64,000 nt of DNA, from the NCBI RefSeq assembly GCF_000315625.1, contig NW_005434660.1, forward strand, positions 680,738-744,737, in the 5' to 3' direction. The stretch comes from Guillardia theta CCMP2712 (Eukaryota; Protista; Cryptophyta). Below the pieces are notes generated by a model. That model ran no database searches, was not told the DNA's origin, and saw only the letters and a program-made list of their open reading frames with translations. The translations under genes were made by a program, and so were the position numbers. This document shows positions 1 through 64,000 of the stretch, piece by piece (positions within the stretch are counted from its first letter, which is position 1; each line of letters begins with the position of its first letter).

Positions 1-1140
1 TGGATAGAGTTGGTGCTGCTCCCCGTGGGAGTCCCGAGGTCGGTGACGAGAGCAGCGAGCTTGTTCGGCTGACGAGCAGGGGCAGGGAGGTGGTAGATGG
101 ATACAAGCTCTTGTTCAAGAGCAACTCCATGCAAGGAGTTCACCTTGGTGACCTGCCGTCTCGCCTCCTCCCCTTTCGCTGATCTATGGAGCAGAAAGAT
201 TGAACGAGCAGCTGCTACGTGACGATCTCGGAGTTCAGCCTCTAGGACATCGGTGCTGATTCGGACTTTTCTTGCTCCCCTCACTGCCTCCTCAGCTTGT
301 TCCTGTTGGCCGATCGCGACAAGCGGCTCAAGGCCTTGGTTCTCTTGTCGAGTTGCCGCCCCTCGCTGATGCGTCTTGTTCTGGCAGCAGGAGAAGGAGA
401 GCGCGGAGCATGCTGCTTCAGATGGGAACGGCAACGATGGCTCGTTCCGTCATCGGTCCAGCTCGAGCGCACGGGTTAGCGAAGAGAGCAAGGGAGAGGA
501 GGGAGCGATGGAGGGAGAGGAGGGAGCGATGGAGGGAGAAGAGGAGCGATGGAGGGAGAGGAGGAGCGATGGAGGGAGAGGAGGGAGGTCATCGTGACTG
601 GCTGCAGGGCCATGGAGCACAACAAGCAGCTCACGGGAAGTCGAGGCTGTCGGAGGATCTGCACGCAAGAGTGAGTTTGACCAGCAGGAGCAGCGCGATG
701 TCAGTGACGTGAAAGTGAAGGTGGTGGACATCTCAAAAAGGAAATGCAACAAGAGGAAGAACTGGTCCCGGGACGAGAAGGAAGTCGCTCTACAGGTCTG
801 TCGGAAGAGGGGAGGAAGCAGCTCAACAAGCTGACGGGCTGAAAGGTTGTGGAGGCGCTGGATGGCTGTGTGGCTAGAGCTTCCAAGTTCTTGAGGTCAA
901 GGAAGGCAGGAGCCTTGAGCAGCTGACGTCAACGGCAGGGAAGAGGTCGGAGGATGCTTCGTCACCGTCTCCCGTCCACAGCTCTCCCTGTGGAAGAAGA
1001 AGAGGAACAGCGTGCACAAGAAGCGGTCAGTCGCTGTGCTGCCTTCGATGCCTTCTGACTTGAGGGAGACCCAGGGGCAGGAAGTCGACTTACTGCAAGG
1101 AGCTTCCCAAGAGCTCGCCAGTGCTGCCTCTCCCTCCTGA
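1..1140 (+). CDS. Spliced gene, 5' end uncertain, encoding a small helix-turn-helix DNA-binding-like protein
   Basis: Removing introns 796-845, 896-938 and about 1026-1064 gives KRKNWSRDEKEVALQ|VVEALDGCVARASKFLR|EEVGGCFVTVSRPQLSLWKKKR. This resembles Brinker/CENP-B/transposase N-terminal HTH domains. Confidence 0.45.
492..585 (+). repeat. About 4.5 copies of a 21-bp purine-rich tandem repeat (GAGGGAGCGATGGAGGGAGAG-like), probably intronic
   Basis: Directly visible; lies between a GTTAGC donor (about 475) and a CTGCAG acceptor (about 607). Confidence 0.8.
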
Positions 1141-1204
1141 AGCTTCGGGCTTGCCGGCCTCTTCGGTTACATGACCAGCTACTCAGTCATCGTCCTCACC
1201 TGGA

Positions 1205-2370
1205 GTGTCGAAGCTGCTCTACGCAAGCGATGGGCCGAGCAACTTCAAGTGGCTCAGTCAACCGACTCAGTGCCGGTGCCTGTCGATCTCTCGGACTCCG
1301 TCACGCCCGCCAGACTCGGAGGCTCAGAGAGCCGGAGGGTTTGAATGCCGCCGCCCAGCGGCCCGTGACAAGGACATCGGATGCAGCCGCGAGTGCTGCC
1401 GCTTGCCACCGTATCGGAGCCCGGTGATCTCAGTACGGTATGTAACAGGCCGGCTCGGATCGCTGGTGATTGGGGGGCGGCAGCCCGAACGGCGGCCGGC
1501 CCCATACTCAGTGACCGGTTCATCGGCGATGGTACTATCCCCGGGCGCCGGGCGGCGCGCCGTTTGTCACCGGCCGCGCCGTGCCGCTACTAGGCTATAC
1601 AACTTGGCCACCCCGGCGGCGGGCGCCGGCTCGGCCAGGGCAATCGTGGCAGTACTCCGGCGGTGCGCCGGCCGCCGCGCCGGCCGGCCGACGTCGGAGC
1701 CTGCCGTGCGGGCAGGCTGCCTCCAACGCCGCGGAGCCTCCGAGGCTCCGTGTGGCTGGCATTCGGGCGGCCGGCGACCCGGCGGCCTGGCGGGGCGTCC
1801 GATGATCATGCGGCGGCCGGGCCCGGCCCGGGGTGCCCGGGCCGCGGCCGGCGGCCCGGCACCGCTGGCACAGCCGCTCCTCTCGCGGCTGACTCACGCG
1901 GCCCGGGCAGTTCAACGGTTAGTAAACATGTGACGGAAGTTCGTCACTCATATGGCAACTTAAAGTACGCATGATTCGGCGGTGAGAAAGCCGCCGCCGG
2001 GACCGTCCCCGGAACGGTTGGCCGCCTCTCAGCCTGTCACACGGTCGGTGGGGCTGAGTCAGTTCAATCATCCCCCGGGCCCGGCTACCGCGTAGTGTAC
2101 CCGGTGACCGTCGCTGCCGCGGCCGCCAGCTCTGCCGAGGCTCTCAGTCAGGTCAATTGCCTTCAAAGTTCCGGCCTGCCAGTGCGTGACGGTTCACGGT
2201 TCCGACGGTTCACTGACCGGTTCAAAACGGTCCGAGTGTGGCAACGGAAGCCTGAAGTTTACTCAACTTGAAAGCACTGGCACACTGCCGGCGACTGAGT
2301 CAGACTAGTGAATCGGATCGGATGACTCCGAGTGACTCGCGGCGTCGGCCGGCGGCCCGCGCCGGGCACA
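1205..2370. other. GC/CpG-rich, palindrome-rich non-coding island
   Basis: Dense CCGG/GGCC/CGCG words and short inverted repeats such as GGAGCCT-ccg-AGGCTCC and GTGACG-gaagtt-CGTCAC. Its ORFs are Arg/Ala/Pro/Gly-rich noise. Confidence 0.75.
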
Positions 2371-2439
2371 TCCCACTTTTAAAACTATGATTATTGCTAT
2401 TTTATTTATAAAATGAATCATATAATTCATTTTAGGAAC

Positions 2440-3420
2440 TACCGTTGGAGCTGGCCAGTACCCCGGGCTCAAGGACCCAAAGACCACCCCCCTTGATGGC
2501 CCTCGATGACAACTCAGGGCCATACCCACCCACCCCCTCAACTCCCCTGGCCCCCACCACTGCATCTGCGAATGATCAGAGGGCCGCCGGTCGCTCTAGT
2601 ACGGGTACCCCTTATCACCCATTGCCTTTCATAGCAAAGGACCGGTACTTTTAATTCCAACTACCTACCCCCTTGATCAGATGACGGACGGTGCGACCCA
2701 CCACGTACCCCCAGTCCGGGTCATGGGGGCCACCAAATCTAACCAGGATTGAGCTTGACCACCCCACCCTATCACGAGGCATGTTCCCCCGATTTGGCGA
2801 GCACTAGGGGTGCTTATTATTTGCCAAGGCTGTGCTCTTGATAGCACCACCCCATTCACAACGAACTTGAACCCCTACTTGAATGCGGATTGATTGATGA
2901 ACCCCTGGTATTATCTGTATTCTCGTGGCGTAGGTACGGGTATTTTACACACCCTTCATGAAAGGACCCTGTCGATGTTTGTCTTGCCGTCGTCTGACCT
3001 CTCGGTGAATCCCAAAAAAGGTACCGTACCCACCCCTCCTCCGTATTTCACCCCACCCCTCTGGAAGATCATTCTTGGTAGTACCCACCTACTGAGTACC
3101 TTAGACCATCCGATCTTCACCACGGGTGGCTGTCACTTGTCTGAGCACCGTGAGACGGTGGTGTTGCTACCGTTCGTACCCGGTACTTTTCCCGGCTTCC
3201 AACCCCTCTTGACTTACCCCTACCCACTCATCCCCACTTCCCACCCACCCTTTTGATTCGGCTTTGTAGGTATAGGTTAGGCAGAGTAAGGTTATGATAC
3301 CACCCCCACCCCTAAATTGCCATCCAAAGGGTTCCACCCTACCCCTTCCGTCTTGTTATGACCATTTCTATACCCTCACCACCCCTCCCCCTATACCACC
3401 CCACCATGTCTGAGGAGGGC
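2440..3420 (+). promoter_or_regulatory. C-skewed (T/C)ACCCC-rich tract upstream of the kinase gene (putative promoter-proximal element)
   Basis: Dozens of dispersed TACCC/CACCC words on the + strand. The regulatory role is inferred from position only. Confidence 0.45.
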
Positions 3421-4134
3421 CTCATTACCGGTTGAGACTGGATTGGATCTCGCAATGAGCAACGACGCCAGCATGATGAAAGCAGCATGCGCTTGTCTGA
3501 GACAGCTTCTGCCCTCTCAGCCTCCTCCTCCTCTCTCCTCTCTAACCTCCGCAACATTCTTGCTCCTCTCTTGCTAGCATCCTGTTCTGTCGAATGTTTA
3601 CTTCAGGGAATTTTCATGCCAGACAAATGATGGTTGTGCCCCGATACTTCAGAAGCGCTTGATGCTTCTTCATGTACTTTGAATGTCTCTGCCTGCGATT
3701 CAATGGTTTCTTTCTTTTGTTCTTGTTTTGTGGGATCTTGTCTGCTGATTGCCAATTACTTGTATTTGATCTTGTGGGAACATCGGTGAGTCGTCGATCA
3801 TTACCTCCACCCTTTCTGTATGCACAAAGAGTCATCTCACAATTTTGTTACATCAGAGAGTGTTTTGATGATTCCTGTAACATGGAGAGCTCGCTTTGAG
3901 GTCTTGAACTTCAGCAATGTGTCATTTTGTGTGGAACCATTCGTTGTGCCTCTTTCCCCTGTTTGCCCAGGTTTGAACGAATCATGAAGAAACCAAACCC
4001 ATTTTAACTCATTTGTTCTGTTCTTTTAAAGACCGATTTTTGTCTTGATCTTATTCCCTGACAGCGTTCATTTGACAGGGATTCCAAACATCCATGGAAA
4101 CTTGGTATCAAGATTATTCATATCCTTGAATTCC

Positions 4135-5848
4135 ATGGAGCCGTCGGACTGCGCAAAACCAATGAAGAGCTCTGTGTCTGGCCCGTACCAGATCCCTGAA
4201 TGTCAGGAGTGCCCGTTTGTTTTTGTTGATGGGGATCAGGTGCCCCTGCCTCGGATCGACTCGAGGTCGTTGAAGCTTGGAGCGCGGCTGGGGGCTGATG
4301 AGAGCAGCAACTCGCAAGTCTACTCTGCCGAGTATCGAGAGCCGGTGTCAGACACGAGACATGTCGTTGCCGTCAAGACCTTCCAGCGATGCGAGACAGA
4401 CGAAGAACTACGTGCTGTCCATCATGAGATCGGGTTGCTCACCTTTGCCTCCAACCAACTTCATCACACGGCACGATGCATCGGGTGGTGTGAGAATAAT
4501 GATGGCAGCCTCGCGGTTGTGATGAAAAGATATCAGCAGTCTCTCTTTGCTAAACTGCAGCAGACCGGAAAGTTTCCTCTATACATGGTGATAGACTATG
4601 GCAAAAAGATTGCGATGGCCATGGCAGAGTTACACGCGTATAACATTGTTCTTTGTGACATGAAGCCTGAAAACATCTTGTTGGACGAGTTCAACAACAT
4701 AGCCATCTCTGACTTTGGAGTAAGCGTGCTGCTCAAGAATCACGAGCAAAACTCATTGGACGATCACATTCTACACGGAACTTTCAACTACATGAGCCCC
4801 GAGGCCTTCGACCCACACACCTTCGGGCGGTTGTCAACCAAGTCGGATTGCTGGAGTTTTGCTTGCTGCATCATTGAAATGATCACGGGGAAAAGCCCTG
4901 GCACACAGGTTCAAAGTCTGGGATCTGTTACAAGGTCACGCACTGTAGACAGCATCCAGGTGCAAATTTTGATGGTTGTGAATTTCTCCTTGACTTCTTT
5001 TTGCAGACATCCCGTCGGGTTTGCCTGAGGATGTCAAGCAGCTGCTGGCTTCATGCTTCTCCTTTGATAGCGCGAAGAGGCCGTCCTTCAGACAGATCTA
5101 CAGCATGTTTGCTCAGGCCCAGAGGATACCCGGCGAAAGGAAGGAGCATTCTCTACCAAGAAGTTTTGAGGAGGCGAAGGAATTGTGGGATTCAGATCGT
5201 AAGAACATGTTAACCAAGATCAAGAACGATGCGGAAGTTATCTCTCAACTGCAATCATCGATCAAACATTACCAGGATGTCAATGAAAAACTGCAGGAGC
5301 AGCTCGTCTCGGTTGTGAACGGATTCCGAGAGAGCCAGAGACTGTCGAATGCGCAGCATGGGGCCGAACAGGGTGCTGGGCAGAACGGATCGGCAACGGA
5401 TGCATTGAAGCAGTGTCAGAAGCAGAAGGAGATCGCAAAACAGATGCTGCGACAAGAGAGCGCTCGAACGCGCGAGTTGTCAGAGCAGGTGACGAAGCTG
5501 CTCAGCATGAAGTCAGACATGCAGATGCTGCTGAGAGAAATCTTCTTGGATTCTCGAGTCGCCATGGATCAAGTGTCTGTGATGCTTGCTGACACGATGG
5601 ACCAAGATCGTGTGATTTCTCATGTCAAACCTCAGGGTCCTCTTGTTCGGGCGCATGTCGGACATGCGAACGTCGTTCGGTTCCCCCCTGGGAGTGAGGG
5701 GGGAGGATTCATGCAGGAGGAGCTGACGGTAGAGGACTGGAAGCATCTCTACCTGGAGAACCTAAGCTTGTCTCAAGCCTCCACCCCTGCCATCTCAGCC
5801 TACAACTCACTTGAAACCAACGCGCATGGCGACCTCCGACTAGTCTGA
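4135..5848 (+). CDS. Ser/Thr protein kinase (non-RD, KEG-like/TKL-type) with C-terminal coiled coil; apparent 1-nt frameshift at about 4890
   Basis: Motifs VAVK, LCDMKPEN, DFG, GTFNYMSPE and SDCWSFAC. Intron 4960-5006, then subdomain XI CFSFDSAKRPSF and a heptad-rich tail. Confidence 0.85.
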
Positions 5849-5881
5849 GGTCGCCTCTGTGATGGTTGGCGAATAAACCTC

Positions 5882-10620
<4,739 letters not shown>

Positions 10621-10750
10621 TCGGGGAGGGAAGGGAGGGAGTGGGAGGGGGAGGGGAGGGGAGGGGAGGGGAGGGGGAGGGGAGGGGGAGGGGAGGGGGA
10701 GGAGGAGGGAGGGGAGGGGGAGGGGAGGGGGAGGAGGAGGGAGGGAGGCG

Positions 10751-10850
10751 NNNNNNNNNNNNNNNNNNNNNNNNNNNNNNNNNNNNNNNNNNNNNNNNNN
10801 NNNNNNNNNNNNNNNNNNNNNNNNNNNNNNNNNNNNNNNNNNNNNNNNNN
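10751..10850. other. Assembly gap (100 N), preceded by a G/A-rich low-complexity tract
   Basis: N bases. Confidence 0.99.
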
Positions 10851-11580
10851 AGAAGGATGATCCTGGACGACGATGGCAAAGAGATCGGCTACGGAAAGGG
10901 CGTGGTGAGAGATGAAACATCAACGTCTGGATTTCTCATTTCTAACTATCATTTCATCTTCAAGGTCTTATCCTGGTAGCCGGAGAGAGGATGGAGCTGA
11001 GGGAGCTGAGGGATAGCGGGAAAAGGAAAAAGTGAGAGAGAGAGGAGAAGCGAGAGAAGACAGTGTTGAGAGGATTGAGAGACCAGAAATTCTAGAGAGG
11101 TTGGGATGAATAGCGAAAGTGTGGGAAGAGGGAAGAGAGGAGGAAGAAGTAGATGAAAAGGACTAGTTAGAATACAAACATGACAGAGAGAGGGAGTAGA
11201 AGAGAGAGAGGAAGAGAGAGCGGGGTGGGGTGGGGGGCGGAAGCGAGTGGAGAGGGAATGGGCGAGGAGGAGAAGAAAGGGAAGAAGGGGACATAGGAAT
11301 GTTTGATAACTGAAGGATGGAATTGAAGTGTTTGAAAAGGAAATAACAAGCTACAACAAGTATCGATGTTGAAAGAAGAATGACAAAAAACGAAGCTTAC
11401 AAATTCAGATGGAAAATTTCATCATGCTGAGATGATGGTTGACGAGATCTACTTAGCTCAGAATGTTGCTGTGTCTTTGTCGAATCTGTTAGGGATGGTA
11501 CAACCACAACTTTCAACGCTCCTCCCCTTGCGAATCTGATGTCAGCTGACAGGTTAGTGGGAGAAGAATCAGACGAGAGG

Positions 11581-12749
11581 ATGCAGCGCGCGCCTCTAGC
11601 GGCTGCTTTTTTATCCTCCCTCTGTCTCACCTTCCTGGTTGTCATCACCCTCATCTCCCGCCCGAGGGCCCAAGTGGACTTGTCAAGTGCGGGAGCATGG
11701 CCGCGCGTCGGAGAGGTCCTTCACAACGTTAGGGTGGAGCATCCTCGTCGATCCAGAGCACACAGGATCAGGAAGGGGGAGCCGCTGGTGACGGCTAAGA
11801 GCGAGGAAGAGGCAAGAGAGGAGCTGAAGGGCACCAGCATCCCGGCTGCGACCCAGCAGCTGAGATACACTGGAAGCTATGCCGACACGTCATACGTTGT
11901 CAACGCTCCCGCTGGCGATCCCGCAACGGTGTACGCACATCACAGCATCTGGCCGGCGAAGGTAGACCCGAAGATGCCGTACATTGAGACGGTGACGATG
12001 ATGCTGCTTGCTGCTGTCGCCCCCTCATTGTTTCCTTCAGGTTCATGCAGATGGGACTCCCTACATGCAACCGCTCACAGTCTACGCTCCCCCCGGAGGC
12101 GCCGTTGTGAGCTCCATCATGCCTGGAACTTCGGCTAGACCCCCCATCCCCACACGATATGCCATGGTCAACCATGGATCCCCTGCTGCCGAAACCCTGA
12201 CGCCTTTGCACAGCTTCCTGAAGCAGACAACGCTCCTCTTGACAACACGGTGCGTGCTCGGCTGCTCTTGTGTGTCTGAGAAGTGAGAGGTCGGATGAAC
12301 AGGTGTATCAGTGCCAGCCGTCGGGGTACATGATTGGACCCGTCGGTTATCATTGCACTCCTGCGTGCAAGGACAGGTTGCCACTTGCGCCAGTCACACG
12401 CGTCACTGAGTCACCTGCTCTAGCGCACTCTGGCGGTCGGATTACGGAGACTGCTCTGTCTACCGGTCAGCCATCAAGCCAGGAGGCTTCAAGGACTATT
12501 GCGGGTCCGACAAGGTGAGTGTCGTAAAGCACAAGGTCTCTCCTCATGTTCCATGGCAGGACATCGCTGGAGTCCCAGCAACCGTCGCCTGTCCCGTCTC
12601 CTGTGGAACTTGCGGCATCGGCCTCTGCTACGTCAAGGAGAAATTCAAGTGAGCTTGTCGGCCATATGTGCTTGCAGCTCTGACTTGATGGCAGGGCTTG
12701 CAAGCTGAGCACGTATTCGACCGAAGAGTCCGAGGAGACTGTCGCATGA
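11581..12749 (+). CDS. Hypothetical protein with N-terminal signal peptide/anchor, multi-exon
   Basis: Hydrophobic N-terminus MQRAPLAAAFLSSLCLTFLVVITLISR. Short introns at about 11992-12040, 12250-12302, 12515-12558 and 12649 onward. Confidence 0.65.
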
Positions 12750-12809
12750 TCGCACCAGCTCAGCGCATAACCCTTGAACTAGGATGGGAGATTCATCTTA
12801 CATGTAAAT

Positions 12810-13800
12810 CATAAAGCAAGAGAGTGCGAGGTCAGTGCAGTTGAGGGTACCCGAGATCTAGTCGTTGAGTTGAGCCCGTCTGGACCAGCCCGTTCGGAGC
12901 AGCGAGTGAACCAAATGCGAAGGGTCACAGAGACGTGTCCGAGTCTGAGACCGATGCCCATGATTCTTTCAGGCCCATGCAACGATGAAACCAACAAGAT
13001 CGTTTTCTCCTTGTCTTATGTTGTTAAGATACTTCCTGCTCCAGAGCGTCTTCGCACGAGATATGAACGGGTGCCCTCGAGCTGGTCAGCTAGTCACGAT
13101 GATGATATCCCCGCAGGGCACTGCTGACCGTTGGCGATGTGATGATACGGAATAAGTGTTCCATGCAGACAACGACGAGAGTTGTGACTGATAGTTTTAT
13201 CAAGAATAAAAAATAAAACAGAAAAAACAAGGATGGATAAGATCAAAATTCTTGAGATAAATGAACAGGGCTGGAATCTCACGACAAGGGGTTGCTTGAA
13301 AGAGCAGACTTCATAGCGATAAGATCTGATGCGATAGCATAAACAGGTCTTCGTCTTCATCGCTCAAAGCACATATGCGCCGCGTCTGTAAACAGCAAGC
13401 CGGCGTTGTTGCCGAGCTCGGACAGCAATGTCTTTGAGGCGTGCGGCTCCTCGTGCAGGTTCTGGAGGTCCTGACTGATGCTCTCTGCCTCCACGATCAT
13501 GTCACTGGAAGGCTTTGCCTCGTCCTTGCCTGAGCCATCATCCGATATGCTAACGCTTGGCCGGCGGTTCTGTGGAGATGTGGAGCGGTTCTGCGGGGAC
13601 GTGGAGCGACTGAGAACGCTCTGAACTCCCAAAGAAACTGGGGTCTGGGATGCAATCCATCGTACCGCATCATCCTGGCCATTTGACTGTGAGAGCTCCT
13701 GGAAGAAGTACATGTCCGCGATCGACGGTCTGGTCCGTCCTGCGGTAGGTTCGGCGTCGTTTCCATCTGTGCAATCGGGTTGCCCGTCAAGTTTGCACAT
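12810..13800 (-). CDS. Hypothetical Ser-rich protein, 3' exons uncertain
   Basis: Open frame MCKLDGQPDC...LFTDAAHM containing a duplicated RSTSPQN; no recognisable domain. Confidence 0.45.
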
Positions 13801-14640
13801 CTTCGAGAAACTCTGATGCTGGAATGAGAACCAGGTGGAAGGAGAAAAGAACCGTTGAGAGTCTGCGGGCGATGAGCAGCAAGGGAAGGCAAGGCAGTGA
13901 CAGCAGCACTGTGCTAGTGAGAGAGCGAGCTGTGCGAGGACGGCACGAGGTTCCAAAGGTTTTTGGGGAACATGGACTTTATTTGTATTGTAACCACCAG
14001 ATCAAAAAGATTAGAAACGACGCAATATTGCAACGTTTCGATCTTGAGTATTGATGATCTGTCATCACGAGATACCCGCCCAGCAACCTCAAGAGTAAGA
14101 TTCGCAACCGCTGACTATTTAAAGCAGTTTTAAAAGTAAAATCACGTTACATACTTGTCAGCACTCATGCCATCACCATGGCACAATCATGGCAGGGTCT
14201 TTTGAGAGGTGACCCCTACCCCCCATTTACAATGCGTTCACTAGGCATATCACCGGTACTTACCCACAACCTCTTCAGGTCCTATTGCCTCCGTGGCCCT
14301 CCGGTCGCCGCACCAGTCATGTCTGTTACGACTGAAGTTCAATTTCCTTCCCTTGCCTCCCTACCCCAGATATTTCATATGTCGACTCATAGTTATTCTT
14401 ACATAGCTCTCATCTACCCATTTGCGCCCCGGTGCTGGCGCTGCCTCCCTTCCCTTGCCGGCAGATGCCGGTCAGCCATCCCGTCATATCACGAGGTCAA
14501 GAGACGTGTAGTAAACTCTCAGTCAATTGGCCCGGCGGGCCCGGGGCTCCGACTCGTCGCCGGGTCTTTCAAAATCAGTCACTCAGTCCGGACAACGGCC
14601 CGCCTCAGATCCCCTCCACAACACACCTCGAAGAGACGCC

Positions 14641-15523
14641 ATGGCTTCCATGAGCTTGTCGGCAGGGGGAAGGCGAAGAGCGTCGGGGATGGCGACGATG
14701 ATGGCGGCTGTGATGGGGCTGCTAGTTGCCATGCTGGTTGTTAACGGCGTCTTGCAATCCTCCAAGGGTGAGGATGAGTACATGCTCGTGCAGATGGGTA
14801 TGGGAGCGGAGGAGGAGAACGACAAGATGTTGATCAATGCGCTCGGCGCCGAGGACGGAGACACAACCAAGGAGGTGGAGGAGATGACAGAAGAAGAGGT
14901 CCTAGCCGCCGAGGAGGCAACTCAAGAAGGGGTAGATGAAGAGATCAACAATGCCCTCGCGGACGCTGAGAGTGCGGCTAAAGGTGCTGAGCTCCCTGCA
15001 CTGAATATCTTGTCTGTGTACTTGTTCCAGCGGTCCATTTCCACTCATTTTTCTCCTACAACCATTCATCTGCATCATCCTCTGCATCCCCTTCTGCATC
15101 CTCCCCTTGCATCCCCTTTCCTGATGTCGTCTTTCCAATGTCCCCCTTGTCGCCTCGAATGTTCCTCCTTCTTCCCCTACTTCCTCTCCCCTCGGTTCTT
15201 GTCTTTGCCGCATGTGCTGAACATAGGGTTTGATTGTTCTTTTCCAGCGACGTACGAAAGCGACATCGAGAAGTACAAATCCCAAGAAGCTGGCATGGGT
15301 CATTCCGGCTGGGTACAGAGCTGGGCGCGAGCACGGAGGTCCGTAGGACTTGCTCAACCTGTGAGGAGAGCAGAGATGCAGCAGTTGGCCATGGCGCAAC
15401 GGAGGACGCGAAGAGCGAGATCGTCCTCGGTTCCCATTCCCCTGTGAGCAGGTGCAGGTAGACGAGGATGCTGCCGACGTCGGTCAAGGACGTTGTCGTT
15501 TTAATTCATGATGAAAGAGTTAG
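14641..15523 (+). CDS. Hypothetical signal-anchored acidic protein
   Basis: TM segment MMAAVMGLLVAMLVVNGVL followed by an E/D-rich region. Pyrimidine-rich intron at about 14984-15247. Confidence 0.65.
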
Positions 15524-15716
15524 TAAAATAGCGGTAGAGAAGGTGGACGGAGGAACGAGCCGCCTGCAGCCTCTAGGTGTTGTCTCTCAACTTCTCTGAA
15601 GCTGTGGGGGCAGCAAGACGATAGTCAGGGGGAGGAAGCATCAACTTCAGCTCTCACCATACTCCATCTCTGTCTGGGAGTTCCGTGACTCTGCAGCGGC
15701 CTAATGATGATGGAAG

Positions 15717-17179
15717 TCAAAGGAGCATAGAGCGATTCCTCTCACAGACCTCTTGCTTGTGGACCGGGCGAGACTTGGAGTAGGTGTAGTAGCTGAAGGC
15801 GGCGAGGCTGATGATGTACCCCACAGACTGCTTGGCAGTGACGATCTCCCCGTAGATCAAGATGCCGTAGAAGACTGGGATGGTGTTCCTGACTTGACTC
15901 AGGACCTTGAGCGACGTCGCGCTGGTGGTCTTTATCACTGCTGTGGTGATGAGCTGCACTCCAACCCCCAGCGAGGCTGCCAGGGTGAACATGAAGGGGT
16001 TCAGCCAGAGCTTGATGTAGTCTCCCCTCCGTATCATGGTCGGCCCCTCCACGATCATCCCAGCTGTGAAGAGAGCTATCCCCCCAGCAGGAGACAACCA
16101 GTACATGTTCTCGAGCACATTCATCTTGATCCCGGATAGGAGGAAATCCGTCATGACCAGCCTGATGGACTCAGCCAGGGCTCCTCCCACCTGCAGCAGC
16201 ACGCCGAAGGTGGAGATGGTCGCGTCACCGTGGGCGGCCATGGAGGTCCCGAAGCATAGGACAACGAGGGCAAAGCAGCTGCGAGGGGACTCCTTTCGGT
16301 TGAGCATGATGTACGTCACGATGGCTGTGACGATGGGAGTGAAAGACTTGAGAAACTGAATGGCTGCCATCCCCATGTACAGGTACTGAGCGTTCCCGAG
16401 CGCGAGCGTCGCGGCATGGCAGATTCCAACCGGCAAGCATCGATAAATCCAAAACCTTGGTCCCAGCAGGTCAGCGAAGGAAGGAACATGAGGGGCCATG
16501 GCGGCACCTGAACGTGACGGTTGACTCGTACTGCAGCTTCAGCAGGTTCAAGCGCTTCAGGAGCTGCGTGAAGACTGCTGCAAACACAAGGCCGAGGCAG
16601 GACACCAGCATGGGATATTTGAATCCTACCTGCGAGGACGAGGGTCAGACGACCAGTAGACAAGGAAGTGAGCTAAGAGGAGAAGAGGCCGAGACTTCTC
16701 ACCACATCCAAGATCTCTTTGTTCAAGACCATCAGCGACGGCCCCACCACCATGAAGATCAAGATGATCTGTGATGACCCCACGACTCATTACCCACCTC
16801 CAACCGCGCGAGAGAACAGGCAGAGGACAGATGCAGGGGGTACACCACCGACGAAGATAGGCGGGGAGAGATAAGGCACGCGAGCAAGCACAAAGCGCAC
16901 GGATGAAGCCTGTGGGCACATAGGAGAGGCGGCAGGGGATGCGGTGCGTCAAGGTCAGCTGGGGAAGGAGCTCACCAGGATGGTGTAGTACATCTTGATC
17001 TTGTCCTCTGACATGTCGTCCAACGGCTCCTCTTCGCTCACAATCCACTCAAGGAACCTCCTCCATGCGCTCTCCTGCGCAGGATCAAGAGCTGCTCCCT
17101 CTCCCTGTTCCTCCTTGTCAGCCGTCTCCGCCCATGGCAGGTCCTGCCAGCCCCCGTCCTGTCCCTCATCCCCTCTCAA
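15717..17179 (-). CDS. Triose-phosphate/nucleotide-sugar transporter family protein (DMT superfamily)
   Basis: Spliced product contains LMVLNKEIL|VGFKYPMLVS, LGNAQYLYMGMAAIQFLKSFTPIV, AESIRLVMTDFLL and TSATSLKVLSQVR, with about 10 TM segments. Start codon uncertain. Confidence 0.88.
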
Positions 17180-17224
17180 CCCATCTGATGCAGAAACCTC
17201 AGCACTGGCACCTCAGTGGCACGG

Positions 17225-17700
17225 GCGCCGCTGGGCCTGACTGCTGCTGCACCGCCGGGCTGCTGCGCCCCGGCCCGGGCGCCACTCAGTGACTGGCGCC
17301 GCAGGCAGCCCGGCATCCGGCGGGGCCGGTCACTGAGGGCCGCGCGCCGGGACCGTGAAATTGGACGGGAGTTCCCGGCCGCCGAGAGTCGGAGTCGCAG
17401 TGACGCCGGGTGTGGGGCGCGGCCGGGGCACGGGTGGTGACTGGGACCGGCAGCCGCTTGGGCCCGGCATGGCACAGCCCGGGCGGCAAGCGGCAGCCTG
17501 ACTCTGAGTCTCAACCGGGCCGCGTCATGCGGCGGTCAGCCGCTTGGCCCGGGAGGCAAGTCGGCATCAGGCTACGAAGCCGCCGCTTGCTTGAAGGACT
17601 CGATTGCACAGCCGGTCAGGTACTACAGCACACCCGGTCACCGGGTTGTCACACTGAGCAGTCACTGTCACTGTCACTGGCATTCACTAGCACTGCACTT
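17225..17700. other. GC/CpG-rich palindrome-rich island
   Basis: Same vocabulary as 1205-2370: CACTCAGTG, GACTCTGAGTC, CCGGTCACCGG, GCCCGGCCCGGGC. Confidence 0.7.
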
Positions 17701-17711
17701 GTAAACGACGG

Positions 17712-20621
17712 TCACTCGGCGGAGCTGGTTGACCTCGAGACTGACAGGCCGTTGCCAGCCAGGGCATTTCGTACCATCGTCTCGAAATCTGACAGCGAGA
17801 TCTCCCCGTTGGTCCCGTGCTCGCTGCAGAAGGCCTGACGGTAGGTAAGTTCGGGCGAGGAGGGATCATAGTTGGCTCCTACCTCCACAGCATCGTCGTC
17901 GAGGGTTTGACCGAGACCACGGAGAGCTTCTTTCACCTCGTTCTGTTGCAAGTTGCCGTCCCTGAGTGCTCCGGTCATACTCGAGGCTTGCGGCCGGGCG
18001 CCATGCTGCATGCAGGAGAAGGGAAGGCGAGGAGCTTACTTGGATGTATCGTACGTGTCGAAGGCAATCTTGATCCGTTCCTTGAGCTAGGGGACCACAT
18101 TATTTTGCCTCAAGGCAGCAGCAGGGTCTTACCTTGCTCTCAGACATTCCTCGGAACTGATTCACGATCAACGCCGAGGACTTGGCGAGGACTGAGATGG
18201 GTCAATGGAAGGCGGCACAGCTTCTCAGCTCAGCTCACTTGCTCTTGTGTGAGCGAGCTCAGCGTTCACTTCTCTTCTCATGGTTTTGAGCCTCGACAGG
18301 ACCTTCTCAGCGCTGCAACGAGGCTCGTCAGGACGTGTCAGGCACCCGCAACAGCTGGCTTGTACCTCTCGGAGGAATCAGCAGAGCTGATGTCATTCTT
18401 CATCTCTTTGTTCAAAACCTCCTCGAAGTCCGAGTATGTTACTTCCCCGACGTTCTTGAAATCCATCTTGGCAAAGATGCTGCTGAAGTGAGGCTCGTCC
18501 ACGTACTCCCCAAGATCCTTCATCGCCATACGGGCTTCATCGATGCCCAAGAAACCAAGACCGAGCTTGTCGTACTTGTCAAACACTTCCCTCAGTTTGG
18601 GCTGCCGCCAAGTCAGTCCCGCGTCCGTCTTTCTTCAACTCCTTCACACCTTCTCGTCTTGTTTTGGCTTCGCTTTTGGCTTCTCAGGGATCACCTCGCA
18701 CGTCACCTCCCTGAGGGAATTAAACATCACGTCGACGCTGCCTGTCAGACTGTAGGGCTCACTTGTAGTCTGACGGGAGATACTTCAAAACCCTCAGAGT
18801 CCGAGGCGAGAGAGCGCGGCTCCTCATCTTGGCTGTGGGAGTCAAATGAAATCACAATTAGGCGAGAAGAAACACAAGTGTCTGGCAGCTTTCTTACACA
18901 TCGCCCCAAGAAAATGCTGAGTCATGAGTTCACGTTGCTGGTGAGAGGTCAGCAGAGCGACACGGTGCACGATCAATATGCCACCATGTTTCCTCTCATT
19001 GCGTCCGCAAATTTCTCAGCTGCTCCCACGGGATTCGCAATCGAGAAAGATCGTCCTCGATCCGTTGGCAACCCGATGTCTGGCACGGCTGCCTGAGGCT
19101 TCACGAAGATCTGCTTAGGGGCTGCCAACCTGCTTCAGCAACCGAGGGACATTTCGATTCACTTCTCACATTTGATGTCTTTTCCTTGATTCGGTTCTGC
19201 GTTCGTGGCAGGAGGAGCCGTCAACTTTCTCGAAAGGACCAGGTTCGCCTTGAATCAGCATGACAAAGAAGGCAGTGAAGGTGGGTCAGAAGGACAGAAT
19301 GACGGGTGAAGGCGTTGGGAATGGCGATTAAACGAAAAGTGCGAAGAAACGAGAAGAGCAGCATGGAGACAAGCGGACAGAGGAAAAGAGAGGGGAAGAG
19401 AGAAAACTTGGGGATGAGAGAAAACTTGAGGATGAGAGGAGGCAAGGAGGCAATGTATACCCCTTGCCGGCATCTTGTCACAGGACTCAGACCGTCAGCT
19501 TCGCGTTTTGCTTCCGCCAGCATCCGTTTCAGCTTTTCAGTGACTGATTCTGAACTTTCTAGAGGGCAAATGCCATCAGATGAAATCGAAGATCATCAAA
19601 GCTAACAACCTGTGTTACCGCTGCCTCCAAGTATCAACATCTCAAAGTCTTTCTGTGTCAGTTCTCCATTCGTACCATGCTCTTTGCAGAATTTCTGACA
19701 AGAATAAGAATGCACTGAAAGCACATCTTAGCGCCCTACCTCAACTTGGTCATCCTTCATTTGCATTCCCATCCCTTTCAAAGCAAGCTTGACCTCCTGA
19801 GGCTGAAGCTTCCCATCCCTGAAGAAGAAACCTTTGTTAGCATTTTGACACTGAGATTTTCAACCTACCCGCTCAAGTCAAGTTTACGGAACATTGCTGC
19901 TGCTTCTTCCTTCTTCTGTCACATTCTTCAGAATCATCTCTCTATGTTTGAAATGAAGCAATCTACCTTGTTGTCATTTCGGGTGTCAAAAATCAATTTC
20001 GCAAAATCAGGCAAGGAAAGGCACCCATCTTTACCATGTTTCGAGCAAAACTCCTTTCATCAAGGTCAGAAAAAGGGCAAGGAAAATTAATCTTGAGACC
20101 TTGATAGACTCTGCAGGTATGTCTTGTCCAACCTGGGAGAGCGCTTCTTGTATCTCGGAAGGCTGAAGCGTTCCATCCCTAGCAAAGCAAAAGATTCAGC
20201 TAGTTCATTGGACGCACTTGCGATTCCACCCATTCTTATCCAGTGCATGGAAAGTCTCCACGATTTGCCCTTTAAGCTATCACTACGATTCAGAACAGAG
20301 ATCCCTTGAATGAAAGAAGCAACCGCAACGTCTTCTGTGTTGCTTTCGTCGCCTCCCAGTACATGACCGAGCTCGTGCGCTTTTTCAAACAGCCTTGACA
20401 GTCGAGCCTGTGTGGAGGCAGTGACAAGAAGCACTTTAAGCACGCTTCATGCACACCGTTTCATCACTTTGAGTTCGCACGAAAAAGTCGCCGTGTGCAG
20501 GCTTCGATAGCAGCGCCAGTGCTGTCTTGACATTGTCGGAAGAAACGGCTCTTTCGAACATGTAGCCATGGCCCTTGATGGGATTGCGGATGATTGAAGG
20601 AGATTTGCTCACGCTCGACAT
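17712..20621 (-). CDS. Multi-exon EF-hand calcium-binding protein (two C-terminal EF-hand pairs, uncharacterised N-terminus)
   Basis: EF-like loops DKLGLGFLGIDE, DFKNVGEVTYSD, DTSK|DGNLQQNE and GTNGEISLSDF. Confidence 0.75.
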
Positions 20622-20924
20622 CCTGATTCGTTACAAGAACCAACGAGTTTAGTCTTGTCAGTGGAGCAGGTTTAAGTAAGGAGACGAGAAATACGCTTTT
20701 TAGGCTGCCGAATTAGTTGCGGCGGTCGTAATTACAGGGCAGTGCTAGCTGATGGAGGAAGAGGCGGAAGAGGCTAGGAAGAGGAGGAGGGTACCTGTTG
20801 ACTAGGAGGAGTGAGCTAGTAGCGAGTTGCAGCGGCGATGAGTCGAGCGGGAGGCAGCAAGGAGGGCAATGAAGGCGACAAGGGAGGAGGAGGCGGAAGG
20901 CGTCAAAGGAGAGCAAAAGAGTTG

Positions 20925-21480
20925 GTAGGGTAGGGGCAAAGGAAGAAGCTAGAAAGGGGGTAGGGTCCTTTCTGTCGCTTCTGTGCCCTCTCTATGTTCA
21001 TATTGATGGTAGGGGTGGTGCTATTAGTACCGCAAGCTCATTGAAATACTGATGATTGGGGGGGTGGGGTACCCTGGTGGGTCCGAAAACTCCACGAAGA
21101 AGAAGGGGTACCTCAAATGACCGACCCTACCGCAGTGGCCGGGAAACTCAGTGGGGTAGTACCGGCATGGTACGGTACTACTTTGGGGGGTGGTAATTTT
21201 TGTATGGTGGTCATAGGATACCTTCCTAGGATGGTCCTAGGACATTTTGAACTGTGAATTTACAAAACCGTCATCAATGGACATCAGATGTTAATTGTAA
21301 AAGTTGAAAGTACCCGGCGGGGGGTGGACTGAGGGTTATCGGAGGGGGTGGGAGGTCATGGTCGGGGGTCCCGACGGTGACAAAAAAGGACTGAGGGCCG
21401 GGCCCGGCGGGGGGGGGGGGTAGTCAGTAAGCATCGCAGTGCTGGTAGGCTAAAGGTAGGGGGGTAGGGTCCGATTCGGA
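20925..21480 (-). promoter_or_regulatory. G-skewed GGGGT(A/G) tract (C-rich on the minus strand) upstream of the minus-strand EF-hand gene
   Basis: Reverse-complement vocabulary of the tract at 2440-3420. Confidence 0.45.
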
Positions 21481-21584
21481 AATCACTCAAAATCTTTTCT
21501 TTTGAGTCTCAGTTTTTCGCTGGCAAAAAAAACATTTACTCAAAGTTTCAGTTAAGTACACAAAAAAACCGTCAATCACAGAGT

Positions 21585-22330
21585 CACGGTGCCGCGGCCC
21601 GGCCCGTCAGCGCGGCCGGGCCTCGAGTCGGCGGCGACGGGAGTCCCGGCCGCCGGTCCGATCCGAACTCGGAACCCGGCCGGGCCGCGGCTCCGCGGCC
21701 CGCTGATTGGTATCATTACTCCACTGGGCCACGTCCAAGTATGTCACAGCCACCCGTGTAATGAACGACCGGACACGGGGATTAAGTTAACGTTACGTGT
21801 GTATCCAAAACTTGATGCCATGATGTGTAATACCCTTAGTCGTGTTACGAGTCTTACATGCGAGAATCATCTCAGCCCTGAGAGCCTCAGCCTACTTTAC
21901 TAGTTATAGTAAACCAAATCTGTCAGTGTTGACAGTTATTCACAGCTGTAATCTCTTGGCTGTTGATTGAGAGTTAATCACATACGCAATTCCACCACTT
22001 CCATCACTCCCTCAGTCACGGTCTGTTCTCAGTGTCGCTAGTACTCGCGTCCGACCTCCGATCGATCAGTGGTGCGGCACGGATGATCACTGCCGTGGCC
22101 GGCCAGTGACAGCGGCATGCCTACCGTAGTACGGCGGCCCGGGCCGCAGCCCGGCCGCTTTACAGTCAGATGACTCTGTGATGGAGTCCTGGCAGCAGAC
22201 TTATCATCGGATGAAATCAGGAGAATTTCAAATCGCGAAAGAACTTCAATCCAACCAACATGCACTTGAGTCAGTGACCGGGTGACAACTCAGTTCAAAC
22301 CCTTCCGAAAGAAGTTTGCATCAGCAAGAC
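21585..22330. other. GC/CpG-rich palindrome-rich island between divergent genes, in two patches
   Basis: GGCCCGGCCCG, CCGATCCGAACTCGG, CGGCCCGGGCCG, TCAGTGACCGGGTGAC. Confidence 0.65.
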
Positions 22331-22959
22331 TCAAAAACTCACAGCAATCGTCACGTCTACACTGTACTGCCGTACTGTGATCATCATGCAGGTGTAAATC
22401 CAAGTGCCAGTTTCCGATGGTCTTGGAGCAGGGCTCGGGTTTGCTCATGATAGTTTTAAGATGCAATCATTGACATCATGTGGCCGGTCACATTGTGGGG
22501 TAGCCTGGCATCGACAAGAAATCCTTCGTCTTTTTTTGTCTTGAAAGAAAGGCTACATGCTTTCCTCCACATGTGATTGACCCTCGTACATGAAGTGGCT
22601 CAGGAAAAAGGGCCTTTGTTGTTCTTTTGGAAAAGATAGGCTAACCCTGCCCTGGAGCCACCTCTCTGAATGTTTCTCTCCATTTTCTGCACCCTTACAC
22701 AAAAATGAGATTCATTCTATGCTCTGAATTCAACAAGGTCAGGATCAATGCCTGTGGCACTGGTTAACATCGACTAGATCCCTCCCAACCTCCTCCAAGT
22801 TCACGTCCTCACTCCTCGTCATGCGGCGGACAGGGCGAGGACATGAGAGAGCTGGCGGCGACGTCTTGGTCGACCCAGCAAGCCGCGTGACGGGGCAAGG
22901 TAAGGGGTTGCTCCTGTGGCGGACGGACGGGGTGCAATGGGGCGGGGCCGGGGGTGGAA

Positions 22960-23610
22960 CCCCGGGGGGCGAGACGGCCTCGGGGCTACACCCCCATTCA
23001 ACTACCCCTACTATCGACTGGCTTTCCTCTAGTTTCAAGAGGGTGGTGTTCAGTACCCCCCTGCTCCACCCTGAAAAATGCAGGTCGCTTTACCCGTCAT
23101 CGGGGCCATAATTTTTCGATATCACCTCTTTTCAGACTTGACTACCCCCAATCTAGCCCAAAAGGTGTATTTCCAGTTGTTTTGCTCGGACCTTTATAAC
23201 TCTTTTAGAAATTGCATCCCCCTTCGAGTGGCTACCCCCCCAACAGAATTCTCAGTTTGCTTGACCCCCCCAACTTTGTTGAGACCTCAGCCTTTTGCTT
23301 CAATTTCTATATATGAGACTATAATATATTTGACCATACCTCTGACCTCCTTCTCTTTGCCTATCGCCTTCCCCACCCCACTATTGATGCACCCCCTATC
23401 TCCACCCGGCCTCTGATTTTGGTCTGTCACTACCCCTACCCTCACCAAGGCTAGTACCCCTTTGATATCTGGATACTTTTCTTTCATACCCACCCTATAT
23501 AGATCTGAAATATAGAAAAGGTATGGGTACTAATGACCCATTTGTTCTTCACACCCCTCCAATTCAGTACCCCACCCCTTTCAAATCACGGGAGATTTCC
23601 TTCCCCCCCC
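22960..23610 (+). promoter_or_regulatory. C-skewed (T/C)ACCCC tract upstream of the gene at 24020
   Basis: Repeated TACCCC/CACCCC words on the + strand. Confidence 0.45.
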
Positions 23611-24019
23611 TTGCCCGACAGGAGCAGCAAGGGACGACAGGAACAGCGAGAGCAGCGACAAAGGGGGAGCATAGAAGAGGATTCAGTGCAAGGACAAGAG
23701 CCGAGTCAAGAAGGCAGGCACTTGGAACGAGGAGGGAAGTACAAGGCAGTGGAAGAGAGGGAGCGAGCAAGGACGAGAGACTAGAGACAGGCGGAAGAGT
23801 CGGAACAACAGGAACCCCCCTGCAAGTCTGGTGAGGATAATATCAGTGACGTACAAGACCGGAGAGCTCATCATTGAATGAAAATAGGGGAAAAGAGTGG
23901 CGAGACGGTTCCAATATCACCTTACAAACTCGTAGAACATTATCGGATTGTTCGGACGTTTGGCATCTGGAAGGAACAGAGCGTTTTTGTGAAGACTGCA
24001 AAATCCTACATATCAAATC

Positions 24020-25125
24020 ATGGCAGAAATGAGCTTTGATTGCAGAAACAGTACAGATCCGTGCATGGCGAGGAATGAGCGCCTGAACGGCTTCCAGGAC
24101 ATGGGACCGAGTGGACCTGCCTCGATCGCCATGGCGAACTTTGCTGACGGCAAGAAGCATATCTGTGCCAAGAGCATGAGCGGAAGCGATGACATGTTCT
24201 CACATCCCGAGAAAGCGTCTGGTCCCGTTGACATCTTCGAGGAGGCGATGCAGGGAGGAGACTCATCGATGGACTTGGGGCAAGACTTTTCGTTGCGGCT
24301 CAACTACTGCAGGACGCTGTCCAGGACGTGCCAGCCGCACTGGGACATGAATCTTGATCCCTCCCTCCTCCTCGACCGCAAGCGCGCCATGACAAATCAC
24401 TTGCAGCCCAAGTTTCTCATCAGGAAGTTTGCTCCTCTGACCCGGAACAACGCGTGCCTGGACCTCGCAAGTCTTGACATGTGAGAAGCTGGAAGATGAG
24501 CTGTTCGGGTTGCAAACAGTAGCTCGTGTAGATTACAGAGAACATCTTTATCATCACATGGTAGATAGAAGACATATGTACATAGGAAGATACTGCCTTG
24601 CGCAGCAGCAATCAGGTGTTCCGTTCTGCTTCATTCCACCGAGATGTCCGGGGGACCAGCGTCACGAGGAAAAGCGATGTTGCCGGATGGTGTGAAGAGC
24701 TGCGAACAGACAGCACGTCAGCAGCAGTTGAGAGGAGGAGGAGGAGGAGGAGGAGGAGGAGGAGGAGGAGGTCCAACTGTGAATGTGAATAAACGTGCTC
24801 TAGTTTGACCAACCCCCTCCTCACCTCGCTGCAGCTGCTCTCCTTGAAGGAAGACGACTTGCGCATCATCGGCCTCTTCTGCGCGTCTTGGATGGCTGAC
24901 CATGAGAGAGAGTTCTCAGATGAAGACCTGCACGGCTGTCATGAGCGAGGGGGGCTGACGGGAGCACGGGAGCACGGGAGGAAGGGAGGGAGGAATGGCT
25001 GATGGGAGGAAGGGAGGGGACGGGTGGGAGGAGTCGATACGAGGTGGATCGAGCGAGATTGGGGCCAGGAAGGATGTTTCTACCTCGTGAGCCCTCTCCC
25101 TTGGTTCATGAGGAGGCCGTAGAAC
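24020..25125 (+). CDS. Hypothetical protein, possibly with a divergent cyclin box
   Basis: 154-aa first ORF plus downstream exons. DRKRAMTNHL, YIGRYCLA and DLRIIGLFCASWMADHERE loosely echo cyclin-box helices. Confidence 0.4.
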
Positions 25126-25139
25126 TTTCATGCGCGTCA

Positions 25140-25780
25140 GGGAGTTGGCAAGTTTCTCTTGCTCACCTCTTGCTGCTTCCTCCTGCTGGGCCTGACTCGC
25201 TCCTCGTCGCCGCCCTTATGGTGATGGTGATGGCGATGATGATGCCCGGATGCCCTCTCCTCCCCTCCGGCCTCAGGACCGTGACCATGTCGAGCGCGCT
25301 GCGGCTGCGGCTGCTCGTGCTCGCCTTCTACTTTGATCCATGCAGCCTGTCTGGAGGAGGAGAGTTAGCGGCGGAGAGGAGGGCAAGAGAGCTGACCGGA
25401 CGGGAGGATTGTCTGTACTGCCGGGCCGCTGGGGAAGCAGTGAGTGTCAGGGAAGGAGGGAAAGGGAGGCGAGGAAGAGCTATAGATAGACCAGAGGAGG
25501 AGAGGTCGGAGGGAGACATTTGAGAGGATGGCAGAAGGTTTCCCGTGACTTGCGTGAAAAAGAGGATGATGAAGAAGGGAGGAGGGGGAGGGAGGAGTGG
25601 AAGGAGCGGGCGAGTGATGGGAGAAGCGAAAAGACTCGCTGACCTTCTCCCGCTTCTTCTTCTCTTCGTGCCAACCCATCTCGCTGACAGAAGACTTCCT
25701 GTCCTTGAGGAGACGGAGGCTCGGGTTGGCAAAGTTGTCGAGGTTGACTCGCTTCCATTTCCTCTCCTCCTGATGACAAC
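25140..25780 (-). CDS. 3' exons of a minus-strand hypothetical gene (His-rich, charged); 5' part lost in or beyond the gap
   Basis: GT/AG-bounded exons EERKWKRVNLDNFANPSLRLLK... and AAWIKVEGEHEQ...HHHRHHHHHKGG. Confidence 0.4.
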
Positions 25781-25798
25781 CGAGTGTGAGAGAGGACA

Positions 25799-25951
25799 GG
25801 AGGAGGAGGAGGAGGAGGAGGAGGAGGAGGAGGAGGAGGAGGAGGAGGAGGANNNNNNNNNNNNNNNNNNNNNNNNNNNNNNNNNNNNNNNNNNNNNNNN
25901 NNNNNNNNNNNNNNNNNNNNNNNNNNNNNNNNNNNNNNNNNNNNNNNNNNN
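25799..25951. repeat. (GAG)n microsatellite running into an assembly gap (25853-25951)
   Basis: Directly visible. Confidence 0.95.
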
Positions 25952-26239
25952 NCGGGCCGCGGAGGCAGGGCAGCGAGGCGCTGGATGCCAAGATGGAGGC
26001 GATGAAGATTCGTTCGGAAGCCTTCGCGTGCGAGCGTCTCCATGCTGCAATAAGGGGTGTGAAGCATGATTCCCTGCATCCCTTGTTCGATTCGCAGATG
26101 GGGTCGCTCTCAGCAGTTGAGGAGCTGCTGTTCGACCAGGGGTTCAGCCAGGAGGAGATGCAGGAGACGATTCGGGAGGAAGCGCTTGCGTCGCTCACGC
26201 ACTATGTTGACATCATCGACGACGAGGACTCTTGTTACC

Positions 26240-27791
26240 TCCTCCGGCATCTCCGTCTCCTTCTTCTGCATTCATCGACATCCCCTCCCGCCGCCGCGCC
26301 GAGGAGGAGGAGGAGGAGGAGGAGGGGAGGAGGAGAAAGTGGTGGTGGTGGTGGTGGTGGTGGTGGTGGACACCATGATCGCATTGAACATCTCCTCATC
26401 CGCCATAGTCCATTTCTTCACAAGTCGCACTTTCCTGGCATCCTCGGCGCTGGCGTGCTTGGGCTCCTGGCGGGAAGCTGAGGGCGGGAGGAGGGGAAAA
26501 TGTCTGACTCACCGCAGGGGTTACTTGCTCGAACTTCTCGAGCACTGCGATCTTGTTTGCTTCCTGCTCCTTCTCTATCGTCCTCCTGCCGCTCAGTCAG
26601 CCTCCTCCTCCTCCTCCGTGTCTCAGGGCTCTACCAGGTTGGCTCCACCCTCCTCCTGCGCTCCTGGTCCAGGCGTCAGCTGCGTCAGTTGAGGAAGAAG
26701 CTCCGCTGACCCTCTTCCTTCGTCGGATGAAGTAGACCGCCAGCATGACGAGGAGGAAAAACTTGGCAGAGGAGTCAGAAGCGAAGCAGACGATAGCGGA
26801 GGACAAACGGTGAAGTCTTGAAAAGAGGAAGGACAGAGGGGAAGGGAAAGGGAAAGGGAAATGGAAATGGAAAGGGAAAGGGAAAGGGAAAGGGGAAAAG
26901 GGACGGGAAGAGGAAGAGGAGAGAGAGGAGGAGGAGGAGGAAGAAGGCGGGATGGGGGGGGACAGGTGATAGAGAGGGGAAAGAGGGAGGGGAGTTGGGG
27001 GTCATTACCAGCACAACCCCAGCAGCGATGAGCAGGTAGGTCAGCCAGTCCCTGTTGCCCTTCACCTCGGACGGTGCGAACTTGCGGACTTGAAAGATGG
27101 CGGTGGAGACGTCGCTGGCCTTGTATCCTGATGCACAGGTCATCCTGACTTCGTCGGCTCCCTCCCCTCTCCCGCTTTTCCTCTCTCCTCCCCTCCTCTC
27201 TTGCTCTTTCTCCTATCCCGCTCCTCTCGCTCCCCTCCACACACCTGATAGATACGCCCGTGCTCGGACTGTGATGTTGAAACCTGACGAGCTGACATGA
27301 CTATTGATCTCTCCTTTCCTCTCCTTCCCTCCCTCTCCTCCTTCTCTGCTTCTTGCTTGCTCCTTCTCCTCCACTTCTTTCCTCTTACCTTGAGTGTCTT
27401 CGAGGTAGAATGGATCCGAGTAGACAGCAGAGTTCTCGTCGGGTTCTACAAGATCGTCATGCTCCCTCTCTTTTCGTTCTCCTGCAGCTAGCGCTGAACA
27501 GCTAGCTGCTTCTGCTTTCTTTCCCTCTGTCAATCTCGTGCCTCCTCCCCCGTCTCTCCCCCCTCTGCTAGTTTTCCCCTCCTTTCTCCGCGTTCTCCCC
27601 TCCCTCCTCTCCCTCACCAGCAGCAACGATCTCTCTCTTGCCGATGGTGTAGAAGATTTTCGCTTCGGCAGGGAGCGACGTGATGGTCACCTGCAACATG
27701 TTATGCAGTTAACTTTCTTTTGTCCAACATCTAATAATGCCCACAAATTCCTCCATCCATTTCCCTCCCTCCTTCCTTCTAACCATCCTTG

Positions 27792-27859
<68 letters not shown>

Positions 27860-30800
27860 CCCCACTCTCCCACTCTCCCTTTCTCTCGCTCGTTCTCCTA
27901 CACTTTTCTACCACCCACTCTCCCTCCCTCCTTCTCTCTCCATCTCTCTTCCTCCCTCCCACCCACTCCTCCTCCCCTCTCTTCGTCCTCCCTCTCCCTC
28001 CTCTTTACCTTTGCGTTCGTCATCCACACTCCCGTCCATTGCGCGCACACTCCAGCCCCGCAAGAAAGCTTGTCCTCCTGTCCCATCCCATCCTTTCCGC
28101 ACGCCTGGCCGTTCATGGGCCCACCGTAGCAGTAGAAGGACGGAGAAGAAACGTGGAGGTCCTGAGCAGGAGGAGACAAAGTCACGAGCAAGGAGGAGGT
28201 GGGAGAAGTTGCTTACCGGGGAGGAGCGGAAGAGAGGAAGGCTGACTCCGCGGTAGATGGTGTAACGAGCTAGGAGGGAAAGAGTGAGGAACCTTGGCGT
28301 CCTTTTTCCTTCTGGTATGTTCCCTCCCTCCCCTCCCCTCCCCTCCCCTCCCCTCCCCTCCCCTCCCCTCCCNNNNNNNNNNNNNNNNNNNNNNNNNNNN
28401 NNNNNNNNNNNNNNNNNNNNNNNNNNNNNNNNNNNNNNNNNNNNNNNNNNNNNNNNNNNNNNNNNNNNNNNNNNNNNNNNNNNNNNNNNNNNNNNNNNNN
28501 NNNNNNNNNNNNNNNNNNNNNNNNNNNNNNNNNNNNNNNNNNNNNNNNNNNNNNNNNNNNNNNNNNNNNNNNNNNNNNNNNNNNNNNNNNNNNNNNNNNN
28601 NNNNNNNNNNNNNNNNNNNNNNNNNNNNNNNNNNNNNNNNNNNNNNNNNNNNNNNNNNNNNNNNNNNNNNNNNNNNNNNNNNNNNNNNNNNNNNNNNNNN
28701 NNNNNNNNNNNNNNNNNNNNNNNNNNNNNNNNNNNNNNNNNNNNNNNNNNNNNNNNNNNNNNNNNNNNNNNNNNNNNNNNNNNNNNNNNNNNNNNNNNNN
28801 NNNNNNNNNNNNNNNNNNNNNNNNNNNNNNNNNNNNNNNNNNNNNNNNNNNNNNNNNNNNNNNNNNNNNNNNNNNNNNNNNNNNNNNNNNNNNNNNNNNN
28901 NNNNNNNNNNNNNNNNNNNNNNNNNNNNNNNNNNNNNNNNNNNNNNNNNNNNNNNNNNNNNNTTTTTGTCCTCTGGGATTTCAGGATAAGTCATCGGACC
29001 TCACAACCGTTTCCTGCCTTCCCTTGCCCACCCAGTGCCTCTCTCCCCATCTTTCCTCCCCCCCCCCTCGTGTCCATCCTCGATCTCCCTGCCTTCTTCA
29101 CCCTGTCGAAATGTCGGCAAAAACTCTCCGCTACAATCAAATTTGCTTTAAATCATCACTGAACACCATTGTTGTCTCCGTCCTTCCTTTCCTGACTTCT
29201 GTCTCCATCAGAAATACAACCGTCCTTGTACTCATCGTTGCCCTAGTCCTCGTCCTTGTCTCCCCCCTCCTCCTCCTCTCTCAACAACATCGTCGTCATC
29301 CACCTCCTCCTCTCTACCAGCAAGTGCAATCGAATGTCCGTCTCCTCCCTTGATGGCAGATATTTTCACTCCCGCATTCGAAAGCAGCGATACCCTGGAA
29401 GGAGTGTGAAAAAAGGAGTCAAACAAGGCTATCAGCTCCTCACAATCTTGGCTGGAACTCGCAGAAATTGCTCTGTTTGCAAATTTTATCGTTTCCAGTT
29501 GTCGAGAACCCTTGATCAACATGGTTATCATCTTCGTTACCACCTGCACCACTCCTACCAACCCCATTGTGATCATGATCATTATCTATCATCCACATCA
29601 TCTAAATCTATTATCATGATCTACTTTCGTGATCTACTATCATCATGTACCATCATCATCTACTATCATCATCTACTATCATCATCTACTATCATCATCC
29701 ACTATCATCATCGTCGTCATTGTCATCATTATCTCATCTATCGTCTATCATTATTTTGTGTTGTTGCTGTTATCATCTCTTCCGTGACTACTACATTCGC
29801 ACCAAGTTGTCCTTGGGTGTTCAATCCAAACGCGTACAGCTCTCCATACTCCCCGATAACTGCCAGTCACACCGTCAGAAGAACATCCGTTTCCTCCTTT
29901 CCCTCCTGTCCTCCCCCTCTCCTTTCTTCCCCTCGTTTCCTCCTCCGCTTCTCATTCGAACTCTTTCCCTCCTCCTCGTCCTCCTCTCTCTCGCTCCTCC
30001 CCTCTACCATCCTCCTCTTTGGTTTTCTGCCTCTTACCAAAACTGAATTGAGCCCCGCATCCGATACCCCTGCTCAATGTCATGCAAGAACCAAGAAGGT
30101 TAAAACCTTCACCGAGCCTTGTTGGTCAATGCCACAGCGAGAGGAGGCGACATGAAAGTTCTTCCTGCAGGTGAAGAAATTTGTCAGATAGTGAACACAC
30201 CTCATGACCTTGTACTCTCTTTTCCTTGCCGGCAACCTTTGTCATATTCTTCTGCCCTCGTCATATCATCGTCCTGCTAACTCTCTAGCCTAACTACATC
30301 CTCTCCCTTTCTTTGTCTTCCTCCCTCCTCCTCCTCCTCCTCCCTCCTCCTCCTCCCTCTCTCTCGTCGCTCCTCCTTACTCTCCCTCCTCCCTCTGTCC
30401 TCTTTTCCGCTTTACCTGTCTGTCCCATGTCTGCATTTCCCCACGACAGCACCGCTCCCCCGGGCATCAGCGCAAGTCCGTGGGTCGTTCCCAGGCACAG
30501 GTCCACAGCTCCTCTCAGCGCCGCTACTTCCGCAGGCTCTGCTACGTACTGACTTATGTTGGCGTACCCCAGCCCCAGCTGCTGCAACTGGTTCCTCCCG
30601 AAGCCGAACACGCTTCCTCCTCGTGTCATGACCATGCTGAAGTCGAGCCCTGCAAAAACTCTCTTCACAGGGGACCCCAGCACCGACGCGGTGAGCCTGG
30701 AGGAGACGATGGGGGAGAAGAAATAGCATGGCTGCATCTGTGCGCATCCAGAGCAGGAAGAGCAGTGGCTTTGTTCGCAGCATCCGTTCCCCAGACATCC

Positions 30801-31391
30801 CTGGTTTGCCGATCCCCATGCAAACACAGTCCCGTCCTCTGCCAGGGCGAGGACGTGCTCGCTGCCGGCCGAGACGTCAACGATGATGGATTGCTCGCCG
30901 TTGGATCCCGAGATGTTGGGGAAGACAACCTGCAAAGGGCTCTTCTGACAGAAGATAGCTCCTCCCCCTGCCTGACAGTTGCCCTGAAGGCAAAGACTGG
31001 CTACCACCCCGAGGTTTCCTGTCGTGCAGTCTCCGAAGCTGTACAGTCTTCCTTCGGACGTGAGGATCAGAGAATACTCTCCCATCCCTCCTCCTCCTCC
31101 CACCCCCGTTACGACCTTGGTCACGTTCTTTCCTCGCCACCAAGTGTTCAACTGGTCGGACAGCGCTGGAGAGGATATTTTCGCCACATTCGAGTCCGTG
31201 CCGAGCTGGCCTCTCTCGTTCGACCCCCACACCCACACGTTGCTCTCACTCCTTGCTGCCACCTCGTCGCCCACTGCAAGGTCCATGCTGTTGCACAGGA
31301 TACACACGAAGAGCAGTGACGACCAAAGGTGCATCGTTACACTCTGACTTAACAACATCCGGCGGTATCGTAGCAGCGCTCCTGCCTCCAT
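26240..31391 (-). CDS. Type I membrane protein: signal peptide, RCC1 repeats, (gap), Cys-rich motif, Fn3-associated/CHB_HEX_C-like domain, TM helix, basic cytoplasmic tail
   Basis: Signal MHLWSSLLFVCILC. RCC1 repeats VWVWGSNERGQLG, VSAGSEHVLALAEDGTVFAWG and LYAFGLNTQGQLG. Then VTITS..AKIFYT..EP..S.VYSDPF..TVRARAYLSGYKASDV and TM WLTYLLIAAGVVLVFLLVMLAVYFI-RRRKR. Continuity across the gap is inferred. Confidence 0.7.
27789..27857. repeat. (GCCT)n tetranucleotide microsatellite, intronic
   Basis: Directly visible. Confidence 0.95.
28373..28961. other. Assembly gap preceded by (CCCCT)n
   Basis: N bases. Confidence 0.99.
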
Positions 31392-31954
31392 CCGTCAAGT
31401 CCGAGGGATCAGCCCTCCTCTCGCCAAGGCTGAACCTTCACTGCCCCTTCCCTGGTCCTCTCCTCTTGACACTCAACAGGCGCCATCGCTACCTCGCCCT
31501 TCTGCAGCAACTACAGTCAAAGTAGGTCAAAGATACAACTTTATTGTAAACATCGAGCGGTAGCAGAATTCAGTACCACTGATGCGACTACAGTATGGAA
31601 TATACAATTAATTTATGATTTGTATTGACTTTGGTACAGATCGAAACTGCCAACCTGGCAGTAATCTTAAAACTCTAAAACTCTCTGACCATCATCGACA
31701 GGTGTTGCTATGCCCTCCATCCACAAGGGCACTGAAACGGCGGTTGAGAAGTCGTTATCCTCGTTGTTGCAAACGTAACGGATATTACAACCGTCCTGGA
31801 ATCACTGCAATGCTTCTTGTACCGGCTCCCCTCTCCCCCCCTCCTCGCGCCTCCCCCCGCCCCTGCTCTTCCTTGCCGCTCCCATCCTCGCAGTGAAGTG
31901 CTGCAAGGATCGTCTGGATCTGGTGGACTCGCCTCGTCCCGTCGGCCGGTCGCC

Positions 31955-34472
31955 ATGTCAGTGTGGGGTCTCATCTGCTGCTCATTCAAGCGGCAACGCT
32001 TGCGTGAGAACTACACCTTCTGGAGTCAGAAGCAGAGAGACCTCGCAATCGCCGAGATTCACGCCAGACAGTTTCGCATCCAAGTGACTTCACTTAAAGG
32101 TTGCGATCTCAGCATGACATGGTCGCAGGTGTACGCGAGTATCGTAGCCGTCATCTCGGTGCTGACAGCAGTCCTCGTCTCCGAGATGTGCGGGGTTGGC
32201 TCACCGGACACTGAGGACCTCAAGACGTGGTCGGAGGCCGTCAAGAATCACACGATACTGCTGCAGTACAAGGAAGATGGAGGCTTCGCTTTCACCTCTT
32301 CCCAGCCATGCACAGCGAGTGCCAACACCCCCAAGCTGATCTGCTCGCTGTTGGCTGCTGTGAGCATCATGTTGCTGCTCGCCTACTATCAGCTTGAAGG
32401 GCGTCTAGACCATCTCATAGGCTCCAACTGGAGAGCCGAGCGAAAAACCATGTCAAGCTACCTCAAATCCATCTTTGGGTGGACTACTGAAAGCAAGCGA
32501 TTTCAGGTCCTGCTGCTGGAAATAGCCATCAATGTCGTACACCCCTTTCCTTTCATGTCTTTGCAGTTCCTCACCAACTGCTACATCTTCCAAGTTGGCT
32601 TTTTCACTCGAGACTTCAGAACAGAGAGCCTCCTTTGCGGTATTTGGTGCGAAGAGTTTTTTGAACATGTTACCCCCTGAGTGAATACCTACAGTTTCAT
32701 CAAGCTCTATCACATCTTTCGTTTGTACCGCCTGTTTACATTCAGACAACAGTATAACAAGGGGATCATAATCTCGTCTAAGATCCTCGGAGTCGACTTG
32801 ACAAGAAACGAAATCCCGAACTCGGCAAAGTTTACCATGAAGGTTGAATGAACGTCCCACCTCTCATATTACTTCTCACATCTCAATTTTCAACTCTGAA
32901 GGCCACTCTGACACTTTGTCGCAGTTCGCGATCATGAAGCTCCCAGGGATCACGGCGCTGCTTTTCTTCGTCATGTACATCTGCGTGGTCTCCTACCTGC
33001 TTCGACTCGCAGAGGCTCCATTTCAAAAAGACCTCTACATCAACATCTGGAACCCAATGGTGTGTTCGTTCTTCTTTTCATGCCCGATGCTTACTTCTCT
33101 GTCTTCCAACCTTTAGTGGATGCTAATCGTTACGGTCTGATTTGTACGTCTTGCTCGCCGAGCACGACTGATGGCTTCACAGACGTTCGGTGTTGGGTAC
33201 GGGGACTCAACACCCATCACTCTGCTGGGGAGGACTATCATATCGTTTGCAATAGCTTATTCTATGTGAGATGGCGCACCCAACAGGAGTCCAACACTTG
33301 ACTTGAGTCCGCAGACTCTACTTGTCAACTGTAACAGCCATCTTCTGCGACGCTGGTCTGCTGATCTTTCCCGGAGGTGGCTGTCTAGTCTTGACGGTCG
33401 TTATGTGGTCAGTTGAGTTCAACAACAAGGAGAAGAGGATCTTTCTTAAGGTGCGAGTTTGTAAGGCTAGATGCCGTGTGTCTGATTGAGAGAGCTCGCA
33501 GATGGAAGAGGAGCAGTGGGAGTTTGAGAACGCGAAAGCAGCTGCAATCGTGATCCAGGTGATATCTTGCTTGCCGTCCTTCACATAGAATTCTCATCCA
33601 GATCCTCTACAGCGATTATGGCGAGGACAGGACCCAAAAGTAAAAGCCAAGGCCTTCATGCTCCAACGAAGCAAGGTCCTGCTACTGTTTGACATTGTTG
33701 TCTTCTGATTTGAATTCCTTACCAGTATCGCAAATGGAGGGAGAGGATGTACGGAGAAAAATGTTACAATTACTTGAGATCTGGTGAACACTCGCACGAT
33801 GCCCAAGACGAGGAACTCAGGAAGACAAGCAGCAGGCTTGACGAGATAGAGAGCATGGTACCTTGTCCCAAGTGTAGACGGGAACTGATTTGGAGACTCT
33901 TGGCAGACAAATTCCTACATCGTAGAGCAGGCAAGGCTCAGAGAAGAATCTGCCCAGAAGCTGCAGAGGGTAGCGCACTACCTCCAGTTCATGCAGACAG
34001 CGGTACATGAACATTGCGATCTAATCAGCTTGTTCGCTTATTTCTTCCTCCTTCTCCTCTTCAAGGTCGGCAAGTGCCATCAAGCGCACAGCAAGACCTT
34101 TCAGGTTCGTTCAAGAATAATCGTCTGGAGCACCTGACACGTCGCTTGTACCAGCAAGACTTCGAGTCAAGAACAGAATCTCAGCGCTGGTTTGTAGACA
34201 TTCTGACGGCAGACGAGCAAAAGTTGATCCGCCACATCATGACAGTGCACCAAGAGGTCTGGCTCGCCCTCGCCTCCTCCCTCGCCTTCTTCCTCGCGTC
34301 CTCCCCCGCCTCCTCCCCCGCCTCCTCAGATTCTCTTGCTCCATCGCGCGATTGGCGTCCGAGTGACCTGCGGCAGGTTCTTGCAGACGGGTCGAGCAAC
34401 GAGCTGCAGGAAGAGAAGCTGAAGCTTCTCGTAGACGTGCTCTCCCTGCGGGTTGCCCTTCAAGGACACTGA
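31955..34472 (+). CDS. 6-TM potassium-channel-family subunit, SK/KCNN-like, with an IQ-type calmodulin-binding motif
   Basis: LEIAINVVHPFP (SK S3-like), RLYRLF (S4), pore WMLIVT|TFGVGYGDSTPITLLGR, then AKAAAIVIQ|RLWRG and a coiled-coil tail. Many short introns. Confidence 0.85.
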
Positions 34473-34526
34473 CTGTCGGTTTTCAGGCCTTCCATGCTTC
34501 GGTAGAGCTCATTCACGCTGTCCGTC

Positions 34527-35690
34527 CTAGGCTGGAGCGGCTGGAAGGGAGAGCCGTCGAGGGAAGCAGAAAGAACTTGGCAAGGATTCGATGATGTGAA
34601 GGATAGATGGGAGCAACGGCAAGGGAGGAGGGGCAGGATGCATCAGTAGCAGCTTGATCTTTGAGGGGCACTGACAAGATGTTTGCCACATGCGTATGTA
34701 TAGATGTGTTTCATTAGTAAAGGTTGCTCGGTGGGCCAAGTTCAAAGGGAGCAGAGCCTGAGTCCCGGCCCGCTCGCAAAGATCAGATGCACGATGGCGT
34801 CTAAAGGTTCAGGTGCAGGCACAGGGGGTGTGTTACATCAAGAGTCCGATGCGAGGATAATCGTTGACGGTGCGACGGCGAGCAAGAGATGCTGCTACAG
34901 GGTGGAGAAGGAGGAAGGGAGGAGGGGGGTAGTAGGGAGGGGGTTGACAAGGGAGTAGGTGAAACAGAGGGAACATAGGAGCAGAAGAAATGGCTGAGAG
35001 TCAATGCTGACCTTACCTGCTATCATCGCGTGTCTCTTGCCCGAGCTAGTGAGAGCTCTCCCCTCCCCTCTTTCTCCTGTGTCTCCTCCCCTCTGTCTAC
35101 TCTGACTCCTCTGTCTCCTTTGTCTCCTCTTCCTCTGTTTCTTCGCTCTCCTCGCTCTCCACTCTCTCGAAGTTCCATTGGAGGGACAGTCAGTGAAGGG
35201 ACAGGAAGTGATGGGAGCAGAGGAATGTATGGAGGCCACAAGCAAGATTGTGGAGCAGAGGAATCGTTGACCAGCGACGTACAGATGAAGGAAGTGAAAG
35301 GGGATCTCGAAAGTCGTTCTCTCTGGCGTGGAGTAGTATGAGAGCAGCGAGGAAGAGAGAATTAATGGAGGGGCGAGAGAGATAGAACTGGACCACTACA
35401 TCTAGAGGAGGGAGGAAGGGTGGGTGGGGGAGGGGGGGAGAAGGAGAGGGAGAGGACGTGCATGAAGGCAGGGCACAACCAGTGCTCGGTTGTTGCAGGG
35501 CCCCGGGAGTGCGGTAGAGCCTGGGGCATGTACGGAGCGAGCGGGGACTGGGAGGAGGAGGACGGAGGAGGAGGAAGGAGGAAGGAGGAAGAAGGAGGAT
35601 ACATGGTGATCCTGTCAGAGGTGATGTCATTGAAATGAGGCTTTTGCAGAGTCTCAGTCGGAGATCTCAACTTTGAACACCTGTGAGGAC
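34527..35690 (-). CDS. Probable multi-exon hypothetical gene
   Basis: Minus-strand splice-like borders with low-complexity introns; no recognisable domain. Confidence 0.3.
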
Positions 35691-35694
35691 TTGG

Positions 35695-36342
35695 CCTTTA
35701 GAATATAGGAAATCTATAGTATATGTTCCACAAAGTTCCGATCTGATAGCGGTTTATGTTTTTTTCCCTAGGATAGAATCGGGAACATATGTAGCCTATG
35801 TGGAATTTTATAGTGCTTTTATTGGACTTTTTTCCCGCCAAGGTTCCAGTGTGTAATACCAATAACTCAATTTTAAACATTGTTTTTGTTATTTTTAATC
35901 CTTTGTCATTAAAAATGTACTTATACAAGTTTTGAAATGAAATTCCATAATGTTTCCTACAAAGATGCTTTCAATATTTCAATTAAAAAAAGATGATCAA
36001 ATACAACTTTGAAATCACTGTGACATTTTCTATTAAAACAGTATTTACACAGTTACCTCTGGAGTTATATATATATTGCATTATCAGTACAAAAATATTT
36101 GACTTGTACCAGAATCAGATTTCAGTAGACGACACAAAAACAAAATCGTAAAATTGAAGATCAGACGAAGACCTGCTCTATAAAGAAAAAGTAGAATGAT
36201 TCCTACGGGTTTAACAACTATATTTTCTTTCAAAACTATATAAACATTATATATGTTTATTTAAAATATTAAGGTACAAAATGGTCTCCAATGGGCTCTA
36301 ATAATTCGTATTGAATTTAAGAACTGTTTTAGAGACTTTTTG
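35695..36342. other. Sharply bounded AT-rich segment
   Basis: Visibly much more AT-rich than the flanks; no long ORF. Confidence 0.8.
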
Positions 36343-36687
36343 CTTGCCGGGCCTCGCGCACCGTCCTCTCCCGCCATGGTAGCGGGACGACAGGGAAGCG
36401 GCATGCACACCTAGTTCTTCAGAGATTGAGGCCTCTTCTTCGTCCTCGTCCTCTTCCTCGTCGTCCTTCTCCTCCTCCCCTCATTTCTCTCCGTCCTGGT
36501 TCTTATTCCCTCTTCGCCTCCCTACCTTCTCTCCTTCACATCTCAAGCTTCGACTGCTGAACCTCTCCCAAGCTAAAAAGCAGCTCCCTACTTTCCGCGC
36601 CTTGATTTTCTGGTTGCTCTAGCTTATTGCGTGTCTCGTTTGGTTGTTGTGCCAAGTCCTTGAGCAGCAAAACAAAGTCTCTGTACG

Positions 36688-39600
36688 ATGTCGTCCGAGC
36701 GTCTAGCAACCAAGGCTAGCAGGCTGGCTTCCCAGCAAGACGAAGAAAGGAGGATGCTGCAAGGAAACTTTCGTGTAGAGAGGCGACACGATGACACTGT
36801 GCACTGTGCTGAGGGTGTTCCTGAAGGTAATCCATGAAGCATTCTTGTCTCTGCTGTATCTTGTTTGCCTGTTTTCCGTGAACTTCGTTTCACTAACTGT
36901 TTGTGCCCTCAGGATGGAAGGTTTTTGCGCAAGTCGAAAATCAGACAGCTCAAGTCTATTTTGTGTCACCGTGTGGAAAGATCATGACTCGCATCGAGCA
37001 AGTGCAAGAATTTCTGCAGCACACATCAGGGGACATTGAGCACAAAGATCCCAGGAAGGGAGACATCATCGAGGCAGAGATGGAAAACCCTGTCAAGGAT
37101 GGAGAAATCGAGTGGGTTAAGGGTGTTGTGAAGAAAGCCAACTTTCAAAAGAGAACCTTCAAGGTAGTGTTTAATATCCAAGAAGCCGATGAAGAAGGGT
37201 GCTGGGAGGAAGAATACTCTGTGAGATCACGAGTAATACCGTTTCTGCCCTGACATGTCTGTGTAGATGGATGCTATGGATGAATGGAGGTGGCCAAAGC
37301 TGACCATTGACATATTGCAAAAGTGCGCAGATAGTGTAGAACAGTCTTGTAGGGAAAGCCTGCATGAATCAGCCATTTACGACAAGAACGATGAGCAAAC
37401 TGGATTAGAACATGCTGTTAAGGTAGAGGCAGCCGATGGTGAATCAGACAATCTGAAGAAGTCTGTTGAGGTAATTACAGCCCTTGCTTGTTGCATGTTT
37501 GATTGCCTCACCGTGAACATGCAGCTCTTCGGAAAGAGGTTTCGGATTAAACTTCTCCTCAACACACTAAAGAAGATGGATGGACTCGGGAATTTTGAGA
37601 CGTTCAACCGTTGGAGTGATCTGGTGAGGAGAAGATGTACAATGATTGTCTCCTGATTGACACTCTTGAAATAGATGAATGCTTTGAAAATAGAACCCGA
37701 AAGCCTTGGACTGACTTATGAAAAAGTGAGATCAGTTCTGAAGAAGTTTTACAAGAAGCATTTGAACAAGTCTAAGGGAAAGGAGGGAACATCAGGCAAG
37801 TGGCCTGAAAGGTCTTCAATCAGTCCAATCAATAGTCCAGCTAAATCTCCGAAGTCAAAAGGCCGTCAAGTGGGGGATAGGCTTTCAGTGGGAATGGAGC
37901 TCGAAGCCGAGATGAGTAGTGAAAGTGGGGCTAAGGAATGGATGCGGGGCACTGTCACAGATATAAATCATAACAATCATACTTTTGAAATGGAATTCAA
38001 CGTGCAAACAAGGGATGAAGTTGGAAACTGGAAAGAAGTGTACAAGTTTCAGGAGGTTGACAAGGAATGGAGATTTCCTTCGGTGGTTCGCGAACCGTCA
38101 CCGACAACAGTGCAAGAATCCAGTGTGACAGACTGGCATGAAGTGTCAGTAGACAGTGAACAAAACCATTCCGCCGAACTTGCTTCACTGGAACCTACAG
38201 ACATTCAAACGGGATCGATTGATGTAAGCCGCTGCAGCTGCTGTTGTCTTGATTTGTTGTTGACATCCCAAGCAGAGCATCGAAGTAGCTGGGAGACATT
38301 GTAAATATGAAGACTTGTACAAGATCGTGAATGAGTTGGGTGGTTTCTCTGTTGTCGATAGCGCAAGGAAGTGGGCGCAAGTGGTACTCATGCTTATGCG
38401 CTCATTACTATCTTGTCTAATCTTGTTGCAGGCACGTGCTTTGAATGTGAACACAAGATTGCATCGAACGGCTGGTTCCAAGATTAAAGCCTTTTACAAG
38501 AGTTTTCATTTCCCCTCCCCGTCGGTTGCGTGCAAGGAAGATCCCGAGACTGAAGAAATTAGTAACAAGATACAAGTTGGAATGGAAATTGAAGCAGAAA
38601 TGGAAGATGGCAAAGGTGGAACAGAGTGGATTCGTGGAAAGATTACAAAACATGATAAGAAGAAAAAGTCTTTACATGTATTCTTCACTGTTCAAACTGA
38701 GACGGAAATCGGGGAATGGACCGATGAATACAGAATTGAAGACTATGGCACGGAATGGCGTTTCATTACACAAAACGAAGATACAATCGAAATATGTGAA
38801 ATAACTGAATCACAAATAGATCAAGACGAAGGAACCGATCCTAAGCTTGAGGAAATACCAGATGAAGCTATTCGAGTGAGTGATGTGAGACCGATCATGG
38901 TTTGTTGATGACCCTGATTGCGCAGATATGCTCAGTTAATATCAGACTCCGTAAGTTGTTCCACCTTGTCTACAATGAGGGTGGTCCTGACAGTTGCACC
39001 AATAATAAGAGATGGACATCAATTGTAAGATGGGGGTGGCGAGAGCTTGCCGATGGTGACTTTGGTGCAGGCTAAGAAGCTGACAATAGACCCAAAGAAG
39101 TTCACCAACTGTGCATTTCTGATGAAGAAGACCTACATGCACCACATCTACCCACTCGTCGATGATGTCAACACAAGGTGGCCACAGCCTGATGACGAAG
39201 TGTTGGTGAATGTGTCAGAGAATGGAAGGGAACATTGGAGAGTCGGAAAAGTCACATCTGTCGAGTCGTCCCTACGGACTTTCATGGTTAGGATGCATCG
39301 GTCAACAGGGCCAGAGACAGAGCATGAAAATCAAGACCTCTCACATCAAGAAGGCTCCCCTATGAAGCTCGATGCAAAAACGGAAAGCATGGAACCCTTC
39401 TCAGAGGTTGGGCCATTGAGGATGTCTTACTTGAACCGGGAATGGAAACGGGTCGACTCAGCTGAGGAGAAGGATATCAAGACTGAGGTGAAAGCGTTGA
39501 CTCGAGCCTATGCTGTAGTCATCGTGAGACAGGACGATCAGAATCAATTACATAGTGACAAGAAGTCAAGCTCAACAAGTCGGAAGAAGCGCGATCGTGA

Positions 39601-42600
39601 GGTAAGAAAGTTTGCTGTCTCCGACTCCCACTGAAGAAACGAGCTAGAGTGTTTTGGACCTCAATGGTACTGCACTTCACTTTTCGCCTGATCACAACTT
39701 GAAAAGCTCGCGAAAGGTTTTCAGTTCTTTGGTTTCCCTGTTCAAAATTCACCTCTTCCTAGGCAAAAGTTTTATCGCCTTTTGGTGAAATTGAGGCCAG
39801 TTCTTCATCGCCAAGCACTCGTGACGTCACACGAAGGGTGAGATGACGGCAATACCATTGAAGTTGGCTTACTTGACTGCAGGATACAAATGATGATATT
39901 CAGAATAAGATCAAATTTCAAGAATTTTTACAAACGCTGAAAGCCGGGATGCAGGTCGAAGTCAAGATTGACAATGACAACAGGACAAGACACTCTAAAT
40001 GGAAAGTTGCAACAATCAAATTCATAAGTCATGCAAAACAGTATTTCAAGATTGAACTTGGGCCTGAAGATGGAGAGGCAATTGAGAAATATTATTTCTC
40101 CGAAGAAGGGACTCGGTGGAGAACGGTGGCCGTTGCCAAGAAAGAATCCGAGATTCAGACCTCAGTGCAAAGGTCAGGTGCCGCAAGGAAGAGGCAGGTG
40201 CCGTCAGTCGGGGCTGTGGTGGAGATTTTATTCAGTGATAACAAGTGGTATCGGGGTAAGGTAGTCTCAGAAGAACCAGGTGGCCTGTGGAGAGTTTGCT
40301 TCGAAGATGGGGACGAAGACACCTTTCAGTGGCCCGATCCGGAAGTCAGGATCATTTGCAAGAGCAGGAAAAGTCGAAGTGTGGGAAATGATCAAGAACT
40401 CAGCATGCAAGTAACAGAGATAAGAGTTGGTACACTCGTCAAGGTGAATTTTGCAGAACTTGCAAGATGATACCTGTTTGTCTTAGTTTGACCATCTTGT
40501 CAGGTACTATTTGATGACGGTGTACGGTACATCGGAACAGTTGTCACCAGGAACTGGCAAACCAATGAGATCACGGTAATCTTTGAAGATGGCGAGAAGC
40601 ACGAGATCGAGTTGCCTTGTGCTGACATTCAGATCGCCTCGCACGCGAAAGAGCTGGAGGAATTTCAGGCTAGCATGGACCCAGATTCATCGGAAGGAAA
40701 TGCTCCCTGGTGGTTCAGCTACCCTCGAAGACATGTACTGGAAGTGCAGTCGGAGGACGATATTTGCCCCTGGAAGAGTGTGGTGATTAGACCTCCGAGA
40801 AAGCAGAGAAGAGCTCGGGTATCGGCTGCAAGATCCAGAGGTGATACCAACCAGTCACAACAGACGCAGGAGGCAACAAGTGCTGAAAATACTCCTGATG
40901 CTTCGGCGCTCCGAAAGATTGGAAGAAAGAAAAGGCTCGAGAGTAGAGATGAATTGGAGAATGCAGAAGGAAAGTCAGGACAGCGGAGGAGCATTTCTTC
41001 GTATCAAGGGGATGCTGATGCTGGGCGAGGCAGTGAACGTAAAAAGGAAGATAGGAAGAAAGAGAAGGAAGAGAAGCGAAAAGACAAAGAAGCAGGAACC
41101 AAGAAACCCCAAAAGAAAAAGGATCCGAGCATGCAAGTTGAGAAGCAGCTGGAGACTTTCCTCAATCAATCATCTAAAAGATCCGGTGCTCCACGTGAGC
41201 TCGAGAAGTTGTTCCTCCAAGAAACACCCTCAAAGCTTCAAGAAGATGAAGACACATCTGACTTTGTGGATGCTCTTTGCCTGTACATGCCGCCGACCGA
41301 CCTGCTGAACACCAAAGACTTCTGCTTGATTTGCGGCAGCTCGTCAGACCGAGACGACTTTCTATTCTGCAGGGATTGTGGAGACTCATTCCACAAGTAC
41401 TGTTTCGACCTCACCTTGAAGATTCCCCCAGAGAAGCGGAACATGTGGAGATGTCCGGCTTGTAGGATCTGCGAGGTGTGCAAAGGCGAGGAGAACTGGG
41501 ACGAGATGCTCTGCTGTGATGAGTGCGACAGAGGGTTCCACATCTACTGCTTGAGGCCTCCTCTGAAGCAGATCCCAGCGGAGGGCTGGAGGTGCAGCGA
41601 GTGTGTCCGTTGCCTGAGCTGTGGCTCCAAGACCCCCGGGCCCAAGGGGAGCGATCGGTGGCGAAAGGACTACACCTTGTGCAGTTCGTGCTGGGTGGAG
41701 TATGAGAAGAAGAACTACTGCCCGATCTGCAAAGTCGTCACCTCCTCCAAGGACATCAAGATGGTCAACTGTGACTCGTGCCAGATGTGGGTGCACGTAA
41801 CGTGCGGTGGGATCGACAATGCGACGTACAACAAGATGGCTGAGGCCGAAGAAGATGTGCCATGGGACTGCCCGCGGTGTCGAGGAGAAATCGAAGTGTC
41901 TGACGATGACATGGACGAGCGATATCCACTCCCTGGGCCTGCCAAGGTCATTCAAACCCAGCAGAATCTGGAGGAATTTTGCACTGCCAAGGTGAAGGAA
42001 CTGAGCAAACTGTGCGAGGCCGTTGAGCAATCCTTTCGAGCTGGTGACGCTAAGGAGGGTCAGCAAGAGCAGGAAGGGGATGGCACACCAGATGCCAAGA
42101 CACAAGGAGCTGAGAAGAATGGGGATGCAAAGATGTCAGAAGCCGACAAGGATGATGATGTTAAGATGTCAGAAACTGAGAAGGAAGACTTCCAGGTTGG
42201 TCAAGCTGAGGACAAAGATAACTCGAAGACGTCAGAAGTTGAGGAGAAAGACGATACAGAGATGTCAGAAAATAAGAAGAAAGATGTTTCAGACATGTCA
42301 GAAGATAAGAAGAAAGATGTTTCAGAGATGTCAGAAGATCAGAAGAAAGAGGATACACAGATGTCAGAAGATCAGAAGACAGAGGATCCGAAGACGTCAG
42401 AAGCTGAGAACAAGGCCGAGGATGTCTCCCCACCGGAGACGACTGCTCGAACTAACGGTGATCAGATGGAAATCACCGAGGTCATAAAGGATGACGAGAA
42501 GATTTCACAAGGAGAATCTGTTGAGAGAGTGGAGTCGACCGATGACGTGACGCCGAAATCTCAGAGCAAAGAATCTCAAGATTCTCCCGCACCTGTTGCT

Positions 42601-44771
42601 GAACCTGCCTCTAAGGCACCGGAAACAAATGGTGTGTCTCAGCAATGTAACGGAAGCGAGGGCCACGTAACGGTCAAAGAGCTGACACAATCGCCGTGCC
42701 CAAGTACGGAGCTCCGAGGCGACAGAGAAGTGAAGTTCGATGCTCCGAGACTTGACGCTACGATGCCGCGAGACGAGGATCGACGCCTTGAAGCGACTGC
42801 CCCGCCTCAGAATGTCACGGTGTCTCCTCAGCCGCCGCCGGTGGGAGTTCAAGGCAGCAACAGGATCCCAGCACAGGGCGAGGCGTCGAAACAAGAGGAT
42901 AGCAATGAAGACCAAGTGAATGAGTCGGCGTCATCCCCCAATTTGACCGAGAACCCACAAAAGTTTCAACCGTCGGGTGATCAAATGTTGAAAAGCTCCC
43001 AGGAATCAGCCGAAACCAGTCAAATCAAGGATGACCCAGCAGGAATTGAGGAAAAGCAAAATCAAGATCAAGATGCGTTGCCAGTGGCCGATGAGCAGGA
43101 CGAGACGGAACGTGAAAGCAAGGGCAGCATGATGGAGGTGGATGATAATGACGATCAGCTGCTGCGACGGCAGAAAATTGTAGCTATCGGGCAGATCAAG
43201 AGAGAGTTACACCGATTGGAAAGGAACATTGACCGGCATAAGTATCTGAATTTGATGGATTTCTATGGCGACGTCCAGCTAGCTCTGAACAAGTCAAAGA
43301 TGCCTGCGTCTATCGAGAAGTGGATCGCAGAACTGCGGTCAAAGGCTGACGAGGCCATGCAGGATGCGGCTAGGAGGAGCGCAGCATCGATAAAAGAGCA
43401 ATTTTCCCCGCAGATCTTGAACAAGAATCGGGTTTGGGCGGTAGAATTGCCTGCGTTTCAGCTCTCCGAGTTTGGTTCAGGAAGCCCGAATGAAATGTAC
43501 GGACAAGACTCTGCGTCCAAGCGCCTGTACAGGACTAAGAAAGGCATGGATGTTGAATTCAATGCCGGAAACGCTTCGAACAAGAACCTTGAATTCAAAT
43601 GTAGACTCTTTGCGACGCGGGTGAGGTTGAGTTTGGGGGCAGAGTCAAATGTCTACCAGCAAGTTCTTCAGGTCTGTGACACAGTAGACTGGAATATTAT
43701 CACTGTCGAGAAATTGTTCGCCGTTCTCAAACAGATTCTTTGCCGGAACATCGACCTGCTCAAGTTGTTTCAAAGCATCATGGTCTCCAGGTGTTTCGAG
43801 ATGCAACCTTCATCGCAGGGCTACACTCCACTCAAAAGATCACAACAAGAGCAAGCCATGCAGTTTTGTACCGAGGTGCAGAAGCTGTATGGGAAGCATT
43901 CCGATGTCTACCGTCAGTTCTTGCAGATCATGCACAACTATGCCGAGCAGGGTCGAAACACAGGCAGGACGGTACAAGAAATCCGCGCGCTGTTCTACGA
44001 CCAGCCAAGTCTGATCTACGGTTTCAGAGAGTTTTTGCCTGCTCCGTTTCAAGGGCAATGCCTTCCAGTCTGTTTTCTTGACAAGACACAAAAAACTGCG
44101 GACAAAGCCAGCGCTGCTGCCAAGACTGCCAAACCTGCAGGTGTCGCAGCAGGGTCTATCCCTTCGCAACACAGTCAACCCGCTCCTCCTCAGCACAGTC
44201 AGCATGTTTCATCGATGGCCCAAGATCAGCCTCAACGAACGCCTTTCGCAAGAATTGAGCAGCGAGGTCATGTGCAAGCGGGAAGGCCCGGCAGTGCATC
44301 GTTCACTGGAGGCGCGTTCGCCCCTCATACCCATACTCAATATCATCCCAGCTCGCAAGTGTACGGCATGAAGCAAGGAGATCAGTTCTTGGGAACAGCC
44401 TCGGCGAGCTCAGGGCCGATGAAAAGCTTTGGTAGTCAACCTTCGACCCAGACCGCGACATTTCCCCAGAATACTGCCTGTTCACCGTATGGCGCCAGAC
44501 CTACCAGCTTACCCAACATGAACTCCAACATGAACGCCAGCAATGCTTTCAAGACAAACATGGGACCAGCACAGAATGTAGCGCTGAACAGCATGCAGCA
44601 AGGGGTAAGGAGATAGCTATGTGTTCTCTCTGGGTTCTTCTGACTTGTTATAGCAGACTGCTTTCTCCAGTGCGAGCCAGCAGCAGGCTGGAGGTTGGGC
44701 TCCCAGCAATCCACATCGAGAGCCACCTAGTCACGAGCAAATGTCGAGACAGCAGCAGCAGCAGCAGCAGC

Positions 44772-44807
<36 letters not shown>

Positions 44808-44852
44808 TCCAGCAGCAGCAGCAGCAGCAGCTCCAGCAGCAGCAGCAGCAGC

Positions 44853-44888
<36 letters not shown>

Positions 44889-44903
44889 TCCAGCAGCAGC
44901 AGC

Positions 44904-44934
<31 letters not shown>

Positions 44935-44948
44935 TCTCCAGTATCAGC

Positions 44949-44982
<34 letters not shown>

Positions 44983-47900
44983 ATCAGGACTTTCGAAAGG
45001 GACGAATCCGCTGCTCAGTCAGACAAGCAGCGGCCATCAGGGTCAGGCGGGCTTGCTTGACCAGTCCCAACAGAGGTTTCAACTCCGCGCTGATCAGAGT
45101 GCGCTGGATAGGCAGACCAGCGCCTTCGGCCTCGCTAAGAGACCTTCTGCTGCCGCTGACTCTACATGGCTCCTCAAGGGTCAGGACAACCGAATGGTGC
45201 CCAGCCCGGTCTCACTGGAGCAGCAGCGAGTGCCGCTATCGTCACAGGGTGAGCTGATTGATCGGAACACTCTCAACCTGACTTGCATGAGCAGGAGCCA
45301 TGTCAGTGAACAAGTCTCCTGCCCCCGTTGTCTCGCCCGCCTCCATATCGAGTCGCGTTGGGCCCGCTTTCACTAACGTAGGCCACCAGAATGGGGTCGC
45401 CAACGTTCAGATGGCGGCGAACTCTCTGCTTGCGAAGCAGCAGCTCTCTTACTCGGACGCGGCGTCAGGGAACTTCGTTGCAGCAGCTCGTCCGGCAGAC
45501 AACTTGAGCATGATCAACGCAACTAGAGATACGGGGGCTGTGAAGGACCAAAACCAACCCAACCTAGTGTTCGAGTCGATTCCACAAGTCGACGGGTGCG
45601 ATCTGGACGATCAAGCTTCTCAAAGCTCTATGGACGAAACCGGCACAAGCAGCTTCAAACCGAGCCCCAGCAACTTTTCTACCTTGGTCTCGCATCAGCC
45701 CATGGCGCAGCAGCTCAACGGGCCGATGATGATGGCACACCAGACACAAGCTTTGCACACTCTATTGCAGCAGAACTCCGTCTCTCGCCCCCTGCTGTCT
45801 CAGACGTCGATCTCTCATCCGTCCTCCTTCCCCATGAACAGCTTGCAGCTGCAGACCTCGTTCTCCTCGGAGCTCCTGGCGTCAAAGCTGTCTCACATGA
45901 GTGCTCCGATGGTTTCTCTGCCGCAAGTTTCTCTCCCTGCTTCCCTCTCGCACATTGCGACGCCACATTCGTCCATGCCCCTTCTTGCAAGGCCACAGAC
46001 GTCAGCATCTTCGGCGCTGGTCCTACAGACGGCACTGCCACAGCTTCAGTCTAGTCTGTCGCATCAGCAGCTGTCGCAGAACCTGCAGCTGGCACAGCAT
46101 CATGCCGTCGGACAGCAGCGATCCATGGTTGGGGTGTCCCTCACGTCTTCTTACGATTCATCACTCAGACGTGAAGCCCCAGCGCTTGCACCAACAGCAT
46201 CACCAGCTCCAGCTCCAGCTCCAGCTCCAGCTCCAGCTCCAGCTCCAACAGAGGAGGCATCTTCAGCCCCAACTGCTGGGGTCCCAGCTCAACCTCAGCA
46301 GGAACCGACAGCGCAGGAGGCTGCCTACGACTCCCCGAGAATGAGCTCGGAACGAACAAGGACAGAAAATGTACGTAACCGCCCGCTGCAATCGGAGAGA
46401 GCGGCTGCTCTGGCTTCGACCCGGGCCAGGAAGGAGAGTCCTCCTCCCCCGCACAACAAGCGCATCATCCGCGACGCTGTGATAGCTGGGGTGTCGGTGA
46501 AGAGTGAGGAGGTCAGGGCGATTGTCGATGAGCTGGGAGGGATGGGAATTTGCAACGAGCAGAGGCTGTGGCCTCAGGTGGCCAACAGGCTCAACATCGA
46601 CAGGCAACGGTGTCACTCCTACTGCGCGAAGCTTCGAGGTCTGTACCTGGGATACAGCATGGAGCCTCCGAGGATCAGGAGCCGCCCCGAGACGAGGAAC
46701 AGAGATACGGGAACGCCCGTGCATGGCAGGAAGGCGGGGCCGTCGATCAGCAAGCTTGTGAAGCAAGATCTGAACCTGAACGCTGAGGGAGGAGGAGACG
46801 TGAAAGCTGCACAGCCGAGCTCCGATGTCATCGGGACCCTCAAGACGGTCAGGGTGGACCGAGAGCCCTACGATTTCTTTATTCCCATCAAGGTTGGGAC
46901 CAGCAACCGCTCCAAGTCGCTGCTGACGGCGAAGCCTCGGCTGCAACGGGCGGCCACCATGGCTCAGGCGCTCTGGGTTGAGAGCATCTTCGAGGCTGTG
47001 TCAAAGACGGAGGCGGCGCGGACGCGATGGCAGGAGAGGAACAAGAAGAAGGCCAAGGTGAGAGGATGGGACCTCAAGACTCTTGGCAGGCAGATCGAGA
47101 GCTGCTCCATCGCCCTCGGCATCCTGAAGCTCTCCAATGGAAAGCTGCAGTACCTGGGTGGCCACAGCCGAATCGCCTCCATCGAGTCCGTGCTGCCGAG
47201 TGGGCTGACGAGCCTGGAGGAGCACGAGGTGCGACGAGCTCTTATGCAGGTGAGCCCCAGCGCGTGTGGGCGCGACCCTCGAATCTGCTCGCTGTGCAAG
47301 ATCAACGGAGACTGTGTGGTGCAAGGGCGACTCATCTACGTTGAGGTCGGCGTGTGGGCGCACGTGAACTGCCTGTGCTGGTCCAAGGGGATCTACGAGG
47401 TCCCGGTCAGGCGCAACGTGGGCAAGATCAGCATGCTGTGCAAGGTGCACGATGTGATCAAGAAGTCCCGCAAGAATCGCTGCGACTTCTGCGGGTGCAT
47501 GGGGGCGACCGTTGAGTGCTCGTCAGTCAACTGCTGCTCGACGTCGCACTTCGGCTGCTCCGTGCTCAACGACTGGATGATGTTTGCGGAGCATCACGTG
47601 TTCTGTGCCAACTGCAAGGAGACGGAGGAGGTCCAGAAGCTGGGAGGGGCCGCCAACGCCTTCACTCCGCTGCACCTGAGCAAGCTCGGTGCTCGCCTCC
47701 TGCGGGTTATGCCTCGGACGAAGCCGAGGATGGAGGGGAGAGAGGCGGACAAGAAGAAGCTGATCCCCAAGAAGCGGAAGAACCCGGGAGAAGCTCCGGA
47801 AGGTCAGAAGAGCTCAGCCAAGAGCTTGACGTCGGAGGGAGAGAAGAGAAGTGGCGAACCCGGAGTGTGCGAGTCTCCTACGGCAGCCGCCGAGGACGTG

Positions 47901-49175
47901 AAGATGAAGGACGGAGAGGCTTTCAACGGCGGGGAAGGAGAGCGGCAGGGGACGGAGTCTTGCGGGCTGCCCTGCGTGAATGATCGGGAGTTTGACGAGG
48001 AGCTGGACGCGTACGAGAACAATCTCGTTACCAAGGTGGCGCAGGACCTGCAGCAGGGCAGCGTCATGGCTCGGGTGGGCTCGCTGACCGTCTACCGCCT
48101 GGGAAGGATCAAAGTTGACGACGACAACTTCCACTCGGAGCTCGCCATCTACCCCGTTGGCTACATGTCCACCCGACTCTTCTTCGCCCCCGGGGAGCTG
48201 CCGACCAAGGGCGGGCCGGCCGTGCGCCGGGTGCTCTACCGCTGTCAGATCCTCATGGACGAGGGGACCGGGAAACCCATGTTCTGCGTGTCGGTGAACG
48301 GGCTGACGTACAAGGCTGACAGCGCGTCGGTGGCGTGGGAGATGGCGACGAAGAGGAAGCTGAGGGAGAGGAAGAAGCTGAAGGTGCATGCCAACGAGGG
48401 TCAGTGCGACAACGTAACTGAGATGTTCATGGCGTGCTCCTACGCCATCGACGGTGACTACATGTTCGGCGTGACCGTCGGCCCCATCGCCATGGCGCTC
48501 GAGGCCCTGACGGAGTCGACGCTGCTCTTCAACTATCACTCTCGCTTCGGGATCTGGGGCAAGAACTACGTGCGGCTGAACCTTTCGGGGTGTGCGCGAG
48601 CCGAGCCGTTCAAGAGGAGGAAGAAGATGAGCACGGCAAAGGTCCTCCGGAACGCGGAGAACGAGGACGCGCGACCTGACGTCGCCAACGTGGGCAAGCC
48701 AGCCAAGGAGGAGGAGAGGAGTATCAAGGCCAAGTACTTGCAGCTGAGGAGCGAGCCGAGGACGGTGGTGAGAAGGAGCCCCATCCACAACCTCGGGTTG
48801 TTCGCTACGAGGAGGATCGACCGCAACGACATGGTGATCGAGTACGTCGGGGAGCTGATCCGACCCATCGTAGGCGACATTCGAGACGACCTGGCGCTGG
48901 AGAAGGGAAAGAGCACGTACATGTTTCGGCTCGACGACAACTACATCGTCGACGCCATGTTCGCGGGCAACGCGTCGCGCTTCATCAACCACTGCTGCGA
49001 CCCCAACTGCTACTGCCAGGTGGTGACTGTGGATGGAGTGAAGCATATCGTGCTGTTTGCCATGCGGGACATAGAGGCGGACGAGGAGATCACCTACGAC
49101 TACAAGCTCCCGATCGAAGAGGTCAAGGTCATCTGCCATTGCGGTTCCGCCAAGTGCCGCGGATACATGAACTAA
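36688..49175 (+). CDS. Trithorax/MLL (KMT2)-like histone H3K4 methyltransferase, about 3,900 aa, about 14 exons
   Basis: MLL1-type PHD1-3 cluster (41317-41880), ePHD (47271-47615), FYRN/FYRC, WIN motif GCARAEP, SET (RFINHCCDPNC, EEITYDY) and post-SET CHCGSAKCRGYMN. The N-terminal MBD-like/Tudor/ARID exons join in frame through canonical short introns. Confidence 0.9.
42125..42415 (+). repeat. Coding tandem repeat of about 33-36 bp (GATGTCAGAAGAT core; MSEDxKKxD peptides)
   Basis: About 8 imperfect copies visible in both DNA and protein. Confidence 0.85.
44750..44980 (+). repeat. Coding (CAG)n polyglutamine tract interrupted by CTC (Leu)
   Basis: Directly visible, in frame within the exon at about 44657-45248. 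Confidence 0.92.
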
Positions 49176-49317
49176 GAGCCCTTCTTGCCTCCCCCTCCTC
49201 CTCCTCCTTCCCCTCCTCCTTCCCCTCCTCCTTCCCCTTCCCCTTTGAGTTCGCTATGTCGCAAGTTGTTTTCGTCTGCTGTTGTCTTTCTATTCATTCT
49301 CTCAACATTAAAGTTGC

Positions 49318-52300
49318 TCAAGACGGTTGTCGCGCCTGCCGAAAAGTTTCAACCTTACGTTTGACCTCCCCTCCCTCCCCTCCCTCTTGAATCTGCTCCC
49401 TCCCTCCAAGTCTCCCGCTCTCACTCACCTCAGGAGGCCTCGAGTCGGGGAACCTCCATACGCCATTTCCGACAAGAGTCTCGTGGTTAGGCCGCCTGTC
49501 GACCAGCTCAGCTCTCGATCCCAAAGTAGGAGGGAGAAGAAGATAAAGGAGAAGAGGGAGGAAGGAGGAGGGAGGAAGGAGGAGGGAGGAGGGAGGAGGG
49601 AAGGACTCACAGTTGTCGCCATATCCCCGTTGAGACCGGGTCCGAGTACCAGGCACCGTCCGCACCCAGCTGGCAGGGGACCATCTGCCCGCCGCTCCCC
49701 TCCCACTCGCACCACTGCGTCCTCCCCCGCTTGCGATATTTCCTGCCGTACACGGGCATTGTCGGCCACTTGACCTCCTCCTCGGACGAGCTGTCCTTCT
49801 TCTCCTCTTTCTTCTCCTCTTTCTCCTTCTCCTCCTCCTGCGCCTCCTGTGTGGCGTTCATCGGTGGATGCGAGCTTTCCCATTCCCGCGCGTATTTCTA
49901 CAAGATCACAGTCAGTGATGTGAGCAAGAGCAGGAGGAGTAGGAAGTAGAAGAGGAGGAGGAGGAGGAGGAAGAGAGACAGGAGCGAAAAGGAAACGAGT
50001 AGAGGAGGAGGAGGAGACCGACCTTGACGAGCTCGTCCACTTCCTGCTTGCTGGGCTGCTTGTAGGAGGAAGAGAAATCTTGACCGAAGAACCTCCTCGC
50101 GTCCGAGTCAGGGATGGTGACTCCGTAGATCATCGCCAGCTCTTGCTGCCTGCCCTTCATCTCCTTCTTCTCCTGACTCTTCTCCTCCCCGCTGTCCCAG
50201 AACGAGCCCTGCAAGAGCGTGAGGTGCCGGAGGAGGAGGAGGAGGAGGAGGAGGAGGAGGAGGAGGAGGAGGAGGAGGAGGAGGAGGAGGAGGAGGAGGA
50301 GGAGGAGGAGGAGGAGGAGGAGGAGGCATCGCTACCTTGTTTCCTCGCACGATGACTGGAGCAGTATCCGGATTGAACGCATCTCGCTCTTTCACCAGAT
50401 CTTCATGGCAGATCAGGGCAGCTGCCAGCCGAGCGAAGGAAGCAGGGAAAGGAGAGGCGACAGGAAAGAGAACAGGACACGGCAGGAGGGAGCAGGGGGC
50501 AGGCGACACAAGCAAGACGAGCAAGAGCAAGAGCAAGAGCAAGAGCAAGAGCAAGAGCAAGAGCAAGAGAAAGAGCAAGAGCAAGAGGAAGACAAAGAGG
50601 GACCAACCTGTCTCGTCCATGCAGTCGCCTGAGGCTCCTCCGCACGAGCTCTGCTTCTTCGCCTTGAGGTTCAGCACGGAGGTGTGAGCTCCGAGCTTCG
50701 CCTTGGTGAACTCTGAACCAGGTTGAGAAGCTGCTCAACACTATCACAAGGCCAACCTGGCGACCAGAAGGGATTTCCTCCCCGCTGCCCGCTCCAGGTT
50801 CCCAGCTTGCTGGGCTCAGGTATCCGCTGCTCGCCCTCCTCCTTCTGCAGGAGAAGATGAGGGCACAGTGGCTTGACAGAGGAAGAGGGGGGAGGGGGGG
50901 AGAAGCGGGAAGGGAGAGGAGGAGGTTGGGTCTCACATCCTTCTTGAAAGGATCCTGCCAGGTCTTCTGGCCCGTCTCGCGATTCTTCCAGAACTGCTCG
51001 CCCGAGGAAAGATCGATCTCCTTCTTCCAGTCGCACCCGGGAACCTGAGCAGCAGCTGAGACAGAGCTGGGCAGGGAGAGGCTCCTGCTACCTTTCCGAG
51101 GCCGTTGGTCTCCCGCGTGCACCTGGGAGGCAGCTGGGGTTTGAGCCACCTGATCTCGTTGGTCTCGTGGTTGAAAAAGAAGGTCGCGGGGCTGCCGTTA
51201 GCCGTGTTCGATCCGGAGGTCCAGAAGCTGCCGCGAGGGGCTCTGTCGACGAAGGTGCCCACGTCCTACGAGGAGAGAGACATAGAGAAATCAGACGATA
51301 AGGAGAAGACAAACGAAGAGCGGGTGTGAGGGGGAGGCGGGGGGGAAGAGCCGCACGGGGGAGGAGGGAGGAGGCTCAGCAACTACGCTGAAGGAGGAAG
51401 AAACTTTCTGACTCCAGCTAGGAGCAAGCAGACTCACCTTCCCGTGCAGATCTGCGTTGGCGTTGGGCAGAGGGGTCACGCCTTCCCCTTGCTGCCGTTG
51501 CACGCTCGCGTCAACTTTGAGCGGAGGCGTGTAGGCGTGCGGAGCTTCGGATCCCCCCGGATTGAACTGATCGATGGGGAGGGAGGAGCCGCGGGCGATG
51601 AGAAGGTCACCGAACGTCTCGATGTTTGCGGCCTTGCAGTCAAACCGCGTCCCCTTGTCGTCGGTCACCATGCAGTCCTCCTCGGAGACGCACTCCAGCC
51701 GGTCCGGGTCCTGCAGCTGCTTGATAAAACCGTTGAGCCTCTTGCATTCCGCCACGTAATCCGCCAGCTGGAACTGCTGGAGGGTCTGGTGGAGCGGGAA
51801 GCCGGTTGGCTCCTGGGGCTGTCTTGGCTTCTCAACCTTCCTCTTCCTCCATCCATACTGATCGACGATCCCTGAGCTCGCAGCAGACAGCTTCCTATAG
51901 CACGCCTTCTCCTCCTCGTTCCAGACTCTCCCCCGACGCTCGCACTCGACCCGCAGGTCGGACTTAACGAAGTCGAAGGGCCCGTGCGCAAGAGCTTTCA
52001 GGTGCGTCCTGATCTTGTTGCCCCACCTCACACACTCTCCGTGACGGGACATATGCGCCTTCCACTGATACTCCGGCCCCCTCGACAAGCAATCGGCCTT
52101 TAGGTCCACATAGTTCCACTCCAGCGGGTACGCGGGGAGTTTCTTGCTCCTCTTCCTCCTCGCCCTCCAGCCTCTCTGGTCTGCTCGGCCTGAGCTGTGG
52201 AGGAGAGAGACGCACCGACGTTTCTCCCCGTCCCACTTGAACTCGGAGATTCCTTTCCTGGCGTCCTGCTGGATTCGCAGGTGGCAAAGGTGCTCCACGT

Positions 52301-53288
52301 CGCTCCTCACGAAGCTCAGCTGGTCGAGGCTGTTGGACTTCGAGGCTGGAGGGTTTGCCTTGGCCCTCCACCCATACTGATCCACCTCTCCCTCCTCCCC
52401 CAGCACGTTCACGCACGCATGCTTGACCGCGTCCCACTGGTAAAACTTTCCTCCATGCTTCACATCCTTCATCTTGTCATAGCACTCTCGCTCGAGATCT
52501 TTCGTCTGATAGTCTAGCGTGTTATCCCGCATGTGAGGTGTCGGCGTCCTCCACCCGTACTGGTCAACCTCACCTGCAGGGATCACCATCTTGTAGTTGA
52601 ACGGTCCTTCCGTCGCCTGACTCTCGGAGTCCCCGTCCCTGCTGCCCCAGGTCAAGGAGGGGATGGGTTTGCCCTCCTTCATGCAGCTGTGGCTATCAGC
52701 ATCCCACGAGAACTTGTCTCCTCCTGACAGACAGGACTGCTTCATGTCAGCGTACTGGAACTCAAGCTGAGCATGCTCGGGGAGGTTCGACCAGGGTTCC
52801 TCAGGAGCGAACTGATCAGGAGTATCCTCAGCAGTCCCCTCGTAGTTCACGTAGAACTGGTTCTTGAAGTCGCTCAAATGATCCCATGGCTCTTGCGGCG
52901 AGAAGGCGTCATGCTCCTCGCTCTGGTGTAGCATCTCGACCCTTGACTGCGACTTGCCCGAATACCCCATGGCTTTCCTGTCGAAGTATGGTCGAAGCCA
53001 ACGCTCCTGTGAGGACAGCATGGCGTCTGCAGAAAGAAGCCGCGTGTTGCCACCACTGGCTGCCTGCAGAGTTCTCATAGCATCATTCTCGTCTGCGCCG
53101 CCGATGTCCGCCTCACTCCTTTGCATGCCGTACATGGTGAAACCACCTGCCAATGTGCTGGCTCCCTGAGGGTCCTGCATGCTCAGCAGCAGCAGCAGCA
53201 AGCAGCAGGTGCTCATCATAGTCATGAGCACGATCGCCGCACTTCTTGTCGGCGCACGCGCCATCAGCATCCTCGTCAGCCCCGTCAT
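49318..53288 (-). CDS. Signal-anchored protein with six two-Cys repeats, four DQ[YR]GWR motifs and two WW-like domains
   Basis: Exon 1 runs 53288-51438 (hydrophobic AAIVLMTMMSTCCLLLLLL). It splices in frame to FWTSGS..TFFFNHETNEIRWLKP and DWKKEIDLSSGEQFWKNRETGQKTWQDP, then further exons to a stop at 49318. Confidence 0.75.
50229..50325. repeat. (GAG)n microsatellite, intronic
   Basis: Directly visible. Confidence 0.95.
50510..50588. repeat. (GCAAGA)n microsatellite, intronic
   Basis: Directly visible. Confidence 0.93.
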
Positions 53289-53884
53289 CTGCCCCCCTCC
53301 TTCGCTACTGCTGCCATGGCGAACCGAAGAGCCACAGCCCTCATACAGCACAGGGCTCCGATCTGGGGCGGCCCCGAGCCGGCCTCAGGTCCCTTGCAAC
53401 GGTATCAACGGACATGCAAGAGCGGTACGGTAGGGAACCCGATGATGGATGCGATAGTAACAGCGATGATGCTTCATGAAGCGAGCTGTGCTAACTTGAA
53501 CTGTTGTTGAACATGTGAGTTAGCTTGCTCTTGGTCTCAGCTAGTTGTTCAGGTACTACAGCAGAGCAACGGCTGAGAACGAAGAACTAGTAGTGTCGGA
53601 GTGCAATGCAGATCAGATCAACTTGAGCACTTGTAGCATCGTGTCTTGATGTAAGGAAGTACCGTAGACCAGATAGCAACTAGAGAAAACAGGGAGGAGG
53701 CAACATGGATTCAAGACTTGTAGTCACAGTGGGCAGCAGAGCGAGCACTGTAGCGTCAGAAAGATGCAAACTTACTCGTAACTCTGACAGGTGCGGCTGA
53801 GATCACAGGAGCCTCATGAAACCTGATGATAGCACATGAAAATCAGATGAGAGAGTGACCAGATCATCACCGAGACAAGTTGAC

Positions 53885-55611
53885 ATGCAGGCGATCTTTG
53901 AGTCGGGGAGCTCGAACACTCCATCCTGCTGGGAGCTGCTGCAGAACGCGATGAGGAAGAAGGTGGGCAAGACTCGAGACCTCCTCGAATTCGCGATCAA
54001 AGTCCGATCGATCTTCGACGGGTTCGACGATGACGGGTCAGGGCAGATCAGCGCGGAGGAGCTGAGAAAGGCGCTGAGGTCGCTCGGGGTCAACGTGAGC
54101 GTGAAGGAGATGAACCTGCTGATGAAGCGCTTCGACCATAACGGCGATCAGTGCATCGACTTTCAGGAGTTCGAGGACATGGTCAAGGAGCTGATCCCTC
54201 CTCCCGAGTTCGACGTTGGCGGCATCTTCCTCGAGCAGAAGTTGAAGGTCAGGATGCGGGAGAGGGGAAGAGAGATGGTGGGAGGAGATGGGGAGCGGGG
54301 AGCGGGGAGAAGTGGAGAAGGGGGAGAAAGATGGGGAGGGAGAGGGAGAGAAGGACTGGGGGAGCGGAGGGGAGAAGAGAGGGGGGAGAGGGAGGGAGTG
54401 AGAGTGTGACGATCTCTGTGCCCTTGGCTGACTGGTGGTGGAGGCATCCTTCGAAAAGATGGACCTCAACGGGGACAAGACTCTGGACGCGGAAGAGATC
54501 AGGTGCTGCCGCTGCTCGGGGAGCGCGATGAGTGATGGGGGTGGAGCAGACTTGGACTGCAGGAGTTGGGCATTGACATGTCAGAGGAGCACCTGAAGCG
54601 AGTGATGGCAGTTGCAGACACGAGCGGGGATGGTACCGTGGACTACGACGAGTTCGTGCAGCTTTACTCCAAGTACCCCGTGAAGATTCAGAGTGAAGAG
54701 GAGCTTCTGCAGATCTCTCGCAAGTGGGAGCCACCAGAGATTCCCGTCAGGGACTGCAGGCCTCCCTGGAAGGATGACACGTGCAAACCTGGTGCTAGGG
54801 TGAGCCGAAACAGTTGTGTGCTGCAAAGCTGAGAAACTTGAGGAGGTCATGCTCATGGCATCCTGCCGCAGACTGCCTGGCTATCATAGGTACTTGTCTT
54901 GTGATCTCTACTCTCTCTCTCCCTAGTTTGCTCTCTGCCCGTCCCTGGCTCGCTCTCTCCCTTCACTCCCTCTCCTACCTCCCTCCCCTTCCTGCTCCAT
55001 TCCCGGTATCCTCTCGTTCTCGGCCCCTCTGTTGCTCTTCTTCCGTCCATTTCTCCGTATCTCTTTCCGTAGATCTCCATCCTCTTTCCAAGCCTCTTGT
55101 TACAGGTATCAAGGAGTAGGCGTACTGACAAGGCCAGTGGAGGGACAGCCAGGGCGATGGTGAGCGAAGAATGCTGTTATTGTTTTAGGTTGACGGAGAA
55201 GAAGGTTTGTTCGATTCCCAGGCGTGTCAGAGGTTTTCATGAATGTGGGCAAGAATGGAATCTATGAATTGTCTCATATTCATTCGGACCTGGCCAAGGA
55301 AGGGGCGAAGAAGGAGGTAAGCAGCTGCTCTTCTTCCTCGCTTCCTTTCTATGCTGTTGACCCAGCTCTCAGAACGAGCACCTCGAAGAGTTCGACAGTG
55401 ACTTGGAGGAGGAAAGGGATCTGGACGAGGTGAAAGGCTGGGAGGTCCGAGGACTCTATGTGTCCGAGCTGATTCACGTCAGGAGGACGACATGGAGGGG
55501 TTTCGAACAAGGCTGAAGCTCGCAAGACTATCAGCGCTGGTTTTCTTGCTCCTCATGTGAGGGTATGACATCTTCTCACTGTCACCCTTGCAGGAACTTG
55601 AGAACCTATGA
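53885..55611 (+). CDS. Calmodulin-like protein with four canonical EF hands and an acidic C-terminal extension
   Basis: Loops DDDGSGQISAEE, DHNGDQCIDFQE, DLNGDKTLDAEE and DTSGDGTVDYDE. The 3' end is approximate. Confidence 0.88.
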
Positions 55612-55992
55612 CGAAGAGTTTCTCTCTATAAACTTTCGACATTAGTTGGTTTCTCTCTATATAGTTGGGTGATCACGAGTATACTTTTGTGTTCACAACA
55701 TTTTTAATGCAATGTTCAACTTCCTTATGACATATGTGCAATCACGCTCGAGAAGTGATTTTAGGCTTGGCGCAGCACGAGGGATACGCATGTCAATGGT
55801 CAAAAGCAGGTAGAGGTTAGCGAGGCAAAAGAAACTCGGAGGAAGGCAGGGAGCGAAGGGGGTCAGAGCAAAGATGGGGAGGAAGGAACCGACTTCAGGT
55901 GAGCAGGCAGGACAGGGGGAGGAGCGCAGTAGCTTTGTGAGAATCAGTGTCTGAGCCTCGGAGGCTGTGAGTTGGGGAGACCGAGAGGTATG

Positions 55993-56123
55993 AGGGAGGG
56001 AGGGAGGGACCGGGAGGGACCGGGAGGGACCGGGAGGGAGGGAGGGACCGGGAGGGAGGGAGGGAGGGAGGGAGGGAGGGAGGGAGGGAGGGACCGGGAG
56101 GGAGGGAGGGAGGGAGGGAGGGA
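55993..56123. repeat. (GGGA)n / GGGACCGGGA low-complexity repeat
   Basis: Directly visible. Confidence 0.9.
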
Positions 56124-56289
56124 GAGCACCCTCGGAGCTCTCCGACCTACGACTTTTCCACTCCCCGTCTTTACCCCCATCTCCCAGTGACTAGCGCCGG
56201 CACATTATTAGGAGGAGACGTAGCGAAGGAGCCGTAATTTACACTCAACCTTGTCCACGGTACTAGTAAGTAAGAATAAAAAAAAGGTC

Positions 56290-57530
56290 GTCAAAGGTAC
56301 TGCCGCGAGGTGAAGGAGAGCTCCGAGGCGGCACTGGTCATTGCTAGTGCACCAGGGGTGGCGAAGTTCGTCCACGTATCCTCTCGGCGAGACGTTCTGT
56401 GGTCAATTTTTGTCGGGGGCACGGCAGTCCGACTCGGAGGCTCCGTGCCACGATCTCGCCGGATCTTCATGGCCGTCATTCATGATTGGCCGTACCGCCG
56501 GCCGCCGGGCGGCGTCACGTCACGAGTCCCGGCCGCCCCCGGTGTACCGGGTGCGCCCCCGGGCCGCGTGAAGTCACTGGCCCTGAAGTTTTTGACTTAA
56601 TCGAAGTTCAACTGTTTGAGTAACGAGTCCCCGTCGCCGCGGCTCAGTGCCGGACTCCGGCGGCCCGGGGACTCCCGGAGTCGGGGGCCCGGCCAGTACG
56701 GTATGCACCGTACCGTGGCACAGTGGGCCGCTCACTGCCCGGCCGTCCTCTCCGACTGAGTCTTGAAAGGTCACCGGGCAGCGCGCTAACCGTGGCCCAC
56801 CGACGGTCCGACGGCGGCGCGGCGCGTCCGGCGAAATTCACCGGGCTTCCGAAGCCTTGAAGTGCGGCGCAGCGGCGGCGGCGCCCGGGGCGCGCCCCCG
56901 CCGCTCACTGGCGGTTCACGCCGTTTGCCGGGCCCGCCGCCGGGCCGCCGCGGCGGGCGCCCCCCCGGCCGGCCTGAGTCACCCCGACGGTTCAGCCTCG
57001 GCGGCGGCGGCGCCCGCCGCCGGGCCGTACGGTCGGGAGTCCGATACCGTACGGTACTGTAGTACGGTACGGTCAGGCTCGCCGCCGGCCCGTCGGATCG
57101 TTCCGAAGTTCCGAAGTTCGGCGGGCGCCGCCGATGCGAGCGGCGGACTCGGGTTCCGGCCGCCGCAGTGTGAGTCTCACGGTGGACATTGAACGCCCCG
57201 GTGGCACTGGAGGCCCCGGCGGTGGCCCCGCGCCGCCGGCGCGGGGCCGGGATCATTTGCGACGCCGGGCCCGCCGCCCGCCGCCCGGAACCGTTCCAGC
57301 GGCAGCTAACTTAGAGCACCGTCGGTAACTCGTACTCAGATTTTTTTACTTACCTTCGATTTGAAATGAAGTAACTTGTAAAGTTCACTGATCGGACGTA
57401 AAGAGGATATGATCGGACCGTTCAAAATCGCCGGGCTCAGACGGTGAGCCCCCGGGCCCCCGGCCCGGGCAGCCGGCCGATCATCCGGGATCATGATCCG
57501 AGTCCGATCGGAGTCCCCACGGCGGCCTCT
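56290..57530. other. GC/CpG-rich palindrome-rich island
   Basis: ACCGTACGGT, TTCCGAAGTTCCGAAGTTCGG, GATCATCCGGGATCATGATCCG, CCCGGGCCCCCGGCCCGGG. Confidence 0.75.
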
Positions 57531-57714
57531 TGCTCCCGGGGGTCAACGGTAAAGAAGTGGCTGTGAAAAGAGATATGTTCGTTACACCAACAGAAAAAAA
57601 AATACGGGACCCTACCCTACTATCTCCTTTCGTCAGCCGACGTAGCCCTGGGGCATCGAAATCACGCTATTTCAGTATGATTTCGGATGTTTTTTTCCTT
57701 TCTGTGTCAGCAAC

Positions 57715-58415
57715 CTCCTGCCAGCCCCTTCCGATCTGAAGAGAACCCCACCCCCCATGGACGATGGCTGCTGTAGGATCACCCCTACCCACCCATAAAT
57801 ATAATAGGACCCCGTAGCTACCTCGTTGGGGGCTGCAACTGGCCATCACCCCACCCACTCCCCTCCAGAAACATCAAAACCCGAAAAACCGGCTTGCAAC
57901 CACCCCGGCCACCCTCACATGACCCACCCCCTCTTCACCCTACCCCCTTGCCCCTATAGCATCCCTTCATGCACCCCCCCATTTTCCTTCTGTCTCATAT
58001 GGTCCTCCCCATTACCCCTATTTCCCAGCTTGATGTAACTTCACCCCTCGGACCTACGAAAATCTTATCTTTATCGTCAAAGGTTCTTTTAGGAACACAG
58101 GATTTGAAAATTCACCCACCCTCACCCCGTATGCTGGGCTATTTTAGGGAAACACCCAAGGGCAGATATCAAGGGTACCATCATACATGGTACTTATCAT
58201 AATAAATGATCTAATTAATTCACCACTACCCCGATCTCCTCATCCTGTCATCTCGAAGTACAAAGAATTCAATACAAATTATCACTCAATGTTTTTCTCA
58301 TCAAAATCTCTCGAGTTTACCGTATTGCAAACCCTGGCCCCCGCCATCACCCCCACCCCCTGAAATACCACATTGAACTACCCCTACCCCTCATATCTCG
58401 AAGAATTCCCCCCGT
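57715..58415 (+). promoter_or_regulatory. C-skewed (T/C)ACCCC tract upstream of the second kinase
   Basis: Repeated CACCCC/TACCCC words on the + strand. Confidence 0.45.
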
Positions 58416-58653
58416 TTATCCTAATAAGAACCTCCGCGCCGCCTCCCTGCTCTACCCGCATATTCGCAGCCACGGACAAGATCAGTCTGAGAGCATAAGG
58501 AAGCAGCGAGCGAGAGGATCTGGGAAGTAAAGAGAGAAGAAGGAAACACGAGTGAAAACCTGAGCATCAATCCGCGGCATAGAACTACCTGGATCAAAGG
58601 TTGAAGTGCTTTGAAGGCAGCCAGTTCAACTTTGAAACCACTTTGAAAAGAAT

Positions 58654-59661
58654 ATGTATATCGTCCAAGGAAAGCCAGGGGAGAGTTCATTGTACCCCTA
58701 TACGCAGTCCCTGCTGCCAGAAGCAGCAAAAATATCAAATGACGCAACTATCCATCACCCCCAGGAGGCTTTCATGAAGGTGACCCAAGGACATTGGGAG
58801 GTGAGAGAAGACGAAGTACAATGGGGGCAGAAGATCGGAGAAGGAGCGAATGCAGTTGTCTTCAAGTGCAAGGTTCGAGGAGTCACATGCGTGGCCAAGC
58901 GGCTGAAGAAGGGGATGCAAGCGAGGTCTCAATCGTACAAGGATCTGATCATGGAGCTTGACATCTTGACAACAGTCGCCCTCCAGCCTCACTCAAACCT
59001 GGTTCGATTCATCGGAGCGAGCATCTGGGACCCGGAGAACCCGATCATCTTCGAGGAGTACGTTAACGGCCCTACGTTGGACCGATACCTCTTGGCGCGC
59101 TTCGGCAATCGTATGGGGCGCAAGACTATCTTCTCATGGAGCCTCGACATCCTCAAGGCCCTGGACTACCTGCACAGTCGCGACCCCATCATTCTCCATC
59201 GCGACGTCAAGCCTGCGAACCTTATGCTCACTCGAGACTTGACGACGCTGAAGCTGGCAGACTTCGGGATGTGCAAGCCTGTGGACAGGTCAGTCAGAGA
59301 CGTCGTCAAGCACCACGGGCATACGGGAACGCTGAGGTACATGGCGCCTGAGGTTCTCTCACAGAGACTGGGCAACTACAACGAGAAAGCGGATATCTAC
59401 TCGGCTTCTCTTGTCTTGTGGTACTTGGCAACCTGCCAGCGTCCGCCCGACAACGACTTGCAGCGGATCTACGAGCGGCCGGAGCTCGAGGCTGTTAAGT
59501 GGCCCAGCTTTGAAGGGCTGATTCAACGCATGTGGGCCCAGGATTCCAACCAGCGACCGTCAGCGAGGGAGTGCATGGATGCGATGAATGCTTTCCCGGA
59601 CAAGCCGGACATCAGCTCAGGAATCGCCCCTGGCAGGCCAACATGCTGCAACTTACAGTAA
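58654..59661 (+). CDS. TKL-group protein kinase with an uninterrupted catalytic domain and a C-terminal CaaX-like motif
   Basis: IGEGANAVV, VAKRL, HRDVKPANL, DFG, GTLRYMAPE, ADIYS; ends TCCNLQ*. The true start may be the Met at about 58774. Confidence 0.92.
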   Translation: MYIVQGKPGESSLYPYTQSLLPEAAKISNDATIHHPQEAFMKVTQGHWEVREDEVQWGQKIGEGANAVVFKCKVRGVTCVAKRLKKGMQARSQSYKDLIMELDILTTVALQPHSNLVRFIGASIWDPENPIIFEEYVNGPTLDRYLLARFGNRMGRKTIFSWSLDILKALDYLHSRDPIILHRDVKPANLMLTRDLTTLKLADFGMCKPVDRSVRDVVKHHGHTGTLRYMAPEVLSQRLGNYNEKADIYSASLVLWYLATCQRPPDNDLQRIYERPELEAVKWPSFEGLIQRMWAQDSNQRPSARECMDAMNAFPDKPDISSGIAPGRPTCCNLQ

Positions 59662-59875
59662 CAAACCACCAAGTCAACACTTCCAATCGTTTCTTCATTG
59701 TTTGTAATTTACGCGGGCTGGACAGAGTTTTACTTGTGATTTGATTTTTTTCTTCTTGTCTTGATTTAGTAAGGTGTGATAAAGAGTCTTAAACGCTTTT
59801 ATTGATGCTCCCTATTTGATCCTTTCTCAACTCGAAAGACACTCTCGCACCTAAACACCCGCGTCGGTCATGTCC

Positions 59876-62344
59876 TCACATATACACGTCGTCGAACTCT
59901 TGACGGACAAGTTTCTGAAGTCGTGGTCAGGGTTCGAGTGCAGAGAGCGTCGAGTTTACCTCCAGGTGGGGAACGTCGAGGAAGAAAAGATGAATATCGG
60001 GACTCATCAGATCCTTCGGGTGCCTTCCAGCCGGGTTCCAAGTCTGCACCCTATCAGCCTACTCAATTTCAGATGTTCTCCCGCTCACGTTGGGGTCAAA
60101 TCGCTCGGGAGTATCCAGCATAGTCCTGATCTCCTTGGCGATGAGGAGATCATTGTACCTGGAAGGCAAGACAGTCAGTCACACGTGCACTTGACAGTCA
60201 GTGGGATGCATGCCTGACGAAACGAAGCAACGCATACAGTAGGATGTTCCTTGGGATGGGAATTTTGTGGGAATCCATGAACAGGATGAACTGGCAGCAT
60301 GTCAGCAGTACTTCAAGGAGGAAGCTTGCCACCTCTCGAGCTTCGTTGATCAGGAGGTTGTCTAGGAGCTGCATTAGAATCCAGGAGATTTCTTGTTTCA
60401 GGTCTGCATCACGCCATCAGAGCCCCTGTGCTTCACTCCTCACGAATCATACGTTTTAGCAGGATGGGATTGGCGACGACCAGTTGGAAGCAGAACTGCG
60501 AGCATTGATGCACCAGCAACCCACGAATGGCGGCGGTAATGTGATACCTGAAATTACCAAGGGAACACAGTCATCCACAGAGGAAACCAAGTGTATGAAT
60601 CACAGGATGTCTTTCATCCCAGCGTCCGAGAGATTTAAATCCTTCGCTGCACGCAGCCATCATGAGCCTTCCCAGGATCTCCAACGAACGTGTCCACGTC
60701 CGCACCATCCTCACCTGTTCCTTGCTCGTCGAACTTGAGCACAGGCACGAAGATGTTTACTAGGAGCTTCTTCCAGACTTCCACGCTTTCGGCCTGGGCC
60801 CTGGTCACGTCTACACCACCAGAAGGACGTCCTACCTGCATGCCAGTGACTCTGACCCCGTCCTGACATGCCCTGTGCAGATTCTTGACCATGGCTATGA
60901 GGCTTTCATCCAAGTTGAGGATAGAAGCCATGTCTTGCTGCTCAGAGGACTGTCAGCACTGACCAAGGGATGGAGCAGACGGACCTTGAACGTCCTGATC
61001 TCCTTGTCTATGCACACCACACATGTTTTCTGGTCGATGGGGAGATCTATGCTCGTCTGATCGGTCAACGGGCCGTAGTAGAGGAGAATCTGATCCGCGA
61101 CGGGGACGTCCAGCTGCACTTCCACCTGCTTCTTGATCTCATCTAGCTGGGCGTCAGGGCGCACCTTGAGACTGAGACGGGTGTGCAGGTAGCAGATGTT
61201 CAACGTCGACGTCCCCTGCTCCATTCCGCTGCTTGCCTCCCTCATCATCCTCGGCACTTTGATCGGGCCTCTCCTCCCCGGCCGCTGCGTCACCCTCTGC
61301 TTCGGATCGGTCGAGCAGTAGAAGTGGATCAGTTTCAGGCACGCCAGCAGGTTTCCGTTCTGCATGTTGGGGCCCAGGCATCCGTTGAGGGTGTGGAAGA
61401 GCTGCCAGCGAGACAGGGACAGGCCCTTGAGGTACTTGTCCTCAAGAATCTCCACGCCGTAGCTTCCGAACCCGTTGGCTGAGATCTTCTCGAAGAAGAC
61501 AAAGTACTTGCGGTCGGGGGAGAAGTTGTGGAGGGACTGGGCAACCGCCAGGTAGCGGTGCTCGATGGCGTACTTGAAGGCGTTGCCTATGAACTCGCGA
61601 TCTGGCATGCACCCGTGCGAGTTCATCCTGTTCATGATGAGGGCGATCATGAGCCCAAGGTTGTGCTCGATGTTTTCGGGGACAGGATGGAAGGGGCTTT
61701 CAAAGAAGCTGTCTCCGAAAGAATGCTTCATCACATCCTCTAGCTCCTTGAAGAACGGGGCCCCGTCCTTGGTTTGGGACGGCCGGAGGAAATCTCTTAC
61801 AGCACACTGGAGTGCAACCTTATAAGCATCCATGGGGGGAAGAGTTGCTGTCAAGATGTCCATATCTATGGCTCGGATGACGTCTCGGAAACTTGCTTTC
61901 TTGTTGTAAAGTTCTTGCCACGGGCCTTCGGCCACATGCGCCTGCTTTTGCACCTGAGGACCAGCACAGAGAAACCTTCTCTGAGCACACACAACGATGT
62001 CAGTATACCTCCATCAAGATGGGATCGACATCTTGCACAGAAATACCTGAGTATTCACTCCCTGCAGCCTCGAAGCATGGCAGCGCGCCTCGCACCACCC
62101 GGCTAGGTTGGTTGTATCCATCACGCGCCCGCGCGTGCCAGCAAGGATCCTGGCAGTAGGAGGGGGGAAGAGGAGGTGCAACCCGATCATCTGTCTGTTC
62201 ATGGCTGAGCTCATCGCTCTCGTTATCATGTTCGCTCTCCTCGTCATCCTTCCGATCTCCATCCTCTCCCACACCATCGCCGCCCTCAAGCCCTGCGCCA
62301 GGCGCATGACTGTCTCTGACCCTTTCGTCCTCATCCCCGCTCAT
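59876..62344 (-). CDS. Hypothetical protein with an internal ubiquitin-like domain
   Basis: LSLKVRPDAQLDEIKKQVEVQLDVPVADQILLYYG is UBL-like. The 365-aa main exon and short-intron-separated 3' exons end ...EFDDVYM*. Confidence 0.7.
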
Positions 62345-62354
62345 TCCAGGGAGT

Positions 62355-62650
62355 TCGCCCGGCGGCCCTGCCGGCGGCCCGGGCCCGGGCCGATATCACA
62401 CGCCTGAGTGACAATGATCGTCGGCGGGGCCAGAGAAGGGGCGAACTTATAGCCCTGCTTTTGTACGACCCGGCGTGATCGGACGGTGGCCGCGCACGCC
62501 CGGCCGCGACTCGGCGGGGGGCGGCGCGGCGGACTAGTAGGCGAGTCCGAGTCCGCGGCAGCCGGCGCGGCCGAGAGTCAGTGGAGTCTCGGATCGGACC
62601 GTCCGACCGTACCGCAAGTTGAACTTTCCGAAACTTTGGCACTGTCTGGC
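62355..62650. other. Short GC/CpG-rich palindrome-rich island immediately upstream of the UBL gene
   Basis: GGCCCGGGCCCGGGCC, TCGGATCGGACCGTCCGACCGTACCG, AAGTTGAACTTT. Confidence 0.7.
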
Positions 62651-62784
62651 AGCAGTGCGAGCGGAAGAGATCTGTACAGTAAGTTGTATTCCACGAATGA
62701 ATAAATTAGAAACAATACCAGGAGGAAAGAATGAGAGGGAGGTAGTAAGACATGGGCAACTGATTGGGCCCGACATGACATTCT

Positions 62785-64000
62785 CTATCTCGAGATCTTG
62801 ATCGCCTTCTCGTACCCTCCACGGGAGTTGACCTGCACCAAACAGTCAAGCCTGAGGCATCGAGGCGTCAACGGTCATCACATGACGATTCTTGTCAGGG
62901 TGCTGAACCCCAAGGAAGTAGTTCTCGGTGCCCTCCTTCAGATGAGAGAACTCCGTGGCAAAATCTTCCCCGGCAAGTCAGGCAGGGATAGAGGAACGAA
63001 GGAGGGAGAGCACTGAAAGATGTATAATGCCTAGGGAGCGAAGGGAGGCAGGCTCAGCTAGAGATCATTACCTGAGTCGCTCTCTTCGATCACTGAGCCG
63101 TTTCCTGTCCGCACCAGCACAACAGGCCACTCTTTCGAGCTCTCGTCATGGCTGATCGCCAGCAGCTGCTTCCTGACTTTGGTTTTGACCGCATCAAAAT
63201 CCTCGTCCTGCCCACAGACAGTCAGCCATGCTCGCAGAAGGGCGCTAGCTCCCACCACATGCATGCGGATGAGGAAAGGCTCTCCGTACGTGCGGGGGAT
63301 GAGACCATTCCTCTGACCCTGCTCGGGATCAGCTGTCACAGAAACGAGGATCAGGAGCAGATCTGGGGCTACCTTGTCGAATTCGAAGTGAGAGACTCTG
63401 ACCAGAAGGGATCCTTGAGCCTTGGCCGGGTTCTTCAGCCCACCGGCAGCTGCTGATACTGAGATTGCGTACAGACTTCTGGCCTCTGCTTGCCCCAGCC
63501 TCAAGACATCCTCCTCGCTTTCCTCGCTCTCTGCATCGAAGATCTCGTTGATCTTACCTTTACCAACATGACATATGTATATTTCAGGCGCCAAGTCCAA
63601 CTTTTGTTTCTTGATGCTCTCCAAGATAGCGTTGATCAAGTTCTTCTCCTTTTCAATGAGAAACTCTTCTCTGACGTCCCCCAGCAAGCACACTCGCAGC
63701 AGATGCTTCGTCTCAAGCTCACGAATGTCGAAAGAAAGCTCTTGGAAGTACAAAATGTTCTTGTCCCAGCTCGACAAGAGATTCTCCAACGTGACCCTAT
63801 CATCTCTCTGTGCTGGTTTCTGTTCCGGACCATCATTATTCGAGCTGTGCCTGTACAATTGTATGTGGAACTCTTCTGCTTGCTTCCCATTCAATCGACT
63901 TTCTTCAGCGTTCAACATCTTCACGATAATCCCACAAATCTTGTCATAAGAATCTCTGAGATGAACCTTCACTTGGAACAAGTCCTTCGTTCGGTCACTG
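62785..64000 (-). CDS. USP7: 3' part of a ubiquitin-specific protease 7 (USP7/UBP12-13-like), C-terminal UBL region
   Basis: VRVSHF...YGEPFLIR...EDFDAVKTKVRKQL, FLGVQHPDK and terminal YEKAIKI, matching the USP7 C-terminal activating tail. Confidence 0.8.

What the first reader, a model, noticed from the sequence alone, without database searches (positions are those of the whole stretch)
36688..49175. Giant Trithorax/MLL-like methyltransferase with an unusual MBD-Tudor-ARID-PHD-PAH-SET architecture
Seen: manual splicing gives one ORF with MBD-like, (Tudor-ARID)x3, four more Tudor-like domains, PHD1-3, a bromo-like segment, two PAH domains, polyQ, a fourth ARID, ePHD, FYRN, FYRC, WIN, SET and post-SET. 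The last Tudor, the PHDs and the PAHs share one exon (40504-44604), so that part of the fusion is not a splicing guess. Known: the PHD linker VRCLSCGSKTPG..W..DYTLC..C...NYCPIC matches animal MLL1/Trx, which use CXXC and AT hooks rather than Tudor/ARID/PAH. Tudor plus ARID is typical of ARID4/RBBP1 and PAH of Sin3, both co-repressor components. Inference: a lineage-specific all-in-one chromatin hub joining an activating H3K4 writer to Sin3-complex-like modules. I know no described protein with this architecture.
Basis: partly seen in the sequence, partly recalled or inferred. Interest (0 to 1): 0.85.

Follow-up and report, generated by a model that had tools for sequence, protein, structure and literature searches.

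The report
Reader-loaded MLL-type histone methyltransferase gene
This is one real, expressed gene for a roughly 3,900-residue MLL/Trithorax-type histone H3K4 methyltransferase that also carries an MBD, seven Tudor-like barrels, four short ARID domains and a Sin3-type PAH domain, a combination I found described nowhere and otherwise saw only in a few uncultured relatives.

Summary

**One transcript.** A spliced RNA contig covers 36356 to beyond 42349 as one piece. It removes 13 GT..AG introns and joins the MBD, Tudor and ARID exons to the PHD exon in one open frame of 2,414 codons. The two junctions to the SET exon are still predictions. Supporting them, RNA contigs cover the polyQ exon, and a relative has PAH, ePHD, WW and FYRN in a single ORF.

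**Domains.**
- Confirmed by profiles: MBD, PHD1-3, one PAH (Sin3 PAH1-like), FYRN, FYRC, the WIN motif, SET and post-SET.
- Four ARID modules are real but lack the N-terminal fifth of the Pfam profile. They look more like KDM5/JARID ARIDs than ARID4.
- The Tudor-like units are supported at fold level, and two at marginal sequence level.
- The second PAH and the bromo-like segment are doubtful.

**Relatives.** The PHD cluster is closer to animal KMT2C than to MLL1. The SET domain forms its own branch. The same domain order occurs on at least six sets of environmental contigs and in one NCBI assembly. None of the roughly 300 other stored proteins combines PAH with the PHD cluster.

**Verdict.** This is a new variant of the KMT2 family. 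"Sin3-complex-like hub" over-reads the evidence. Function is inferred, not tested.

The parts
36688..49175 (+). Whole coding region, about 3,876 codons in 16 exons. E1-E14 are set by RNA: 36688-36826, 36913-37220, 37267-37470, 37525-37623, 37675-38223, 38276-38383, 38432-38875, 38926-39024, 39071-39487, 39533-39601, 39648-39716, 39763-39837, 39883-40443, 40504-44604. E15 44654-45248 and E16 45382-49172 are predicted.
   Evidence: RNA joints, open frame; predicted 3' junctions, RNA word shares; stop TAA.
36903..37031 (+). MBD (methyl-CpG-binding domain family)
   Evidence: Pfam PF01429, 24.3 bits against a cut-off of 21. All 3 of window plus two relatives match, best E 4.6e-5. PDB profile matches to MBD11, MBD2 and SETDB2 MBD are only weak.
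37044..37220 (+). Tudor-like barrel T1 ('IEAEM...EW' type)
   Evidence: Profile A3 scores 64.3 bits here; fold evidence as for T3.
37525..37773 (+). ARID module 1, split by intron 37624-37674; the weakest of the four
   Evidence: Aligns with modules 2-4. Part of the module HMM that finds true ARIDs. Not found by Pfam on its own.
37864..38091 (+). Tudor-like barrel T2
   Evidence: Profile A3, 116 bits.
38276..38515 (+). ARID module 2, split by intron 38384-38431
   Evidence: Pfam ARID 21.7-22.9 bits on the first half alone.
38549..38779 (+). Tudor-like barrel T3 (the unit that was modelled)
   Evidence: AlphaFold2 mean pLDDT 81.4, five-stranded barrel. Foldseek top matches are Agenet, SGF29 and PHF20L1 Tudors at E about 0.02-0.15. 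VIA-align Z 6-7 to SAWADEE, UHRF1 TTD, Spindlin1, PHF1 and SETDB1 Tudors.
38926..39160 (+). ARID module 3, split by intron 39025-39070
   Evidence: Pfam ARID 23.1 bits on the first half.
39188..39445 (+). Tudor-like barrel T4 (weak call)
   Evidence: Barrel HMM E 0.015 only; no match in relatives.
39919..40140 (+). Tudor-like barrel T5
   Evidence: Barrel HMM 23.3 bits, E 4e-6.
40210..40335 (+). Tudor T6 (PTM/DIR17 and Tudor_5 type)
   Evidence: PF21743 at 23.9 bits in the window and 29.1 bits, above the 27.2 cut-off, in relative L003. PDB profile matches RDM15, 53BP1 and KDM4A Tudors at E 0.016-0.06.
40414..40638 (+). Tudor T7, split by intron 40444-40503
   Evidence: Alignment A8 with uninterrupted relatives; PHF19 and MTF2 Tudor matches at E 0.3-0.8.
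41323..41880 (+). PHD1-3 cluster
   Evidence: Pfam PHD E 4.6e-27, three stretches; 5,228 database relatives at E 0.001 or better, the best animal ones KMT2C-like.
43150..43390 (+).
   Evidence: Conserved in 5 relatives. TAF1 bromodomain 2 match at E 0.005 over 31 residues. pLDDT 50-77 and no bromodomain fold match.
43570..43785 (+). Four-helix module PAH-A (possible divergent PAH)
   Evidence: pLDDT 73-90. hhalign to PAH-B gives P 5.6e-4, in register over 60 columns, against controls at P 0.6. No PAH fold match and no Pfam hit.
43837..44073 (+). PAH-B, a true Sin3-type paired amphipathic helix domain, closest to PAH1
   Evidence: Pfam PAH E 5.3e-12. Profile against PDB: Pst3 and Sin3 at E 7.5e-18, Sin3B PAH1 at 6e-12. 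Z 11.9, rmsd 1.7 over 69 residues to the Sin3-Ume6 structure.
44654..45248 (+). PolyQ-rich exon (boundaries predicted)
   Evidence: RNA contig runs X1-X4 hold 0.57-0.74 of the words of 44500-45500.
46476..46652 (+). ARID module 4, uninterrupted
   Evidence: Pfam ARID 24.1 bits, at the cut-off.
47361..47618 (+). ePHD (zf-HC5HC2H)
   Evidence: 24.1 bits against a cut-off of 29.1. Same position before FYRN in relatives.
48063..48548 (+). FYRN and FYRC
   Evidence: Pfam E 3.3e-14 and 1.7e-4, both above cut-off.
48588..48605 (+). WIN motif GCARAE
   Evidence: Aligned with GCARSE of KMT2B and KMT2C. This stretch is 85-89% identical in relatives.
48792..49172 (+). SET and post-SET
   Evidence: Pfam SET E 5.8e-26. 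The NH.C.PNC, YDY and C.CG...C columns are invariant against KMT2A, KMT2B, KMT2C and SET1.

Best explanation
One expressed nuclear gene encodes a protein of about 3,900 residues in the KMT2 (MLL/Trithorax) family. The genome is probably that of the cryptophyte Guillardia theta, judged from its size only. The C-terminal ePHD-FYRN-FYRC-WIN-SET-postSET part most likely methylates histone H3 lysine 4, with WDR5 held by the WIN motif; this is inferred from conserved motifs. Instead of the CXXC and AT hooks of animal MLL1, the targeting part is an N-terminal MBD, three barrel-plus-ARID units, four more Tudor-like barrels, PHD1-3, a fourth ARID, and one Sin3-type PAH domain between the PHD cluster and the ePHD. 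The likely logic, all of it inferred, is multivalent targeting. The ARIDs, and perhaps the MBD, would hold DNA. The barrels and PHD fingers would read histone marks. The PAH would dock amphipathic-helix motifs of DNA-binding factors, bringing the writer directly to them. The family is conserved in several uncultured relatives; the triple barrel-ARID array seems expanded in this lineage.
For: One transcript for the 5' 6 kb. PHD1-3 and PAH lie in one exon. PAH, ePHD, WW and FYRN lie in one 1,717-residue ORF of relative L001, and likewise in L004. The same domain order is seen on L001, L004, L014/L015, L005, L006 and L017. RNA covers the polyQ link. Domain identities. Catalytic and WIN motifs conserved. 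Among 323 stored proteins, including about 150 best PHD-cluster relatives out of 1.84 billion representatives, only this clade has the PAH.
Against: The junctions 44604/44654 and 45248/45382 were not seen in RNA; retention of the 49-nt intron would stop the protein 3 codons later, before SET. No biochemical function was tested. The ARIDs lack Pfam positions 1-20 and three of four score below the cut-off. I did not check the MBD's base-contacting residues. The barrels match Tudor folds only at middling Z (6-7). The raw-read RNA run X17 gave only 6 reads, so expression level and strand are not measured.
Confidence: 0.72

Rival explanations
1. There are two products. A reader-only protein (MBD to PAH) ends just after 44604 through intron retention or polyadenylation, and the SET part is made from its own start. 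The giant fusion would then be at most a minor isoform.
For: The 3' junctions are predictions. The frame of exon 14 meets a stop 9 nt past the donor. An ATG lies at 45300.
Against: Only 49 nt separate exon 14 from the next open frame. RNA contig runs hold most words of 44500-45500: 0.74 in X1, which fits introns of 49 and 133 nt being removed. Relatives keep PAH and FYRN in one ORF. PHD1-3 upstream and ePHD-FYR-SET downstream are the two halves of every MLL-type protein.
Confidence: 0.1
2. The accessory modules are decayed relics. The truncated ARIDs, the MBD-like segment and the atypical barrels no longer read DNA or histone marks and serve only as spacers or protein-protein scaffolds.
For: Scores are at or below Pfam cut-offs. 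ARID profile positions 1-20 are missing. The barrels have no significant PDB sequence match. Barrel T4 has no match in relatives.
Against: The modules are conserved at 35-50% identity across relatives, with invariant aromatic and glycine positions. The intron position inside the ARID modules is kept. The barrel model is confident.
Confidence: 0.2
3. One reading: a hub that physically unites an H3K4 writer with Sin3/ARID4-type co-repressor machinery.
For: A true Sin3-type PAH is present. Barrels stand next to ARIDs, as in ARID4. ARID4A/B Tudor structures appear among weak matches at E 0.18-0.58.
Against: No HDAC-interaction domain, Sin3 C-terminal domain or RBB1NT was found at E 0.1 or better. 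The ARIDs match KDM5, JARID2 and ARID1 best, not ARID4. The genome has separate canonical Sin3-like genes with several PAHs.
Confidence: 0.08

Closest known systems
Animal KMT2A/B (MLL1/2, Trithorax) and KMT2C/D (MLL3/4, Trr)
   Same: PHD cluster, ePHD, FYRN, FYRC, WIN motif, SET and post-SET in the same order, with catalytic motifs conserved. The PHD cluster is 33-36% identical to KMT2C-like proteins.
   Different: No CXXC, AT hook, HMG or clear bromodomain was found. It has instead an MBD, seven Tudor-like barrels, four ARIDs and a PAH. Its SET domain branches outside both animal subfamilies and outside SET1.
Sin3 co-repressor scaffold (PAH1)
   Same: One four-helix PAH domain, with E 7.5e-18 to Pst3 and Sin3 and Z 11.9 to a Sin3 PAH structure.
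   Different: It has a single solid PAH instead of three or four, and no HDAC-interaction or C-terminal Sin3 domains. True Sin3-like genes lie elsewhere in the genome.
KDM5/JARID and ARID1 ARID domains; ARID4 (RBBP1) as an architectural analogue
   Same: The helix-loop-helix core (GGF...W..V) matches. Twelve of 13 PDB profile matches are ARID structures, the best being Lid/KDM5 at E 0.0018. In ARID4, Tudor-type barrels also stand beside an ARID (from general knowledge).
   Different: The modules lack the first fifth of the Pfam profile. There is no JmjC and no RBB1NT, so this is not a member of those protein families.
Protist and stramenopile MLL-like proteins (for example Saprolegnia SPRG_20781, Chrysophaeum CTAYLR_002467)
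   Same: PHD, bromodomain, ePHD, FYRN, FYRC, SET layout; 29-39% identity in the C-terminal part.
   Different: None of the listed ones carries PAH, ARID or MBD in the precomputed Pfam column. That list covered only proteins of about 710 to 2,260 residues.

Membership tests
KMT2 / MLL-Trithorax H3K4 methyltransferases | C-terminal SET plus post-SET with SET1/MLL-type catalytic motifs | tested here: met
   Pfam SET E 5.8e-26; the motif columns are invariant against KMT2A, KMT2B, KMT2C and SET1.
KMT2 / MLL-Trithorax H3K4 methyltransferases | FYRN and FYRC before SET | tested here: met
   Both are above the Pfam cut-offs.
KMT2 / MLL-Trithorax H3K4 methyltransferases | WIN motif (WDR5 interaction) upstream of SET | tested here: met
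   GCARAE aligns with GCARSE of KMT2B and KMT2C. Binding itself was not tested.
KMT2 / MLL-Trithorax H3K4 methyltransferases | PHD finger cluster and ePHD | tested here: met
   PHD x3 at E 4.6e-27. The ePHD scores 24.1 bits, below the 29.1 cut-off, but sits at the expected place and is conserved.
KMT2 / MLL-Trithorax H3K4 methyltransferases | H3K4 methyltransferase activity | not testable with these tools
   This needs an enzyme assay.
Animal KMT2A/B subfamily (MLL1/Trx) specifically | SET domain groups with KMT2A/B; CXXC domain present | tested here: not met
   The window plus P0001 form their own clade (100/99 support) outside the KMT2A/B clade. No CXXC among Pfam hits. The PHD cluster is closer to KMT2C-like proteins.
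Sin3 family | Several PAH domains plus the HDAC-interaction domain | tested here: not met
   One solid PAH only; no Sin3_corepress or Sin3a_C hit at E 0.1 or better.
ARID domain superfamily (domain level) | Match to the ARID profile and to true ARIDs | tested here: met
   Modules 2-4 score 22.9, 23.1 and 24.1 bits against a cut-off of 24.1; module 1 was not found by Pfam. The module HMM finds Pfam-certified ARIDs of the same genome at 20-62 bits and KDM5 P0300, with no decoy among 1,814 sequences. Twelve of 13 PDB matches are ARIDs. Profile positions 1-20 are absent.
Tudor 'royal family' (domain level) | Five-stranded SH3-like barrel related to methyl-lysine readers | tested here: inconclusive
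   The fold is met: pLDDT 81, Z 6-7 to many Tudor, Agenet and SAWADEE structures. However, Z is in the range the tool calls common, and there is no significant sequence match for the T1-T3 type. For T6 a relative passes the Pfam cut-off. An aromatic cage was not examined.
MBD family (domain level) | Match to the PF01429 profile; methyl-CpG-contacting residues | tested here: inconclusive
   The profile is met in the window and two relatives. PDB matches are weak. The base-contacting residues were not examined.

The most novel reading that the evidence does not exclude
The PAH domain lets an H3K4 writer bind the same amphipathic-helix (SID-type) motifs of DNA-binding factors that Sin3/HDAC complexes use. 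In this lineage one factor motif could then recruit either a deacetylase or a methyltransferase, giving a direct competition switch between repression and activation. The multi-ARID, MBD and barrel array would add DNA and histone-mark reading.
Probability: 0.12. Interest if true: 0.75.

Novelty: new variant of a known kind. Interest (0 to 1): 0.5.

Why it matters
KMT2 enzymes are usually brought to chromatin by CXXC, AT hooks, PHD fingers or partner proteins. Here a conserved protist lineage has built the targeting parts into the enzyme itself. These include a PAH domain, which I know mainly from Sin3 co-repressors, and an array of ARIDs and Tudor-like barrels. This gives a natural test case for how domain shuffling rewires a chromatin writer. 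It also gives a compact set of small modules (barrel, short ARID, PAH) whose ligands can be tested in vitro. For genome annotation, it shows that this locus is one gene with 13 RNA-confirmed small introns (12 of 45-60 nt, one of 86 nt) plus two predicted ones, which automatic models can easily break apart.

Tried and rejected
**Steps that led nowhere**
- Looking for an annotated or transcript-derived full-length protein failed. Searches limited to 0.55-1.75 times the query length gave no 100% match. The one identical fragment, P0123 (149 aa), could not be traced.
- A sequence profile of the T1-T3 barrels against PDB gave only chance-level matches.
- The MBD profile against PDB gave only weak MBD matches.
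- The raw-read run X17 gave 6 reads, too few for strand or expression level.
- Literature searches found no description of this architecture. One search failed on term length.
- Pfam on the spliced ARID modules could not be run, because a spliced sequence has no reference. I used exon-wise Pfam, a module HMM in the sandbox and a first-half profile instead.

**Readings considered and rejected or left open**
- The bromodomain reading got one short TAF1 match, a low-confidence model and no fold match, so it is left unresolved.
- The second PAH had no PAH match in the fold search and only a weak hhalign signal.
- Assigning the SET domain to an animal KMT2 subfamily was rejected by the tree.
- Neighbouring ORFs are unrelated or carry no Pfam family; one is an RCC1-repeat ORF on the minus strand at 30297-31394.
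Full report
**Setting.**
The window is contig C14:680738-744737 of an 87,145,349-base assembly in 669 contigs. Its genes have short GT..AG introns. The size matches the 87.2 Mbp given for the cryptophyte Guillardia theta (PMC9756366). That identification is an inference from size only. Neighbouring ORFs are unrelated or carry no Pfam family; one is an RCC1-repeat ORF on the minus strand at 30297-31394.

**Is it one gene?**
- Stop-to-stop frames on the plus strand between 36.7 and 49.2 kb form a chain of open segments. Two are very long, at 1,374 and 1,294 codons.
- I laid three likely RNA contig runs and one raw RNA run on 36350-42349. One 5,524-nt contig of run X1 (depth 231) covers 36356 to beyond 42349 as one piece. 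Thirteen stretches are skipped, each with GT..AG ends.
- Contigs of X2, from another study, show all 13 joints, and X4 shows two of them.
- After the stated cut shifts the introns are 36827-36912, 37221-37266, 37471-37524, 37624-37674, 38224-38275, 38384-38431, 38876-38925, 39025-39070, 39488-39532, 39602-39647, 39717-39762, 39838-39882 and 40444-40503.
- With these removed, the frame from ATG 36688 is open for 2,414 codons to 44604. An in-frame stop lies just upstream of that ATG.
- The MBD, Tudor-like and ARID exons are therefore joined to the PHD/PAH exon in real RNA.
This does not change the domain content.

**The 3' half.**
The link to the 3' half was not seen directly, because only one call of 6 kb was allowed.
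- The best splice candidates are 44605-44653 (49 nt, with an alternative acceptor 3 nt later) and 45249-45381 (133 nt, with in-frame alternatives ending at 45294 or 45306).
- These give exon 15 (polyQ, 44654-45248) and exon 16 (45382-49172), with stop TAA at 49173-49175. The total is about 3,876 codons.
- Indirect support 1: runs whose contigs were shown or appear to be spliced RNA hold 0.94 (X1) of the sampled words of 40492-46491. They hold 0.57-0.74 of 44500-45500. The value 0.74 is what removal of 49 + 133 nt predicts. If the polyQ exon were silent, at most about 0.2 would be held.
- Indirect support 2: in relatives the same parts are joined without any splicing guess, as described below.

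**Domains confirmed by profiles.**
- Pfam on the raw frames gave MBD (24.3 bits, cut-off 21), PHD (three stretches, E 4.6e-27), PAH (E 5.3e-12), FYRN (E 3.3e-14), FYRC (22.1 bits, cut-off 21) and SET (E 5.8e-26).
- ARID (twice), ePHD and several Tudor-type families fell just under their cut-offs.
- The MBD is matched in the window and in both relatives tested. PDB profile matches to MBD structures are only weak, and I did not check the base-contacting residues.

**ARID modules.**
- Four modules align with each other.
- In a genome-wide six-frame search, three of them match Pfam ARID positions of about 21-62 or 24-83, at 22.9, 23.1 and 24.1 bits.
- An HMM built from the four modules, spliced in the sandbox, finds the Pfam-certified ARIDs of the same genome at 20-62 bits. 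It also finds the ARID of a KDM5 protein, with no decoy among 1,814 sequences.
- A 34-column profile of only the first halves gives 13 PDB matches, 12 of them ARID structures. Lid/KDM5 is best at E 0.0018, followed by JARID2, JARID1A/B, ARID1A/B and SWI1.
- They are real ARIDs that lack the first fifth of the profile. They are nearer to KDM5/JARID types than to ARID4.
- The three N-terminal modules are each split by a phase-0 intron at the same place, after W-x-x-[VIL]. Relatives end the corresponding ORF at the same point. This points to duplication of a barrel-ARID unit together with its intron.

**Tudor-like barrels.**
- Units T1-T3 share an 'IEAEM...EW...F.V.F.V...E.GEW..EY' pattern with relatives, and T5 matches their HMM.
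- They have no significant PDB sequence match.
- The AlphaFold2 model (pLDDT 81.4) is a helix followed by a five-stranded barrel.
- Foldseek's top rows are Agenet, SGF29, Tip60 and PHF20L1 domains at E 0.02-0.15.
- VIA-align gives Z 6-7 to SAWADEE, UHRF1 TTD, Spindlin1, PHF1, BAHCC1, RDM15 and SETDB1 Tudors. The Z range is one the tool calls common, so this is fold-level support only.
- T6 and T7 are of the PTM/DIR17 or Tudor_5 kind. They score 23.9 bits here and 29.1 bits, above cut-off, in relative L003. PDB profile matches to RDM15, 53BP1 and KDM4A are at E 0.016-0.06.
- T4 is a weak call with no match in relatives.

**PAH and bromo-like segments.**
- A profile of the PAH region from six sequences matches Sin3-family chains at E 7.5e-18, and isolated PAH1 domains at about 1e-10 to 1e-12. 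PAH2 domains match only at about 1e-3.
- In the model this module aligns to Sin3 PAH structures at Z 11.9, rmsd 1.7 over 69 residues.
- The four-helix module before it (PAH-A) is confidently modelled. It aligns in register to PAH-B by hhalign at P 5.6e-4, against controls at 0.6. It has no Pfam match and no PAH fold match, so I rate it doubtful.
- The 'bromo-like' module is conserved. Its only support is a 31-residue match to TAF1 bromodomain 2 at E 0.005. The model there has low confidence and no bromodomain match.

**Catalytic end.**
- Against KMT2A-like, KMT2B, KMT2C and fungal SET1 sequences, the NH.C.PNC, YDY and post-SET cysteine columns are invariant.
- GCARAE sits where KMT2B and KMT2C have the WIN motif GCARSE.

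**Relatives.**
- Scoring 1,200 residues of the big exon against 1.84 billion representatives gave two close relatives and then animal KMT2C-like proteins (E 1e-67 to 1e-45). KMT2A/B-like proteins came only at about 1e-26 to 1e-30.
- In a SET-domain tree, the window and P0001 (a JGI metagenome protein, 69% identical by BLASTP over the C-terminal part) form their own clade with 100/99 support. It lies outside the animal KMT2A/B, KMT2C/D and SET1 clades, and its position is unresolved.
- Contigs carrying relatives show the same order on one strand.
  - L004 (NCBI GCA_977064365.1) has MBD, three barrels, ARID, PHD1-3, PAH, ePHD, FYRN/FYRC and SET.
  - L001 (a marine metagenome) has three barrels, ARID, PHD1-3, PAH, ARID, ePHD, FYR and SET. 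PAH, ePHD, WW and FYRN lie in one 1,717-residue ORF.
  - L014/L015 run from the barrels to FYR.
  - L005, L006 and L017 run from the barrels to PAH.
- Relatives have one ARID before the PHDs where the window has three, so the barrel-ARID array looks expanded here.
- None of the 120 C-terminal relatives listed carries PAH, ARID or MBD in its Pfam column. That list was limited to about 710-2,260 residues.
- I did not determine the taxa of the relatives.

**How it most likely works.**
- Shown: the gene, its 5' splicing, the domain set and its conservation.
- Inferred from what is known of KMT2 enzymes: H3K4 methylation by SET/post-SET within a WDR5-containing core, held through the WIN motif.
- Inferred from the domain families: the ARIDs, and possibly the MBD, bind DNA. 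The PHD fingers and barrels read histone marks. The PAH docks amphipathic helices of DNA-binding factors, as Sin3 PAH1 does.
- The genome also has separate Sin3-like genes with several PAHs. The PAH here is therefore an added module, not a replacement for Sin3.
- No HDAC-interaction domain or RBB1NT was found. 'Sin3-complex-like' is an analogy only.

**Novelty.**
Seven literature searches and one full-text look-up (Grau-Bové et al., bioRxiv 10.1101/2021.11.30.470311) gave no description of a KMT2 with PAH, ARID or MBD. Lineage-specific domain accretion in chromatin proteins of protists is a known theme. I therefore class this as a new variant of a known kind and rate its interest as moderate.

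Noticed in passing
window 37624-37674, 38384-38431, 39025-39070; L004:3625, L006:2514, L005:1283: The three N-terminal ARID modules are each split by a phase-0 intron at the same position, after W-x-x-[VIL]. Relatives end the matching ORF at the same point. This suggests an old intron that was copied along with the barrel-ARID unit.
   Followed up: partly
window 36827-40503: Twelve of the 13 RNA-confirmed introns are only 45-60 nt long and one is 86 nt. Two of them (37471-37524 and 38384-38431) are multiples of 3 with no stop, so they are invisible to frame inspection.
   Followed up: yes
P0001 residues 86-112; L001:6039-11189; L004:7789-12927: Relatives carry a WW domain (E about 1e-9) between the ePHD and FYRN. 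Pfam found none in the window's C-terminal exon.
   Followed up: partly
L001:6036-6038 (same in L002): An in-frame TAG separates the PHD ORF from the PAH-FYRN ORF of this relative. Flanking sequence suggests a short intron inside the PAH-A module; L004 changes frame at the same place.
   Followed up: partly
G000:C29:429389-429967; C58:467929-468114; C24:522656-522769: Further copies of the 'IEAEM...EW' barrel occur elsewhere in the genome. There are two adjacent copies on C29 at 74-77 bits, so the barrel is not unique to this gene.
   Followed up: no
G000:C45:491275-494721: One 1,466-residue open frame holds both a FYRN match (29.9 bits) and an ARID match (28 bits). It may be a KDM5-like or another FYR-ARID protein.
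   Followed up: no
G000:C15:50556-51374 (L007): A 503-residue frame with two full-length ARIDs is the best genomic match to the window's ARID-module HMM (61.6 bits). It is a possible paralogue or source of the modules.
   Followed up: partly
window 36350-36549: RNA contig depth is about three times higher here (717 in X1). Other contigs break at 36437-36467 in a Ser-rich repeat region, so another transcript or a repeat may abut the 5' UTR.
   Followed up: no
L003:4004-7714, P0289, P0290: Relatives show a helicase-associated (HA, PF03457) match just after PHD3. It scores 24.5 bits, below cut-off, in L003 and is listed without a weak mark for P0289. The window shows none.
   Followed up: no
window 44653/44656: Tandem acceptors (TAGCAG) at the predicted intron end could add or drop one glutamine.
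   Followed up: no
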